Source: Oopsacas minuta
Taxonomy: Eukaryota; Animalia; Porifera
Direction of reading: 5' to 3'
Assembly (NCBI GenBank): GCA_024704765.1
Contig: JAKMXF010000011.1
Coordinates: forward strand, 727,557-791,556
DNA length: 64,000 nucleotides
A program made the position numbers and the translations under genes. How positions within the stretch are numbered: the stretch's first letter is position 1; each line of letters opens with the position of its first letter. Positions 1 through 64,000 of this stretch are shown piece by piece. The notes under the pieces were generated by a model. The model saw only the letters and a list, made by a program, of their open reading frames with translations, searched no databases and was not told the DNA's origin.

Positions 1-184
1 ACACTTTCTACGTCCCAGTCTTCTGCCATAATTTATCTTTTAATAATATGAATATTGAATTTAGCCTACTAATAATTCTTTACTGGATATCATTGATACG
101 TGGATACCTTGGATCGTTTTTCATTCATTAGATCAAATTGCAAGCTTTTTGCTTACAAATCTAGTTATCAATTTGTATTTTTAG

Positions 185-1881
<1,697 letters not shown>

Positions 1882-2700
1882 ATTGTCCGAGTTGGGTAAG
1901 TTTAAATTTCTGCAAGTGTAACTTCTGGCTTGTTTCTTGAGATTTTTCACAAAGTGCGTGTGGTAGGAGAGAAGTATATTTTGCAATTTGTACAACCACG
2001 TATTCTTTTAACTGATGGTTTGCTCATTTAGAACTTTAATTAATTCAATTGTCCTGGAATATGGCTATATGTATATGAATGATAATGTAGTGTTTATTTA
2101 GCATGACTAGATTTCTATAACGATTTCTTTTACATACATTGCATGTGTAGAATCTGCTATCATAGATAACTTGAGAGGTAATTTCCTGTGCAAAATGCGA
2201 TTCCTATTTACTATTATCTTAACTCGACATACACGATATATTTTAGCATTTCCTAAGTTCATTAGTGGATACCAAATATACCTCAGTACTTTCCGTTTCA
2301 CTCTTATTAACTGACATAACATATTATCTACCGCAGGTACTTTGGCACAGCTTACATGATATTACAATTCATTATCTAATCACCTATGTATATTTACCTG
2401 ATTTGTAAGCACAAGCTTTTCCTTGTAATCAGGTCCGTAATTGAATAATACAAAATTAGAATATAATTAGAGTTGTTTATTTCAAGATAAATAATGGTCA
2501 TAATTCTAATAAGCTTAATTACGACTCATATTTTATTAACTCAAAATTTTGGCTTGGATTTTGTGCTTTGCTCTGTGAAATATTGAATTACATAACATGT
2601 ATGTACTTGCTTTAATAGTTCATTATTGACCTTCTCCAAACTACTCGAGTTTACTATTTAAGTTATATAAATACTAACCTATTGTTATTTCATACAAAAA

Positions 2701-4650
2701 ATGGCAGCAAAAGTATTTGGTTATCAACTATTTCCATCAAAATTATTCGAACTCGATCTTGCTAATGATGAGAAGAATGAAACACAGAAAGAAATTAAAT
2801 CAATGCTTCAAAAGGATCCATCTCTTGCCCTGAATAGTCAATTCACAGAACGGAATAATACGTACGCCGTAATACCCCCTTTTCCTATTTTCTATCACAC
2901 GCGCGCTCAAACTTCTCTACTTCGAAGCGTATTTCTTTGTCTGCAGGAAAACAACACGAATGAGAAGTTTTTTGAATGTTCTTTCGACCATTTTAAATGT
3001 AAATCCACTCGAATTGAGCATTTTATACAGGACGTGTATGCGTTATTTCAACCCATAACTAAAGGTAAAAAAAAGCCCACTCCCGAGATACCGTGGATGA
3101 ATGAGGGTTATGTACAGAGATTCTACAATAATTCTATGACTTTTAAAGAATTTGGGGATAGTCTACTTGCGATTTTTGATTTTAAGGCTAAGACGAGTTG
3201 GGAGCTGGTTACCTTATGTTGGAAAACATACAACCGTGAAATTTTCCATAAATTCAGTGATAATACGCTTGTTACAAAAATTGAGGAGGAAAATCTGCGG
3301 AAATTATTCGAGATATTTACTCATCTTGACAATAACATGATGTGTCGTTTATCTCCGTTCATTTTGTACCAATTCATTACCTGGTGGATTTCGGAATCTG
3401 GTGTTAAGCCAATTAAAGAAACGCAACAGTTAGCGGAATGGTATAAAATAACGCGAAGTGATTACAAGATTTATTTCCCTGAATTCTTGAAGCAAATACA
3501 TCGACTCTACTTTAGCGGTGTGCCTCATCATATTTATAAAACGCTCATACTTGATGCTTGGGACTCGATTGTTTCTGGTGTTATTAAGAAAGGAGTTTTG
3601 GAAAAGGTAGGGCCAAATAAAGGCCGTTGGCTATCACGAGTTATGCACTTGCATATTGATCGTATCGATTATTTTAAGAAGAAATCAGATGGGAGTTATG
3701 ACTCAAGAGGGACTATTCACCTCGGACCGAAGTCGAGCGTGGTTGAAATATTTTCAGAAGATAAAATCGGTTTCTTCCAATTGGTGGTGGTATGTAGTGA
3801 GAGTATGAGACGGTTCCTACTTCGTTGTGACGACCAGAGAATTCGACATATCTGGGTAACAAGCATTCGAAACGTTCTGGATGTCATGAAAGGGGCAATG
3901 AGGCCTATGTCATTGGAAAAACCTGTGAAATTCATTGAGGATACTAAAGGAGATTTGGTTAAACTACGCTCAGCTACTGAAGTAAGTGGAGTCAATACTC
4001 TAGACGGGAAACAGATCGTATTCAATAAACGACACTCTGATGATTTTACTCAACATTTTAAAATTCATTTTCCACCTCCCCTTAGACGTTCATCTTCTTT
4101 TTCAAGAATGCGCAACTATATGAATGAAGATGAACGAAGCTCAGTTTGTTCAAAGGCGAGTACAATGAGTGGATGTATGGATTTGACTCTTTCACCACAC
4201 CCGGGTCAAGAGTTTCGATTTTTCTCTTCGAATAAATTTGATTTAATAAACGAGAGATCACCTAGTCCCACTGGTAGTAGTGATTGTTCAGGAGTAGAAT
4301 ATGAGTCGATGAAAAGTACTGCCGAATCTTTGAGGAGAGCTGATTCATCTAATATTGAGTTTCACAATGATTTTTCATTCTGCCCCAAGCCTATGGCGAA
4401 AAGCCATACAATTGATGATGGCTTAAATTCAAGTGGCGATTCGTTCAAAGATTTTCAAAATATTCCGAACACAAGTACTGGTACTCCAGTCCCAAAGCCA
4501 CGTAAAAAGGTGACCGCTTCTATTTCCAATATGAAAGATCTTAAGGCTATACCTCAAGTACCACCCAGACGCTTACCTCAACCCCCAAGTAGATTATCTT
4601 CTCGTGGGAAAATTTACGAGAATACTGGTTTACTGCTTAATCAATTATAA
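2701..4650 (+). CDS. EF-hand-like + PH domain protein (SWAP70/DEF6-like architecture), single exon
   Basis: 649-aa ORF with a PH domain (IKKGVLEKVG..W..R..GTIHL..FLLRC....R..WVTSIR) preceded by a helical EF-hand-like region and followed by a Ser/Pro-rich tail. Confidence 0.6.
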   Translation: MAAKVFGYQLFPSKLFELDLANDEKNETQKEIKSMLQKDPSLALNSQFTERNNTYAVIPPFPIFYHTRAQTSLLRSVFLCLQENNTNEKFFECSFDHFKCKSTRIEHFIQDVYALFQPITKGKKKPTPEIPWMNEGYVQRFYNNSMTFKEFGDSLLAIFDFKAKTSWELVTLCWKTYNREIFHKFSDNTLVTKIEEENLRKLFEIFTHLDNNMMCRLSPFILYQFITWWISESGVKPIKETQQLAEWYKITRSDYKIYFPEFLKQIHRLYFSGVPHHIYKTLILDAWDSIVSGVIKKGVLEKVGPNKGRWLSRVMHLHIDRIDYFKKKSDGSYDSRGTIHLGPKSSVVEIFSEDKIGFFQLVVVCSESMRRFLLRCDDQRIRHIWVTSIRNVLDVMKGAMRPMSLEKPVKFIEDTKGDLVKLRSATEVSGVNTLDGKQIVFNKRHSDDFTQHFKIHFPPPLRRSSSFSRMRNYMNEDERSSVCSKASTMSGCMDLTLSPHPGQEFRFFSSNKFDLINERSPSPTGSSDCSGVEYESMKSTAESLRRADSSNIEFHNDFSFCPKPMAKSHTIDDGLNSSGDSFKDFQNIPNTSTGTPVPKPRKKVTASISNMKDLKAIPQVPPRRLPQPPSRLSSRGKIYENTGLLLNQL

Positions 4651-5424
4651 GTAACTTTAATTATATTTCTTAGATAAGCTGGCTGTATTCGCTAATGCTA
4701 TACGAATTATATTTTTGATATTATCGTATATACATATTTGTAATGAAGTTTGATTTATGAATTAATAAAATCTTTTATCCACAAATATTTGAGGATAATT
4801 TGATACTTTTCATCTCCACTTAAGAATATTTAGATCTATTAAGATGACGTCATTATGTAATGCATAGCTATCATTATGATAATAATTCTAAGATCATTTG
4901 ATTATATGGGAAGTGCCACAGGGAAAAATTTCTTGATTTAAGAATAATCTTCATTATTCACTTTTAATTGTAGTACCTTTCAGAATGTGTTATGACGGGT
5001 ATCGTATTTTTCAGAGAATATTCGTCCCTCTTTTTCTATACTTAGCTGATTAAAATACAGATCATGTGTGGACCAAATATTAGAGGGTAAGGTTATATTC
5101 CTATGAAACTGCCCTTGGATATTTGGGCTGTGGGGAAAGGAATCTCTAGATGTCCCCTTGGATTCATTTCCTACGTCATAAAGGGTGAAAAGTTCATTTA
5201 GTAAGTCAAGGTGTATGCGGATCTGGTCAATCTAATTTATTTCTAATGGTGGAAGTTTTTTAGCACTTAGCACATACGCCTTTTGGTAGGGCTTGGCTTG
5301 TGCAAAAGTATTATGAATTAATCAGAATCGGTATAGTCTCTATATAGAAATATTCTTACACTTTTCAATGTTATAACAATTTAGTTCATTTTTACATTTG
5401 TAATATACATAGAGATTAGTGTTG

Positions 5425-8400
5425 ATGAGTGAGTACGAGTATATACCTGTTGGAAGACGTGAAGTTAGAGCGACAACAGGACCACCTGCTTACAACGTTG
5501 AACTTTCAGATCTTTCAGCAGAGTATGTTTATTCAGATGTCTTCTCTAAGAAACAATCAGATACACAAGCTGGAAGTTCTAAGACAATTGAAACGTCAAA
5601 GCCTCGTAAAAAGGTGAATTTATATAGAGAGATAAGTGTTTAGGAAGTCTGCATAGGAAATGAACTTTCAAGATTCAGATTTATGCGTGTAATCCGTCGA
5701 TACCAAATATTCAATGATCTCATAGTTAATGTACGCTAGTACAAGTATTTGAAATTTGCTTGCATATACTTTTGCTTCACATGGGTTTTTAGAGTAAGGA
5801 TACACCATGTGGATTATTCTGTGAATAAGGGAAGGGAAAACGCTACAGTTGACACGTAAATTAGAAATAAATATAACTGTCTCATTAGGCTATGTTTAAG
5901 ATGTAATAAAGTTATAAATATTAATTATATAGAGTATTGACTCCATTCAGACAAGCAAAAACAAACAGTCTTGTTTCAAGAATTTGATAAATCTTGAACC
6001 AAGTTTTAAGCACTTGGGCAAGAAGAAATCGGATACAACTCCTAAACATCCAAAACTAAGCAAAGACCAAATCATACAGACAAGCACAACTCCAAGACAG
6101 GCCCCACTGTCAAATCCAAGCTTCACACACTCAAAATCTGTAGAAAATCTTGAAGAAACTTTTCCTTCAACAACTACTCCTCTGCAAGTTCCTTTTGATA
6201 CTATTGATACTGAAGATTATAAATCAAAATCATCTTCAATGAATTTTTTGCATATTTTTAATACAAAACAAGTTGTATCACCTCTGACTAATTATGATAG
6301 TAGTGAACCAAACCAGACGAGTGCTCCACCAACCAATGCCAATCGTGGAGAAGTTGATCATATTTACGAAGAATTGGATGATATTACGAAAAAAGAAATA
6401 ATTAAGGAAACTGATTTGAACTATGTAGTATTCCAATCTCCTCTAAATGGTAGAATTAGACCTGAGGATCGTTTTACGGCTGAGAATCGCCCACCTGAAC
6501 CCCTACCTCAACATATCCGTGGTTCAAACCAACAAACTCTATTCCCTAACTCGTCCAAACAGAAAACACACTCTTTATCACGAGATGTTCATAAAGCAAT
6601 CCCTCCACAAAAACCACCAATAACGATAACTACGAAAATATCTGAGAATATCCTCGATAATACTCGAATTAAAAAACATCCTCCTGTACCTGAAAAGCCG
6701 AATTTGATCAAGAAATCATTAAAGGAACTTAGTCAGAGTGGAGAGAAACCTACCACTATGAAAACTAATTCACAGAAACAATTTTCTGATATTCCAACAA
6801 CAATCACTTCACTTTCACGTGATTCTTCTATTAAGTTTACTATTCCGCTAAATATCGCTACTTCTATTCCGTTATATTCACTACAGAGATCTCAGAATAT
6901 TACTTCTGAGATTCAGACTGTCACTGATATATTTGTAGGTGGATTTGATGATGATTTTATAGATGATGATGATCCTCTTTTGTTTAATTTCAAGTCTCAA
7001 ACTACTGATATCTCTAGCAGGTAGGCTACTGTTAATCAAGGGGTAGGATGTACTCCCGAAATATACATGATTCAAATCTAATGCAAGAGTTTCCTACCTT
7101 TTTCACATGTGGACCTGCGAGCTAATATTTTTGAAATTTCTGTATTTAACTCAGATTTTTCATGTATTCTCCTAGGTTTTATCTGTAATATTTTTTATAG
7201 GCTTGCTATGGAAGCATCTCTATCCTCGTTTGACAGCACAGACTATGCTACTTATGATAGAATCCTAAGAGAAATAAATACATACTCTAAACGGGCTACT
7301 ATTAAACGACCAAACTTCAATTGTATTAACAGTGTTGATTATGTTACATACGATAAGGTCATCAACTTGACTAGATCACACAGTGCTGACCTAGAGGGAT
7401 ATGTTACTACAGAGGTACGTGTGTAGTGTGGTAGAATGGTTGTATCTAGTACCAGAAGGCTGGAGTCAAGACCACGAACTGTTATAACATAATAGCTTCC
7501 ATAGAGACCTGCAAAATCACATACTTACCAACCCTCCCGGATTTCACGTCTTACCCAAATTTGAAAATTCCGGGAAAATATTCAATTTTTTGCGATATTT
7601 CTGGATATTTTAGTGTGGAATAGGAGAATGACGTGAAACCTGGGAAATATTGAAAATCCCGAGAAATTTTTAAATAGGTTTGGTAAGAATAAAATTCGTT
7701 TTTCTTATCATTTCTCTTAATGGAAATGTTTAACGACTCAAAGGTTAAAACATTTAATATGACGTCAAATGTCAATATACAGCCAACTCCCTTTATATTG
7801 AAGCTCAAAGGACCGCGATAATTCTATATAAGCAGAGCTCGATATAACCAATTAGATTTGTGTTAGTTTGACAGTTTGGAGCCCTATTTGCACAATTTCA
7901 GAAATAAGCGGGTATTTCAATATGTCCGTGTTTGATATAACGGGACTTAACAGATGGTAAAATGGGTAAAATTATAGCTTTTACAACGTTATTTGATACT
8001 TTTATTAATATTTTAGATGATGCGTAGCAATCAAGCTAAATCCTCACTACCTAACTCAAAAATGGAACAGGTTGAATACATAAACACTGAACACACTCAA
8101 CCAAATGAATTTAAGTGTAAACACATTAAAACTTGGAATCCTCGTCCTAATAAGAGTCCAAAACCCCAGCCAAGAACAACTAAACCTGTTCCCCCCGCTA
8201 AGCCTGTTTTAAATGTTTCAAAAAGTAAAGGTAACACTCCTTCACATATTGTAGCAAGAGCTAGTTCATTTGAAGATCCTGGATATGTAGGTATGTGTTT
8301 ATAATACTACCAGATTGCCAGATGATGACCCCCACAAAGATCATGTCACAAACTTGAAAATTAATGCCATATTCACGTCATAAGTCAAAGTTTTTGCTAA

Positions 8401-11400
8401 AGCCAAATCTCTGAACTTTGTTCATGATCTGGCAACACAGAATATAATTAAAATACTAAATTAAAAGTAAATTTTGGCCTCTCCAGACTGTGTATAAATA
8501 GATAGCCCAATGGATAGCTTATGTATTCAGCTTATATTTCTTAGGAGAAGATACAGCTTGTTTACAACCCCCTACAACAAACAGAGAAAATCTGGTACAG
8601 TCTTTCCACGAGTATGCTGACTCTCAAATTATTGACAACATGGATATGCCAGGAGATAGTTTTTTCAAATCGAGTAGGAGAAGAAAATCTATTTTGAAGC
8701 CTTCTGGGCCCAAGTAAGATATTTCCTTAGTTTCTTATATGTATAGTTTGTAGATCACAGAATTTGAATAGAGTATTTCCTGTAGGATGAGCAGAGATTC
8801 TTCTATCTACACTAATTACATAGACAATTCACATATACTGAGATCTTCTCAGAAGAGAAACTACGCTGAAGCTCCTGTTGAATATGATTATGTTTGTCCT
8901 GTAGAGCTTAGAATTCCATTCCGGTAAGTGGGAGTGCCGATCTACCACAACTAGCGTGAAACTTCCACAAATGGGAGACTTCTGGAAACGGAGTGAATAT
9001 TAAACAGAGCGAATTTATTCTCCCATACATATGAACCTCCACAAACCGTGAATTTGGCAGAAACTGGGAAACGGGGTAGTCTTTTTCGGCATCCCTAGCA
9101 CCCCATTAATGGAGGCTACACTGAGTTATTATTTATTGAAAAATCTTCGTTTACATTATTTTACCAGTTTGGCTAGTTTGTTATATAAGGTATTTATAGC
9201 TAGATGAGTTAGCTTTTTTGTGTAATTATGTTGGGTTATCTGACCAAATGCTTCTATTTATACCATTTGAATTTTCACAGAGTCAGCTGGGCTCCTCTCT
9301 TCTTTGAAGATGATTTCAGCTATGTACCTAGTATGGAAGTAGCAAAACTATTATCTGCACTGAATGTAACTAATCATATAAATGAAGGCTGGGATTTTCA
9401 TCAGTACTCAACTGTTGTAAATTCTAAAGCTGCTAAGCCACCACCTCCTATTCACCCCAAGACTGATTCCTTACTGAGGGAGAATAACAAAAGATTGATG
9501 CCATTCAGGTACTTGATTGTGAATTCTTATGGCCCCCCCCGTTACCTATATTTGAACTCTGAACCTTAACCAGCATCCACTGTATATTTCTTATTACGTG
9601 CTATTCATTAAATCCAGGCCTTCTCTAAACTGTACACCTGAAGACGAGAGTGTAGTCTCAATTGCTAGAAGAGGTCCAGCTGCTATTCTAACAAGATCTA
9701 ACAGAATATCATTCAGATCTTCATTCCCACTTCTCTCTCAAATGTCTTCTACTAACTCTACTGACAGCGTGTTTGATGATCAATTTTATAGTTTGCCTAT
9801 TACACCAGCAATGAATACTTTCAAAAAGTTAGTATTCCATCTCGGTTATATCAAACCCGCTTATACCGAAGTAATTATCGCGGTCACTTGAAGTTCGATA
9901 TAGCGGAGTTGACTTTATTAAATATAACTATCATGAACTTTACCCTTTCCAACAGGTCTACAGGCCGTGGCAAGTTCCCATCCAAACCCATGCTGCCTCC
10001 ATCCAAAGAAGTACCAGAGCTTAATTCTAGCATGCCAATAACCACGCCTTGTAGTATGGATGAGAATGGAGATTCTATAACTCGTAGTCACAGTGCTTCT
10101 AAAATTGAGTTAAGTCAGTTTAATGATGCACTCACTGAAGTACAGAGTCATACTCTTAATAGATATCAACAGAAGCAGAAGAAGTCCAAGCAGTCCTCCA
10201 CCGATTCTGATGTAAGTTGAATTTAAGTACAATGAACTCTCTTCATGCGATAAATGGTCCCAGATATATATATATATGTTTGACACTTCATTAATGATTA
10301 TTTTATTTATTCTTCTATCCAGAAAGTGATGAAAAAAGGGAGTGTAGAACAAAATTCGTAAGTTAGAAACGATACAATTCTGATTTAATACTCGTAATAA
10401 TCAATTATCATGAAAATTAGTCTCAGATTTAGCATTATTTTCCAATTATTTGGACTATTAATCGAAGCTCAAAATCGTGCGTGAAATATTTACTTGTGAC
10501 GTAATAACCTCACTGAATGTAGATTCGATAATGACACTACAGTTTTCACAAGACTACCTAGCAGACCATCTCTAGAGCGCGAAAAATTCGAAATGCGCTT
10601 TTCTACAACAATTCTATTAGAAGAGGATAATATAATACAAGTTCCTTCATCTGCTGTCTCCTTCCAAATAACTATTGATTCTATGGCTGTTGCTAAAACG
10701 ATGGGAGGAGAGCAACCTATTGAATTTATTATTAGAGTATTCACCAATTACAGGTTTCTAACTATTAAAATGTTAATACAGTCAATTCCCGTTATATCGA
10801 AGCTCTACGAACCGCGGAAATTCCTTCGATACAAATATAAGTTACTTTTGCAGATTGTGACCCTAGTTATACAACTTCAGACTTCTATATAAGCGGGTAT
10901 TTAGATATATCCGTGTTCGATAGGAAGGAAATTGACCGTAAAATGAAACGAATACATTATACAAACAACAAACAAACAACAATTAAAATCTCAAATTCTT
11001 CACTTTAGCTACTGGGATAGCAAACTAGATTCTTCAAAGAAAGGATTATTCAGAGAGAAATCAGTTAATTTAAGTCCTATAGTTAGTATCAGCTGTAACA
11101 AGTCACCTCCTCCTAATCTCGGTAACATGCTACTAACTATACCTATATGTGGACAGATAGATGGTTGGTTGTATCTGTTATGTCAGAAAGATGTGGATAA
11201 TCTGTATGGATCTGAGAGGAAAGATACTTGTAAGTATTTCAAGGCTTTGTATAAATAAAGTCAACATCCTATACCTTGAACAGTTTTTGATTTTCCAATA
11301 TGTTCAGTGATACAAGAAATTGACAATACTTGCACAAACTTATTTATCTTATCTTATCTCCCTCCAGCTACTTTCAAACTATGTGATGATAGAGTAGAGA

Positions 11401-12273
11401 TATCAACTCCTTTATTCGGATACTACTGTATTAAAGGGAAATACTCTGAGAAGAGCTTAAAGCAGATTTGTGTTAAGAAGGTGGTATTTATAGCATTCAG
11501 GGGGTTGTTTAATCTAAACAAGATTCTTATTGGGATGTGTAATGACACTCCTGATGATACTAAGGTGAGTTTGTCGCAATTCTGCTAATTTCTTAATTAC
11601 ACAAAATATTTCGTATTACAGTGGAGTTCACCTATTATAGAGGTTCCCAACCGTTTTCACCCTCGTAGACCCCCTATCCCAAATTTAACACTTTCTGTGA
11701 CCCCCCCCCCCAGTTGACTGCAATACAAATATTGAGATCCTGTGACCCCTACTGTTGTCAGTGGACCCGAATTTGGGAACCACTGCCCTATTATCAATCG
11801 TAGTTTGCATGAATTTCCCTGCTAATACGTAATTTGTACTTATGCTGTTTCCCCAATTAAGGAGAATCGCGTGTTTATTTCAACTAATTCATTTGTCTCA
11901 TATTAGTTATACAAAGAAGAAATGCATGACAGACATTACAGAGCAATAAAGTCAGAACCTTGTCAATACTTACTCACATTTACACCAACTCAACAGCCTT
12001 TAAGGATTAGTTTGAAGATTGATGGTAAAACTAATTTAACAGAAATGGTAATAACTGAATATAATATACCCAAAATTCCTAGTTGTTGAATTTATATTCT
12101 GTCTCTAGGAGATCCCATTCATAACAGCTTGGAAGATGGTACCAAATATAGGATCAGGAGAGGCTCCACCTCCTACACCTTCCTGCATTTTCACGCTACC
12201 TACTCCTTCTCACATTGTAGATTTAACTGTTAGACACGGTCAGAATTGTGTACATTATTCTCTGAACACCTGA
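5425..12273 (+). CDS. About 1270-aa Tyr/Pro-rich scaffold with C-terminal ZU5-UPA-like module, 15 exons
   Basis: Exons 5425-5613, 5933-7020, 7201-7414, 8017-8290, 8545-8713, 8786-8923, 9281-9508, 9618-9827, 9956-10211, 10323-10357, 10523-10753, 11009-11229, 11308-11564, 11907-12047 and 12109-12273 splice GT-AG into one open frame (3816 nt). C-terminal LSPIVSISC..MLLTIPIC..GW and IGMCNDTPDD resemble ZU5 and UPA. The last exon is uncertain (alternative donor near 12238 to an exon at 12642). Confidence 0.65.
7521..7687. mobile_element. Putative MITE (cttaccaacc...ggtttggtaag)
   Basis: Short inverted termini with an interior rich in ccggga/gaaatt motifs; intronic. Confidence 0.35.
7780..7953. 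mobile_element. MITE family A, degenerate
   Basis: TA-cagccaactccc..gaagctc..aagcgggtatttc..tccgtgtttgatataacggg. Confidence 0.75.
8950..9124. mobile_element. MITE family B
   Basis: gtgaaacttccacaaa...cggcatccctagcacc...ggaggctacactg; similar to 13116-13270 and 53308-53455. Confidence 0.7.
9841..9916. mobile_element. MITE family A, partial
   Basis: cccgcttata..gtaattatcgcgg..ttcgatatagcggagttgact. Confidence 0.65.
10779..10938. mobile_element. MITE family A
   Basis: TA-cagtcaattcccgttatatcg...gaaattgaccg-TA. Confidence 0.8.
11641..11786. mobile_element. MITE family D (hAT-like termini)
   Basis: ggttcccaa...tttgggaaccactg termini with a gacccct.ctgt..c.gtggac core shared with 15145-15192, 28046-28132 and 40433-40555. 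Confidence 0.65.
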
Positions 12274-12450
12274 ATTATCCTACAAGTAAGTTACTGTAAG
12301 AAATAATTGAAGAAATTTACTTTAATTTTGGGAGTTTGCTACTTGTATTTTAGAATGATTCAAAATATACTTATGTAAGTGTTTTGTCCCACTGAAACGC
12401 TCCAAAAGCTGAATTATCCCCGTCAGTTTTGGCAACTAGATATAGTAATA

Positions 12451-12617
12451 CTGTGACCTCACGTTATAACGAACACTGACATATTGAAATACCTGCTTAT
12501 ATCAAAGTCATAAAATTGTACAAATATGGTCCCAAACTGTAAAAGTAGCATAATTCCATTAGTTATATCGAAGAAATTATCGCGGGTGCCTTGAGCTTGA
12601 TATAACGAGAGCTGATA
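12451..12617. mobile_element. MITE family A, degenerate
   Basis: gaaatacctgcttatatc..ttgtacaaatatggtcccaa..ttatcgcgg..ttgagcttgatataacgagag. Confidence 0.7.
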
Positions 12618-13115
12618 TACTTTAAAATATTCACTTTTTAGAATTTCCCCATTTAAACACTTATACAGTGGACCTGCTTACTGCTCTGAGAGAATACTTT
12701 GAAGTTGTAACCATTTTCTCTCCTCACAAGTGTTGATGTATGTATTTGTTCATTCTATATAAATATATGCTTATTTGTTTGCATGAATTTGCTACTCATG
12801 AGTCCAAGCTTTGTATATAATCCTTAGTTTCCTATTCACACTAATGGAATTTTAACAGTCTGTATTAAAATAATATTTTGATTGCAATGTTATATTATTT
12901 AGATTTCATTATTTTGACCTTTCGTATCCTACTAAGCATTAGCAAAAGTAACGCTGAATATAACTTCTATTTTATTTTTCGTATTTGGCAGTTGCAAATT
13001 TATTCCCTTCAAATCTGCTGATTCGACTTTTGATACATTTTTGTATGATTTAGAAGCCAAAATGTTTCTCTATTTGCTAATTTATCCTCGAACTACTTTT
13101 CTTATGGATTAATAC

Positions 13116-13270
13116 AGTGAAACTTCCATAAACTGGGCTGTGGAAACGGGGAAATTCTGAAAACAGCGTAAAAATGAAGAAAGCGATTTCCCAGTCCAAT
13201 TCCATTGAACCTCCTTAAACGGAGTATCATTTTTCGGGGTCCCTAGCACCAGTTTGTGGAGGTTACGCTC
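13116..13270. mobile_element. MITE family B
   Basis: TA-cagtgaaacttccataaac...ccctagcacc...ggaggttacgct. Confidence 0.7.
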
Positions 13271-13333
13271 TATTAATGAAAAACAGCAACTTATTGGTAA
13301 TATTACAATAATATGATCTAGCAGTATACACTC

Positions 13334-14908
13334 ATGGCTTCGCTTGAAAAATCAACTTTAAAGGTATGTATAACAGGAGCAGGTGGACAGATATCCTATT
13401 CACTTCTATATATGATTTGTGATGGTAAAATGTTTGGTAAAGATCAACCAGTAACATTGACGTTGCTAGAAATACCAGTAGTATTAGATGTTGTAAAAGG
13501 GGTGATACTAGAATTGGAAGATTGTGGTCTACACCTGTTGAAGTCTGCTATAGCAACAGCTGATCCCAGAGTATGTATATTGATATATAAGGCCCTGTTA
13601 ATAATGAGGAAATTGTTTCAGCTCCACATGTTGCTGGCGGGCGGTATTTCATTATTCTTATCTCAATATTTTTTAACGTTATTATATTGCTAGTGCGTAA
13701 CTAGCATTGAAGCCTAGGAAGCAGTTGCCTCCTCGCTTTTTCGGGCGTTGCCTCATATCCCTATCGTACTCGCCATAATTCTGAGGCAAATATTCATCCT
13801 TGCCTCCTCGCTCTGGAATCTCTAGTTACGCCTCAGTATACTACCGCGCTGAGCGACAACTTAGTGCCTCGGGTTGGCTTAGTAATAAACAGCTAAATTT
13901 CTTTGTGCTTTTGGCGTGTAAAAAGAGGTCTGTGAAGATAAAATCACTACTATTCATCCGTTAGTTATAGTAAATATATTGTGTAGTTGAATTTCACAGA
14001 GAAAATGGTGAAATACTGGCAAAATTCATTTGACAGTAAACTTGATGCGGGTGGTAGAGTTGAAGCAAACAATTCTTACAACGTAGTCTTAATTAAAACA
14101 TATAAAAATTATAATTCAAATATTTTAGGAAGCGTTCGATAAAGTAGACGTTGTACTGATGGTAGGAGCATTCCCTAGAAAGGAAGGAATGGAGAGAGCT
14201 GAGCTCTTACAGAGAAACGCAGGTATTTTCAAAGATCACGGTGCTATCATTAACGACATAGCAAAGAAGGAAGTTAAAGTGTTAGTAGTCGGTAATCCAG
14301 CTAACACTAACTGCCTAATAGCAAGCACTCTTGCTCCATCTATCGCTAAGAAGAATTTCAGTTGTCTAACACGACTTGACCATAACAGAGCTGTAGCGCA
14401 AACAGCTGCTAAACTCGGAATACCTACTTGTGACGTCAAGAAGATTACTATATGGGGTAACCATTCTAATACACAATTCCCAGATTTAGCACATGGTGAA
14501 GTGAATGTGGGTGGAGTTAAAAAGCCTGCGTTAATTGCCCTGTCTGATGATGCATGGGCAAATGGTGAGTTTATAACGACAGTACAAACTCGTGGAGCGG
14601 CGATTATAAAAGCTAGGAAGCTTTCATCTGCTATGTCCGCTGCACAGGCTATTTGTGATCATATGAGAGATTGGTATTTCGGGACCATGGATGATAACTG
14701 GGTTTCTATGGGGGTTTGTTCTGATGGAAATCCATACGGTATTCCCGATGGTCTTATCTTCTCGTTTCCTGTCCGTATCAAAAATGGTACTTGGGAATTT
14801 GTGCCTGGCTTAACCTTCTCTGATTTCGCACGTGGTAAGCTTGATGTTACTGTTAAGGAATTGATGGAAGAGAAGAGCGTTGCGTTTGAATTTCTCGGAG
14901 TAAAATAG
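13334..14908 (+). CDS. MDH1: Cytosolic malate dehydrogenase, 2 exons
   Basis: Exons 13334-13570 and 14129-14908; [64 protein letters not shown]. Confidence 0.97.
13692..13836. mobile_element. hAT-like MITE remnant in MDH1 intron
   Basis: Inverted repeat gcgtaactag / ctagttacgc and an internal direct repeat ttgcctcctcgct. Confidence 0.5.
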
Positions 14909-15440
14909 AGAAGTTATTCAGGAAATTATTAGAGTTAGATTGTTCATTGTTTATAGATAGGAATCTTAAGGAATAATTTGATATCGATATACTAGGAAAT
15001 TATTTAGACATTATCAATGTATTATTTTTGTTATTGTGTTATTCAATAGCTGTCTCAGACCCGAATCTGTATGTAATTGGATTGAGCAAAAAGAATTGAA
15101 TTTCGGTTAATCGAAAATCCGCTATTTTTTTGACATATTTTGTGTACCCCCTGCTGTCCTCCGTGGCCACCAAAGGGGCGGTGAGAACCGCTAATCTATT
15201 GTATATTAATGTTATTACTATGACCTTTATAAATGCGAAATCCTGGGATTATCTTCCCTCTATTTACACTTAAGGAACAATTCAATTTATTACATAATTA
15301 CATTAGACATACAAAATAATAATGATAAAAGCGAAACAGCTGTATATAAGTATAGAATGGAGCCTGGATGTATCCATGGTTCGCTTGTTCTAATGCAGAA
15401 ATTGCCAATAAGTTAATTAATAACTGTTCCTTTATCCATC

Positions 15441-16427
15441 TCACTCCTCTTGAATTAATGCTTGACTTAATTCAGTGTTTCCTCTCACTTCTCTGCAATA
15501 TGTTACCATATTCCCCAATAGTCCGACTATAGTCAAACCCAGATGTACCACTGTCATTATGACTAACGGCGTGTAGAGTATGTTAATTGTGATATCCAAA
15601 ATGATAGCTATCTGTTCTGTTGAATTACTCTTTTGAAATAAAGGTTGACACGCACATGCATCGGTAAAATAGTCTATGAATAGCTCAGCTAAGTTTAGAG
15701 GTAGACTAACTAATAAGAAAAATAATCCGAAAAGAAGTGTAGCGAATAATTTAAGATTAAATATCCTCTTCTCTTCCCATTTTATTTGATCACGAATTGT
15801 ACTTGATTGTTTTAGCTTCGCTTTAATAATTCTGTATAGTTTTCTTTCATTCAAAATTAGCCAAAAATACTCGATAATGATAAGAATTATTACCAAAATT
15901 TCTACCCAAATAAATGTGCAGGCTGATAAACTTACAATCAGGAAAATTACGATTTTAAACAAGTTCAGTATTATTAACACTTTTACAAGGCGAAAATCTC
16001 TCAAACCCGAATATATTCTGTGGAAAAATATCGTAGTAGCATTCGCGAAAGAAAACATTAACAAGAGGCATAAGTGAGATAAACCGTCGCATAAATGTTC
16101 GGTTTCTATAAAAGCATTTTCTGGGTCAATCGAACAATTGTCATGATCATTCACATGAATATATTGTTGTCCAGAGTTGAACAGAGCAGCCAATGTACCG
16201 AATATTAACGTTATCAGTAAGAGGGAAAGTTTTGCGAGATTATAACTGATCTTATTTTGTCTGATATTACGAGATAACCAGTCTCTATTGTGATGAGAAC
16301 AGGCACGAAATAGTTTTATTATCAGAATTGTTGTCCAGATAGTAGAGGGAATAATAAGCAAGAATGTGAATAATATTGGAATTAACCGTGTGTAGCCTGT
16401 AATCTCCTTCAATGTATAGTTTAACAT
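15441..16427 (-). CDS. Orphan 7-transmembrane (GPCR-like) protein, intronless
   Basis: 328-aa ORF with seven hydrophobic segments, Cys residues in the loop before segment 3 and a basic loop between segments 5 and 6; no canonical DRY or NPxxY. Confidence 0.7.
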   Translation of the reverse strand: MLNYTLKEITGYTRLIPILFTFLLIIPSTIWTTILIIKLFRACSHHNRDWLSRNIRQNKISYNLAKLSLLLITLIFGTLAALFNSGQQYIHVNDHDNCSIDPENAFIETEHLCDGLSHLCLLLMFSFANATTIFFHRIYSGLRDFRLVKVLIILNLFKIVIFLIVSLSACTFIWVEILVIILIIIEYFWLILNERKLYRIIKAKLKQSSTIRDQIKWEEKRIFNLKLFATLLFGLFFLLVSLPLNLAELFIDYFTDACACQPLFQKSNSTEQIAIILDITINILYTPLVIMTVVHLGLTIVGLLGNMVTYCREVRGNTELSQALIQEE

Positions 16428-16749
16428 TTCAATGAATTGGTTTGTAGCTTAATTGTATTAATCCTATCTTTATATAAATGATGGCTTATGTTTCATGTGA
16501 TTGTATCATGTTAACTTCAATTCGTGATTACACAATCTATCAAACAGATTATATATTCCTCTTAGAATTTTTTTTTTGGAATGTGAACTAATTACTCAAT
16601 GCATTTGATTTCGTGTTTAGAAATTTATAACGGTAAATTTCCTAATTATAACCCCTAGGGGTATAAACCTTGAGTAATCTTCCATTTTAATTTATCCTAT
16701 TAGAATTATATAAATGTATTAAAATAAATATGTTTATTGTTCAAATCAA

Positions 16750-17814
16750 ATGTGTGTTAATATTACTACTGTAGGTAAAGATTCTATCGGACAGCAAAAA
16801 TCTTTACTTTCAATTCCAGCGTATGTTTGTGTTTGTTTCATTTCAATATGTGGCTTGCTTGCGATAATATGGGCTACGTATCTGTTCACTCGTTTGTTAG
16901 GAGGTCTGTGTTGCAGTGGAAAGACAAATGAATACAGAATTGAAGGTAATATTGTCGAAAAGGCTAACAGTTCAATTAAAACTCAGCAAAACATACTTCT
17001 TCTCCTAGCTTCAATTTCATTGATATTATCAATACTTTTCGGCTCTTCTGGTAATTATCATTTAATACAAGGATACAATCACTCAGGTGCTACTATGAAT
17101 TGTCTTTCCAAATTCGAAGATTACTACAAAATATATTACAGAATGTCCTTATATTGTTACGCGTTGGTAATGGCAGGCTGTTTTTCCGGTATAATCCATA
17201 TTTTAACAAATTTGTACATCAAGGTATATACCTCTAACATAACTCGAAATCAAGATAGTCTCCAAACGGCAGTTTTATTCATATTCGCGGCATTAGCACT
17301 GCTAGGTATTTCAGTACCATATAGTACATTCTATACGAGCGTTGCTGTATTGATAAGTTTGGTTGCCAACCCTCTATTTATATGTTATAGGTTATATAAG
17401 CTAAATGGGTTACTTCTGAAGCACCAGGATGAAGCAATTGATCTCTACCAAAACTTGCGATTATGTCGTGAAATACGTCGTGAAAGATTGGAGTTTATAT
17501 TCCTCGCTATTCCAATATGTGCTATACATATATTTGCAGTATTTCAATTCGCGTGTATTATTGCTCTATCAAGCTATTATACGAGGATTGCTTGCTATGA
17601 ACCAAAGCTTTTAGATAAATATAAAACTAAAATAAGTTTCGCGATTATGCAATCCATAATTTACGTTATAACTATTGCTATTAGCCTGGTTTTTATTTTG
17701 TCAGGAGTTATATATACGATATACTTCATTAGCAAAGGTATTCGTTCCAAACCACAGTTTAAGAAATATGTTGTTGGTGAAGAGCTGGGACAACCGTTAA
17801 TAACTAACAATTGA
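16750..17814 (+). CDS. Orphan 7-transmembrane (GPCR-like) protein, intronless
   Basis: 354-aa ORF with seven hydrophobic segments and the same topology as the divergent neighbour; C-terminus ELGQPLI. Confidence 0.7.
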   Translation: MCVNITTVGKDSIGQQKSLLSIPAYVCVCFISICGLLAIIWATYLFTRLLGGLCCSGKTNEYRIEGNIVEKANSSIKTQQNILLLLASISLILSILFGSSGNYHLIQGYNHSGATMNCLSKFEDYYKIYYRMSLYCYALVMAGCFSGIIHILTNLYIKVYTSNITRNQDSLQTAVLFIFAALALLGISVPYSTFYTSVAVLISLVANPLFICYRLYKLNGLLLKHQDEAIDLYQNLRLCREIRRERLEFIFLAIPICAIHIFAVFQFACIIALSSYYTRIACYEPKLLDKYKTKISFAIMQSIIYVITIAISLVFILSGVIYTIYFISKGIRSKPQFKKYVVGEELGQPLITNN

Positions 17815-17831
17815 TGTATTAACGGAACTGT

Positions 17832-17878
17832 TTTTGTATTCTTGTATTTTTGTATTCTTGTATTTTTGTATTTTTGTA
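17832..17878. repeat. Short imperfect tandem repeat (ttttgta/tcttgta) in 3' flank
   Basis: tttttgtattcttgtatttttgtattcttgtatttttgtatttttgta. Confidence 0.6.
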
Positions 17879-18219
17879 GATATTCTTATGAGTTTAATAA
17901 TATGCATTTTTATGTATCTTTTTATTTGCATGGAATAATCCGCATTATATTGTAACATTGAAGCAGTTAGGGTTGGTCTAACGGGCTGTGATAGTTCCGA
18001 ACGATGAACACCAATTAGTATGGAAATACGCTATACAACATCGAAAGGTCACTTCTCAAAAAATCCTGGTAAAATCACCTTTGCTATCAAAATAATACTA
18101 GCAAAATGATCCGATTAAGCGCGATAAAGGTGTCTATTTTATTAGAAAACTTAAAATACGTAATTTCCTCTCAATGAATGCTATTTTAAGTAATTTTTAA
18201 TTATATTACAAGTCTAGCT

Positions 18220-18498
18220 ATGAGTAGAATTCCATCCCTATTAAAATCTATTATGAACGAACTCTCAAAAATAGAATCTACATCCAGTAATCGAGTCATA
18301 ATAAAAGACTACTTAAAGTCACAATATTCAGAGGTAACGCACTGCAAAGAAAAGTTATTTTTCAGTGCTTATAATGATTATCTAATAAGTGGAAGAAAGC
18401 TAAGGAAATTAAATGGAAAATATGCAAAAGGTGAAAGGAGCATAGCAGAAACAGCGGAGATGGTAGGGCTAAAATTACCCATAACAAAAAGTGAATAA
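18220..18498 (+). CDS. FMC1: FMC1 homologue (mitochondrial ATP synthase assembly factor)
   Basis: 92 aa; C-terminal KGERSIAETAEMVGLKLP matches the FMC1/C7orf55 signature KGERSVEESAGLVGLKLP. Confidence 0.85.
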   Translation: MSRIPSLLKSIMNELSKIESTSSNRVIIKDYLKSQYSEVTHCKEKLFFSAYNDYLISGRKLRKLNGKYAKGERSIAETAEMVGLKLPITKSE

Positions 18499-19220
18499 TA
18501 CATAATTAGTAATTATTTTAAGTTTAATCATATTATTATCGTGTAATAAATGGTAATATCTTTGTTTAGTGTTTTATTACAGATTCTGGTAATATTATAT
18601 CAATTTATATTACATATTATCCTATTATGTAATTTTTAAGATAATTTTCTTATTTTATTTGGGATATTATAGCCAATATAGCCAGTTTAACCTGTTTGCC
18701 TTGAAATCTATTATTACAACAAATTTCCCTTTATGAAATTCTAAATTTGTGTAGGACAAACTTTAATCGCAATCGCTACGGAGGTTATTATTTTCGTTGA
18801 TGAGTTTATTTCAGTATTGTAATTATGCTATTACTAATGTTAAGGTCTATTGAAGTAGCTAGAGTTGGGTCTTAGCTTGGCCTAAAATTTCTATGACAGA
18901 AAAGTACACATATTTTCCATGAAATTACAAATTTCGTACATTTTTGGAAAACAGTGGAAAAGATAGGAAAGTCATGATAATTACGAAATATACGAATATA
19001 ACAAGTACCTTCAAGATGAAATACTAATCTCAAAAGTGATTTTTTGATACTTTTGTTATACATTTTGTGAGTCAGTATTCTCTATAGTTTCACTATCCGG
19101 TCCCGTTGCGAACGAATAAATAATTCGTCCATTCCCAACTATCCGATTATTTTCTATTTCCAATTTTTTATACTTCTTACTGAAATATTTTGCCGTTCTA
19201 TCAATATTGTCTCCTTAGCG

Positions 19221-19811
19221 ATGAGTAGTGCCAATAGCTATGGAAAAGGTATTTGGCATCCGTCTGGATATTATGGTGCGTATATGAGCAAAACCAGACT
19301 TGATTTCGATAACAAATTTAGAAAATCCGTAAGACCAATTCCTCCTTCACAATTTGAGAATCGTTACACTACTCATTCTTCAAAACATCCATTTTCAGCA
19401 CACGATAATAGACATACATTTCAAAACCATGGTAGTTATTTTGGTAAAGATACTTTCATTGGAAAACGTAAAATAACTGGACGTAGCTATTCAGCTCAAA
19501 AGGGTATTTTAAACTGGAAACATGAACATAATAGTAATAATAATAATGTATTCCAGGGTGCTGAATACCTCCCTCATCTATCTATAAGAGATCCTCTATT
19601 CATTCACAAAGATAATGACATATTCCCATCTTCAAAGCTTGCACTAAAGAGTGCGTACCAAGACGCTTTCTGCATGGATGCCTATCTCCATCGTATCTAT
19701 CAACCACCGAATGAATATGATATAGAACCGATCATGAAGTCGACATATAAGAAAGCGTACAACGGTTCACGTCACAATTCACCCTGGACCTCTAGACACT
19801 CTACTCACTAG
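19221..19811 (+). CDS. HDNR-motif protein (TEX36-like, probable ciliary/axonemal)
   Basis: 196 aa; HPFSAHDNRH..GSYFG..GKRK resembles the HDNR domain of TEX36 (PFSVHDNRH..GCYLD..GRKK). Confidence 0.55.
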   Translation: MSSANSYGKGIWHPSGYYGAYMSKTRLDFDNKFRKSVRPIPPSQFENRYTTHSSKHPFSAHDNRHTFQNHGSYFGKDTFIGKRKITGRSYSAQKGILNWKHEHNSNNNNVFQGAEYLPHLSIRDPLFIHKDNDIFPSSKLALKSAYQDAFCMDAYLHRIYQPPNEYDIEPIMKSTYKKAYNGSRHNSPWTSRHSTH

Positions 19812-20240
19812 TTGATATCCGTACATTTTATTTATATACACTCCGTATACCACTTATATTGTTATTTATGCTTTATTTATGAACTATCACATTTTTTGCG
19901 ATATTATTGTTATTAGACCATTTTTAGTTGGAAACTTGTTTCAGCTCCACCGCCCGCATCAAGTTTAACTGACGCATGAATATTGCTGTGTTCCACTATT
20001 TCCTCTGTGAAATTCAACTACACAGTATATTTACTAACTGACGGGTGAATAATAGTGATATTATCTTCACAGGCTGGTTAATTAACATATTTCTAAGTAG
20101 AGTCATTAAGAGTTTTCACCCGCCCGCATACCTATGTGGAGCTGAAACAAGTTTCTCATTAACAGGGCTTTATATGGGAAAACAAACATCCGCTATCTCG
20201 AATAGATTTAAATTTCAATGCATTAGATAGACACACTATA

Positions 20241-21840
20241 ATGCATGGATTGTTTAACTATTCTACAACAAGTCCTGTATCCATACCCGGAGGAGGATTT
20301 GTTAAAGAAGTACTCAACTATTCAAGTGAGTATGGGAGATTTCAAGCATATACTGTCTCTAACATAGTCGGTGAACCTCGTCGTTACCCAAAATATGGCG
20401 ATTTTGTTTCTTCAATGGTGTTACGTACATATGGGAAATGGTGGAAGACTGCTCCGATGGCTAGTAAACCTTTTGGTGTACCTCATGAAGGAGTGGAGAG
20501 TCAGGATTTCTTAGAGGTACTCTTTGATAAACAGGTGTATCCTAAGGAAGTACGATTCTATGAAACGTATAATCCAGGTGGGTAGCAGGCGCAGGGGTAT
20601 GGGAATACTTGTACAAACTTGTAAAAATTCATGAGATTTCTTTTGAGTAAAATTTTTTCCAAATATTTAGTTGAATATCTATAATTTTCAAATACAGTCA
20701 ACTCCCATTATATCGAGGCTCAAGGGAACGCGCTATATGAAATTTATGGTACTTTGACGATTTGGGGCCATATTTGTACAATTTCTGACTCCGATATAGC
20801 GGGTATTTGGATATATCTGTGTAGGTATAAGAAGAGTTGACTGTATTACGATTGTAGGTTGTATTGTTCGAATTTACGCTTGTAACAGTAATCATGATGG
20901 TGACTTCAAGACTGGAGAAATTAGATGGGCATTATTATGGCAAGGACCTCCACAATCTAAAGAGTGTATTGCTGAATCGCGAATATTCTCACCTCCACTC
21001 AACAAGATTGATTTCCCTACCAATCTGATTCGGGTAGAGTTTGACTGTCAGTACAGTGATTATTATACTGAATTGGATGGCATTGCTTTAGTAGGCACTG
21101 AGCCTTCTAGCAAACAAACAGTTGAAGATAGAGCACTTGGATTTACAATTGAGAATACTTGCAAATTACTGAAACAGGTAAAATAGTACAATTTTGATTT
21201 TCTTGAGATACATTTAGCTAAAACTTGTTGTATAGGTTTCTATAGAACAATCAGCAAAGAAAGAGGAAAAAGTTTCTCCATTATCAGCAGCTAAAGAACA
21301 AGATATCGATTATTTCTCTCGTCTCCCTATTGAGACTATTTCAAAGATTCTAATCTATTTAGGCTTAAAAGATCTTTGTAGTATAGCTTGTACAAACACA
21401 AAGTTTTTGTATTTAGCTTACGATCCCTTATTATATCAAGAAATTGATTTACAACCTTTCTGGGTATCTCTAGATGATATTGCATTGCAATCTTTACAGT
21501 TAAGAACACAGAACTTAGTGAAAACAAGCTTTAGTTGGACAGGTTAGGAAATTACACTTAGAAGAGTATGTACTCTGTAGTTTGATATAGTAATCAGCTA
21601 TACTAACATTAACTACGCCAAATTCGTGAAACTTCCCCCCGATAACACCTTGGAATATGTCCCTAATGCATAGTTTCTATTTTTGCGAAAAGTTTAGTCA
21701 ACTCCCATTATAGTGAAGCTCAAGAGATCGCAACAATAGCTTATAAGTTCATACATAGCCGATGAAACAAATGCTACTTTGACAGTTTGGGACCATATTT
21801 GTACAATTCCAGCCTTTGATATGTCGGGAAATTCGATAGA

Positions 21841-21873
<33 letters not shown>

Positions 21874-22729
21874 TATAACGGGCGTTGACCGTAAGTGATT
21901 TAACTGAAAGTATAGTTACAAAATTCTTACTTTTTCTACAGGAGCTGGCGGTCAGATTTCAGAGAGTGTATTTCACGATTTCATATCAAACTCTGGAAGC
22001 AATTTAGAAGTATTACGGTTGGGTTGTTGCCGTTTTATCACATGCGAAACTTTACAAATTATATCGAAAACCTGCACGAAACTTGAAGAATTAGATTTAC
22101 AAGCTTGTATCCATCTAAAACCCTCTTCATTTCTACCAATCAAGAATCTGGTCAAATTGAAAAAGTTAGATTTATATCGTTGTTCTATTACAGATACAAT
22201 TCTGATTGAAATTTTAGCGAATTGTGCTGAGATTGAATATCTAAATATAGGAGCTACTGTCATGACTAGCATGGATGCTATCGCGATACAATTGGGTAAA
22301 ACCTGTCATAATTTAAAAGCTATTGACCTTTGGCGTAGTAATATAACAACTAAGGGGTTGATAGCTTTATCAGACTGTAAGGAATTATTGGAGGTTGATA
22401 TTGGCTGGACTAAGGCTTCAAAAGAATTGCACGGGATAATTCATTTAGTGAAATGTTGTGTTAAACTAAAGAAACTATTTTTAACTTTTTGTCCTGTTTC
22501 AAATCCTGAGTTGATGAATTCCATAGCTAATAATCTCCATGGTTTAGAGCAGCTAGACTTGCTCGGTAGTCAATCGTTATCTGTTGAGTCTATTGAGAAT
22601 ATGTTCAAGAAATGTCAAAAATTGAAATTTGTTGATCTTTCGTTTTGTCGTCATTTTACAGTTGAAGTTGTTGATACTTTGAGAAAATCTTATACTCATA
22701 TTGATATAAAACGGAGCTTCCAAGATTAA
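20241..22729 (+). CDS. FBXL4: F-box/LRR-repeat protein 4, 4 exons
   Basis: Exons 20241-20577, 20858-21177, 21236-21542 and 21942-22729; RTYGKWW, SQDFLEV.F...VYP...ETYNPG, PTNLIRVE..YYTELD, F-box (LPIETISKIL) and Cys-containing LRRs. Confidence 0.93.
20695..20843. mobile_element. MITE family A
   Basis: TA-cagtcaactccc...gagttgactg-TA in FBXL4 intron 1. Confidence 0.85.
21695..21891. mobile_element. MITE family A containing a (TG)15 microsatellite
   Basis: agtcaactccc...gggcgttgaccg-TA; TG run at 21843-21872. Confidence 0.8.
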
Positions 22730-22853
22730 GCGTGTGTTTACATGCGTTTTCTCTATTTTCTTGTATATACTTATCGAACTATTTCCATACTTTTATTTTA
22801 TTGACTTATTTTTTGGTATTGGACATGTGAATTATATTTACAAATATCGTATG

Positions 22854-23804
22854 TAGGGTTTTTAATCCCGGGATCCCGGAAATTTCCGGGAATCCCTAGA
22901 TAAATGATGATAGTTATCTCTCTAGCAATAATTAAATTTGATAATTATATCATAGTCTGATAGAATGAAAAGGGTAAGACTGAAATATTGACATTTTGAT
23001 TTAATAATGCTTAGATTTCTGGTAATATCTTGGCGTAATTGCTGACCATATTTTAGCACTTGATCTCTTATTCCGACAACCGATCTTGGTAGTGAATGTC
23101 CTAGTGCAGCAAGAGATTTTCTCAAGTCCATTGATGTAGTAAATATATTAAATGAAAGCCCATCGCAAGCTGTCATCCTGGCTAACACAGCTGGTAGGCT
23201 AGCGTCGTTCATGTAATAATATAATTTCCTAACCGCACACATATGTGAGATAGCACTTTCTTCATTATTTGAGCGTTTCAATAAATCAATTTGGTGTAAG
23301 ATGATTGTGTAGCCCCTTTGTTGATCCTCCTTCGCATTTAAGTACCTTTTTACAGGAATTAACCTCAGCTAATTTCCCACATACTGAGCGCTTAAAATGG
23401 CTCCAAATTTTAGATCTTGCAAAATATTGAAACATAACTTTTCCAGCCATTCAAGGTACGATATAACGGTAATGCAACAAATACGATTTAGAATGAAGTT
23501 GAGGCTTTTCGGACGATTCACCTTATATTTGAAGTGTGAATAGCTAGGATGGCTGAGTGGTATCTTACAAGTTTGCTTGGATTCTCTGACTTGTTAAGCA
23601 TTTATTAATTTTGGTGTCTTATTCGTATTGAAAACATATTTCATTCAATAATAACACTACGAAACCAATCAAATCCCTAAATCATTTCAACGCAATTACA
23701 CAAATGTGCATAATGATCATAGCATGTCAATATGCAATCAAGAAGATATCCCGGGAATTGGTCCCGAAACAATAACCTTCGGGGTCCCGGGATTAAAAAC
23801 CCTA
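22854..23804 (-). mobile_element. Internally deleted hAT DNA transposon with BED-finger/transposase remnant
   Basis: 25-bp TIRs (tagggtttttaatcccggga[t/c]cccg) and 8-bp TSD atcgtatg / atcatatg. The minus strand encodes SKIWSHF..CKKVLKCEGGSTKGLHNHL (BED) then, after a stop/frameshift, LARMTACDGLSFNIFTTSMDLR..LPRS..IR..FSLT (hAT transposase N-terminal part). Confidence 0.9.
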
Positions 23805-23946
23805 ATCATATGAGGTCTTATTTATAAATTATTATCATAACTTTTATTCTTTTTGATTCTTTATGAGACCATATATAGTATTATATATGGATGTATTGGG
23901 AGTATTGTTTATAGAATAATGCTGTATCTGTGCTGTAAGAGCAATA

Positions 23947-24118
23947 CAGTCAACTCGCGTTATATCGATCTCTCTCGGGGTCGTGATAATTTCTTCGATA
24001 TAACCGATGAAAATTATGTTACTTTTACGTTTTGGGGCCATATTTGTACAATTTAATACTTTGATGTTTGAGCGGGCATTTCTATATATCCATGTTCGAT
24101 ATAACGGGGAGTTGACTG
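23947..24118. mobile_element. MITE family A immediately upstream of the tubulin start
   Basis: TA-cagtcaactcgcgttatatcg...ataacggggagttgactg-TA. Confidence 0.88.
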
Positions 24119-24168
24119 TACTTGATTTATTTAGTTATTTTCCAATTATTCCTTTATCACTATACACA

Positions 24169-25545
24169 ATGGCTACACAAGTCACAAGTGAAATTACAGA
24201 TTGTATAGCGTTACATTTTGGGCGTAGCGGGTGTGGATTTGGTGAGAAGTTCTGGGAATTAGCTTGTAAAGAACACGACCTATCGTTATCTACTGGAGAA
24301 GGGAAAAATTTATTTCGTAATTTTCAATCTCTATTTTCTCAAAATGAATCTGGGTTATACAAAGCTAGAGCTTTATTTATTGATCCAGATGGTCAAGATA
24401 TTTCACATTTGAAGAATGGCCGTGTTAAAAATATAACAGACACAGACTTAAACTTTCTAACTGATAAAGAAGATGGATTCGGAAATTTCGCTGCAGGTTA
24501 TTACATTAATAATGCGAATATGCTCAAAGAATTGGATCCCAAACTCAGGAAAATGGTAGAATCTTGCGATAAGACTCCAACCTTCCTAAGCACAGTTTCA
24601 TACAGTGGTGGTTCCGCGGGTGTTTATTGCCGCGTAATGAGTAACATTTTACATGACGAATTCACGAAATCAACGCACATCAACTTCGGGCTATTTCCTT
24701 CACCAATCCTTGGTAGATCAAGCGTAGACTCTTACAATTTTATTCTATCACAAGCTGCCGAAGATTGGGGAAAAAATTCAAATTTCATAAGAGTTATATT
24801 TGATAACGAAGCACTGTATGCTTCAAGTGCACGACATAAGAATACTTTAGATCTAGGCTATGAACATGTAAATCTCGAAGTAGCAAGGGTAATGAGTTTA
24901 TTAACTAGTTCAAATAGATTTAATACTAATCCAACAGCTGACCTGTCTAAAATGATCGTGAAACCTTTGTTAAATTACATTACCCCTTCTTATACACGTA
25001 TGCTTGGGGAAGAGAGTGATACGATCGAGTTTGATACGACTTATCCTCTGTTAATGGAGGGCGGAGCACTTCTAGCTAGTTGTCCTCTCGATAAAGTATT
25101 AGCAGATAGTGTATATACAAGAGGAATTGCACCATCATATTCTTTTCAGGAGAAATTGGAAGCAACTATTAAAAATTCTGAAAATACACTTTTTGAAAAT
25201 ATACATTTTGATCCAAGAGCGATTCCAGTTAGGATGACAGCGTTCGATACATTTGAATTAGGTCGGTTAACTAGTAATAAAGGAGTAATTGAAATGTTGA
25301 AAAGAGAAATGAAAAGATTTGATTTGGCCCATGCCAAACGGGCATTTGTATTTTGGTTTGTTGGTCAGGGAATGGAAGAAGGGGAATTCTCTGAATCGAG
25401 AGAACACATGGAGAAGGTTTATACAGAATATAACGATGGTTGTACTCTGACGTCATCAAGTGAATCTGATAGTGATGATATTAGTAATAATAGTGGAGAT
25501 GAGAATCCACAATTATTAGCTGAAGTTGAGAGTTTAGAAATATAA
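24169..25545 (+). CDS. Highly divergent tubulin (alpha-like C-terminus), intronless
   Basis: CIALHFG..G..FWEL.C.EH, RALFID, KEDG.GNFA.GYY, DNEALY, KRAFVFWFVGQGMEEGEFSESRE. The likely start is ATG 24169; the longer ORF begins inside a MITE. Confidence 0.9.
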   Translation: MATQVTSEITDCIALHFGRSGCGFGEKFWELACKEHDLSLSTGEGKNLFRNFQSLFSQNESGLYKARALFIDPDGQDISHLKNGRVKNITDTDLNFLTDKEDGFGNFAAGYYINNANMLKELDPKLRKMVESCDKTPTFLSTVSYSGGSAGVYCRVMSNILHDEFTKSTHINFGLFPSPILGRSSVDSYNFILSQAAEDWGKNSNFIRVIFDNEALYASSARHKNTLDLGYEHVNLEVARVMSLLTSSNRFNTNPTADLSKMIVKPLLNYITPSYTRMLGEESDTIEFDTTYPLLMEGGALLASCPLDKVLADSVYTRGIAPSYSFQEKLEATIKNSENTLFENIHFDPRAIPVRMTAFDTFELGRLTSNKGVIEMLKREMKRFDLAHAKRAFVFWFVGQGMEEGEFSESREHMEKVYTEYNDGCTLTSSSESDSDDISNNSGDENPQLLAEVESLEI

Positions 25546-25840
25546 TAATAATAATAATAATATATTTTTACAATTATTTATTGGCAAAATTCCGTTATAA
25601 TTATAACATATGGTGTATGCTTCATACTTACCAACAGGCAGCTGTTTATAATATTTGCTGATAATTTCCTGGAATTCCAAGTTTTAGAATTATAAATTGC
25701 AATTACATGCACAGCATTTCGCAACTTTTTCGCTGGATTTCTTGTAAAATAACGTAATAATTCCGCGGCAAGTATGCGATTACGTAATTAATTTAACGTC
25801 ACATTGACTGTATTAATATTCTCAATTTTGTTATTAGAAA

Positions 25841-27893
25841 ATGTTCAATATCTACCTTATTATCACACTGTTAATGCTTCACATTTATAACGTTATGAGT
25901 GTGGAGTATATTCAAGATCAAGCTGTAACAGTGTTTGTCAATAAAGTAGGACCTTACTACAACCCACAAGAGACTTATCATTACTACACACTGCCTGTAT
26001 GTGCGCCGGATAAGATAGAACACAAGTCAATGACCTTAGGGGAAATTCTAGACGGAGATCGCATGGCATTTTCCGATTATATTATCAAATTCAAAGAAGA
26101 CAAGGCTAAAACGAAACTTTGCACTAAACATATAGGTCAAAAGGATTTGGACAAATTTAAAAGTGCAGTAGAAGATTTGTACTATTTCGAATTCGTCGTG
26201 GATGATATTATTTTCAAGGGATTTATTGGGCATTTTGAAGAAGGACCAATATTACCTCATCAGCATAACTTGTATTTATGGAATCATCTACACTTTATAT
26301 TCAGTTATGACGCTGATACACAAAATCATATAGTGAGTGCGCGTGCGATAGCTAGTACTGAGGACCCGGTAAATCTAAATGATCTAACAGCTCCTACTCG
26401 CATTGATTTCTTCTACTCTGTAACATGGCAGGCTGCTAATACACGATATGAGGATAGGGCTAAGCTACAGCTTGATTTCTTTCCCAAGGCTAAGCAGATA
26501 CATTGGATGTCTGTCATTAATTCTACTATATTAGTGCTACTGTTGGTTGTGGTTATGGTAAAGACATTGTATAAGAATCTGAGACAGGATCTCACAAGGT
26601 AATAATTGATGTATTCATAGTATAGTGGATGACTGTTATAAGGACACCCTTATGAGTAGCAAATACATGTTCTTATACCCGGCATGCACTGTATAATCAT
26701 ATCACTGTAGCTCTGTATAGCTCAAGTGAATATCAGGAAACACGATAATTATATATCACCTCAATTTATGTCCATATATGGTAATTGATGATGCTGATTT
26801 ACAAAAGAAAATACCTCTAATTCCGTAAATTTCACACCTTTTTGCTATTTCATAATATTCAAAATTGAATCCATAAATTCATTTTTGTTTGTCTAGTTAC
26901 AACGTAGATAGACCAGACGAAATCATAGAAGATTACGGATGGAAACTGATAAGCGGAGATATATTCAGGTACCCACAACACATGATGTTACTATGCGCTA
27001 TATTAGGCAGTGGTTCACAATTCATTTTGCTAGGACTGACTCTATTATTCTTTGAATCAGCTGGTGTTTTATCACAGAATCATCACGGATCTGTGAATGC
27101 ATTAACCATTCTTCTCTACGCATTTATGTCGTGCTTGTCAGGATTTATATCAAGTGCTTGTTATAAGAAATTTGGTGGTGATTTGTGGTATTGGAATATT
27201 GTGTTAACTTTCGCGATTTTCTTTGTCCCTTTCTTCCTTATATGGTCAATGATAAATTCTGTTGCATGGATGTTTAATTCGACTCAAGCTCTACCAATTT
27301 CGACAATTCTTTTATTATTCTTGCTTTGGTTCATAGTAGGACTGCCTTTGACAATTTTGGGTGGAATTTGTGGTAAGAACATGATGAGTACTTTCCAAGC
27401 ACCATGTCGTACTAAAAAATTCCCCCGTGAGATACCAGCACAGCCTTGGTATAACAAGTCTTGGTTTTACATGCTTGTTGGTGGATTTTTACCTTTCAGC
27501 GCTATTTCAATTGAAATCTACTATATCTACTTGACACTATGGGGAAGACAGTATTTCGCATTATATGGCATTACATTGTTATTATTCGTTATACTTTTGC
27601 TCGTAGCAGCTTGTATCTCAATCACTCTAACATATTTTCAGCTTTCCCTTGAAGATTATCACTGGTGGTGGCGATCTATGTATTCAGTCGGGTCCCTAAG
27701 TTTGTTTGTATTATCCTATGCGTTATACTTCTACTATAAAACTTCTCATATGCATGGGTTTCTACAAGGATTACAGTTCTTTGGTTACACGCTTATTGCT
27801 GCGTATATCTTGTTCCTCATGTTGGCTACTGTATCTTTTATAAGCTCTTTTGCGCTAGTTTATTACATGTACTCAAGACTGAAATTTGAATAG
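25841..27893 (+). CDS. TM9SF1: Transmembrane 9 superfamily member 1, 2 exons
   Basis: Exons 25841-26598 and 26897-27893; VNKVGPYYNPQETYHYY.LPVC, LGEILDGDRM, YGWKLISGDIFRYP, GGFLPFSAI.IE, EDYHWWWRS. Confidence 0.95.
26620..26708. mobile_element. Short pogo-like MITE remnant in TM9SF1 intron
   Basis: tagtggatgactgttataaggacacc...cactgta. Confidence 0.35.
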
Positions 27894-28045
27894 TAGTGTA
27901 TGGTGATTATGTAGCATGTATTTGAACTACTATGATTATTATGCAATTTATTGTATTTATTATTCTGTTCTATTTTGCAGTTTTAAGGATAGATGGAATT
28001 GTCTGAATATTGATGGGCTGTATTTTTGTGGTATATAGAATAGAT

Positions 28046-28132
28046 CAGCGGTTCCAATATGAGGTCCATGAAATTATTGGTGGTCCACGAATGACAGCAG
28101 GGGTCCACGGGCTAAAAGGTTGGGAACCGCTG
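28046..28132. mobile_element. MITE family D
   Basis: cagcggttcc...gggaaccgctg inverted termini; core shared with 40433-40555. Confidence 0.7.
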
Positions 28133-28770
28133 ATGGTCTACTCATCTTGAAAATAAAATAAAATTCCACTCAAATCTTAGGTCATGCTAAAATATGTATT
28201 TAATTTCAGATTACGTAAGATAAAATTGTTAGCATACCCCAATTGACCATATTTACATTCTTTATGTGAGAATAATGACTCATATCCGCTATGATGGTAA
28301 TACTATTCCATAATTACGTAATCCTAATGAAACCTTACAGTATTGACGATTTCACAGTATAAGTGGAATCAACAAGACAGCTGAATGTGATCCCGAAATC
28401 ATGTTATTCCAATTTTTAATTATCACCCACATATTTTGAAAATGGAACTGAAATTAACTTATAAGGAGTCCAATAACAACGTAAATTCTTACCATCGAAA
28501 GTCATAGCGATCAACGTCAATGTACAACCTCACATATCAAATTCAAAATGCTCTCTTCACAATATAATAGGCATTCCTATGTATATGCGAATTAAGGTAT
28601 TATAAGCAATCATATAGCAATCTGATGTATACTGATTTCCTATTGAATTTTACTCATACGCTTTATATTGATTGATTGATATTACATTGAAACTATTTGA
28701 ACGCACACAGCGGGCTTGCATGCACTAGAATACTACTAATTTGATAATTTGATTACGTCATTCTATTTCA

Positions 28771-30762
28771 ATGGAATCTACACCACTTAGAGAGGCAGTG
28801 AGAAAAACTCAACTCGATTTGACCTTGTCAGGGATAAAGTATAATAAGTTTCGTAATTATAATTTTGATCCTGAAACGAATCCAATTTCTACAACAATTC
28901 GCGGTAATAACGCCAAAACTATTCCACGTCCTCTTCAAGCAAAGAAATTACCCGCAATACCTCTAAGGTATCATCAGTCCCTCGAATGCCTTCCTTCTAA
29001 AACGCCCTTGCCTCTCAAAAAGTCGTGTTCCCCCACGATAAACCATGGTACCAGATCCTCATCACTGGAGAGGCAACGTACCAGTATAACAAACCCATTG
29101 CGGAGATCCGGCAGTTTATCAACACTCCCAACAGCTAATTCTCAAGCTGTAGCAATTAGACCGCTGATAGACAATTACGGAGTTGGTCAACCGGAATTGA
29201 AGCTACCACGTACACCGCGAAACGTTACACCTAAACGTAACTCTACTCAATTCGCAGATCCATATACTCAATATTGTGCGATCGGCCTTGGCAGAGCTCA
29301 GTCGACTTTCAAAGCACATCGAGCAGCCATGGGGGCCTTTCAGTCCTCTCCTAAAGGCTCACTTACACCAGTAACTACAAGACATACTCGAATGCCCAAT
29401 ACACAAGAGCAACGTTATCGTATCGCGAAAGAGATCGAAAACACAGAAGCTACTTATGTACAAAATCTACATACTCTGACATCATTTTTCTATCGTCCGC
29501 TTTTGAAAGCTAAACTTATTCCACAAAACGAACTAAAGCAATTATTCCCTCCACAACTAAATGCACTACTCAACTGTCATATTGAGCTACTTGATAAGTT
29601 ACATGATAGACTGTCTAACTCTAAATGGCATGGAATGATTGGGGATCTTTTCGCGAATTTGTGTCCAGGCTCAATGAGTATGGATTTCTTTCAGATGTAT
29701 TCGGGATATGTGTTAGCATTTCCGTCTGCACTCGCAGTTTATGACAAGCAAATACGAACTAATGAGGAATTTCGTGGTTTTATTCGCGCTTGCATGGAAA
29801 GTCCAAGCTGCCGCGGGCTAGATTTATGCGCGTTTCTCCTAACTCCCATACAACGTCTCCCTCGTTATCTTTTGTTATTGAAAGAACTTATAAAATACAC
29901 TGATTCTTCCCACCCAGATTCTTACTTCGCTAATTTAGCTGCAGACAAATTCAAAGCTTGTTTAGTGCTACTGAATGATTCAATACATCTTGTGCTAGAT
30001 ATCGCATCTAAGTCATCTGCATGGCAAAATGAGCCACGGGCGAAAAGTGCAACAAACCGCGGGGGCAAAACATCGAAAAAAGCGAAAAGAAATTCAAAGC
30101 GTGTGTCTGGAATTTCGCATGCTGGCTCAAATTCTGACTTAGAATCAAATAGCAGTAGTTTGTATGTGGAAAGTTGTCCTCCTTCATTCTTCAATAACTT
30201 TTCCAATCATAAAATACAATCACCGATTATCCATGAGAAGCAGAACAGGTCGGCACAGCGTGTACTCAAGCTGGATCCACCCCCAGAGCAATCCTCCGCT
30301 ATGGTTTATACTACCAACACCGAACAAGTCAATACAATTCCGTTAGAAACGCGAAAATTGACACTTCAATTATCAATTGAGGATAAAATACCTTTCTCAT
30401 CACCTCCCTTAACTTCAAACAAATCTCATACAGACTCTGGTATCTACGAAGAAGACCCAGATCTCCCGCAGCCGGACGAAATCCCTGCTTTTCAGCCACA
30501 CACGCCAATCCCTGAACACCCCGGGTATCACCTCCCATCCCTCCCTGATCTTGATATAACCGCGACCCGAAACACTTCTGGACAAGTTGAAAGTTTAACT
30601 AACTGTGCTATGAATAATCTTCTATTAGAATCGCCCGTACAGAGAATTACAGAAATAGGAATAATCAATGAAGCAGATGGTAACGTTAAAAATAAAAAAC
30701 ATATACGAAGAAGATCAGCTGATCGAATATTGCGATTATTCAAGATTTTCAAATCAAAATAG
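28771..30762 (+). CDS. Dbl-homology (RhoGEF) protein, intronless, no PH domain evident
   Basis: RYRIAKEIENTEATYVQNL ... GLDLCAFLLTPIQRLPRYLLLLKELIKYT..HPD, flanked by low-complexity Pro/Ser/Arg regions. Confidence 0.88.
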   Translation: MESTPLREAVRKTQLDLTLSGIKYNKFRNYNFDPETNPISTTIRGNNAKTIPRPLQAKKLPAIPLRYHQSLECLPSKTPLPLKKSCSPTINHGTRSSSLERQRTSITNPLRRSGSLSTLPTANSQAVAIRPLIDNYGVGQPELKLPRTPRNVTPKRNSTQFADPYTQYCAIGLGRAQSTFKAHRAAMGAFQSSPKGSLTPVTTRHTRMPNTQEQRYRIAKEIENTEATYVQNLHTLTSFFYRPLLKAKLIPQNELKQLFPPQLNALLNCHIELLDKLHDRLSNSKWHGMIGDLFANLCPGSMSMDFFQMYSGYVLAFPSALAVYDKQIRTNEEFRGFIRACMESPSCRGLDLCAFLLTPIQRLPRYLLLLKELIKYTDSSHPDSYFANLAADKFKACLVLLNDSIHLVLDIASKSSAWQNEPRAKSATNRGGKTSKKAKRNSKRVSGISHAGSNSDLESNSSSLYVESCPPSFFNNFSNHKIQSPIIHEKQNRSAQRVLKLDPPPEQSSAMVYTTNTEQVNTIPLETRKLTLQLSIEDKIPFSSPPLTSNKSHTDSGIYEEDPDLPQPDEIPAFQPHTPIPEHPGYHLPSLPDLDITATRNTSGQVESLTNCAMNNLLLESPVQRITEIGIINEADGNVKNKKHIRRRSADRILRLFKIFKSK

Positions 30763-32019
30763 AATTATTCTGAATTATTAAACTACAAACCAGGGCGATC
30801 ATTTTGATTTATATTTTCGTTTATTATATCAGTTCCAGAGGGCTGATTCTTGATTGACTCTATCGCATTTATTATCATTGTATATTTTATGATTTATCTC
30901 TCTTTCTCAGGCTATATTATCTGTTATTTTATAAACTTATCTCTATTGAATTTATTTGATTATATATTGTCTACTAATGAAATTTTCTCATAAGGCCATG
31001 TAATATAATCTACTTGTTTCTCATCCTCCCCCGTCCCAAATTTTATCCCCCTTCTGGAAAGATTTTGTATTTTTTCCAAATTTATGCATAATTCTTTGCT
31101 CACAGTGCAATCCACATTTTACTACCTGTGTAGTTAAAAATTCAATATTTTTAAGCCAGAAAGAATGTGATTAGATAATCATAGGATGATTTTATTTCAC
31201 ATATTAACTGGCCTATAAAAAATACAAATAAAATACCGTCCGCCGTCCCAGTTTCTGAAGAAATTCCGGATGAGAAACAAGTAATTAATATTACATGGCC
31301 GAAGTTGTAGGTATTGATAATTATTGGGGTAATGTAGTAGGTGCCACCTGGGATCTTTTCTGATTTTTTAATGATGTAAATGCAAATGATATATTCAATT
31401 AGTTGGAAATATAGCGACACAACACTTTGATGTTTAAAGTTCTAAAATCTAAACGCTAATGTTGGGATGATCAATGTCCAATTAGTAAGTACACAGTGGA
31501 ACTAACTCCGTACACTTAGGTAGTCAGGTCGTCCGATTCTAATTATGGCTAACTTGTGTCTATTAAGTGGTTACCTAGAGGTGGAAATAACAGCCAGGCT
31601 AGTTCCATACTTTTGTATCGGAATAAGAAGTTGGTTAAGTAGGAGGAAGTTATATTTGTTGGAGTGCAACATATTTGCCTGTTAGATGTATGTTTAATTA
31701 TTTATGTGATAGATCCGTTCCTAGTAAAACGAATTTTTCACTTCGTGTAAATCATGTTTCGACTAAAACCTTCCGCGTGTATATTTTATCACCATATTGC
31801 CAACCAATAGACTATACAGCATGCGTTTATATAATTAAAATACTTAGAATTTACATGAAGTGTAAATTCCGCCATGTAATCATGTTGAATAATTGAAAAG
31901 CTTTGATAAATTGCATAGATGGCCAATGAATAATCAATATTGAAAGTGTGGGCCATTTAATCAAACAAGTAGGCAGATTTAAACCACTTCAAAAGGTTAG
32001 ATTTCCTATAATTATAAAG

Positions 32020-33552
32020 ATGAGTGTAGTTAGAAAACGCAGGAACAGTATTCAATCTGAACTCGGAGCAACAAAGGGCTCTAAAAAGCGCAGTTGTATT
32101 TCGCGATTTGAGCAAGATGAATCGTCACAGGAATCTACAATATCAAATACATCAACTGGTAAATATGATAGGAATCTCATTGTAAATGATCCAATCCATG
32201 GTCATATAGAATTACACCCTGTACTAGTCGCGATTATGGACACCCCACAATTTCAACGCTTACGATATATCCGACAATTAGGCCTCACCTATTTCGTATT
32301 CCCGGGAGCAATGCATACGAGATTTGAACATAGTATCGGCGTGAGTCATTTAACAAGACAACTATTAATGAATATATCCCAAAAACAACCATATTTGGGC
32401 ATAACAGAACTCGATATTCTATGTTGCGAAATAGCTGGTTTGTGTCATGATTTGGGACATGGTTGTTTCTCGCATTTCTACGAAAAATTCCTTTCATTCG
32501 CAGATCAAAGAGGCTGGAAACACGAAAATATGTCAACAGAAATGCTTGACTATCTCATACAGGAAAATAATTTAATGGAAATATTCAATGAATACGGTTT
32601 AAACGAGAACGATATAAGCTTCGTTAAGGAAATGATTTCAAATAAACCTCTTGGCGATTCAACTAACGAATGGCCTTATATAGGTCGAGATAAAGAGAAA
32701 TCATTTCTCTATGATATCGTTGCGAATAAACTAACTGGTATGGACGTAGATAAATGGGACTATATCGAGAGAGATGCATATTACCTTGGCATACCGAATA
32801 CATTCGATTCTTCACGTTTGATGAAGTTTATGAGAGTGATTGAAGTTGATGGAGTACTACAGATTTGCTTGAGAGATAAAGAGCTTAATAACGTGTATGA
32901 AATGTACGCTACACGTTCGAAATTATTCCGTAGCGCTTATTTACATAAAACAGTGAATGGTATAGAGCTTATGTTATGTGATGCGTTAATAATCGCAGAT
33001 TCTTATTTGAAATTCCCAACTGATACGAATAGGTTTGTGACATTGTCAGAGGCATCGAAGGATTTAACCGCGTTTAGTTTAGTTAACGACTCGATTCTGC
33101 ACGCAATTATGTTATCGCCTGACCCAAACTTAGATGAAGCGAAAAGTATCATTAATAGGATAATGAAACGTGAATTGTATCCTCTAATCGGGAAAATGTA
33201 TTTAGTTGAGAAAATGGTGAAAAGTGACGTAGAAATTACCAAAGAAATATGTTCATACCAATCACAACTCAATGAGTTGGAAAAACCGTTGTTACCAGAG
33301 GATTTGAAAATAGAATCATTAATGATCCATTTCGGTATGAAACAAAAAAACCCGATTGATAAACTGTATTTTTTCTCCAAATCAGACATCAATAAAGCAT
33401 TTCTTATACCCAAATCTGAATTGAGTTATATGTTGCCTTCCAATTTCGGTGAATATATATTTCGTGTATATTGCAGACGAAATGAAACGGTCTATATCAA
33501 CAGAGCAAAGGATTGCTTCAGGTTATGGAAAGAAAAATCAAGCGTCAGTTGA
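32020..33552 (+). CDS. SAMHD1: SAMHD1-like dNTP triphosphohydrolase, copy A (no SAM domain), intronless
   Basis: NDPIHGHIELHP, DTPQFQRLRYI.QLG, HTRFEHS.GV, AGLCHDLGHG.FSH, KSFLYDIVANK, DVDKWDY, NPID, RVYC. Likely ATG at 32020 (MSVVRKRR). Confidence 0.95.
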   Translation: MSVVRKRRNSIQSELGATKGSKKRSCISRFEQDESSQESTISNTSTGKYDRNLIVNDPIHGHIELHPVLVAIMDTPQFQRLRYIRQLGLTYFVFPGAMHTRFEHSIGVSHLTRQLLMNISQKQPYLGITELDILCCEIAGLCHDLGHGCFSHFYEKFLSFADQRGWKHENMSTEMLDYLIQENNLMEIFNEYGLNENDISFVKEMISNKPLGDSTNEWPYIGRDKEKSFLYDIVANKLTGMDVDKWDYIERDAYYLGIPNTFDSSRLMKFMRVIEVDGVLQICLRDKELNNVYEMYATRSKLFRSAYLHKTVNGIELMLCDALIIADSYLKFPTDTNRFVTLSEASKDLTAFSLVNDSILHAIMLSPDPNLDEAKSIINRIMKRELYPLIGKMYLVEKMVKSDVEITKEICSYQSQLNELEKPLLPEDLKIESLMIHFGMKQKNPIDKLYFFSKSDINKAFLIPKSELSYMLPSNFGEYIFRVYCRRNETVYINRAKDCFRLWKEKSSVS

Positions 33553-33758
33553 AGAAGAATATTATTAAGTATTATTTATAAGTGTTTGTCGTGTGTCTCA
33601 TTACAGTGTATCCATACTCTTTTTATCCCCTATTATGTGTATAACACATACTATTAAAAGATTGTAACATTAATATTTGATAAGAAATTCTACAAAAGTC
33701 AAAATGTAACCTCAACAAAGCTTAGCAATTAAACTCAAACTCAATAAAATAGTTTTAA

Positions 33759-33888
33759 TTAATTTAGGAATCTTTGTGGGGAAGCTAAATGTCCAATAAA
33801 TCTTATTAAAATCTGTCTCAGATAGATAACTATTGCTGCTCCATCGTCTATTAAACCTATAGGCCCCAAAATAGCTTCAGGGAGAATA
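33759..33888 (-). pseudogene. Truncated 3' fragment of RNF170 carried along by the duplication
   Basis: Near-identical to 36387-36516 (last about 43 codons: ILPEAILGPIGLIDD...RFLN*), with no upstream part. Confidence 0.85.
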
Positions 33889-33892
33889 CAAT

Positions 33893-36523
33893 TGATTGAT
33901 ATTTTCATTTATTATATCAGTTCCAGAGGGCTGATTTTGATTGACTCTATCGCATTTATTATCATTGTATATTTTATGATTTCTCTCTCTTTCTCAGGCT
34001 ATATTATCTGTTATTTTATAAACTTATCTCTATTGAATTTATTTGATTATATATTGTCACTAATGAAATTTTCACACAAGTTGTAGCTATTGATAATTAT
34101 TGGGGTAATGTAGCCGTGCCAACCTGGGGTCCACCAACGACTGCAGGGTATTTTCTAAGTTTTTAATGATGTAAATGCAAATGGTATATTCAATTAGTTG
34201 GAAATATAACGACACAACACTTTGATGTTTAAAGTTCCAAATTCTAAACACTATTGCTGGGATCATCAATGTCCAATTAGTAAGTACATAGTGGAACTTA
34301 CAACCTACACTTAGGTAGTCACGTCGTCCGATTCTAACTATGGCTAACTCGTGTCTATTAAGTGGTTACCTAGAGGTGGAAATAACATCCAGGTTATAGT
34401 TCAATACTTATATTACCAACTAATGGACTACACTGTAGCTGTAGGCGTTTATATAATTAAAATACTTAGAATTTACATGGGACATAGTATGATTGGGCAA
34501 TCGCATGATGAATTGAATAGCTTTTATAATTTGCATAGATGGCCTTTAACTAATCAATATTGAAAGTGTGGACACTTCATAGAATTAGCTAGGCAGGTTT
34601 AAACCACTTCCAAAGGTTAGATTTCCTATAAATATCAACAAAAACATACTAAATAATGTTAATTATAAAGATGAGCATTCAATCTGAATTCGGAGCAACA
34701 AAGGGCTCTAAAAAGCCGAGTTGTATTTCGAGATTTGAGCAAGATGAATCGTCACAGGAATCTACAATATCAAATACATCAACTGGTAAATATGGTAGGA
34801 ATCTCATTGTAATTGATCCAATCCATGGTCATATAGAATTACACCCTGTACTAGTCGCGATTATGGACACCCCACAATTTCAACGCTTACGATATATCCG
34901 ACAATTAGGCACCACTTATTTCGTATTCCCGGGAGGAATTCATACGAGATTTGAACATAGTATCGGCGTGAGTCATTTAACAAGACAACTATTAATGAAT
35001 ATATCCCAAAAGCAACCATGTTTGGGCATAACAGAACTCGATATTCTATGTTGCGAAATAGCTGGTTTGTGTCATGATTTGGGACATGGTTTTTTCTCGC
35101 ATCTCTACGAACATTTCCTTTCATTCACAGATCAAAGAGGCTGGAAACACGAAAATATGTCAACAGAAATGCTTGACTATCTCATACGGGAAAATAATTT
35201 AATGGAAATATTCAATAAATACCATTTAAACGAGAACGATATAAGCTTCGTTAAGGAAATGATTTCAAATAAACCTGGTGGCGATTTAACTAACGAATGG
35301 CCTTATATAGGTAGAGGTAAAGAGAAATCATTTCTCTATGATATCGTTGCGAATAAAGGAACTGGTATGGACGTAGATAAATGGGACTATATCGAGAGAG
35401 ATGCATATTACCTTGGCGTACCGAATTCATTCGATTCTTCACGTTTGATGAAGTTTATGAGAGTGATTGAAGTTGATGGAGTACTACAGATTTGCTTGAG
35501 AGATAAAGCGCTTAATGACGTGTATGAAATGTACGCTACACGTGCGAAATTATCCCGCAACGCTTATTTCCATAAAACAGTGAAAGGTATAGAGCTTATG
35601 TTATGTGATGCGTTCGTACTCGCAGATCCTTATTTGAAAATCCCAACAGCTGATACGAATAGGTTTGTGACATTGTCAGGGGCATCGAAGGATCCAATCG
35701 CGTTTAGTTTAGTTAACGACTCGATTCTGCACGCAATTATGTTATCGCCTGACCCAAACTTAGATGAAGCGAAAAGTATCATTAATAGGATAATGAAACG
35801 TGAATTGTATCCTCTAATCGGGAAAATGTATTTAGTTAATAAAATGGTGAAAAGTGACGTAGAAATTACCAAAGAAATATGTTCATACCAATCACAACTC
35901 AATATTGAGTTGGAAAAACCGTTGTTACCAGAGGATTTGAAAATAGAATCATTAATGATCCATTTCGGTATGAAACAAAAAAACCCGATTGATAAACTGT
36001 ATTTTTTCTCCAAATCAGACATCAATAAAGCATTTCTTATACCCAAATCTGAATTGAGTTATATGTTGCCTTCCAATTTCGGTGAATATATATTTCGTGT
36101 ATATTGCAGACGAAATGAAACGGTCTATATCAACAGAGCAAAGGATTGCTTCAGGTTATGGAAAGAAAAATCAAGCGTCAGTTGAAGAAGAATATTATTA
36201 AGTATTATTTATAAGTGTTTGTCGTGTGTCTCATTACAGTGTATCCATACTCTTTTTATCCCCTATTATTAACACATACTATTAAAAGATTGTAACATTA
36301 ATATTTGATAAGAAATTCTACAAAAGTCAAAATGTAACCTCAACAAAGCTTAGCAATTAAACTCAAACTCAATAAAATAGTTTTAATTAATTTAGGAATC
36401 TTTGTGGGGAAGCTAAATGTCCAATAAATCTTATTAAAATCTGCCTCAGATAGATAACTATTGCTGCTCCATCGTCTATTAAACCTATAGGCCCCAAAAT
36501 AGCTTCAGGGAGAATATCAATTG
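33893..36523. repeat. Tandem segmental duplication, unit 2 (about 2.6 kb)
   Basis: See unit 1; upstream indels make this unit shorter. Confidence 0.92.
34671..36185 (+). CDS. SAMHD1: SAMHD1-like dNTP triphosphohydrolase, copy B (no SAM domain), intronless
   Basis: Same motifs as copy A with an intact frame; likely ATG at 34671 (MSIQSE), ORF track start 34656. Confidence 0.95.
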   Translation: MSIQSEFGATKGSKKPSCISRFEQDESSQESTISNTSTGKYGRNLIVIDPIHGHIELHPVLVAIMDTPQFQRLRYIRQLGTTYFVFPGGIHTRFEHSIGVSHLTRQLLMNISQKQPCLGITELDILCCEIAGLCHDLGHGFFSHLYEHFLSFTDQRGWKHENMSTEMLDYLIRENNLMEIFNKYHLNENDISFVKEMISNKPGGDLTNEWPYIGRGKEKSFLYDIVANKGTGMDVDKWDYIERDAYYLGVPNSFDSSRLMKFMRVIEVDGVLQICLRDKALNDVYEMYATRAKLSRNAYFHKTVKGIELMLCDAFVLADPYLKIPTADTNRFVTLSGASKDPIAFSLVNDSILHAIMLSPDPNLDEAKSIINRIMKRELYPLIGKMYLVNKMVKSDVEITKEICSYQSQLNIELEKPLLPEDLKIESLMIHFGMKQKNPIDKLYFFSKSDINKAFLIPKSELSYMLPSNFGEYIFRVYCRRNETVYINRAKDCFRLWKEKSSVS

Positions 36524-37109
36524 GAGAAATTACATAAGCAATTAACACAAGTGTGTACATTAATACAGATATTTTAATGTCACGGGGTAGTAGGCTGAAT
36601 GAATTCCAAATGTAGCTTACTATCGCTATGGAATCTTGTGAATAGAATCTTGTCCAATTGGCTAAATAATTCGTTTGGGAGAATTTACTGTTATAATCTT
36701 GAATTTGGCATAAAATTATCCTATTTTCTCTATTTAAGCCATTTTGACTATAGCACGTTAATAGAAATGATATTTCGCTTCGGCAACAAGGACATGAAGC
36801 AGGATTGTTCGTTCCTTTAGATCGCCACCATCCTATAATACAATCACTACAGTACTTGTGGTTACAATTAGTTTGTATGGGAAGTTCTATCGGCTCTGTA
36901 TGACATATAGGACATTCTTTGTTGAATCCTGCGGAATGGTTTTCTTGGATTTGTACTTGTGGGAAGTTCAGGAGATATCCTACCTTGTTTATTATCTTTA
37001 TGATCAATGCTTTTATACCGTATAGATATATAAATGCGAAACAAATACAAGGAAAGCATATTGTGAATAAGAGGCAAGTTGGGAGTATTGCCAAAGCTGC
37101 CAATTCCAT
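36387..37109 (-). CDS. RNF170: RING E3 ligase RNF170 homologue, intronless
   Basis: N-terminal TM, C3HC4 RING (CPIC..NCNHKYCSDC..CPCCR) and C-terminal YVISPIDILPEAILGPIGLIDD. Confidence 0.88.
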   Translation of the reverse strand: MELAALAILPTCLLFTICFPCICFAFIYLYGIKALIIKIINKVGYLLNFPQVQIQENHSAGFNKECPICHTEPIELPIQTNCNHKYCSDCIIGWWRSKGTNNPASCPCCRSEISFLLTCYSQNGLNRENRIILCQIQDYNSKFSQTNYLANWTRFYSQDSIAIVSYIWNSFSLLPRDIKISVLMYTLVLIAYVISPIDILPEAILGPIGLIDDGAAIVIYLRQILIRFIGHLASPQRFLN

Positions 37110-37150
37110 TATATTAATACAAAGCTAACGTAAATAATAAAATGATAATA

Positions 37151-37331
37151 CAGTCAATTCTTGTCGTATTGAAGCTCAAGAGACCGATGAGTTCGATATG
37201 ACAGATGAAATTTATGTTTCTTTGACGGTTTTTGGCCATATTTGTACAATTTCATACTTTAATATAAGCGGGATTTAGATATATCCGTGTTCGATATAAC
37301 TGGGCTTGATAGATATAACGGGAAATTACTG
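37151..37331. mobile_element. MITE family A
   Basis: TA-cagtcaattc..gaagctcaag..catatttgtacaattt..tccgtgttcgatataac. Confidence 0.8.
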
Positions 37332-37537
37332 AATCATACATACTAACCTCTTTTACAAATTTCCTGGATGTACAATATTTGATGTGAAATCCAGGAAGGA
37401 TGCAGAAATAAACAACAAACAACAATAAAGAAAATTTTAATAAATAAATTTGAAATATAAAGTAATAAACATATAAACTAACGCGGGAAACTGTTGGAGT
37501 TAAGTGTCCATGTAAATAAGTGATACAAATGAAATAT

Positions 37538-39739
37538 CTAAAGAAATGAGCTGAGTTGGAAAACTTGGATAATAGAATTTAGCTTGTCACAAACCATTAT
37601 AATATTGTCATCACGTGACACTATATCTGAAGGTTGGTCTTTCCCATTGCGGATTATTTTCGTTAAACACACTTTATCTTTCGTAAAAAGCGCAATTGTT
37701 TCAGTATTATTCAACAATATCTCTCCTGAGTTAGAAACCACAATTTTTAACGGTGAAATGAATTCCTGATCCTCAGTAAAACTAGCAAAAGTCGCGAGAA
37801 AATTTCCATATAAATCATAAATATTAATACAAGGATTCCCCATATGCAGTATAACAAGCTGTCCATCGTTACTAACTGCTACATCAACAGGGAATTTAAG
37901 TGACCCTACTTCTTCCGATTGAGCTCCGATCATTTGTTTAAAATACAAATCATCGCTGTATAAATGCACCCTATGATTATGATAATCTGCTATAAAAAGA
38001 TTGCCGTCTTTCGAAGTAGCTAAGCCGCCAAAACCTCCAAAATTGAACTTCCTATCTTTACTAGCATCATCTCCAAGATCTTGGAAGTGTTGGCCACTCG
38101 GGCTGAACACACGCACTGTATTTTGATTCTGTATTAACAAAAATATAAATGAATTACTAATTGCCATACTATTTATTATAAGCAATTCCTCAGCGCCTCT
38201 ACGAACACTAAATGTTTTTATTAAGTCACCTCTTGCATCTAGCCGTCTCACTGATCGATTACAACCATCATACACTAGGATGTTATTATTCTCTTTCGAT
38301 ACTGCCATGCAGCAAGGTTTGAATTTAGTTAAACCGAGTGAAGCTGCGGTTATTGTCACCTCAGGTTGTGGTATTTTCTTAAACACAATTCTACCAACAT
38401 TTTCTAATAGATACGATGTATGTGAGTCAATAATTGCATCCAATTCAGGCTCATTTTCACTCAAAGATCCATTTTGTGTCGCGAATTCTATGATTTGTCT
38501 CAATCTATTTTCTAAACACGGCAATAATGATGTAATGGATGAGCTTAATTGGCTGTTACAATGTAATGTACATGTTGTAGACAGATTGCTCAATGAATTG
38601 ACATTTAGCTGTAAGTCTATTTCAACTTTATTCAATCTATCTATTTCTGCTTCATAAAACGAATCTATTTTCTCAACTAAAATTTGCTTGCGTTTTTCGA
38701 GAATTTGAACTAAACCATCAAACATGCTTTCTATATGGAACTTTTTCGTGTTTCTCACGTTTTCAATGTTTTGTATTTTTTCTGGTAAACATTCTAAAAT
38801 CCTTGCTAAATCTTCTGACTGTAGTTTGGCTTGTTTTTGAAAAGAAGATAGTGTATTATGTGCTTCTCCTAGTGCCTCGCTTATATTGCGAATACTCTCA
38901 CATCTCTGATGGGGCGGTACACAAGCTTCACATAACACTGTTTGACATGAGTTACAATAGCTGGTAGCTAATTCTGTGGGATGGTAGGAACATGATGGTG
39001 TTGAGCTGAGAGAAAGGAGAGATGGAAGATCCATAGTGATTATCTGTAGAGAAGATGAGATGAATAATTTCTATGTATTTTCTAACCGAGGAGGGGCCGA
39101 ATATTGAAAAAATATTTTCCAAAATTTAATAATTTTAGTATGAAAGATAGGCAAAACAGACAGTACATACAAAAATAATCGTCCCTACGAAGGGGGTCTG
39201 CCACGATCTGCGAACTTTGTTAAAAACTCAACAATTATGGGAGACAAAATTCTTACCTCTTGAGTAGAAATAAGTTTATGAGAACTACAATGTCTCTTGT
39301 GAGCTTTTGCATCAATCTTACACATAACAAAGTTACACTGAGTACAATACTGTGTTGCTATATCAGGTTCATCCAGGAGACAGTCTTGACAGAGAGGGGG
39401 AGGGAGAGGAGGAGCGTGATTTGGGGGACCTGTTACATTCTCATTATTTTTGAGAGGAGATTTTGGGTTTTGTAAAATTGCGGAGTCTTTAATTGTAGAT
39501 AATTTTGAGAGAATATCTGATAATTCATTCGTGGGAAGTTTGTCTATTCCCTCTTTTGGAATTCCTGTAACTGATTTACAAAGCGGACATGTGTATTCAT
39601 GTTTGGAATCAGGTTTTATGCAGGAACCGCAAAATGTATGTAAACAAGTGAGAAATTTCGGTTGCTTATAGTTTGAATTACACATTGTGCATTTAACGAA
39701 TGAATCCAGAAGCGTCAAATCGAGTTGCTTGGGATTCAT
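37538..39739 (-). CDS. TRIM-NHL E3 ligase (RING, two B-boxes, coiled coil, NHL repeats), 2 exons
   Basis: Exons 39739-39257 and 39043-37538; RING CTMC..CLHTFCGSC..CPLC, B-box1 CQDC..CTQC..C..H..H, B-box2 CSYH..C..C..C..H; NHL motifs FIADYHNHRV and FPVDVAV. Confidence 0.88.
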
Positions 39740-40432
39740 GCCAAATTTCACAGGTATGTGAGTCGTTTATATATATTTATACTTTCGCGAAGTTTATAGA
39801 GAAGATAGCCTATTATTTAATTTATACAAAATATATTAGTTGAATGAACTGCCAAAAAAGCCATAATTACATAGGAAATCACTTTGGACAGATTGCGATC
39901 ATTTCTAATGAGATTCTTAATAGGAAATTACACCTGGGCTTCTATCTGTAAGGTTTTAACCATCAAATTACGTTGTATTTTCATATGAATAATGTGATTA
40001 TGAAATGAGGGTCTTATGGCTTGTGTGCAAAAAGTAACATAGAAATCGTAGTTAAGTTTAAATCATATACAACAAATAGGTTTGGCGCCATGGGGGCGAG
40101 GGGCGAACCCAGATAAAGGCCTGTTTGATTGGTAATGGTTTGAATATCATAAAAAGTATGTATTTATGTGCAGATGTACAAAATATGCAAGAGATGAGAA
40201 TTTATTGAGTATTATAATATTTTGTTCTTGAATGTACTCAATTACTTACATGTTACACTCGTAATGAATCGGAATATTTATCTTTAGCGCTATGTTTTAC
40301 ATATTTTCCACTTTTTTGAACTCCAAAAATTTCAATTTTTTCAGCAAATCTGTTCATTTCAAAATGTAAATGGTTCGTGCATATAGAAAATTAGTAAAGC
40401 TGCTTCGGTAATTCAGGGGTGATCTTATAGAC

Positions 40433-40555
40433 CAGAGGTTCCCAACTTTGTTGATAGCACCAATTTGAACCCTATGACCCCTCCCATAGACTGCAAAACA
40501 ACTTTGAGAACATGTGGACCCCTGCTGTCGTCCGTGGACATAGACCATAAGGGTC
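40433..40555. mobile_element. MITE family D, partial
   Basis: cagaggttcccaac..gtggacccctgctgtcgtccgtggac. Confidence 0.6.
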
Positions 40556-40643
40556 TGTAGAAAATTGTGTGCACACAGAAATTACACATATTAGTATTGA
40601 ATTATTGAATTAAACCAAATTTAATAAATAACGATACAGTGTA

Positions 40644-41222
40644 TTAATTCAATTTATCAGCATATTTTACAGAATACAATATTGCCGCTAACAGAGTAGT
40701 ACCCCATAGAGCTAGTGTTGTGTTCCATATAATCCTAGCTTGTTTGCCTTTTTCATATGAATGTGTAGGTGATGATAATATCGTATCGCGCTTTTTATTA
40801 GCATAATACGAGCCTGGATAATGATTCTTAGTGTATTCCTCAAAATTGTATATTTTCCGCGAGCTATGTACATAAACTCGCGAAATATTTGACCGACGGA
40901 TATGTGGAGTAAATCCTCTGGAAAACTCATTCGCCATTGAATTGCTTTTATCAAATCGCCGTCGCTCATCAATATCACTTAACATTTTGTAAGCCCTCGT
41001 TAGTTTGGTGAATTTCGCATGTGATTCTTTACTTCCTTGATTTCTATCTGGATGATATTTAAATGATAAATTATGATAAGCCTTTTTGATTTCATCTTGT
41101 GTAGCTGATAACTTAATGCCTAATATCTCGTATGGATCAAGGTCTCTTGATTTAGAAAATTGGCTTAAACTTCGACATTGTAAGGACAGTAGCCTAATAT
41201 TATTCATCCAAAATACAGACAT
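40644..41222 (-). CDS. DNAJC30: Mitochondrial J-domain protein with C-terminal TM (DNAJC30-like)
   Basis: DPYEILGI..EIKKAY....KYHPDRN J-domain, YNFEEY..NHY motif and C-terminal hydrophobic anchor; likely ATG at 41222 with a presequence-like N-terminus. Confidence 0.75.
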   Translation of the reverse strand: MSVFWMNNIRLLSLQCRSLSQFSKSRDLDPYEILGIKLSATQDEIKKAYHNLSFKYHPDRNQGSKESHAKFTKLTRAYKMLSDIDERRRFDKSNSMANEFSRGFTPHIRRSNISRVYVHSSRKIYNFEEYTKNHYPGSYYANKKRDTILSSPTHSYEKGKQARIIWNTTLALWGTTLLAAILYSVKYADKLN

Positions 41223-41307
41223 CAATTCGTTCTCATTAGCGTAGCATTTTATTGGTTGTAAGGATCTAGAGTGCAAATAAAATGATTTTTTTGTGCTATT
41301 ATAATTA

Positions 41308-41483
41308 CAGCCAACCCCCGTCGTATCAAAGCTCAAGGCCAAGGGGCCGCCAAGATACAAGCGGAGTTCGATAAAATATACCGATGAATTTTTGACGAAT
41401 TGGGACCATATTTGTACAATTTCAGACTTCTATAAAAAGCGGGTTTTTCGATATATCTGTGTTCGATATAACAGGAATTGACT
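41308..41483. mobile_element. MITE family A
   Basis: TA-cagccaacccccg..gggaccatatttgtacaattt..gttcgatataacaggaattgact. Confidence 0.8.
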
Positions 41484-41759
41484 AATATTTTCTAGAATAA
41501 TTACAGATGTAAGGAAAATAGTATCTACGTAATTTAAACAATAATAAACCGAACGTGGATAAAAGTAGTGAAATCTAATTGAATAATGAAGCGATTCTTT
41601 TATGCATTAAATAGAGCCACCAGGTCAATTGTCCCGGTGTGACACTGTAAACAGAGTTAACTGTAATTAGATAAATGCATCAAAAGAGTAGCATTCCATA
41701 GAAATATAAAAGCACTCGTTAATGATATATGTATATCACATGCAACAAATAATAACTCT

Positions 41760-43196
41760 TCAATCTTGGAAAACATATACCTTCAATAATTTCCCATTAG
41801 TTCCTACACAACTAACTTGATCATGTACGACATGGGTTAGTCTAGGAAAAGGATTGAGTGCGAGTGACCCTCCCAACAATGTATATCTACTTTCTAACAC
41901 CTTACGACCTCCTTCTTTCTTCCAAACGTATACACGAATAGAAAAATCATCTGAGCATGACATAACACGATAACTGGTGGCGAAAACCGCGTTTACATAG
42001 CCTTTATGATCGTGAAATTGTTTGATTAGCTCGATTTTATTTTTCGAATTTATTGTGTACTGTTGTACTTCACCGTCGCGACCACCAACGATAAAATCAT
42101 GACCAGGACACATTGATAGACAACTGAAATTATGAAATGAATATTTGTCGATAGGGTGTATCCATTGACCTAGCATATTTTTGCTGTTATCAATTTCAAA
42201 TAGGGAAATTTGTCCGAATGAAAGGCAAATAAATAATGGTGTTTTCGATACTTTTATCCATCCACCATCAAGTACATGATCCGCCAATAGTAGTCTCGTT
42301 ATTAAGCATTCTGCTTCTGTACACTCTGTAGAGGTTTTCGCGAAATCTAACACATCAAGATCATCTTTATCACTTGCGAAAATAACTACTTTCGTCTGAT
42401 TCGCGTTTACTAGAATTTTCAACTGATCTTTACCACCATCTGGATAATAACCTCCCGTGTGTACCGTACGGTAAGGATCTACAGTGTCATTATTCTCAAA
42501 ATCTTTCCAAAACAAAACTGATCCATCTTTATGCGCTGAAAGGAATAAATCGCAATTTCCTTTCACACAACTCTTAATATATTGTAGGGAAAATATGGGA
42601 CTATTCGTTTCATGGCCTTTAACAATTTCTAATGATGGTAATTTCAATCGTGTAATTCTACCCATTTCATCTCCAGCGATTATTTCACTCATATCTGGTG
42701 AATTTACAATACATTTTACCGGAGAATCTATTTTACACAAACTAATACATTTCTTGCTATCAACATCCCATAGTCGAACTGTACCGTCGTCAGCTGCGGA
42801 AACAACATTTGACAGTTTAAATTCATCAATTTCCGCGTTAGCACCCAATTTAACATATAAAGAACCTGTGATGAGTTCGTCATGCCCGCGTAGTGTTTTA
42901 ACTTGGAAATTACCAGATCTACCGCCATCCATTTTCACTTCAACAGTTCTACGTTTCGAATAGTAAGATTTCCATCTAAAATTACAACTGGGAGTAGATT
43001 GAATATTACAAAAGCCCCAACGCTGTAAGCTCAAAACACGCCATACGAAATTGTTTTGTGTAATTTCATAGAATGTGTAGCATGTTCTACCTAATTTTAG
43101 AATATCCCTATCTTCTAAATATTCGCATATAGACAGGAGTATGTCAAGAGGGAGATTAAGGATAGGACATTCTGTTAGGAGGATTTCTTCAGCCAT
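41760..43196 (-). CDS. F-box/WD40 protein, intronless
   Basis: F-box LNLPLDILLSICEYL..RDILKLGRTC..W; WD repeats GHDELIT, VSAADDGTVRLWD, DHKGYVNAV, MSCSDDFSIRVYVW; likely ATG at 43196. Confidence 0.85.
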   Translation of the reverse strand: MAEEILLTECPILNLPLDILLSICEYLEDRDILKLGRTCYTFYEITQNNFVWRVLSLQRWGFCNIQSTPSCNFRWKSYYSKRRTVEVKMDGGRSGNFQVKTLRGHDELITGSLYVKLGANAEIDEFKLSNVVSAADDGTVRLWDVDSKKCISLCKIDSPVKCIVNSPDMSEIIAGDEMGRITRLKLPSLEIVKGHETNSPIFSLQYIKSCVKGNCDLFLSAHKDGSVLFWKDFENNDTVDPYRTVHTGGYYPDGGKDQLKILVNANQTKVVIFASDKDDLDVLDFAKTSTECTEAECLITRLLLADHVLDGGWIKVSKTPLFICLSFGQISLFEIDNSKNMLGQWIHPIDKYSFHNFSCLSMCPGHDFIVGGRDGEVQQYTINSKNKIELIKQFHDHKGYVNAVFATSYRVMSCSDDFSIRVYVWKKEGGRKVLESRYTLLGGSLALNPFPRLTHVVHDQVSCVGTNGKLLKVYVFQD

Positions 43197-43574
43197 TTCT
43201 ATTATAAATTGGAATTTATTAGGTAATACAGTCGAAATCAGTTTTTGAGAAAAGAGGAAAAAAACGATTTCAACTGTATAGTTACTTTTGTGTAAGTTGT
43301 TCAAAGCAAATATACTTCAAGACCGCTTCTCTTGGCAAAATATCTAAAATTGCAATCTGTGCTGACAGAATATTATACCAATTGATATATTTAAAGTGAC
43401 GCTATCAGTAAATACAATAAACATAATCTGCTGTCGGCACAGATTGTAATTTCGATTTTTTGCTCGCTATCTTAGTAAAAGTAGTCTTAAAATAAATAGG
43501 ATTAATAGAGTTCGCCATACAGCCCAAAAATGCTTTGCTATGCCTCCTCTAAAAATAAATATTTCTCATAATTA

Positions 43575-43757
43575 CAGTGGAGTCTCCCAATAACGGACAC
43601 GTTGAGGATTAAATTTTGTCCTTTGTAGGTGAGATGTCCGCTTCTCAGAGGTTAAGTATTATTTACATGTATTATTAACTTATTTCGTTCCACGAGCTTG
43701 TCCGTTTGTAGAGGTGTTGTCACCTTTTCGGAGTGTCCGTTTTGGGAGACTCCACTG
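43575..43757. mobile_element. pogo/Tigger-like MITE (family C)
   Basis: TA-cagtggagtctccca..acggacac ... gtgtccgt..tgggagactccactg-TA; near-perfect TIRs of about 25 bp. Confidence 0.88.
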
Positions 43758-44034
43758 TATACCTTAAGGTATTCCCAAGAAAGTAATTATAACTACCACA
43801 TATATACTCAACTAAATGCCCAGCTCAAAACTTCATAATAACTAAAGAGAATGTACATGTATTGAAGTACGTTATAAACAATTCAAGGATTAACAAAATG
43901 TACATAAATCTTAACAAATCTGTTTAAAAACTAATAAATAAAAATATAGCGACAATATACAAACATTGATAAGGAGAATTATTAAAAGCATCCGTAAAAG
44001 GCCAAAATATCGGGTGAAGGATGAGGCAATATAT

Positions 44035-47000
44035 TTACACAGAGAACTCATTTAGACGAACGTAATTTGCAGGGAATAGACCGATACGGCCATCACTTTC
44101 GCCTAGCCACCATCCTATGTGTGCGGTTTCTTTATTGATTATTTTGATATTCTGTCCGTTCCTAAACGATAGCTCAGAACTCTCGTTTGCCTCAAAATCG
44201 TATAAGGCCTGGCAATAAACTACAGAGGGTGGCTTCATACGGATCTTTGGAGGGGGTGGAGGTCTGTTTGAGCCAGCGGACAGCTTGTGTGCCGGTCTAA
44301 TAGATTGATTGGGGATGAGTTGTGTGACTGATGATGCTTTCTGTGAAATGTTAAGATTGCGTTGGGAGCGTGCATTTGTGTACGCCCAATACGGTTTCTG
44401 TAGGCTAGTGTGAATCCCTTGGAAACAGACATTTAAACTATGTGCTTGGTAGTATTCTACTAAAGGCACGAGAGTTGAAAAAGGTTGACCTTCTACCATG
44501 AAGAATTTCCGCGTTTTTGGGTTGTGTAATATTCTAATGTGTTTTGGAGCCTCTTCATAACGAACAGCTATTGCGTATTCTCCAGGTCTTTGGTCACTCT
44601 CTCGCATTAGAAATACACCGTTTTCACATTGATCTAATATTAGCTCAGCTTCATGACGTGACATTTTGCCTACATACCATGGCTGTTCGACTAAATTCGC
44701 AGTGTTCAGTTTATGGTGAAAATCTTCCATACTTTCTCTACGCGGCAGTTCATGATGTTGTTTATTTGGAGGTTGAAATTGCCCGATTTGTACATCCATA
44801 TAGCTCATGGTAGCTGGCTTTATCCCCACCATTCTAGCTGGAAACAGACCCATTTGTTTTGTACGGGTATTCTTCCCTTCCCACCAATCACGGTCTGTAG
44901 ATGAAACAATTGAAATTTCGTCATCTTTCATGAAGACAAGAATAGGAGCGGAACCACCAGGATGTGGATCAGCATTATAATCACATAATGCAATATATAC
45001 TAGTTTATTGCTCGTATTCGGGGTAGTATTATTTGATGTGTAAACAGCCTTCGTTGGGTTACGTTTCATAATAGTTGGCTTATGAGATGTATCCAGAGGT
45101 ACATCGAACGTGTGCGCACGACTTTTGCCGATTGTACATTTCTGGGCATTTGCAATACAGAGTCTATGACATAATTCTTGACATAACGGACAATTATATC
45201 CCTGGTCATATAAGCCCCATAATATTTTATCACAGACAGTACAGCGTGTTGTTTGGTTGGTGGAGAATACCTGGAATTGATGGCCATTGTCTGTACCATC
45301 TTTTGGGTTTAGGAAACGTTGTCCTTTTAACAGTGCTACGTTCCAGTTGTTCGCAAGCAGTGGTGTCCTATAAGGGATGAAAACAAATGAATAACGGCTC
45401 TATTTCTGGTCACGTGACCCATTAACCTGTCTAAGTTGACTATGTGTTATGGATTTATAAGAGAATTGTGGCCTGAATTTTGGCATACCAAAATCTCACG
45501 ACAACTTGAGAAATACAGCTTACCTTGCATAAAATTGTACTGTGTTTTTATTTTGTGTAGAATGTAATGGTAGACAAATTAATCCAGACTGGTACTGTTC
45601 ATCAGATCGAGTACGTGGCATATCACTGTACAATGCTTCTGTCTTATATTCATTCAGGTAGAGAATTTCTTTGAATATATATTTCATGTTTGATTTGGCT
45701 CGCTTTTTCTTCTCACAAACTAATATTGCTCTCTGGAATAGAAATACTGCTCGTTTCTCTGGGACTATTTTAGTGTCGCTAACTATTGAACCACATTTGA
45801 CCTATAAGAATACGAGAAAAGATTCATCGGAATTCCTTGTATTTTAGCAAGTAATTATAATACTGTCAACTTCCGTTATATCGTAGTTCAAAGAACCACA
45901 ATAATCACTTCGATATAAGCGGAGTTGACTTGGTGAATATTTACAATACAAGATCAATTTTTACCTTCATTTCTCCATCAATCAAGAGCTGTCCTACATT
46001 AGCTTTTATCTGTGGGAGAAACTCAATACTCTCGTATAGTTCTGTAACGAATTTGAGTTTTTCATAATCATTCTTAGAGCAATTTATATGTTTAGCAATA
46101 TCTTCCATATTGAGAAGTGTTTTCTGTAAGAGTTTAGCTTCTTCATCTGGGCTATTCTTAATGAGCTCTTTTATTAATAATGGGTATTTCAGTACACGTT
46201 GTATTGGCATTGTGAGTAGATCTTTTAATGGGAATTTCTGTTTTGATGAATCTTGACATCCTTGCATTATTTTGCATATTTGGGGATTTTCGTTTAATTC
46301 CTTTACTTTGACGATAGCATCTGGGACCTAGAAGGAAAATATAATTAGAGTACAGTCAACTCCTATCATAACCAAGCTCTAGAGACCGCGATAATTACTT
46401 CGATATACGCGATTAAAATATGTTACTTTGATGCAGTTTTGTGAAAAGTTTGAATAAATTCGACTAAACTTACATGACTAGCGTATTCACAGTATAGAGC
46501 GAATTTATCCATGTAGAGTGAGAAGCATTGAGAAACTTCATATTTCTTCTGTGCTAAGAGTCCCTTCAAACTTGACAATAGTTTTGTATGGAATGGCACT
46601 AAATGCTGTACATTCATAAATATCGTCTTTATAACTTCTCTATCAAGGTATTGTTCTAAGGTAATACGAAAGTTCTTGTTAATTATCTCTAGTGTGTTTA
46701 GGTAATTCTGCTCTGTGTTACAAAGCTCATCTAGAATGTGATGAAGCTTTCCACCTACGTATTAGAAAACAAAATATTATTAAATAATTATTCCATAAAC
46801 ACATTGTACATAAGTATTTAACCCAATCAATATATTCATGCGAAAATTTCTAGGTGCGAACCTCGTTAATACGAACACCAACGAATGTTTAAAATACGTA
46901 GGTCCGCTTTATCCAGAGTAAGACTGATTGAATAACCATTGTAAGAACCTGATTTTGTGTAAATTTGTGTTGTCTTTCCGGAAATTCATATTAACGAGGT

Positions 47001-48081
47001 ATATTATTATAGATTTCTAGTTGAATAACAACTCACCATTCGGCTTCGGAGTAATATCAACTTTTTTCTGATAATCCATCAATCGTGAGTATATTTCCTC
47101 ATCTCCATAAGGATCTTCCTCAACATACGCGTATATTGGTTCGTAAGCAACTGCTTCCTTGTATTGGCGATTGCCTTTATATTGAGAAGGAATAATAGGA
47201 CTAACTTCACTGGGAAGAGAAGGGATATTTGATGAGAGAGAACTTAGGTTTGAGTCAAAAAATGAATCGTGTAATGAGCTAACATTAGAAAGTGTTGAGT
47301 TACTGCTTGCGGTTGATGCTGAAGCAGAAACAGGACGTCTTTTCCCAGAATCTTTTAATTCGTTTATCCTAGGCTGGTTTTGATATACACCAGAGTTATC
47401 CCAGCTTAGCTTATCGTTATCAAGCTCGATAAACGAATGATCACGATAGTTACCGACTTGTTGGAGGTTAGTGTATATGTCTTCTGGTTCTTCCCCGTTT
47501 GTGTTTGTATCTTGATGTGGCCTGTCACTCTCTAAGTCAAATGGCTGAGCTCCTTTAGCAATGGCGAGTTTGTGGTGAGAAATCTTTGACATTGTCTACA
47601 GAGTAAATTTATAATATTTTGTCTGTTTGTTTGTTTGTTTATCCGTTAGCTAGTTAGTTTATTTGTGTTTGAAACTTACCTTCAAGAAAAGCCCGAAATC
47701 CTCAAAATCGATGAGGTCATGAGGATCAAAAGCTTCTTCTTCATTAATATCAAAATGTTCACTGATTGCCTCAAGAAACGCTGAAACATTATTAATACAA
47801 GCATTATTAGTGCATGTATTATATGTAATGTCATGTATTGTGTGGGGAACAAGTAAATTGATTAGCTCGCATAGCAGAACACCATCTGATATTACTTGTG
47901 CAAATTGTAGTACTTCACATTCAAAGTTATAGAATGGATGAGAAGTTGGAATTACTCCAATCTCTATGAACCAATCCAAGGCGCATCTCCAGTCCTCTTT
48001 TCCGGATGGATTCTGCATCATGTTTGACATCTTTCGCTTAGAATATGAATCGAAGGGAAATAAAATATCTTCTGGAATCAT
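44035..48081 (-). CDS. VAV: Vav guanine nucleotide exchange factor (CH-acidic-DH-PH-C1-SH3-SH2-SH3), 6 exons
   Basis: Exons 48081-47680 (CH: DGVLLCELIN), 47595-47037 (acidic, EEIYSRL), 46754-46474 and 46327-45965 (DH: LKDLLTMPIQRVLKYPLL), 45801-45524 (PH) and 45367-44035 (C1 H..C..C..C..C..H..C..C, SH3, SH2 WYVG..FLMRES, SH3 ALYDF..GLFPANYV). Confidence 0.93.
45863..45931. mobile_element. MITE family A, miniature
   Basis: TA-ctgtcaacttccgttatatcg...cgatataagcggagttgact. Confidence 0.7.
46353..46412. mobile_element. MITE family A, partial
   Basis: TA-cagtcaactcc..aagctc..gaccgcgataattacttcgatat. Confidence 0.65.
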
Positions 48082-49315
48082 GTTGAGTTAATATATTAAT
48101 TTTAATTTTACATGTATTAAAAACCTATTTATACTCTTCTTTATGAATGTCAACATGAATTTGTTTATATTCAGCACGTTTGCTACGTATGTAACTCACC
48201 GGATACATTTTACGAATAATAAAAGTATTTGCACTAATCTTATTACTTATACAAATCATACTTTGGAAATAATTATATTTAGTCTGTAAGAATTATGAAA
48301 AAGTAGTGTCTATGAAAGTAATAGTATGTAAATTAAAGATATCCATCTCATGATACTTTTAAATAACTAGGATTATTACAACAATATATCAAGGAAGAAT
48401 TCTAAAATTACAAGATAAAATATGATATCCATATATTCCTATTCAAGATAATTAATTAAATAATTAACTGTCGCAACTTGGATATATATTTTCAGCTCAA
48501 AGAATTCACTATATGCTGCCGTACAGTCTATGCTAAACTTTCAATAATAAAATTATTTTGAAAAAGCAATTCTATAGCAAAAATTCATTGCACATCTGGT
48601 AGTAGTACAAATTTCTAATTTTTAATGTTTATGCATTCTACTATAAAAGGTTAGTAAAGTGTTCGTTAGAAATATTGCGAAAGTAACTAGAAACGAATGT
48701 ATGATACATGAAAAGTTAAAATTAGCTCTCTTTTATATAAGAAATCAGCTCGAAGACGTATGAATAAAATATATCTCCATATAAGGCCTTCTATTTCCTA
48801 ATCAAATCAGTGAGCTTTACAACTGGTATAAAAGTCTTACAGACAACTCGTGAAAACATTTCCCTTGCAGACACTATTGAAAATAATGCCTCATTAATAT
48901 TTGAATATTTACAAGCAATGCAGATGTCTATATAGAAAATCTATAGGAATTTGCCCTCATGTGACAACATATATCATATAGTACATCATTTCTATAACAT
49001 TATATGTACCAGTACTTGAATGATTCGCTATATCATCTGACCACTTTCAACTGTAAATCCTATAGATTTAGCTGGGTTTATATTATTAAGTAATGTATCA
49101 CTTGCCATTTCGTATTTAGAAATAAGCTATGGGGATATCGGGTAACAAATAAAAGTAGAGTTGATTAGGTAAAATTCAAATATTGATAAGTAATAATCTG
49201 AACCTGCAGAAACCATGAGCACTTTTTTCCAATAAAGAAATAAACATGTGAGATATACTCATCTAAAATCTATTGTTTTATTAGGGAAATGCAAATGTTA
49301 GTGTGAATACAAATT

Positions 49316-50656
49316 CTATGGATGAATTACAACAATAGTTTTCAATAAAGTTGGGTCTTCATCTTGTTCGATTAGTGGGATATTGAATTCTGTCAAATTC
49401 TGTTCATCTTCTAGGCAAATTTTAACTTTTGAATTGACAAGTGACAGGAAATATATTAAAATAATCAGAGTATAAACCCATTGATTTGGTTTAAGAGATA
49501 TATTGTATTGAGTTAGACGGAAGGTTTTAACTAAGCAGGTTAAGTCGTTCCAGAATTCGCCAGGCATTATCCGTAGCCTCTTCGTGATAATAGGAACTGC
49601 TTTGTCAAGTTTTTCTAATACAATTCTAGTTCGGACATGATTCTGTGAATAAGTATCAACTGTTGGTAATATGACGTCACTTTTATTGGATTCTTTTTCT
49701 TCAATTTCAGGAACGGATTTGGTCACTAGGGAATTCATTGCAGGCAATTTTCCTTTTGGGGTAGTGTTAGATTTCGTGTGTTTAACATATATAGCTTGCA
49801 TCTTTTCAATAGTAGAGTTAGATAGGTAATTTCCAGGTGCAAATTCTTCGTCATCTGATAGAGAATCGTCACTCAATATATCGTCGCTATCTGAATTATA
49901 TTTATACGATTTTAGCGATAGATGTTCCTTGAGTTGGTCAGTGAGTTTAGGGAAGATGGGTATGCCATCGAAAAAATCGCGAATATCTATGTTTTTGGTT
50001 AGAAAGTCGAGTGTTCGATTCGTAAGCCAAGTACTGACTACTTTACAACATTCTTCTAATGGGGGGATTTGGGAAACAGGCGAAACTTGAATCTCTGGTG
50101 TGTCGAAAAGTTTTGAAAAATCTTTTCGCGATTGTTTAACGGCCGTATTATTCACTGATATTTCAACGAGTTTTTCACGAACTTCACTATCTGTATTTTC
50201 ATTAGAAATTCTATCATCCTCGACTCCACTATCGATTTTAAGGAATTTAATCCCAGTTTTAGTAATATCATTTCGCTCCCATAAAGGCTCGTTACTAAGT
50301 TGACACGCGAAAAATTCAGAAGCTTTATAACACTGGTCACAACAAAACATTTTTCGTTCACTCAAATCATAAACTTGTTTCGTTTTTACACTGACATGGT
50401 ATCTGTGTTTGGGAATATTTATCAATTTATTTTTACATAGAATATACCCACAAAGTTTCATCGAAAATCTCTCTTCAATAATATCGGAATAATTTCCCGG
50501 ATTTAGAAGAGGTATACTTTGTATTAATCTCGATTCCGTTATGAAATCTTCCCCAACTAATTCTACTATCATTTCGAAAGCTTTCTTCTCTACACTGACT
50601 TTATATTCTATGTCTTTTCTAAGTTTTTTAATTACCTCAATTTTATGCTTCTTCAT
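49316..50656 (-). CDS. RPAP2: RNA polymerase II CTD phosphatase RPAP2/Rtr1
   Basis: YSDIIEER...LCGYILC.N..RYHVS..KQVYDLSERKMFCCDQCYKAS zinc-finger signature; a short upstream exon (donor near 50843) is possible. Confidence 0.9.
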   Translation of the reverse strand: MKKHKIEVIKKLRKDIEYKVSVEKKAFEMIVELVGEDFITESRLIQSIPLLNPGNYSDIIEERFSMKLCGYILCKNKLINIPKHRYHVSVKTKQVYDLSERKMFCCDQCYKASEFFACQLSNEPLWERNDITKTGIKFLKIDSGVEDDRISNENTDSEVREKLVEISVNNTAVKQSRKDFSKLFDTPEIQVSPVSQIPPLEECCKVVSTWLTNRTLDFLTKNIDIRDFFDGIPIFPKLTDQLKEHLSLKSYKYNSDSDDILSDDSLSDDEEFAPGNYLSNSTIEKMQAIYVKHTKSNTTPKGKLPAMNSLVTKSVPEIEEKESNKSDVILPTVDTYSQNHVRTRIVLEKLDKAVPIITKRLRIMPGEFWNDLTCLVKTFRLTQYNISLKPNQWVYTLIILIYFLSLVNSKVKICLEDEQNLTEFNIPLIEQDEDPTLLKTIVVIHP

Positions 50657-51241
50657 GATAATTAGAGCTAAATTAACAAAATTTTTAAAGAAGATACGTA
50701 TATTTTAACATTCTCAGTGCAGTTGTCAAAATGGAAATTATATGATTATGTACTTCGAATATTAAGCCCCGAAATTTCTCCCTCCTCACTAAGAGGAATA
50801 GTCAAATACCAACAAGAAATCAATAAAAACTGAGGTATAACTTACCTTTCAAAACGCCACACAACCACACTAGGAATTCCATTCTAGGATATTACAAGAA
50901 ATTCGGGGGAGGAATTTGATAATCCAGGTAAATATTTAAAAATTGCCTTTTTTTCCAAAAATATTTCCTGAAATTCCTATTTATGGATAGAAAATCCAGC
51001 GAATTTTTTTAAAAATCCCTGGACTTAAAAGAGATTAACGGGAAATTATTATAAGGCGTTGGTATGTATGGAACCCAATCAGAATGGAATACATAAGTAT
51101 TAAGAGTGATTCAGTAAAAATGGTTAACATATAATATAAGAACAACAATACAAGTTACTAATCGCATAGAATACGAAAATTGAATCAAGAGGAACAGCTG
51201 TTTATAAAGTGACTGGGTAGCATTTATGATGACGTCACAGT

Positions 51242-53296
51242 TCAATCATCCAAGTTTTCAGAGTTTTGCTCGCATTTTTTCTTCCAAACTTCATATGAAA
51301 TATTTCGCATTTTCAACTCATTACGGACACTACTTGTATTTGAATGCGGATTATTTCTAATTGCTTCTATATGTATTTTGTTTTTCGTCTCTTTCGAAGG
51401 AGTTTTTGGCAAACTATGAAAAGAGAGCAGATTTTTATCGAACCGTTTGGAAGATTTTGACATACTACTTAATGATGACGTCATTGATTTAGATGGGTTT
51501 GTAACAGAATTTGATAATTTCATGAAACTATTATGAATAATCATCAAAGTAGTTTGTAGAAATTCTTTTGACGAAGTTAGAAGTATACTAGTACATGGTC
51601 TATAGTGATTTAATAGGAAATTAATCGATTGGCAATTTTCACTTTCAAGGCAATGTCTACAGATGTGTAGAGTGATTTCACGGATACCTAATGGAGCCAG
51701 TTCTGTTGAAATTTGGTTGTTATAACTTGTGAGTAAATCTTTTATGCCTTTCACTGCAAGATAACGTATTTTCGTGCTGATATCAATGCTTGCATCATCT
51801 CTATAACTTGATAGATCGATTAGACCTAACTGAAAATGGTAGTTCGACTTAATATTTGATATTTTTCCAGTTAGACATAATCTTCGGATATAGCTTATCT
51901 TTGTCTGTAAACATAATTTCGTCATAGAATGTATGTAATAACAAATATACTCAATTTCCCATTGAAAAGTGAATAAATTTTCATTGTAAAAGCCGACAAT
52001 TTTATCCAACATTTCGCTATACGAACTCCAGTTTATAATGAACTCTTGCTCTGTCTTGAATGTTCGATCAGTATTGGTGGAATACGCATGTAGAATTGGT
52101 AGTAGAAATAATATTTCAGCGATTTGACTATTATTCAGCGCCATTAGAGATAGGATATCTAGCATAAATGTAAACTCGAATATACTCTGTGATTGTTGAT
52201 TCGAAATGTAACACTTTATGAATCGTAGAATACAATTTTTTAGGTTTTGTGAATGACAGAATGCGATTTTATGCCAGATATCAAGTGTATGGAATATCTC
52301 AGGGCTTAGCTGATCGCTTGAATCAATAGAATCTGTTTTAGCACTATCTCCAATTGATTTCTCATCTAAGGACATATTAAGGGAAAATATAGGTGGATCA
52401 TGATTCGCAGCAAGAGGGTCAATCGTGCTATCAATGTCAATATTGATTGATAAGTAAGATAGCACTGATATAGCGTGTTTTATACATAACCATACGAAAT
52501 GTGAAGATTCTGATAAGGTCAAAAGTTCGCTTGTTAAACTGCTCTGTAAAACTGTAATAACAAGAGCTAGGTTTTCGTAATTCTCTAATCGACCCAAAAT
52601 ATAGTGTAAATATAATCTGCTATATCCAGTTTGTAATATTTGACTCAAGTATATTGTTTTCAAAAGATTATTAGATTGTTTAAAATTATTAGGCGAGTCA
52701 AATCTTGACGTCACGTCTTTTTCTATAGGAGATAAAAGATCTCTAAGTTCCAAAGGGGTCATGTGTAAAACTGTGAAAAGATGGTGTGGAGAATTCAAAA
52801 GGGGCTGTGACGTAAGTGAGTTTAATAATGCCGCGAGTGAACGTATCTGTAACGGTCCTTGACACTGATACATGAATAGTAGATCTTTCCAATGTTCTCC
52901 TATTTGTGTATTTTCTGTATAATGATTGGTATTTAATTTACGTTCAGTTATTCGTAGTGCATCTTCTAGCTTACGATGAAGGTTATGTTTTGAAGGAGTT
53001 TTCTCAATTTCATCTAAGGATTTATTATAATCTTGGATGAATTTGGATGGGATTAACTCGACATATTTGTCACGTTTAATGGGTGTATGTTGGAAAGGGT
53101 TCGTGGGTGTTCCTTTGAGTCTTGGAGAAGATGGCATATTTGGTGAAGGTGATGGTATTCTGTATGTATCTTCTTTTTCTTCAAATTCTTCTATGAGGGT
53201 ATCTGCTATTTTCTTTGATACAATTCCAAAGTTATGGATTATTGGAATGCGACTGGAATGCATTTTAGCTAAGATATGATTAAGACAATTATGCAA
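51242..53296 (-). CDS. Uncharacterised 684-aa helical protein (possibly TMEM232-like), intronless
   Basis: Long ORF with typical composition. WKDLLFMYQCQGPLQ and LGLIDL..IRYLAV recall TMEM232-family motifs (from memory, unverified). Confidence 0.6.
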   Translation of the reverse strand: MHNCLNHILAKMHSSRIPIIHNFGIVSKKIADTLIEEFEEKEDTYRIPSPSPNMPSSPRLKGTPTNPFQHTPIKRDKYVELIPSKFIQDYNKSLDEIEKTPSKHNLHRKLEDALRITERKLNTNHYTENTQIGEHWKDLLFMYQCQGPLQIRSLAALLNSLTSQPLLNSPHHLFTVLHMTPLELRDLLSPIEKDVTSRFDSPNNFKQSNNLLKTIYLSQILQTGYSRLYLHYILGRLENYENLALVITVLQSSLTSELLTLSESSHFVWLCIKHAISVLSYLSINIDIDSTIDPLAANHDPPIFSLNMSLDEKSIGDSAKTDSIDSSDQLSPEIFHTLDIWHKIAFCHSQNLKNCILRFIKCYISNQQSQSIFEFTFMLDILSLMALNNSQIAEILFLLPILHAYSTNTDRTFKTEQEFIINWSSYSEMLDKIVGFYNENLFTFQWEIEYICYYIHSMTKLCLQTKISYIRRLCLTGKISNIKSNYHFQLGLIDLSSYRDDASIDISTKIRYLAVKGIKDLLTSYNNQISTELAPLGIREITLHICRHCLESENCQSINFLLNHYRPCTSILLTSSKEFLQTTLMIIHNSFMKLSNSVTNPSKSMTSSLSSMSKSSKRFDKNLLSFHSLPKTPSKETKNKIHIEAIRNNPHSNTSSVRNELKMRNISYEVWKKKCEQNSENLDD

Positions 53297-53307
53297 GAGG
53301 GAAATAC

Positions 53308-53455
53308 AATGAAACCTCTACAAACGGGGAACTTCTGGAATCTGGAAAAGGAGTGAATTATATAAAGCGAATTCCTTGTCACATACAAATGAATTTCCAC
53401 AAACTGTGTAGCATATTTCGGCATCCCTAGCACCCCGGTTGACTTGGTTACACTG
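53308..53455. mobile_element. MITE family B
   Basis: TA-caatgaaacctctacaaac..cggcatccctagcacc..ggttacactg-TA. Confidence 0.72.
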
Positions 53456-53545
53456 TAGAAGAATAAACCGAGAATTTAGTATAGCAATGATTTATAATAA
53501 ACAAGTTATAATAACTACGGGAACAATTCATAATGAAAAATATTC

Positions 53546-54658
53546 TCAATAATTTTCATGTTTATCAACTGTTTGTAATAAAACTAGGGACAAGTTTTTC
53601 TTTGACATATACTCATCAATACGTAACTTACCATAAGCCAAAAAATCAAAATCAATCGTGGAATTCGACGCTTGATAAATACTCCATAGAGTCCAGTATA
53701 AATGTGCAGCTAACGATGATAAATTCACTCCAATATAAAGTGTTTGTAATTCCGCATCTGTAATAGTTTTTGGATCTTTGCTTTGTAAAAAGTACACTTG
53801 TTCAAGGTAATTTCTTAGCCATTCAAGTTGATACTCTTTATCTGGATAACGCGAATAATCTACCTCGTTAATACCGGCATATTCCGCGAAATGATTACCG
53901 ATATCATAACAGTTGTAGTTAAATGCTGAATATTCAAAATCAATGAATTTTATCGAATCGGTATATTTGTCATACAAAATATTTGCTAATAATAAATCGT
54001 TATGACATAATACTAATGGAAGATTCAATTTCTCTATAGCAGACGTTATTATGTTTATTTCGCTTTCTAAAACTGAAATTTTCGGGAATTTCTCGAATAA
54101 TTTCTGCTTGTAGCTGTCTGCGAACCCTTTCGGCATATTCGCGAGAAATTTCGCGATATTTATACCATATTCAGCTGTAATTGGAGTAGGAATTCTTTTA
54201 CATAGATTGTGCATGTTCGCCATTTGTTTAGCGATCAATTTGGCAATATGCGGGTCACGAACATTATTCTCATCTAATACGTCACCATCAAGATACTCAT
54301 AACATAATCCATTCACAAACACAGTAAGTAACTTAGAAGAATTCAAACATTTTATGGAAGATAAAATATTGAATGTTTTAATCTCATTATCACGATCAAT
54401 AATTTTGTCTGTACCAAAACCGTTAATTCTGACTATTACGCAATTTCCAGCGGATATTTTATCTCCATGATAACAGCCAATTAGTTTATTAGATATTCCA
54501 TCTGTAAATAATTTTGTTTTCAAGCTTTTCCCTTTCCAACAGGGTTTTATAGTTATAACAAGATTAATCACATCTGTTGAAATATCAGCTGATTTCAGGG
54601 ATATTGTTATATCTTGGTAAGGAGCATTCAGATAGTATTTCGGAGTGTCTGTAGCCAT
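53546..54658 (-). CDS. ETNK1: Ethanolamine kinase, intronless
   Basis: FTDGISNKL.GC, VRINGFGT..IIDRDNE, LCHNDLLLANIL, FIDFEY, YDIGNHFAEYAG. Confidence 0.92.
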   Translation of the reverse strand: MATDTPKYYLNAPYQDITISLKSADISTDVINLVITIKPCWKGKSLKTKLFTDGISNKLIGCYHGDKISAGNCVIVRINGFGTDKIIDRDNEIKTFNILSSIKCLNSSKLLTVFVNGLCYEYLDGDVLDENNVRDPHIAKLIAKQMANMHNLCKRIPTPITAEYGINIAKFLANMPKGFADSYKQKLFEKFPKISVLESEINIITSAIEKLNLPLVLCHNDLLLANILYDKYTDSIKFIDFEYSAFNYNCYDIGNHFAEYAGINEVDYSRYPDKEYQLEWLRNYLEQVYFLQSKDPKTITDAELQTLYIGVNLSSLAAHLYWTLWSIYQASNSTIDFDFLAYGKLRIDEYMSKKNLSLVLLQTVDKHENY

Positions 54659-55121
54659 TTTCTAATGATAACTCTAGGGATATGAAAATAGAAAATGAGC
54701 AATAAGAGTACGAGTTTTCAGTAAGTACGTATCAGTCGATTTTCGATAATTATTGATTTGGACAAGATGAATTTTAAACTACAATCTAAATAGTAACAGC
54801 GTTACTGCCATATTTCGAGGTTCTATTTTCATGCTTACTAACCCTTATAATAATTTCCCGGAATTTTCGAAAATTCACTGGATTTCCAAGTTTTGTAACC
54901 CCGGGATAAACAGGAATCGCGGAAGCCTTGGCAAGTATGCATTGTGTACAAATCCTGTACAAGTCAGGACAGTCCCTGCCTCCCTGGTACATACAAAGTT
55001 TCACTAATATCTATAATATCACAGGTAATTATTAAACTAAAATGATGTATTTTTCAATTACAAACAAATTCTCAAATTTATCCAGAAAGTCAAATCACAA
55101 GCTAAACGAAAACATAATAAC

Positions 55122-56492
55122 TCATTTTTTTTTAAGTTTTGGCTGACGATAAATATACAATAAGAATAAAGGAATACTCAATAGTACAGCCCCGATCAGA
55201 TAACAATTATAAGATCCAATACTCCAATACAAGGAACAAACTATAAACGGACCTAGACCTCTAGCAAAAGCTCCAATGGCTCGCATGATACCTAAAATCT
55301 TTCCCTTCTCATTTTCAGTACCAGTCAGTGAAGCTAGAGTAGTTAATGCAGTGACAACAGTCGCACTTGCATACGAATACATTAAAATCCCTATATACAG
55401 TGTAGTTGAACTGTTTAAAAACGCGAAACAAACCGCAGAAGGGATTAAGAGTATAATCCCGCTTAAACCAAGCATTTTTTCATATCCACTCTTCAGTCTA
55501 CGTACGAATCCTCCTTGTAATACAATCATTATGATACCAACTACACAATACATTTTGCCTTGATCTCCACGAGTAAATGATAATCGATCATGTACAAGGA
55601 AAGATAGCGCATACTCCATTCCTGAGAAAATTATCATAAAACAAACGTATATACAGCCTAATAACCGCATTGAACTGAGTTCCTCTTTCGTATATCTTAC
55701 TACTGCGTCAAATCGCAGTAGCGAATACGGATTTGAAAGGTAAAATCCGCTTTTTAATCCATGACCGAATGATTTCGCACGTTCAGTGATTGGTAAACTT
55801 TCTTCTAAGAAAAAATAAACAAAAATAATATTTATAATCGTTAGGGTAAGCGCGAACATTGCCGGATATTGAAAAGTGCCAAATGAAGCTGTTGACATTC
55901 GCGAAAATACGACACCAATAATCGGACCGAATATGAAACCAAGCGAAAAGGCGATTCCAACCGCAGCCATCCCTCTACTGCGCTTTTCAACAGGAGTTAT
56001 ATCAGCTACAATAGAAATGCCTATACTAATGTTCGATTTAGTTATTCCACCAAGAATTCGTGAAATAATGAATACTGAAAAACTGTATGAAAACATCCAT
56101 AGTAAATAAGCTATTCCAATACCGAATAAGGAGAATAGCATTAAAGGCTTACGCCCGTAGATATCTGATAAAGTACCCACGAATGGGGTAGTTATAAATT
56201 GTAGGAGAGAGAAAAGCGAGCCTAAAACTCCGCCGAAGAACACAAGATGGAAATTTTTGCCTTTAGGCGCACCGAATAATTTCAAAACAGAATCCAAGTA
56301 TTCTTCACATATCTTATAATAAGGATCTTTTAATGTGTATCCATAGTATTCTAGTAGTGTAGGGAAGAGAGGGAGGATCAGTGTAAATGCTAGAAGGTCG
56401 ATAAGTAGAGAGAAGAATATCACCATTAATTGCTTATGGTATTTCTTGCTACTTGGATTTGGTATTTGAATAGAATCTGATGTGGTTGACAT
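55122..56492 (-). CDS. MFSD10: Major facilitator superfamily transporter MFSD10 (TETRAN-like), intronless
   Basis: SLLIDLLAFTLILPLFP, FGGVLGSLFSLLQF, SDIYGRKP, GFIFGP, FSGMEY.L.FL, LQGGFVRR, RAIGAFARGLGP. Confidence 0.9.
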   Translation of the reverse strand: MSTTSDSIQIPNPSSKKYHKQLMVIFFSLLIDLLAFTLILPLFPTLLEYYGYTLKDPYYKICEEYLDSVLKLFGAPKGKNFHLVFFGGVLGSLFSLLQFITTPFVGTLSDIYGRKPLMLFSLFGIGIAYLLWMFSYSFSVFIISRILGGITKSNISIGISIVADITPVEKRSRGMAAVGIAFSLGFIFGPIIGVVFSRMSTASFGTFQYPAMFALTLTIINIIFVYFFLEESLPITERAKSFGHGLKSGFYLSNPYSLLRFDAVVRYTKEELSSMRLLGCIYVCFMIIFSGMEYALSFLVHDRLSFTRGDQGKMYCVVGIIMIVLQGGFVRRLKSGYEKMLGLSGIILLIPSAVCFAFLNSSTTLYIGILMYSYASATVVTALTTLASLTGTENEKGKILGIMRAIGAFARGLGPFIVCSLYWSIGSYNCYLIGAVLLSIPLFLLYIYRQPKLKKK

Positions 56493-56891
56493 GGTGAATA
56501 TAATATAAGCTAATTGGTGAGTAGATACTCGTTAAAATGTAAACTTAAATATCAATCGAATTTCGACGTTTTCAATTAGTATTACATTAGATAATACGTA
56601 CTATGGATAAGCGAATAAATCGTAAAATATATATTAGAAAGGAATTATGGATTCAATATTTTCAAACTAGATTTTTCTCATTTCATTGGTTTTCAATTAG
56701 GTTTTTTGAATTACATGACATTTTGAACATTCTCATCATAATGGTGCCTATGATCATGAATAACAGGACAGGACACCATGGATGGAATTGCCCCGAATAA
56801 ACCCACATTTATCCTAAATTCAAACAATAATATGTGTATACAGTTCATGCACTATTTACAGTCCGCTAACTTCTACTATGCTATACCCACT

Positions 56892-59800
56892 TTATGGATT
56901 CGTAATGAAGTTGTTAATCAACTCAAATGCAACTCTAGGTTGATCATAAGGTACCATATGTCCAGCATTTCTAATAGAGACCTGATGGAAGTCACCTACT
57001 CGTCTGATATACCCAGCTATATCTGTATCAGATGGATACGGCTTCCATGGAGTACGTTTTGCCTGCTTATACTCTGCTGATTTAGTCCAGTTTAGGACAT
57101 TGAGAAATCCTTCTGTTAGAATTGTACCTAGGATATGTAGAAATTAATAAATTAGAGAAATATACAAATAATAATAGTTCACTATCCCTGGTCCAAAATT
57201 CGGATTTGCAAAGAAGGAGAGGATCATTTTCTCGTGTAACAGAACTCTACAATGTCTTAAAAATAAAATAATTTACAGTAAACTTTCGTTATAACGAAGT
57301 GATTTTCACTCCCTATAAGTAGCATGAAAGTAATTGAATCCACTCCGCTTGCAAAGAAATCCGAAAACAACCAGCGAGCACTTCGTTATAACTAGAGTTC
57401 ACTGTAATATAATAATCAATTTGGTTTCGCAAATAACAATGGGAAACTCAACAATATTCTTAGATAACTTATCAATACATAACGTATATACAATTAGTCA
57501 ATTCAGATAGGCAATGGTATAATGTCAGTAGTTTGGATAGAATTTGCAATGGAACATGAAGAAACTATTTGCTTAGAATATATATTCATATATTGGCTTA
57601 GATTTAAGAATATGGTTAACTGGAGGAGATTTGGTAGATTTGTATGGAAATTGTTACAATTAGAATTATTCAGATGGTTGTGTTACATGCTTTCACTTGT
57701 AACCATATATTTCATAATGTTTTATGTTGTAAATAAAACTAAAAATATGAAAAATAGCAACAATTATGTAGTCAATAAACCTGATATGAAAATAGTATAT
57801 TCTCCAAGTTGTGAGGAAGGAAATTGTGACGTAACACAAGATAAACAGCTGTTTATTATTCTTGTATTAGAAAAGAGGACAACTGAGAGAGAATTGACTA
57901 TAATTCGTGATACATGGTGCCGAGGAATTGATCAGGATGATGTTTTATATATTCTTGATAGAGTTGAACAAATTGATGAGAAAATGTCCAGATATTATAT
58001 AGTGAATATGGAAGATGAAGATATGCTATTATCCATGGTATTTCAATTCATAGATAGGTATTCGCTTCTAGCTAAATATCCATGGTACTTTATACTTAGA
58101 AGTACATCAGTGTACGTGCAAGTTAAGAAATTGATCCAGAAGCTAGGTATGATTGATCCCAATCAAATGCTCGCGTTTGGTTTAGGAACTGGCTCAAATC
58201 AAAGACTATGCTCGTCAGACAACGGTATGGTATTTTCCGAAGCTTTTATACGAATTATGACGTTATGTATAAATGATTATAATAACAAAATGGTTGAAAA
58301 TAAGTTAGCGAAGTGTTTGCGGAAATTCGATGTGAATTGTATCACAGATTCATTTGATGAACTAGGGGTGATGTATTCAAGCGAAATTTCACATATGAGC
58401 AATATTCTAGCTCGGAAATCTAAAGATATAGATGATGCGATTCTTATCAATACTCCTACTTCTAATGATATATTCTATCTGTTAAAAAGCGCATTTCATC
58501 AGGAAAATTATTTTAAACAACAAAACGAGCTCGAAAAGTTAGAAAATTTTGAGGATGTATTTGGTCAAAAATCTGTCCATGGTCAAGACAATTTTCTAGA
58601 TGAAAAACTACATAAAGATTTCCGGTTAGAAATATCAAATTCAACTCTAATTTCAAGTCTATCACCAAATAGAGTGAAATTACTAGATGAACAGTTAAAA
58701 GAGTTAAATAAAATTGGAGAAAATATTTACAGACAAAATCGAAAACAATCCGCATTTTCAAATTACAGATTCTTAAGCCTTGGCGATATATTAATAGAAC
58801 AAACATTTAGTAAGCGAGTTTACCAATTCACAGGATTAGTTGAAGATACATTTCCTGTTTATAAGTTCGTTCAAATGTATAAGGAAGATCTACGTAACTC
58901 GAAAGGTTATACACAATCAATAACACCATTAGATGTAAATTTTGAGGATAGGAATTTCGCGATTATTTTGCTTCTTGACGCAAACACACCTCCAAATATT
59001 ATCAAAGGTTTCACAGATCAAAATGAGGAGATATTCACTCAATTCCAAATAGAACATTATATAATACAAATGGTGAAAAATCAACGCAAATACCAACAGA
59101 AAATACTCAATGCACTATTAAAATACACTTTGAAAGACCACATTATTATCCTATTAACATCACCTATTGAAGTTAATAAGAAATTGATTGAAATTACACA
59201 AGAGTATACCATAAATGGTCATCAAGTTTACTCAACAACTTTTTGTGATAATCAATCAGAAAACTCGAATATAATGAGTATATACTCAGAGGATCTGATT
59301 TCTATAAGGTTGGAACTATGGATTGACTGTCATGTTGCAAATATATTGAATTGTGTTAGAAATGGTATAGAGAGAGATAGTAGGATTATTGTATTAGAAG
59401 CTAATGATAAATTGTGTGAGTAATGTTATGTATTTGTAAATTACTTGAGGTATAGGTTACACTGTATTAAGTAAAAACAAGGGTAGACCAGGGATATCAT
59501 TGTGTAAGCTGATTTTACACATTTTGATTTATCACGGCTTGTAAAATACAGTAGAGATAACTTGTCAACGTACATCGATGTACCTTAAACTTACCAACAA
59601 TCAAGTCAAGATTTCCATTATAAAGCATTACTTTATAATTATCCATTATCACAGATAGGTTTTTCGCCATAGACTGCATTATATCATTAACAATAGCTAA
59701 TTCTACTGTTAAATCTGTTTTAAAAGGTTCATTGCCTACGTGGATAGCTTCACGCACTCCACTTCTACTAATGTACTTTAAGTAATAGTCCATCTCTGGT

Positions 59801-61546
59801 GGAGCTGTACAGCTAAATAATAAAAATAACGAATTACAGTGGAATCTCAGAAAAGACGAACATTTTAAATGATTTTCAAAGTAAATACAAATTCACCTTA
59901 TTATGACGAAAATGCTTATTAGATATATAACCATGAATGGTAGATTTCATTAATCTGCTTGGATATTGTTTATAGGTCATTTTGAGGTACTCCTCGCTTG
60001 ATTTTCTGGGGGATTTCCATAAAACATACAATTAATGAAATCCAACATCCATGGTTAAAATCGAATAAACATTAATTAAGAGGACCATTTCGTCAAGACC
60101 GTACGAATAAACAGGTAAACATACTGTAGAATATTGAAGTAGAAATTACATCCAGTAGCATTCTGAAAATATGTTGGATACTTGAAAATATCCCCATTCA
60201 ATAAGAAATCGAATATTTGAAAAGCTCTATAATAATCTCCATCTCTTATCATCTGAGCAGCATCAAGAGTTTGTCTATCAATATAATCCTTCTGGTTAGA
60301 ATCAATCAGTCCATTTGCGTACAAAAGCGCTCCATAATGTGGCAATTGATTCTGAGGATCAACCAAGCCATTTCCAATAGCAACTCCACGGAAATTTATC
60401 TTGAATTCAGCAGTAGGATTTGATGTGTGTATTTTGTATGCTAACGCTGGTACGTATTTGCCAGCGTATGATTCACCTAAAAAGAGGCGGGATATCAATT
60501 TAGAATTTCATCAAGGTTTGATTACAACTATTGTATTTCTATATATTAAACTCTAGATTATCTTAATTGCAACTTCTTTATTTGTAATTGGAATTCACAC
60601 TTTCTATACGCATTCGGAATCAATTTCTAGTAAATTTGCAACTCTAAAGATAAACATGCATACACGCCCGTTTTTGTAGATGTGTCCCTTGGGGTGGAGT
60701 CATTAAATGACTACATGTATGCATGAGACTACTGGCATAATTAAAGTAAGACATTTCACTCCAATGAATAGAGCATTCATATTTTGTTAAACTACAACTT
60801 ACCGGTTATATAAAATTCGTTTTTTTTATAACCAAATAGCCTGAAAAACTGCAACATTGCTTCGTACAGATTGTCTGCTACTTGGTTCTCATTTGTAGAT
60901 AAACCGTCTTTATCTCGTACAAAACTGTAGCCAGTACCAACTGGATTATCAATGTACAAAACCTAGAGGATAAATAATTATAAAATACAGTCAACTCCTG
61001 TTATATCGAGCACGGATATGTGAAATACAAATACCCGCTTATATCAAAGTAATTATCGCGATCCCTTGAGCTTCAATATTATAACAGCAGTTGACTGAAA
61101 ATACATAGACTCTCGTAAGTAGTAGTATGAGATCTCTATGGTAAACTTACATTAAAGTTTTTAACCCAGTTAATTTCTCTCCTGCTTGGATCTCCATTTT
61201 TGTCTATAACAATTGGACCATTTTCAACAAATATCGCATAGACAGAGGGTGCACCAGGTCCTCCCTGTAACCATAGCAACACAGGAGCAGCGAGGTTTTT
61301 ATTAAGCGCGGGGAAATACCACATGAATAGACACCCATCTGATGATTTATTAACACGAAAGAATCCTGCATAGCTTTCAAGATCTTCCATACCGGGTAAT
61401 TTTACTGAACTCTTAGCTCTCACTTCATTTGGTGATAGGTCAGTTAAAATCAAAGGATTGTTAGCTCGTAGTTTAGAGATCTTTCCAATGTCGATAGAGT
61501 ACACACCCAGGATAGAGATTAATAAGATAGCAAATACTCGCTTCAT
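56892..61546 (-). CDS. CPVL: Serine carboxypeptidase CPVL-like (S10), 5 exons
   Basis: Exons 61546-61151 (signal peptide, WLQGGPG), 60962-60803 (YIDNPVGTGYS), 60476-60125 (GESYAG), 59812-59595 (YNGNLDLIV) and 57127-56892 (AGHMVPYDQP); complete Ser-Asp-His triad. Confidence 0.93.
57276..57404. mobile_element. pogo-like MITE
   Basis: TA-cagtaaactttcgttataacgaagtg...cacttcgttataactagagttcactg-TA. Confidence 0.75.
57612..59423 (+). CDS. Divergent chondroitin synthase / polymerizing-factor-like (CHSY/CHPF) type II membrane protein, nested in CPVL intron 4
   Basis: N-terminal TM; IRDTW, WYFILRSTSVYV..KL...L, LCSSDNGMVFSEAFIR and ENKLAKCLRKFDVNC align with the fringe-like GT domain of CHSY1; likely ATG at 57612 (ORF track 57522). 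Confidence 0.6.
   Translation: MVNWRRFGRFVWKLLQLELFRWLCYMLSLVTIYFIMFYVVNKTKNMKNSNNYVVNKPDMKIVYSPSCEEGNCDVTQDKQLFIILVLEKRTTERELTIIRDTWCRGIDQDDVLYILDRVEQIDEKMSRYYIVNMEDEDMLLSMVFQFIDRYSLLAKYPWYFILRSTSVYVQVKKLIQKLGMIDPNQMLAFGLGTGSNQRLCSSDNGMVFSEAFIRIMTLCINDYNNKMVENKLAKCLRKFDVNCITDSFDELGVMYSSEISHMSNILARKSKDIDDAILINTPTSNDIFYLLKSAFHQENYFKQQNELEKLENFEDVFGQKSVHGQDNFLDEKLHKDFRLEISNSTLISSLSPNRVKLLDEQLKELNKIGENIYRQNRKQSAFSNYRFLSLGDILIEQTFSKRVYQFTGLVEDTFPVYKFVQMYKEDLRNSKGYTQSITPLDVNFEDRNFAIILLLDANTPPNIIKGFTDQNEEIFTQFQIEHYIIQMVKNQRKYQQKILNALLKYTLKDHIIILLTSPIEVNKKLIEITQEYTINGHQVYSTTFCDNQSENSNIMSIYSEDLISIRLELWIDCHVANILNCVRNGIERDSRIIVLEANDKLCE
60988..61097. mobile_element. MITE family A, internally deleted
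   Basis: TA-cagtcaactcctgttatatcg...ataacagcagttgactg. Confidence 0.8.
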
Positions 61547-62373
61547 TCTAATGTCACATTAATAATGGCAAAAAATTTGGCAAAATTGGGGGAATAATTC
61601 GATTTTATATCTGAAATTTTAGGACCAGGAAAATCAAAACTGTTTACAACATGGGAGGTTTTCGTGTTTTGAAAGTCCTACTTATTGTCAGATCATTAAG
61701 AATCTGCTATATTAATCAATAGTTCAAAATTTTGACCCCAAAGTAATATTTCTATAAAATCGGTGACTCTAGAGATAAGACACATTCTCTTGAGACGTAA
61801 CAACCTGAAATATGATAAAAGAATGAAATCAGTTACAGATGGTTGTAATCGGATAAAATAGATTGTGTTAGCACTAAGCTAAACACGTGCAGGCTCAAAT
61901 TTATATCAAGGGATAAATTTCAACTTTGACTAATTGAAATACAAGATAAAGAACGAATGTATTTAGGGATTATACGTAAATAAGTATAGCATCTATGACT
62001 AACGTATGATGATTGGTAAATTCACTTTTCCTACTGACATAATGCACCATACAAAATGTATTACAAGTAGACTTGGTTACGCCGAAAGTATTCTGAGACA
62101 AATTCTACACACTTTTGAGGTCTTTCAATGTATTTCAACCAGAACACGTTTGGCAGTAGCACAAATATGTTCTTTATTACCGGTATATATTATATAAGAG
62201 TATAAGAGAACCGTTTTCAAGAGGATGGTTCTTATATCCGAGTGTTACCCACTGTATCTAAATTAATATTGACTACCTTATATCAAAGATAATTTAGAAG
62301 GAATTACCTACACATTCACTGACTAATCCACAACTACCTAGAGGCTAATCCTCACTACATCAATACAAATATC

Positions 62374-63740
62374 CTAATCAAACAATCCACCTATTCCCTC
62401 ACTACCACTCTCACTATCATCTGCAGCAGGCTCATCAGCTGGTTGTTCTACTACGTCAGCCTGTTTGGCTGCAGGTTTAGCTGATGTTTGTAATTTAGCC
62501 ATAGCTTCTGGATCTGAAAGGATAGTTTTGATAGCATCTGCTTCTTTGAATGAGATATCTGTGCCCAAGGCAACGCTTAGTATGTTCCTAAATCCGTACG
62601 TCAAACTGTGTGTTATTGTACCAGGGAGAGGATAGCCCATACCTAAGAGGATATATAGTAGTCAGGGAGAAGACATTCATTTGGTATAATTACACGTAGA
62701 ACGTAATTACAGTCAACCCCCGTTATATTGAAGCTCAAAGAACCGCGATTATTACTTTGATATAAACGATTAAATTTATATTACTTTTGAAGGTTTGGGA
62801 CCATAATAGTACAATTTAAGACTTGGATATAAGCGGGTATTTCGATAAATCCGTGTTTGATATAACGGGGGTTGACTGTACAGTTAGATACTATTTCCAG
62901 GTCAAATATTTGGACCAATAAATGTGAAATATTCCGTTTAAGTATCAGAGAGAAATTGCATAATATCGCAAATAGAGAAGCACATTCGCTCAGTAACTTT
63001 TAATATACAATATGACGTAATACGAAGCTAACACTTTCGAATTCGTTACCTAGTGCTGTAGCATTAAGATTAGCTATTCCTTTCTCTACAATACCCATTA
63101 CGTCATCCGTAGTCAAATCTAATAGATCAGCTTTGTAGATAGATCCCTTGTCATATACAGTTACAACCTTCAACCCGTATGAAAATGGACTGATGTTCAA
63201 CATGTTTAGTAGAGTAGCTTCGCTCGCTCCAACTTTACAATTCTTCCTGATCAGATGGAAATCATTCGTTAATTCGATTTGTCCACGTGTGATTTTCGTC
63301 GGGATTGACAGGTTCTGGAAGAAACCAGTTTTTTCTGGTCCTAGTCCACAACTTCCTTTGGGTAAATGTACGTCCAATGGGGCAATAGCACCTGTTTTAG
63401 CTGGGGCAGCTTTTTTGTTCTCCAACAGCTTATTACGGATATAAACCAGGTCAAGATGACTGAATACCATTCCGACATTATTCTTTATAAAAGGTATAAG
63501 CCTTTCTAAGTCAGGGTTATGCTCGAGGTATCCACGTATAGCCTTTTTCATGAGAGTATTTTTTCCCATAAATATTATGGCATCTCCACGTAGGGCTTGT
63601 CTTATTTGTTGCATTTGGAATGAACCAACATTGTCAGCGTTGACTAACAGGATTTTGTTGTACACAGCGAGGAATTCGGCCATCTTGACGAAGTACTCTG
63701 ATTTCCTCGTTGTTTTATCTACTTTACGTCCACCTCCCAT
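62374..63740 (-). CDS. RPLP0: 60S acidic ribosomal protein P0, 2 exons
   Basis: Exons 63740-63050 and 62642-62374; DNVGSFQMQQIR, MGKNTLMKKAIRG, APAKTGAIAP, GLGPEKTGFFQ, LNMLNISPFSYG and acidic tail ending GGLFD. Confidence 0.97.
62710..62878. mobile_element. MITE family A, most intact copy
   Basis: TA-cagtcaacccccgttatat...atataacgggggttgactg-TA (perfect 19-bp TIR). Confidence 0.92.
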
Positions 63741-64000
63741 TTATTTAACTGGAAATAACTAATAAAATAGAAGTATTAGTAGTTCAAACAATGCGTAACG
63801 CTTCCATACTATACTTTTACGTTACAATAGCGTGACAAAGGGAGAGTTTCGTTACATAACATTTGAAATAAATGCATTTGTAGCATACTTGTTTCGAGAA
63901 AATGCATTGAAGAATCCCTGGAAACAAAAATTTCGCCATAAGTGAACTTACGAGTATATTTAGTGCAGTGTTTCCCAATCCGTGGTTCATTCACGCCTAG

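What the first reader, a model, noticed from the sequence alone, without database searches (positions are those of the whole stretch)
32020..36185. Tandem SAMHD1 paralogues diverging almost only by amino-acid-changing substitutions, several at ligand-contact positions
Seen: a manual alignment of the two intact ORFs gives about 37 amino-acid replacements and two one-codon insertions but only about 5-6 synonymous differences. The replacements cluster in the HD domain; the last about 280 nt are identical. Established: human SAMHD1 is a dNTPase and antiviral restriction factor; the metal and catalytic residues H167, H206, D207, D311, H215, H233, R164, Y315, R366 and Y374 are retained in both copies. 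Differences (copy A/copy B, human numbering by eye) fall on or beside known substrate-pocket or allosteric residues: N119 N/I, G152 L/T, P212 C/F, M216 F/L, E355 E/A, N358 N/D, H370 F/S, R372 S/N, Q375 L/F, N380 N/K. Inference: positive selection after a recent duplication, giving two nucleotide triphosphohydrolases of different substrate or activator specificity, possibly a diversifying nucleotide-depletion antiviral system in an early-branching animal. Co-assembly into mixed tetramers is also conceivable.
Basis: partly seen in the sequence, partly recalled or inferred. Interest (0 to 1): 0.85.

Follow-up and report, generated by a model that had tools for sequence, protein, structure and literature searches.

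The report
Fast-evolving duplicate of a sponge SAMHD1 gene
A glass sponge has a recent side-by-side duplicate of its dNTP-degrading enzyme gene (SAMHD1 type); one copy stayed conservative and the other changed about 30 amino acids, several in the enzyme's regulatory pocket, but adaptive evolution is only moderately supported.

Summary
Two intact single-exon SAMHD1-type genes lie in a true tandem duplication in Oopsacas minuta: copy A 32020-33552, copy B 34671-36185. They differ at 37 replaced codons, 7 synonymous codons and 3 in-frame indels.

- The divergence is one-sided: at least 24 changes are derived in B and 3 in A. Five other glass sponges have one syntenic, strongly constrained copy (omega 0.08).
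- The last 342 nt of the CDS plus 340 nt of 3' flank are near-identical, which points to gene conversion.
- B lost a conserved N-terminal basic motif.

Evidence that dN/dS exceeds 1 is mixed.
- Pairwise dN/dS is 1.1-1.8 (not significant).
- The free branch test gives omega 1.8, p=0.14 against 1.
- The branch-site test is strongly significant, but only because of 8 double-hit codons. An MNM-aware version gives p=0.002.
- Assuming equal neutral time for both copies gives omega_B 3.3, p=0.002-0.02.

B is not a decaying pseudogene. It has no frameshift or stop, while the flanks are full of indels, and conserved sites are half as likely to change.

B alone replaces N119 and E355, which are 99-100% conserved across animals. 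Replacements cluster in helix alpha13, which links the allosteric site to the catalytic site.

Most likely B is a rewired paralogue. Relaxed constraint remains a serious rival. Another note of this scan (s1-293709) covers the same stretch.

The parts
30804..33893 (+). Tandem duplication unit 1: upstream intergenic DNA, copy A, 3' flank and a fragment of the RING gene's 3' end.
   Evidence: blastn of the two halves. The junction at about 33890 was read.
33892..36523 (+). Tandem duplication unit 2: upstream DNA, copy B and 3' flank. Its right end lies inside the real RING/DUF1232 gene.
   Evidence: The RING ORF is at 36387-37109 on the minus strand.
32020..33552 (+). Copy A, 510 aa. A SAM-less SAMHD1-type HD-domain dNTPase, the conservative copy equivalent to the single orthologue of other glass sponges.
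   Evidence: ORF. Pfam HD. PDB SAMHD1 E=1e-127 to 1e-131. Only 3 derived replacements. Branch length 0.008.
34671..36185 (+). Copy B, 504 aa. Intact ORF and the fast-evolving copy, with at least 24 derived replacements.
   Evidence: Branch length 0.10.
32023..32046 (+). Eight codons (VVRKRRN-type basic motif, NLS-like) present in A and all five orthologues and deleted in B. B also has R24P in the second basic cluster.
Evidence: Alignments.
34812..34814 (+). Copy B codon 48, Ile at the position of human N119. Its side chain reads the base in allosteric site 2.
   Evidence: N in 99% of 113 animal homologues and in all orthologues. PMC7045340.
35508..35510 (+). Copy B codon 280, Ala at the position of human E355, the salt-bridge partner of R333 in allosteric site 2.
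   Evidence: E in 100% of 113 homologues. PMC7045340 and bioRxiv 10.1101/2023.03.30.534755.
35499..35570 (+). Copy B equivalent of helix alpha13 (human 352-375). Six of its 24 residues differ from A. In copy A the same helix is at 32872-32943.
   Evidence: table. Hypergeometric P=0.018. Scan statistic for human 355-399, P=0.016.
33211..33888 (+). Near-identical tract of unit 1 (partner at 35841-36516 in unit 2): the last 114 codons plus the 3' flank. Inferred to be a gene-conversion tract.
   Evidence: 1 mismatch in about 680 nt, against 4.4% in the rest of the CDS and 8.6% upstream.
33757..33894 (-). Duplicated fragment of the RING/DUF1232 gene's 3' end (about 45 codons). It marks the right breakpoint of the duplication.
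30994..31300 (.). MITE-like insertion of about 305 bp with 33-nt terminal inverted repeats. It lies upstream of copy A and is absent upstream of copy B.

Best explanation
The locus. In the glass sponge Oopsacas minuta a segment of about 3 kb was duplicated in tandem. It runs from just downstream of a RhoGEF gene into the 3' end of a RING gene, and it carries the single-exon, SAM-less SAMHD1-type dNTP triphosphohydrolase gene.

Copy A. Copy A kept the ancestral sequence and presumably the ancestral job: GTP/dNTP-activated tetrameric dNTPase, nuclear.

Copy B. Copy B is kept as an open gene but has taken on about 30 derived replacements at a rate at or above the synonymous rate.
- It keeps every metal, catalytic and allosteric-site-1 residue.
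- It replaces N119, E355 and N358-type residues of allosteric site 2.
- It changes 6 of 24 residues of helix alpha13, the helix that couples activator binding, the dimer-dimer interface and the base pocket.
- It changes residues beside the catalytic histidines (positions 212 and 216).
- It has lost the conserved N-terminal basic (NLS-like) motif.

Most likely mechanism. B is a paralogue being rewired under positive selection. It would be a dNTPase, or a partner subunit of A, with altered activator or tetramerisation requirements and probably a different location in the cell.

Gene conversion. Conversion keeps the C-terminal lobe and 3' flank of the two copies identical.

What is shown and what is inferred.
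- Shown: the duplication, the asymmetry, the raised omega, maintenance of the ORF, and which residues changed.
- Inferred: positive selection, altered allostery, changed localisation, and any hetero-oligomer.
For: Real duplication, specific to this lineage.
- There are clean breakpoints, a duplicated fragment of the RING gene, and no Ns.
- All five other glass-sponge assemblies have one copy in the same RhoGEF / HD / RING-DUF1232 / B-box-NHL context.

Asymmetry.
- Branch lengths are 0.008 (A) and 0.10 (B).
- 20 replacements are clearly B-derived and 4 probably so, against 3 A-derived.

Raised omega.
- omega after duplication is 1.8, against a background of 0.08. The one-ratio model is rejected with 2dlnL=80.
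- With equal neutral time for both paralogues, omega_B is 3.3 and omega_A is 0.32: p=0.002. Without double-hit codons p=0.02; with a multi-nucleotide-mutation parameter p=0.011.
- The MNM-aware branch-site test gives 2dlnL=9.8, p=0.002.

B is still constrained.
- The CDS has only 3 indels, all in frame. The upstream non-coding DNA has about 20 indels per 740 aligned nt, mostly not multiples of 3. Expected indels in a neutral B are 5-15.
- P(no stop codon after 47 random substitutions) = 0.11.
- Sites invariant in the orthologues changed half as often as variable sites: 15/222 against 23/168, p=0.025.

Where the changes fall.
- 3 of 4 named AL2 residues differ, or 4 of 5 with E355: P=0.003 and 0.0003, post hoc.
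- Residue roles come from PMC8177086, PMC7045340 and 10.1101/296624.
- The scan-corrected cluster at human 355-399 has P=0.016.
- Adjacent double substitutions are in excess in the CDS (7 observed, 2.2 expected, P=0.005) but not in the best-aligned non-coding block.
Against: - Everything rests on only 7 synonymous differences in one genome.
- Pairwise dN/dS is 1.1-1.8 and not significant.
- The unconstrained branch test of omega>1 gives p=0.14.
- The branch-site signal vanishes (2dlnL=1.2) when the 8 double-hit codons are removed, which is the known multi-nucleotide-mutation pitfall.
- Measured against upstream non-coding divergence (8.6% total), B's dN is about equal to the neutral rate. The oddity is then the low dS, which needs gene conversion or a younger CDS to explain it.
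- 5 of the 7 synonymous differences sit next to replaced codons (P=0.004). This hints at clustered mutation or patchy conversion rather than site-by-site selection.
- The pocket enrichment tests are post hoc, and positions 358, 372, 375 and 380 are not human-like in any glass sponge.
- The pair was picked out of a very large scan because it looked extreme (winner's curse).
- There is no expression evidence for B.
Confidence: 0.5

Rival explanations
1. Relaxed constraint. After duplication B became redundant and is drifting at or near the neutral rate. It is young enough that no stop or frameshift has hit yet, and the pocket changes are loss-of-function damage to the allosteric site rather than adaptation.
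For: - omega is not significantly above 1 in the pairwise and free branch tests.
- Without double-hit codons the best branch-site fit puts 98% of sites at omega about 1-1.6.
- B replaces residues conserved in 99-100% of animal SAMHD1s (N119, E355).
- The equivalent E-to-L change in Arabidopsis VEN4 gives a strong mutant phenotype (10.1101/2023.03.30.534755).
- dN of B is about equal to the per-lineage non-coding divergence.
Against: - No frameshifting indel, despite 5-15 expected from flank indel rates.
- No stop codon (P=0.11).
- Conserved sites are hit half as often (p=0.025).
- With partial constraint the mean omega should be below 1, yet it is 1.8-3.3.
- The equal-time test rejects omega_B=1 (p=0.002-0.02).

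Confidence: 0.33
2. Conversion plus a selective sieve, a variant of the adaptive reading. The duplication is as old as the 8.6% upstream divergence. Repeated gene conversion keeps erasing neutral differences in the CDS, and selection preserves short unconverted islands that carry B's functional replacements. That would give low dS with high dN.
For: - Divergence is a mosaic: 8.6% upstream, 4.4% in the 5' CDS, 0.15% in the 3' 680 nt.
- Synonymous differences sit next to replaced codons (5 of 7, P=0.004).
- A MITE inserted upstream of A after the duplication, which suggests appreciable age.
Against: It cannot be told apart from a post-conversion burst with one genome. Islands only one or two codons wide would require very short conversion tracts.
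Confidence: 0.12
3. Assembly artefact: two divergent alleles, or sequences from two individuals, laid down in tandem.
For: Tissue from a wild population was used, and one near-identical 680-nt tract is shared.
Against: - The junction joins a RING-gene fragment to the post-RhoGEF spacer with no gap or N. Such a join needs reads that span a true tandem junction in a graph assembler.
- The flanks differ by 8.6% plus indels of 305 nt and about 200 nt.
- The source paper expects low heterozygosity in this isolated cave population (PMC10280926).
- Both genes are annotated on a 1.01-Mb contig.
Confidence: 0.05

Closest known systems
Human/vertebrate SAMHD1 (dNTP triphosphohydrolase; PDB 4bzc, 7ujn and others)
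   Same: There is 43-48% identity over human residues 113-572 (E about 1e-121 to 1e-131). The HD metal site, the catalytic residues, allosteric site 1 (D137, Q142, R145) and most triphosphate-binding residues of allosteric site 2 are conserved in both copies.
   Different: There is no SAM domain in either copy or in any glass-sponge orthologue, and the genes are single-exon. Glass sponges have F, S/N and L at human H370, R372 and Q375. Copy B additionally lacks N119, E355 and N358 and the N-terminal basic motif.
Primate SAMHD1 evolving under positive selection in the arms race with lentiviral Vpx/Vpr (from my own knowledge, not checked here)
   Same: Raised dN/dS in a dNTPase with an antiviral role.
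   Different: In primates the selected sites lie on antagonist-binding surfaces at the N- and C-termini and the signal recurs across lineages. Here the orthologues are strongly constrained (omega 0.08), only one new paralogue is accelerated, and the changes sit in the allosteric and alpha13 module. No virus link is known.
Arabidopsis VENOSA4 and fungal RiSAMHD1 (non-animal SAMHD1 homologues)
   Same: They are SAM-less SAMHD1-type enzymes with naturally varied AL2 residues (Ri: Q16 for N119, D229 for R352; PMC12042053). The VEN4 E249L allele hits the E355 equivalent (10.1101/2023.03.30.534755).
   Different: Those are single, conserved housekeeping genes, not a recently diverged tandem pair.
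Asymmetrically evolving young tandem duplicates with 3' gene conversion (general class)
   Same: One conservative copy, one accelerated copy, and mosaic identity caused by conversion.
   Different: Nothing differs in kind. This is a new example in a dNTPase of a glass sponge.

Membership tests
SAMHD1-type dNTP triphosphohydrolase | HD metal-binding quartet (H167, H206, D207, D311) and catalytic residues (R164, H210, H215, H233, K312, Y315, R366, Y374) | tested here: met
   All are present in A and B in the HMMER alignments to human SAMHD1 chains. None is among the 37 differing sites.
SAMHD1-type dNTP triphosphohydrolase | Full-length homology to the SAMHD1 catalytic core | tested here: met
   A: E=1e-127 to 4e-131 over human 113-572. 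B: E about 1e-121 to 8e-127. The top database hits are annotated SAMHD1.
SAMHD1-type dNTP triphosphohydrolase | N-terminal SAM domain | tested here: not met
   Pfam finds only HD in both copies. The five glass-sponge orthologues also list only PF01966. Many non-vertebrate homologues lack SAM too.
SAMHD1-type dNTP triphosphohydrolase | Guanine-specific allosteric site 1 (D137, Q142, R145) | tested here: met
   Conserved in both copies in the alignment. Residue set taken from PMC8177086.
SAMHD1-type dNTP triphosphohydrolase | dNTP-specific allosteric site 2 (N119, D330, N358, R372; E355-R333 salt bridge) | tested here: inconclusive
   Copy A has N119, D330, N358, E355 and R333 but S at position 372. 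Copy B keeps only D330 and R333 (I119, A355, D358, N372). R352, K354, H376, K377, V156 and F157 are kept in both. So the feature is mostly met for A and not met for B.
SAMHD1-type dNTP triphosphohydrolase | Nucleotide-activated tetramer with dNTPase activity | not testable with these tools
   Needs biochemistry.
Gene under positive (arms-race) selection | dN/dS significantly above 1 | tested here: inconclusive
   Free branch test p=0.14 and pairwise not significant. Equal-time test p=0.002-0.02 and MNM-aware branch-site test p=0.002. The signal is lost without the double-hit codons.
Gene under positive (arms-race) selection | Recurrent acceleration across lineages | tested here: not met
   Background omega across the five orthologues is 0.05-0.08.
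Unprocessed pseudogene | Frameshifts, stops or loss of constraint at conserved sites | tested here: not met
   The ORF is intact and its indels are in frame, while the flanks are indel-rich. Conserved sites are depleted for change (p=0.025).

The most novel reading that the evidence does not exclude
Copy B is an expressed SAMHD1 paralogue that stays out of the nucleus and has a rebuilt second allosteric site. It either responds to a different activator, or it co-assembles with copy A through the identical C-terminal lobe as a regulatory subunit. It was shaped by positive selection, possibly by a viral or nucleotide-pool pressure. That would be a two-component SAMHD1 system in one of the earliest-branching animal lineages.
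Probability: 0.25. Interest if true: 0.65.

Novelty: new member of a known kind. Interest (0 to 1): 0.4.

Why it matters
SAMHD1 links dNTP homeostasis to antiviral defence, and its allosteric logic is well studied in humans but hardly at all outside vertebrates. Here is a natural, very young pair in which one copy keeps the canonical regulatory pocket. The other copy replaces two otherwise invariant pocket residues (N119, E355) and remodels the coupling helix, while keeping the catalytic site. That makes a ready-made comparison for how activator specificity and tetramerisation can evolve. If B is expressed and active, it would show neofunctionalisation of a nucleotide-depleting enzyme in a sponge. 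If not, it is a textbook case of an early-stage redundant duplicate, and a caution about reading replacement-to-silent ratios by eye.

Tried and rejected
- Donor paralogue. I considered that B's differences were copied from an older third paralogue or a divergent lineage. I rejected this because B's states are almost all unique (absent from the orthologues and from 113 animal homologues), and there is no third copy in the window (tblastn).
- Deaminase or editing-type hypermutation. The spectrum is mixed, with transitions about equal to transversions. There is a non-significant weak-to-strong excess of 14:6 among B-derived changes (my reading of the and tables).
- Promoter footprinting. Aligning the 250 nt upstream of A, B and the five orthologues showed them too diverged to say anything.
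- Expression evidence. Exact-protein look-ups in public assemblies, including run-level assemblies, returned only the genome contig for A and B and nothing for the longer B ORF.
- Literature. A search for one-letter residue names (Q375, N380, H370) found nothing. Three-letter names found the review used here.
- Branch-site posteriors. The naive posteriors simply flag every replaced site, so they do not help rank sites.
- 3-D distances. The replaced residues could not be mapped in 3-D because the tools give no coordinates. I used residue lists from the literature instead.
- ML run. A first codon-model run timed out and was rewritten with eigen-decomposition.


Full report
WHAT IS THERE

The window comes from Oopsacas minuta (Hexactinellida), assembly GCA_024704765.1, contig JAKMXF010000011.1. 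Two intact single-exon ORFs are present.
- Copy A is at 32020-33552 (510 aa).
- Copy B is at 34671-36185 (504 aa).
- Both hit Pfam HD only.
- Both align to human SAMHD1 structures over residues 113-572, at E about 1e-121 to 1e-131.
- There is no SAM domain in either copy, nor in any glass-sponge orthologue.

THE DUPLICATION

blastn of the two halves shows a clean head-to-tail duplication. Unit 1 is 30804-33893 and unit 2 is 33892-36523.
- The left breakpoint lies about 40 nt after the stop of the RhoGEF gene.
- The right breakpoint lies inside the 3' end of the RING/DUF1232 gene. Unit 1 therefore ends with a copy of about 137 nt of that gene's last codons, at 33757-33894.
- The window has no Ns.
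- The source paper describes a SPAdes hybrid Illumina plus PacBio assembly of an isolated cave population expected to have low heterozygosity (PMC10280926).
- The upstream parts of the two units differ by 8.6% mismatches and about 20 indels. These include a 305-bp MITE-like insertion with 33-nt inverted ends, found only upstream of A.

I therefore treat the duplication as real. The mis-assembled-alleles rival gets about 5%.

ORTHOLOGUES

The five closest database proteins are 63-78% identical. Each sits on a long contig of another glass-sponge assembly, as a single copy in the same gene order: tubulin, EMP70, RhoGEF, HD, RING/DUF1232, B-box-NHL, DnaJ, F-box/WD40. The duplication is therefore specific to the O. 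minuta lineage.

CHECKING THE COUNTS

The codon alignment gives 37 replaced codons, 7 synonymous codons, an 8-codon indel at the N-terminus and two one-codon indels.

Divergence is a mosaic.
- Upstream non-coding DNA: 8.6%.
- First 1,190 nt of the CDS: 4.4%.
- From 33211 to 33888 (last 342 nt of the CDS plus the 3' flank): one mismatch only.

That last tract is best read as recent gene conversion.

- On a codon tree the A branch is 0.008 and the B branch is 0.10 substitutions per codon.
- Polarising with the five orthologues gives 20 clearly B-derived replacements and 4 probable ones, against 3 A-derived and 11 ambiguous.
- A is in effect the unchanged orthologue, and B is the copy that moved.

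IS dN/dS ABOVE 1?

I wrote a Goldman-Yang F3x4 likelihood for the 7-taxon tree.

Branch models.
- Background omega is 0.08.
- omega on the two post-duplication branches is 1.82.
- The one-ratio model is rejected massively (2dlnL=80).
- omega=1 on those branches is not rejected (2dlnL=2.15, p=0.14).

Pairwise estimates.
- They range from 1.13 (YN00) to 1.85 (LWL85).
- Fisher tests on site counts are not significant.

Branch-site model A.
- It is highly significant: 2dlnL=24 on all codons and 20.7 on the 383 unconverted codons.
- It drops to 2dlnL=1.2 once the 8 codons with two differences are removed.
- This is the known sensitivity of the test to multi-nucleotide changes.
- Adding a double-substitution rate parameter leaves 2dlnL=9.8, p=0.002.

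Equal neutral time. The two copies are neighbours of the same age, so I also forced equal neutral time on both branches.
- omega_A is 0.32 and omega_B is 3.3.
- omega_B=1 is rejected at p=0.002.
- Without double hits p=0.02. With the double-substitution parameter p=0.011.

All of these tests rest on 7 synonymous differences. The pair was also picked out of a very large scan because it looked extreme. I count this as moderate evidence, not as proof.

IS B DECAYING?

No.
- The CDS has only three indels, all multiples of three.
- The aligned upstream DNA has about 0.3 indels per mismatch, mostly not multiples of three.
- At that ratio a neutral B would carry about 14 indels. Even at a conservative 0.1 indels per substitution it would carry about 5.
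- The chance of no stop codon after 47 random substitutions is 0.11.
- Sites invariant in the five orthologues changed in 15 of 222 cases, against 23 of 168 variable sites (odds ratio 0.46, p=0.025).

So B still feels purifying selection. A gene that is partly constrained yet averages omega of 1.8-3.3 must have a subset of sites evolving faster than neutral. This is the main argument for adaptation.

CAVEATS FROM THE PATTERN OF DIFFERENCES

- Mismatches in the CDS are clustered. There are 7 adjacent pairs against 2.2 expected (P=0.005). The best-aligned non-coding block shows no such excess.
- Five of the seven synonymous differences lie next to a replaced codon (P=0.004).
- This fits three readings: clustered mutation, patchy conversion with selection keeping small islands, or selection for two-step amino-acid changes. 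Examples of the last are two separate CT-to-GG changes giving Leu-to-Gly.
- Measured against flank divergence, B's dN is about neutral. The anomaly is then the low dS, and any scenario needs conversion of the CDS to explain it.

WHERE THE CHANGES FALL

Reviews define allosteric site 2 as N119, D330, N358 and R372, with the E355-R333 salt bridge stabilising the activator. They describe helix alpha13 (352-375) as the link between this site, the dimer-dimer interface (N358, D361, H364, R372) and the catalytic-site residues R366 and Q375. L150, Y374, Q375, N380 and D383 line the base pocket (PMC8177086; PMC7045340; 10.1101/296624; 10.1101/2023.03.30.534755).
- A and B differ at 119, 355, 358, 372, 375 and 380.
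- Three of the four named AL2 residues differ (P=0.003), or four of five with E355 (P=0.0003).
- Six of the 24 alpha13 residues differ (P=0.018).
- A scan statistic places 12 of the 37 replacements in human 355-399 (P=0.016, also after stratifying by conservation).
- These tests are post hoc, and positions 358, 372, 375 and 380 are not human-like in any glass sponge.
- N119I and E355A are B-derived at positions held by N in 99% and E in 100% of 113 animal homologues.
- B also changes residues flanking the catalytic histidines (212 C to F, 216 F to L) that are invariant in the other sponges.
- At the N-terminus B has lost eight codons carrying a basic motif conserved in A and all orthologues, and has R24P in the second basic cluster. 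Another note of this scan on the same stretch makes the same point (s1-293709). In human SAMHD1 an N-terminal basic motif is the nuclear localisation signal (my own knowledge). A change of compartment for B is an inference.

VERDICT

The feature is a genuine, young, lineage-specific tandem duplicate of a known enzyme family, with strongly asymmetric evolution.
- Most likely reading (about 0.5, plus about 0.1 for the conversion-sieve variant): B is a functional paralogue being rewired at its regulatory module, and probably relocated.
- Main rival (about 0.33): relaxed constraint on the way to loss.
- The antiviral 'diversifying system' idea is untested, and the constrained orthologues do not suggest it.

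This is a new member of a known kind, of moderate interest. It becomes worth more if expression and a distinct activity of B are shown.

Noticed in passing
window 30994-31300: A MITE-like element of about 305 bp with 33-nt terminal inverted repeats (91% complementary). It is inserted upstream of copy A and absent from the matching place upstream of copy B, so it inserted after the duplication.
   Followed up: partly
window 33757-33894: An orphan duplicate of the last ~45 codons of the RING/DUF1232 gene, left between the two SAMHD1 copies by the duplication breakpoint.
   Followed up: yes
window 24000-40000; loci L001-L005: The gene order tubulin, EMP70, RhoGEF, HD, RING/DUF1232, B-box-NHL, DnaJ, F-box/WD40, SH3-SH2 adaptor is conserved across six glass-sponge assemblies. 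The SAMHD1-type gene is single-exon and SAM-less in all of them, unlike the multi-exon SAM-bearing vertebrate gene.
   Followed up: partly
window 34671-35840 (copy B, diverged part): Two independent Leu-to-Gly replacements arose by the same tandem CT-to-GG change (CTT to GGT, CTA to GGA). B-derived changes also show a weak-to-strong excess (about 14:6, not significant). This may be a mutational signature or biased conversion.
   Followed up: no
window 33272 and 33637-33641: The otherwise identical 3' tract contains a 3-nt indel in the CDS and a 5-nt indel in the flank. Either these arose after the conversion or they are consensus errors of the hybrid assembly.
   Followed up: no
L005 10149-11635: The most distant orthologous locus has an extra small DUF1232 ORF next to the RING/DUF1232 gene, which suggests a local duplication there too.
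   Followed up: no
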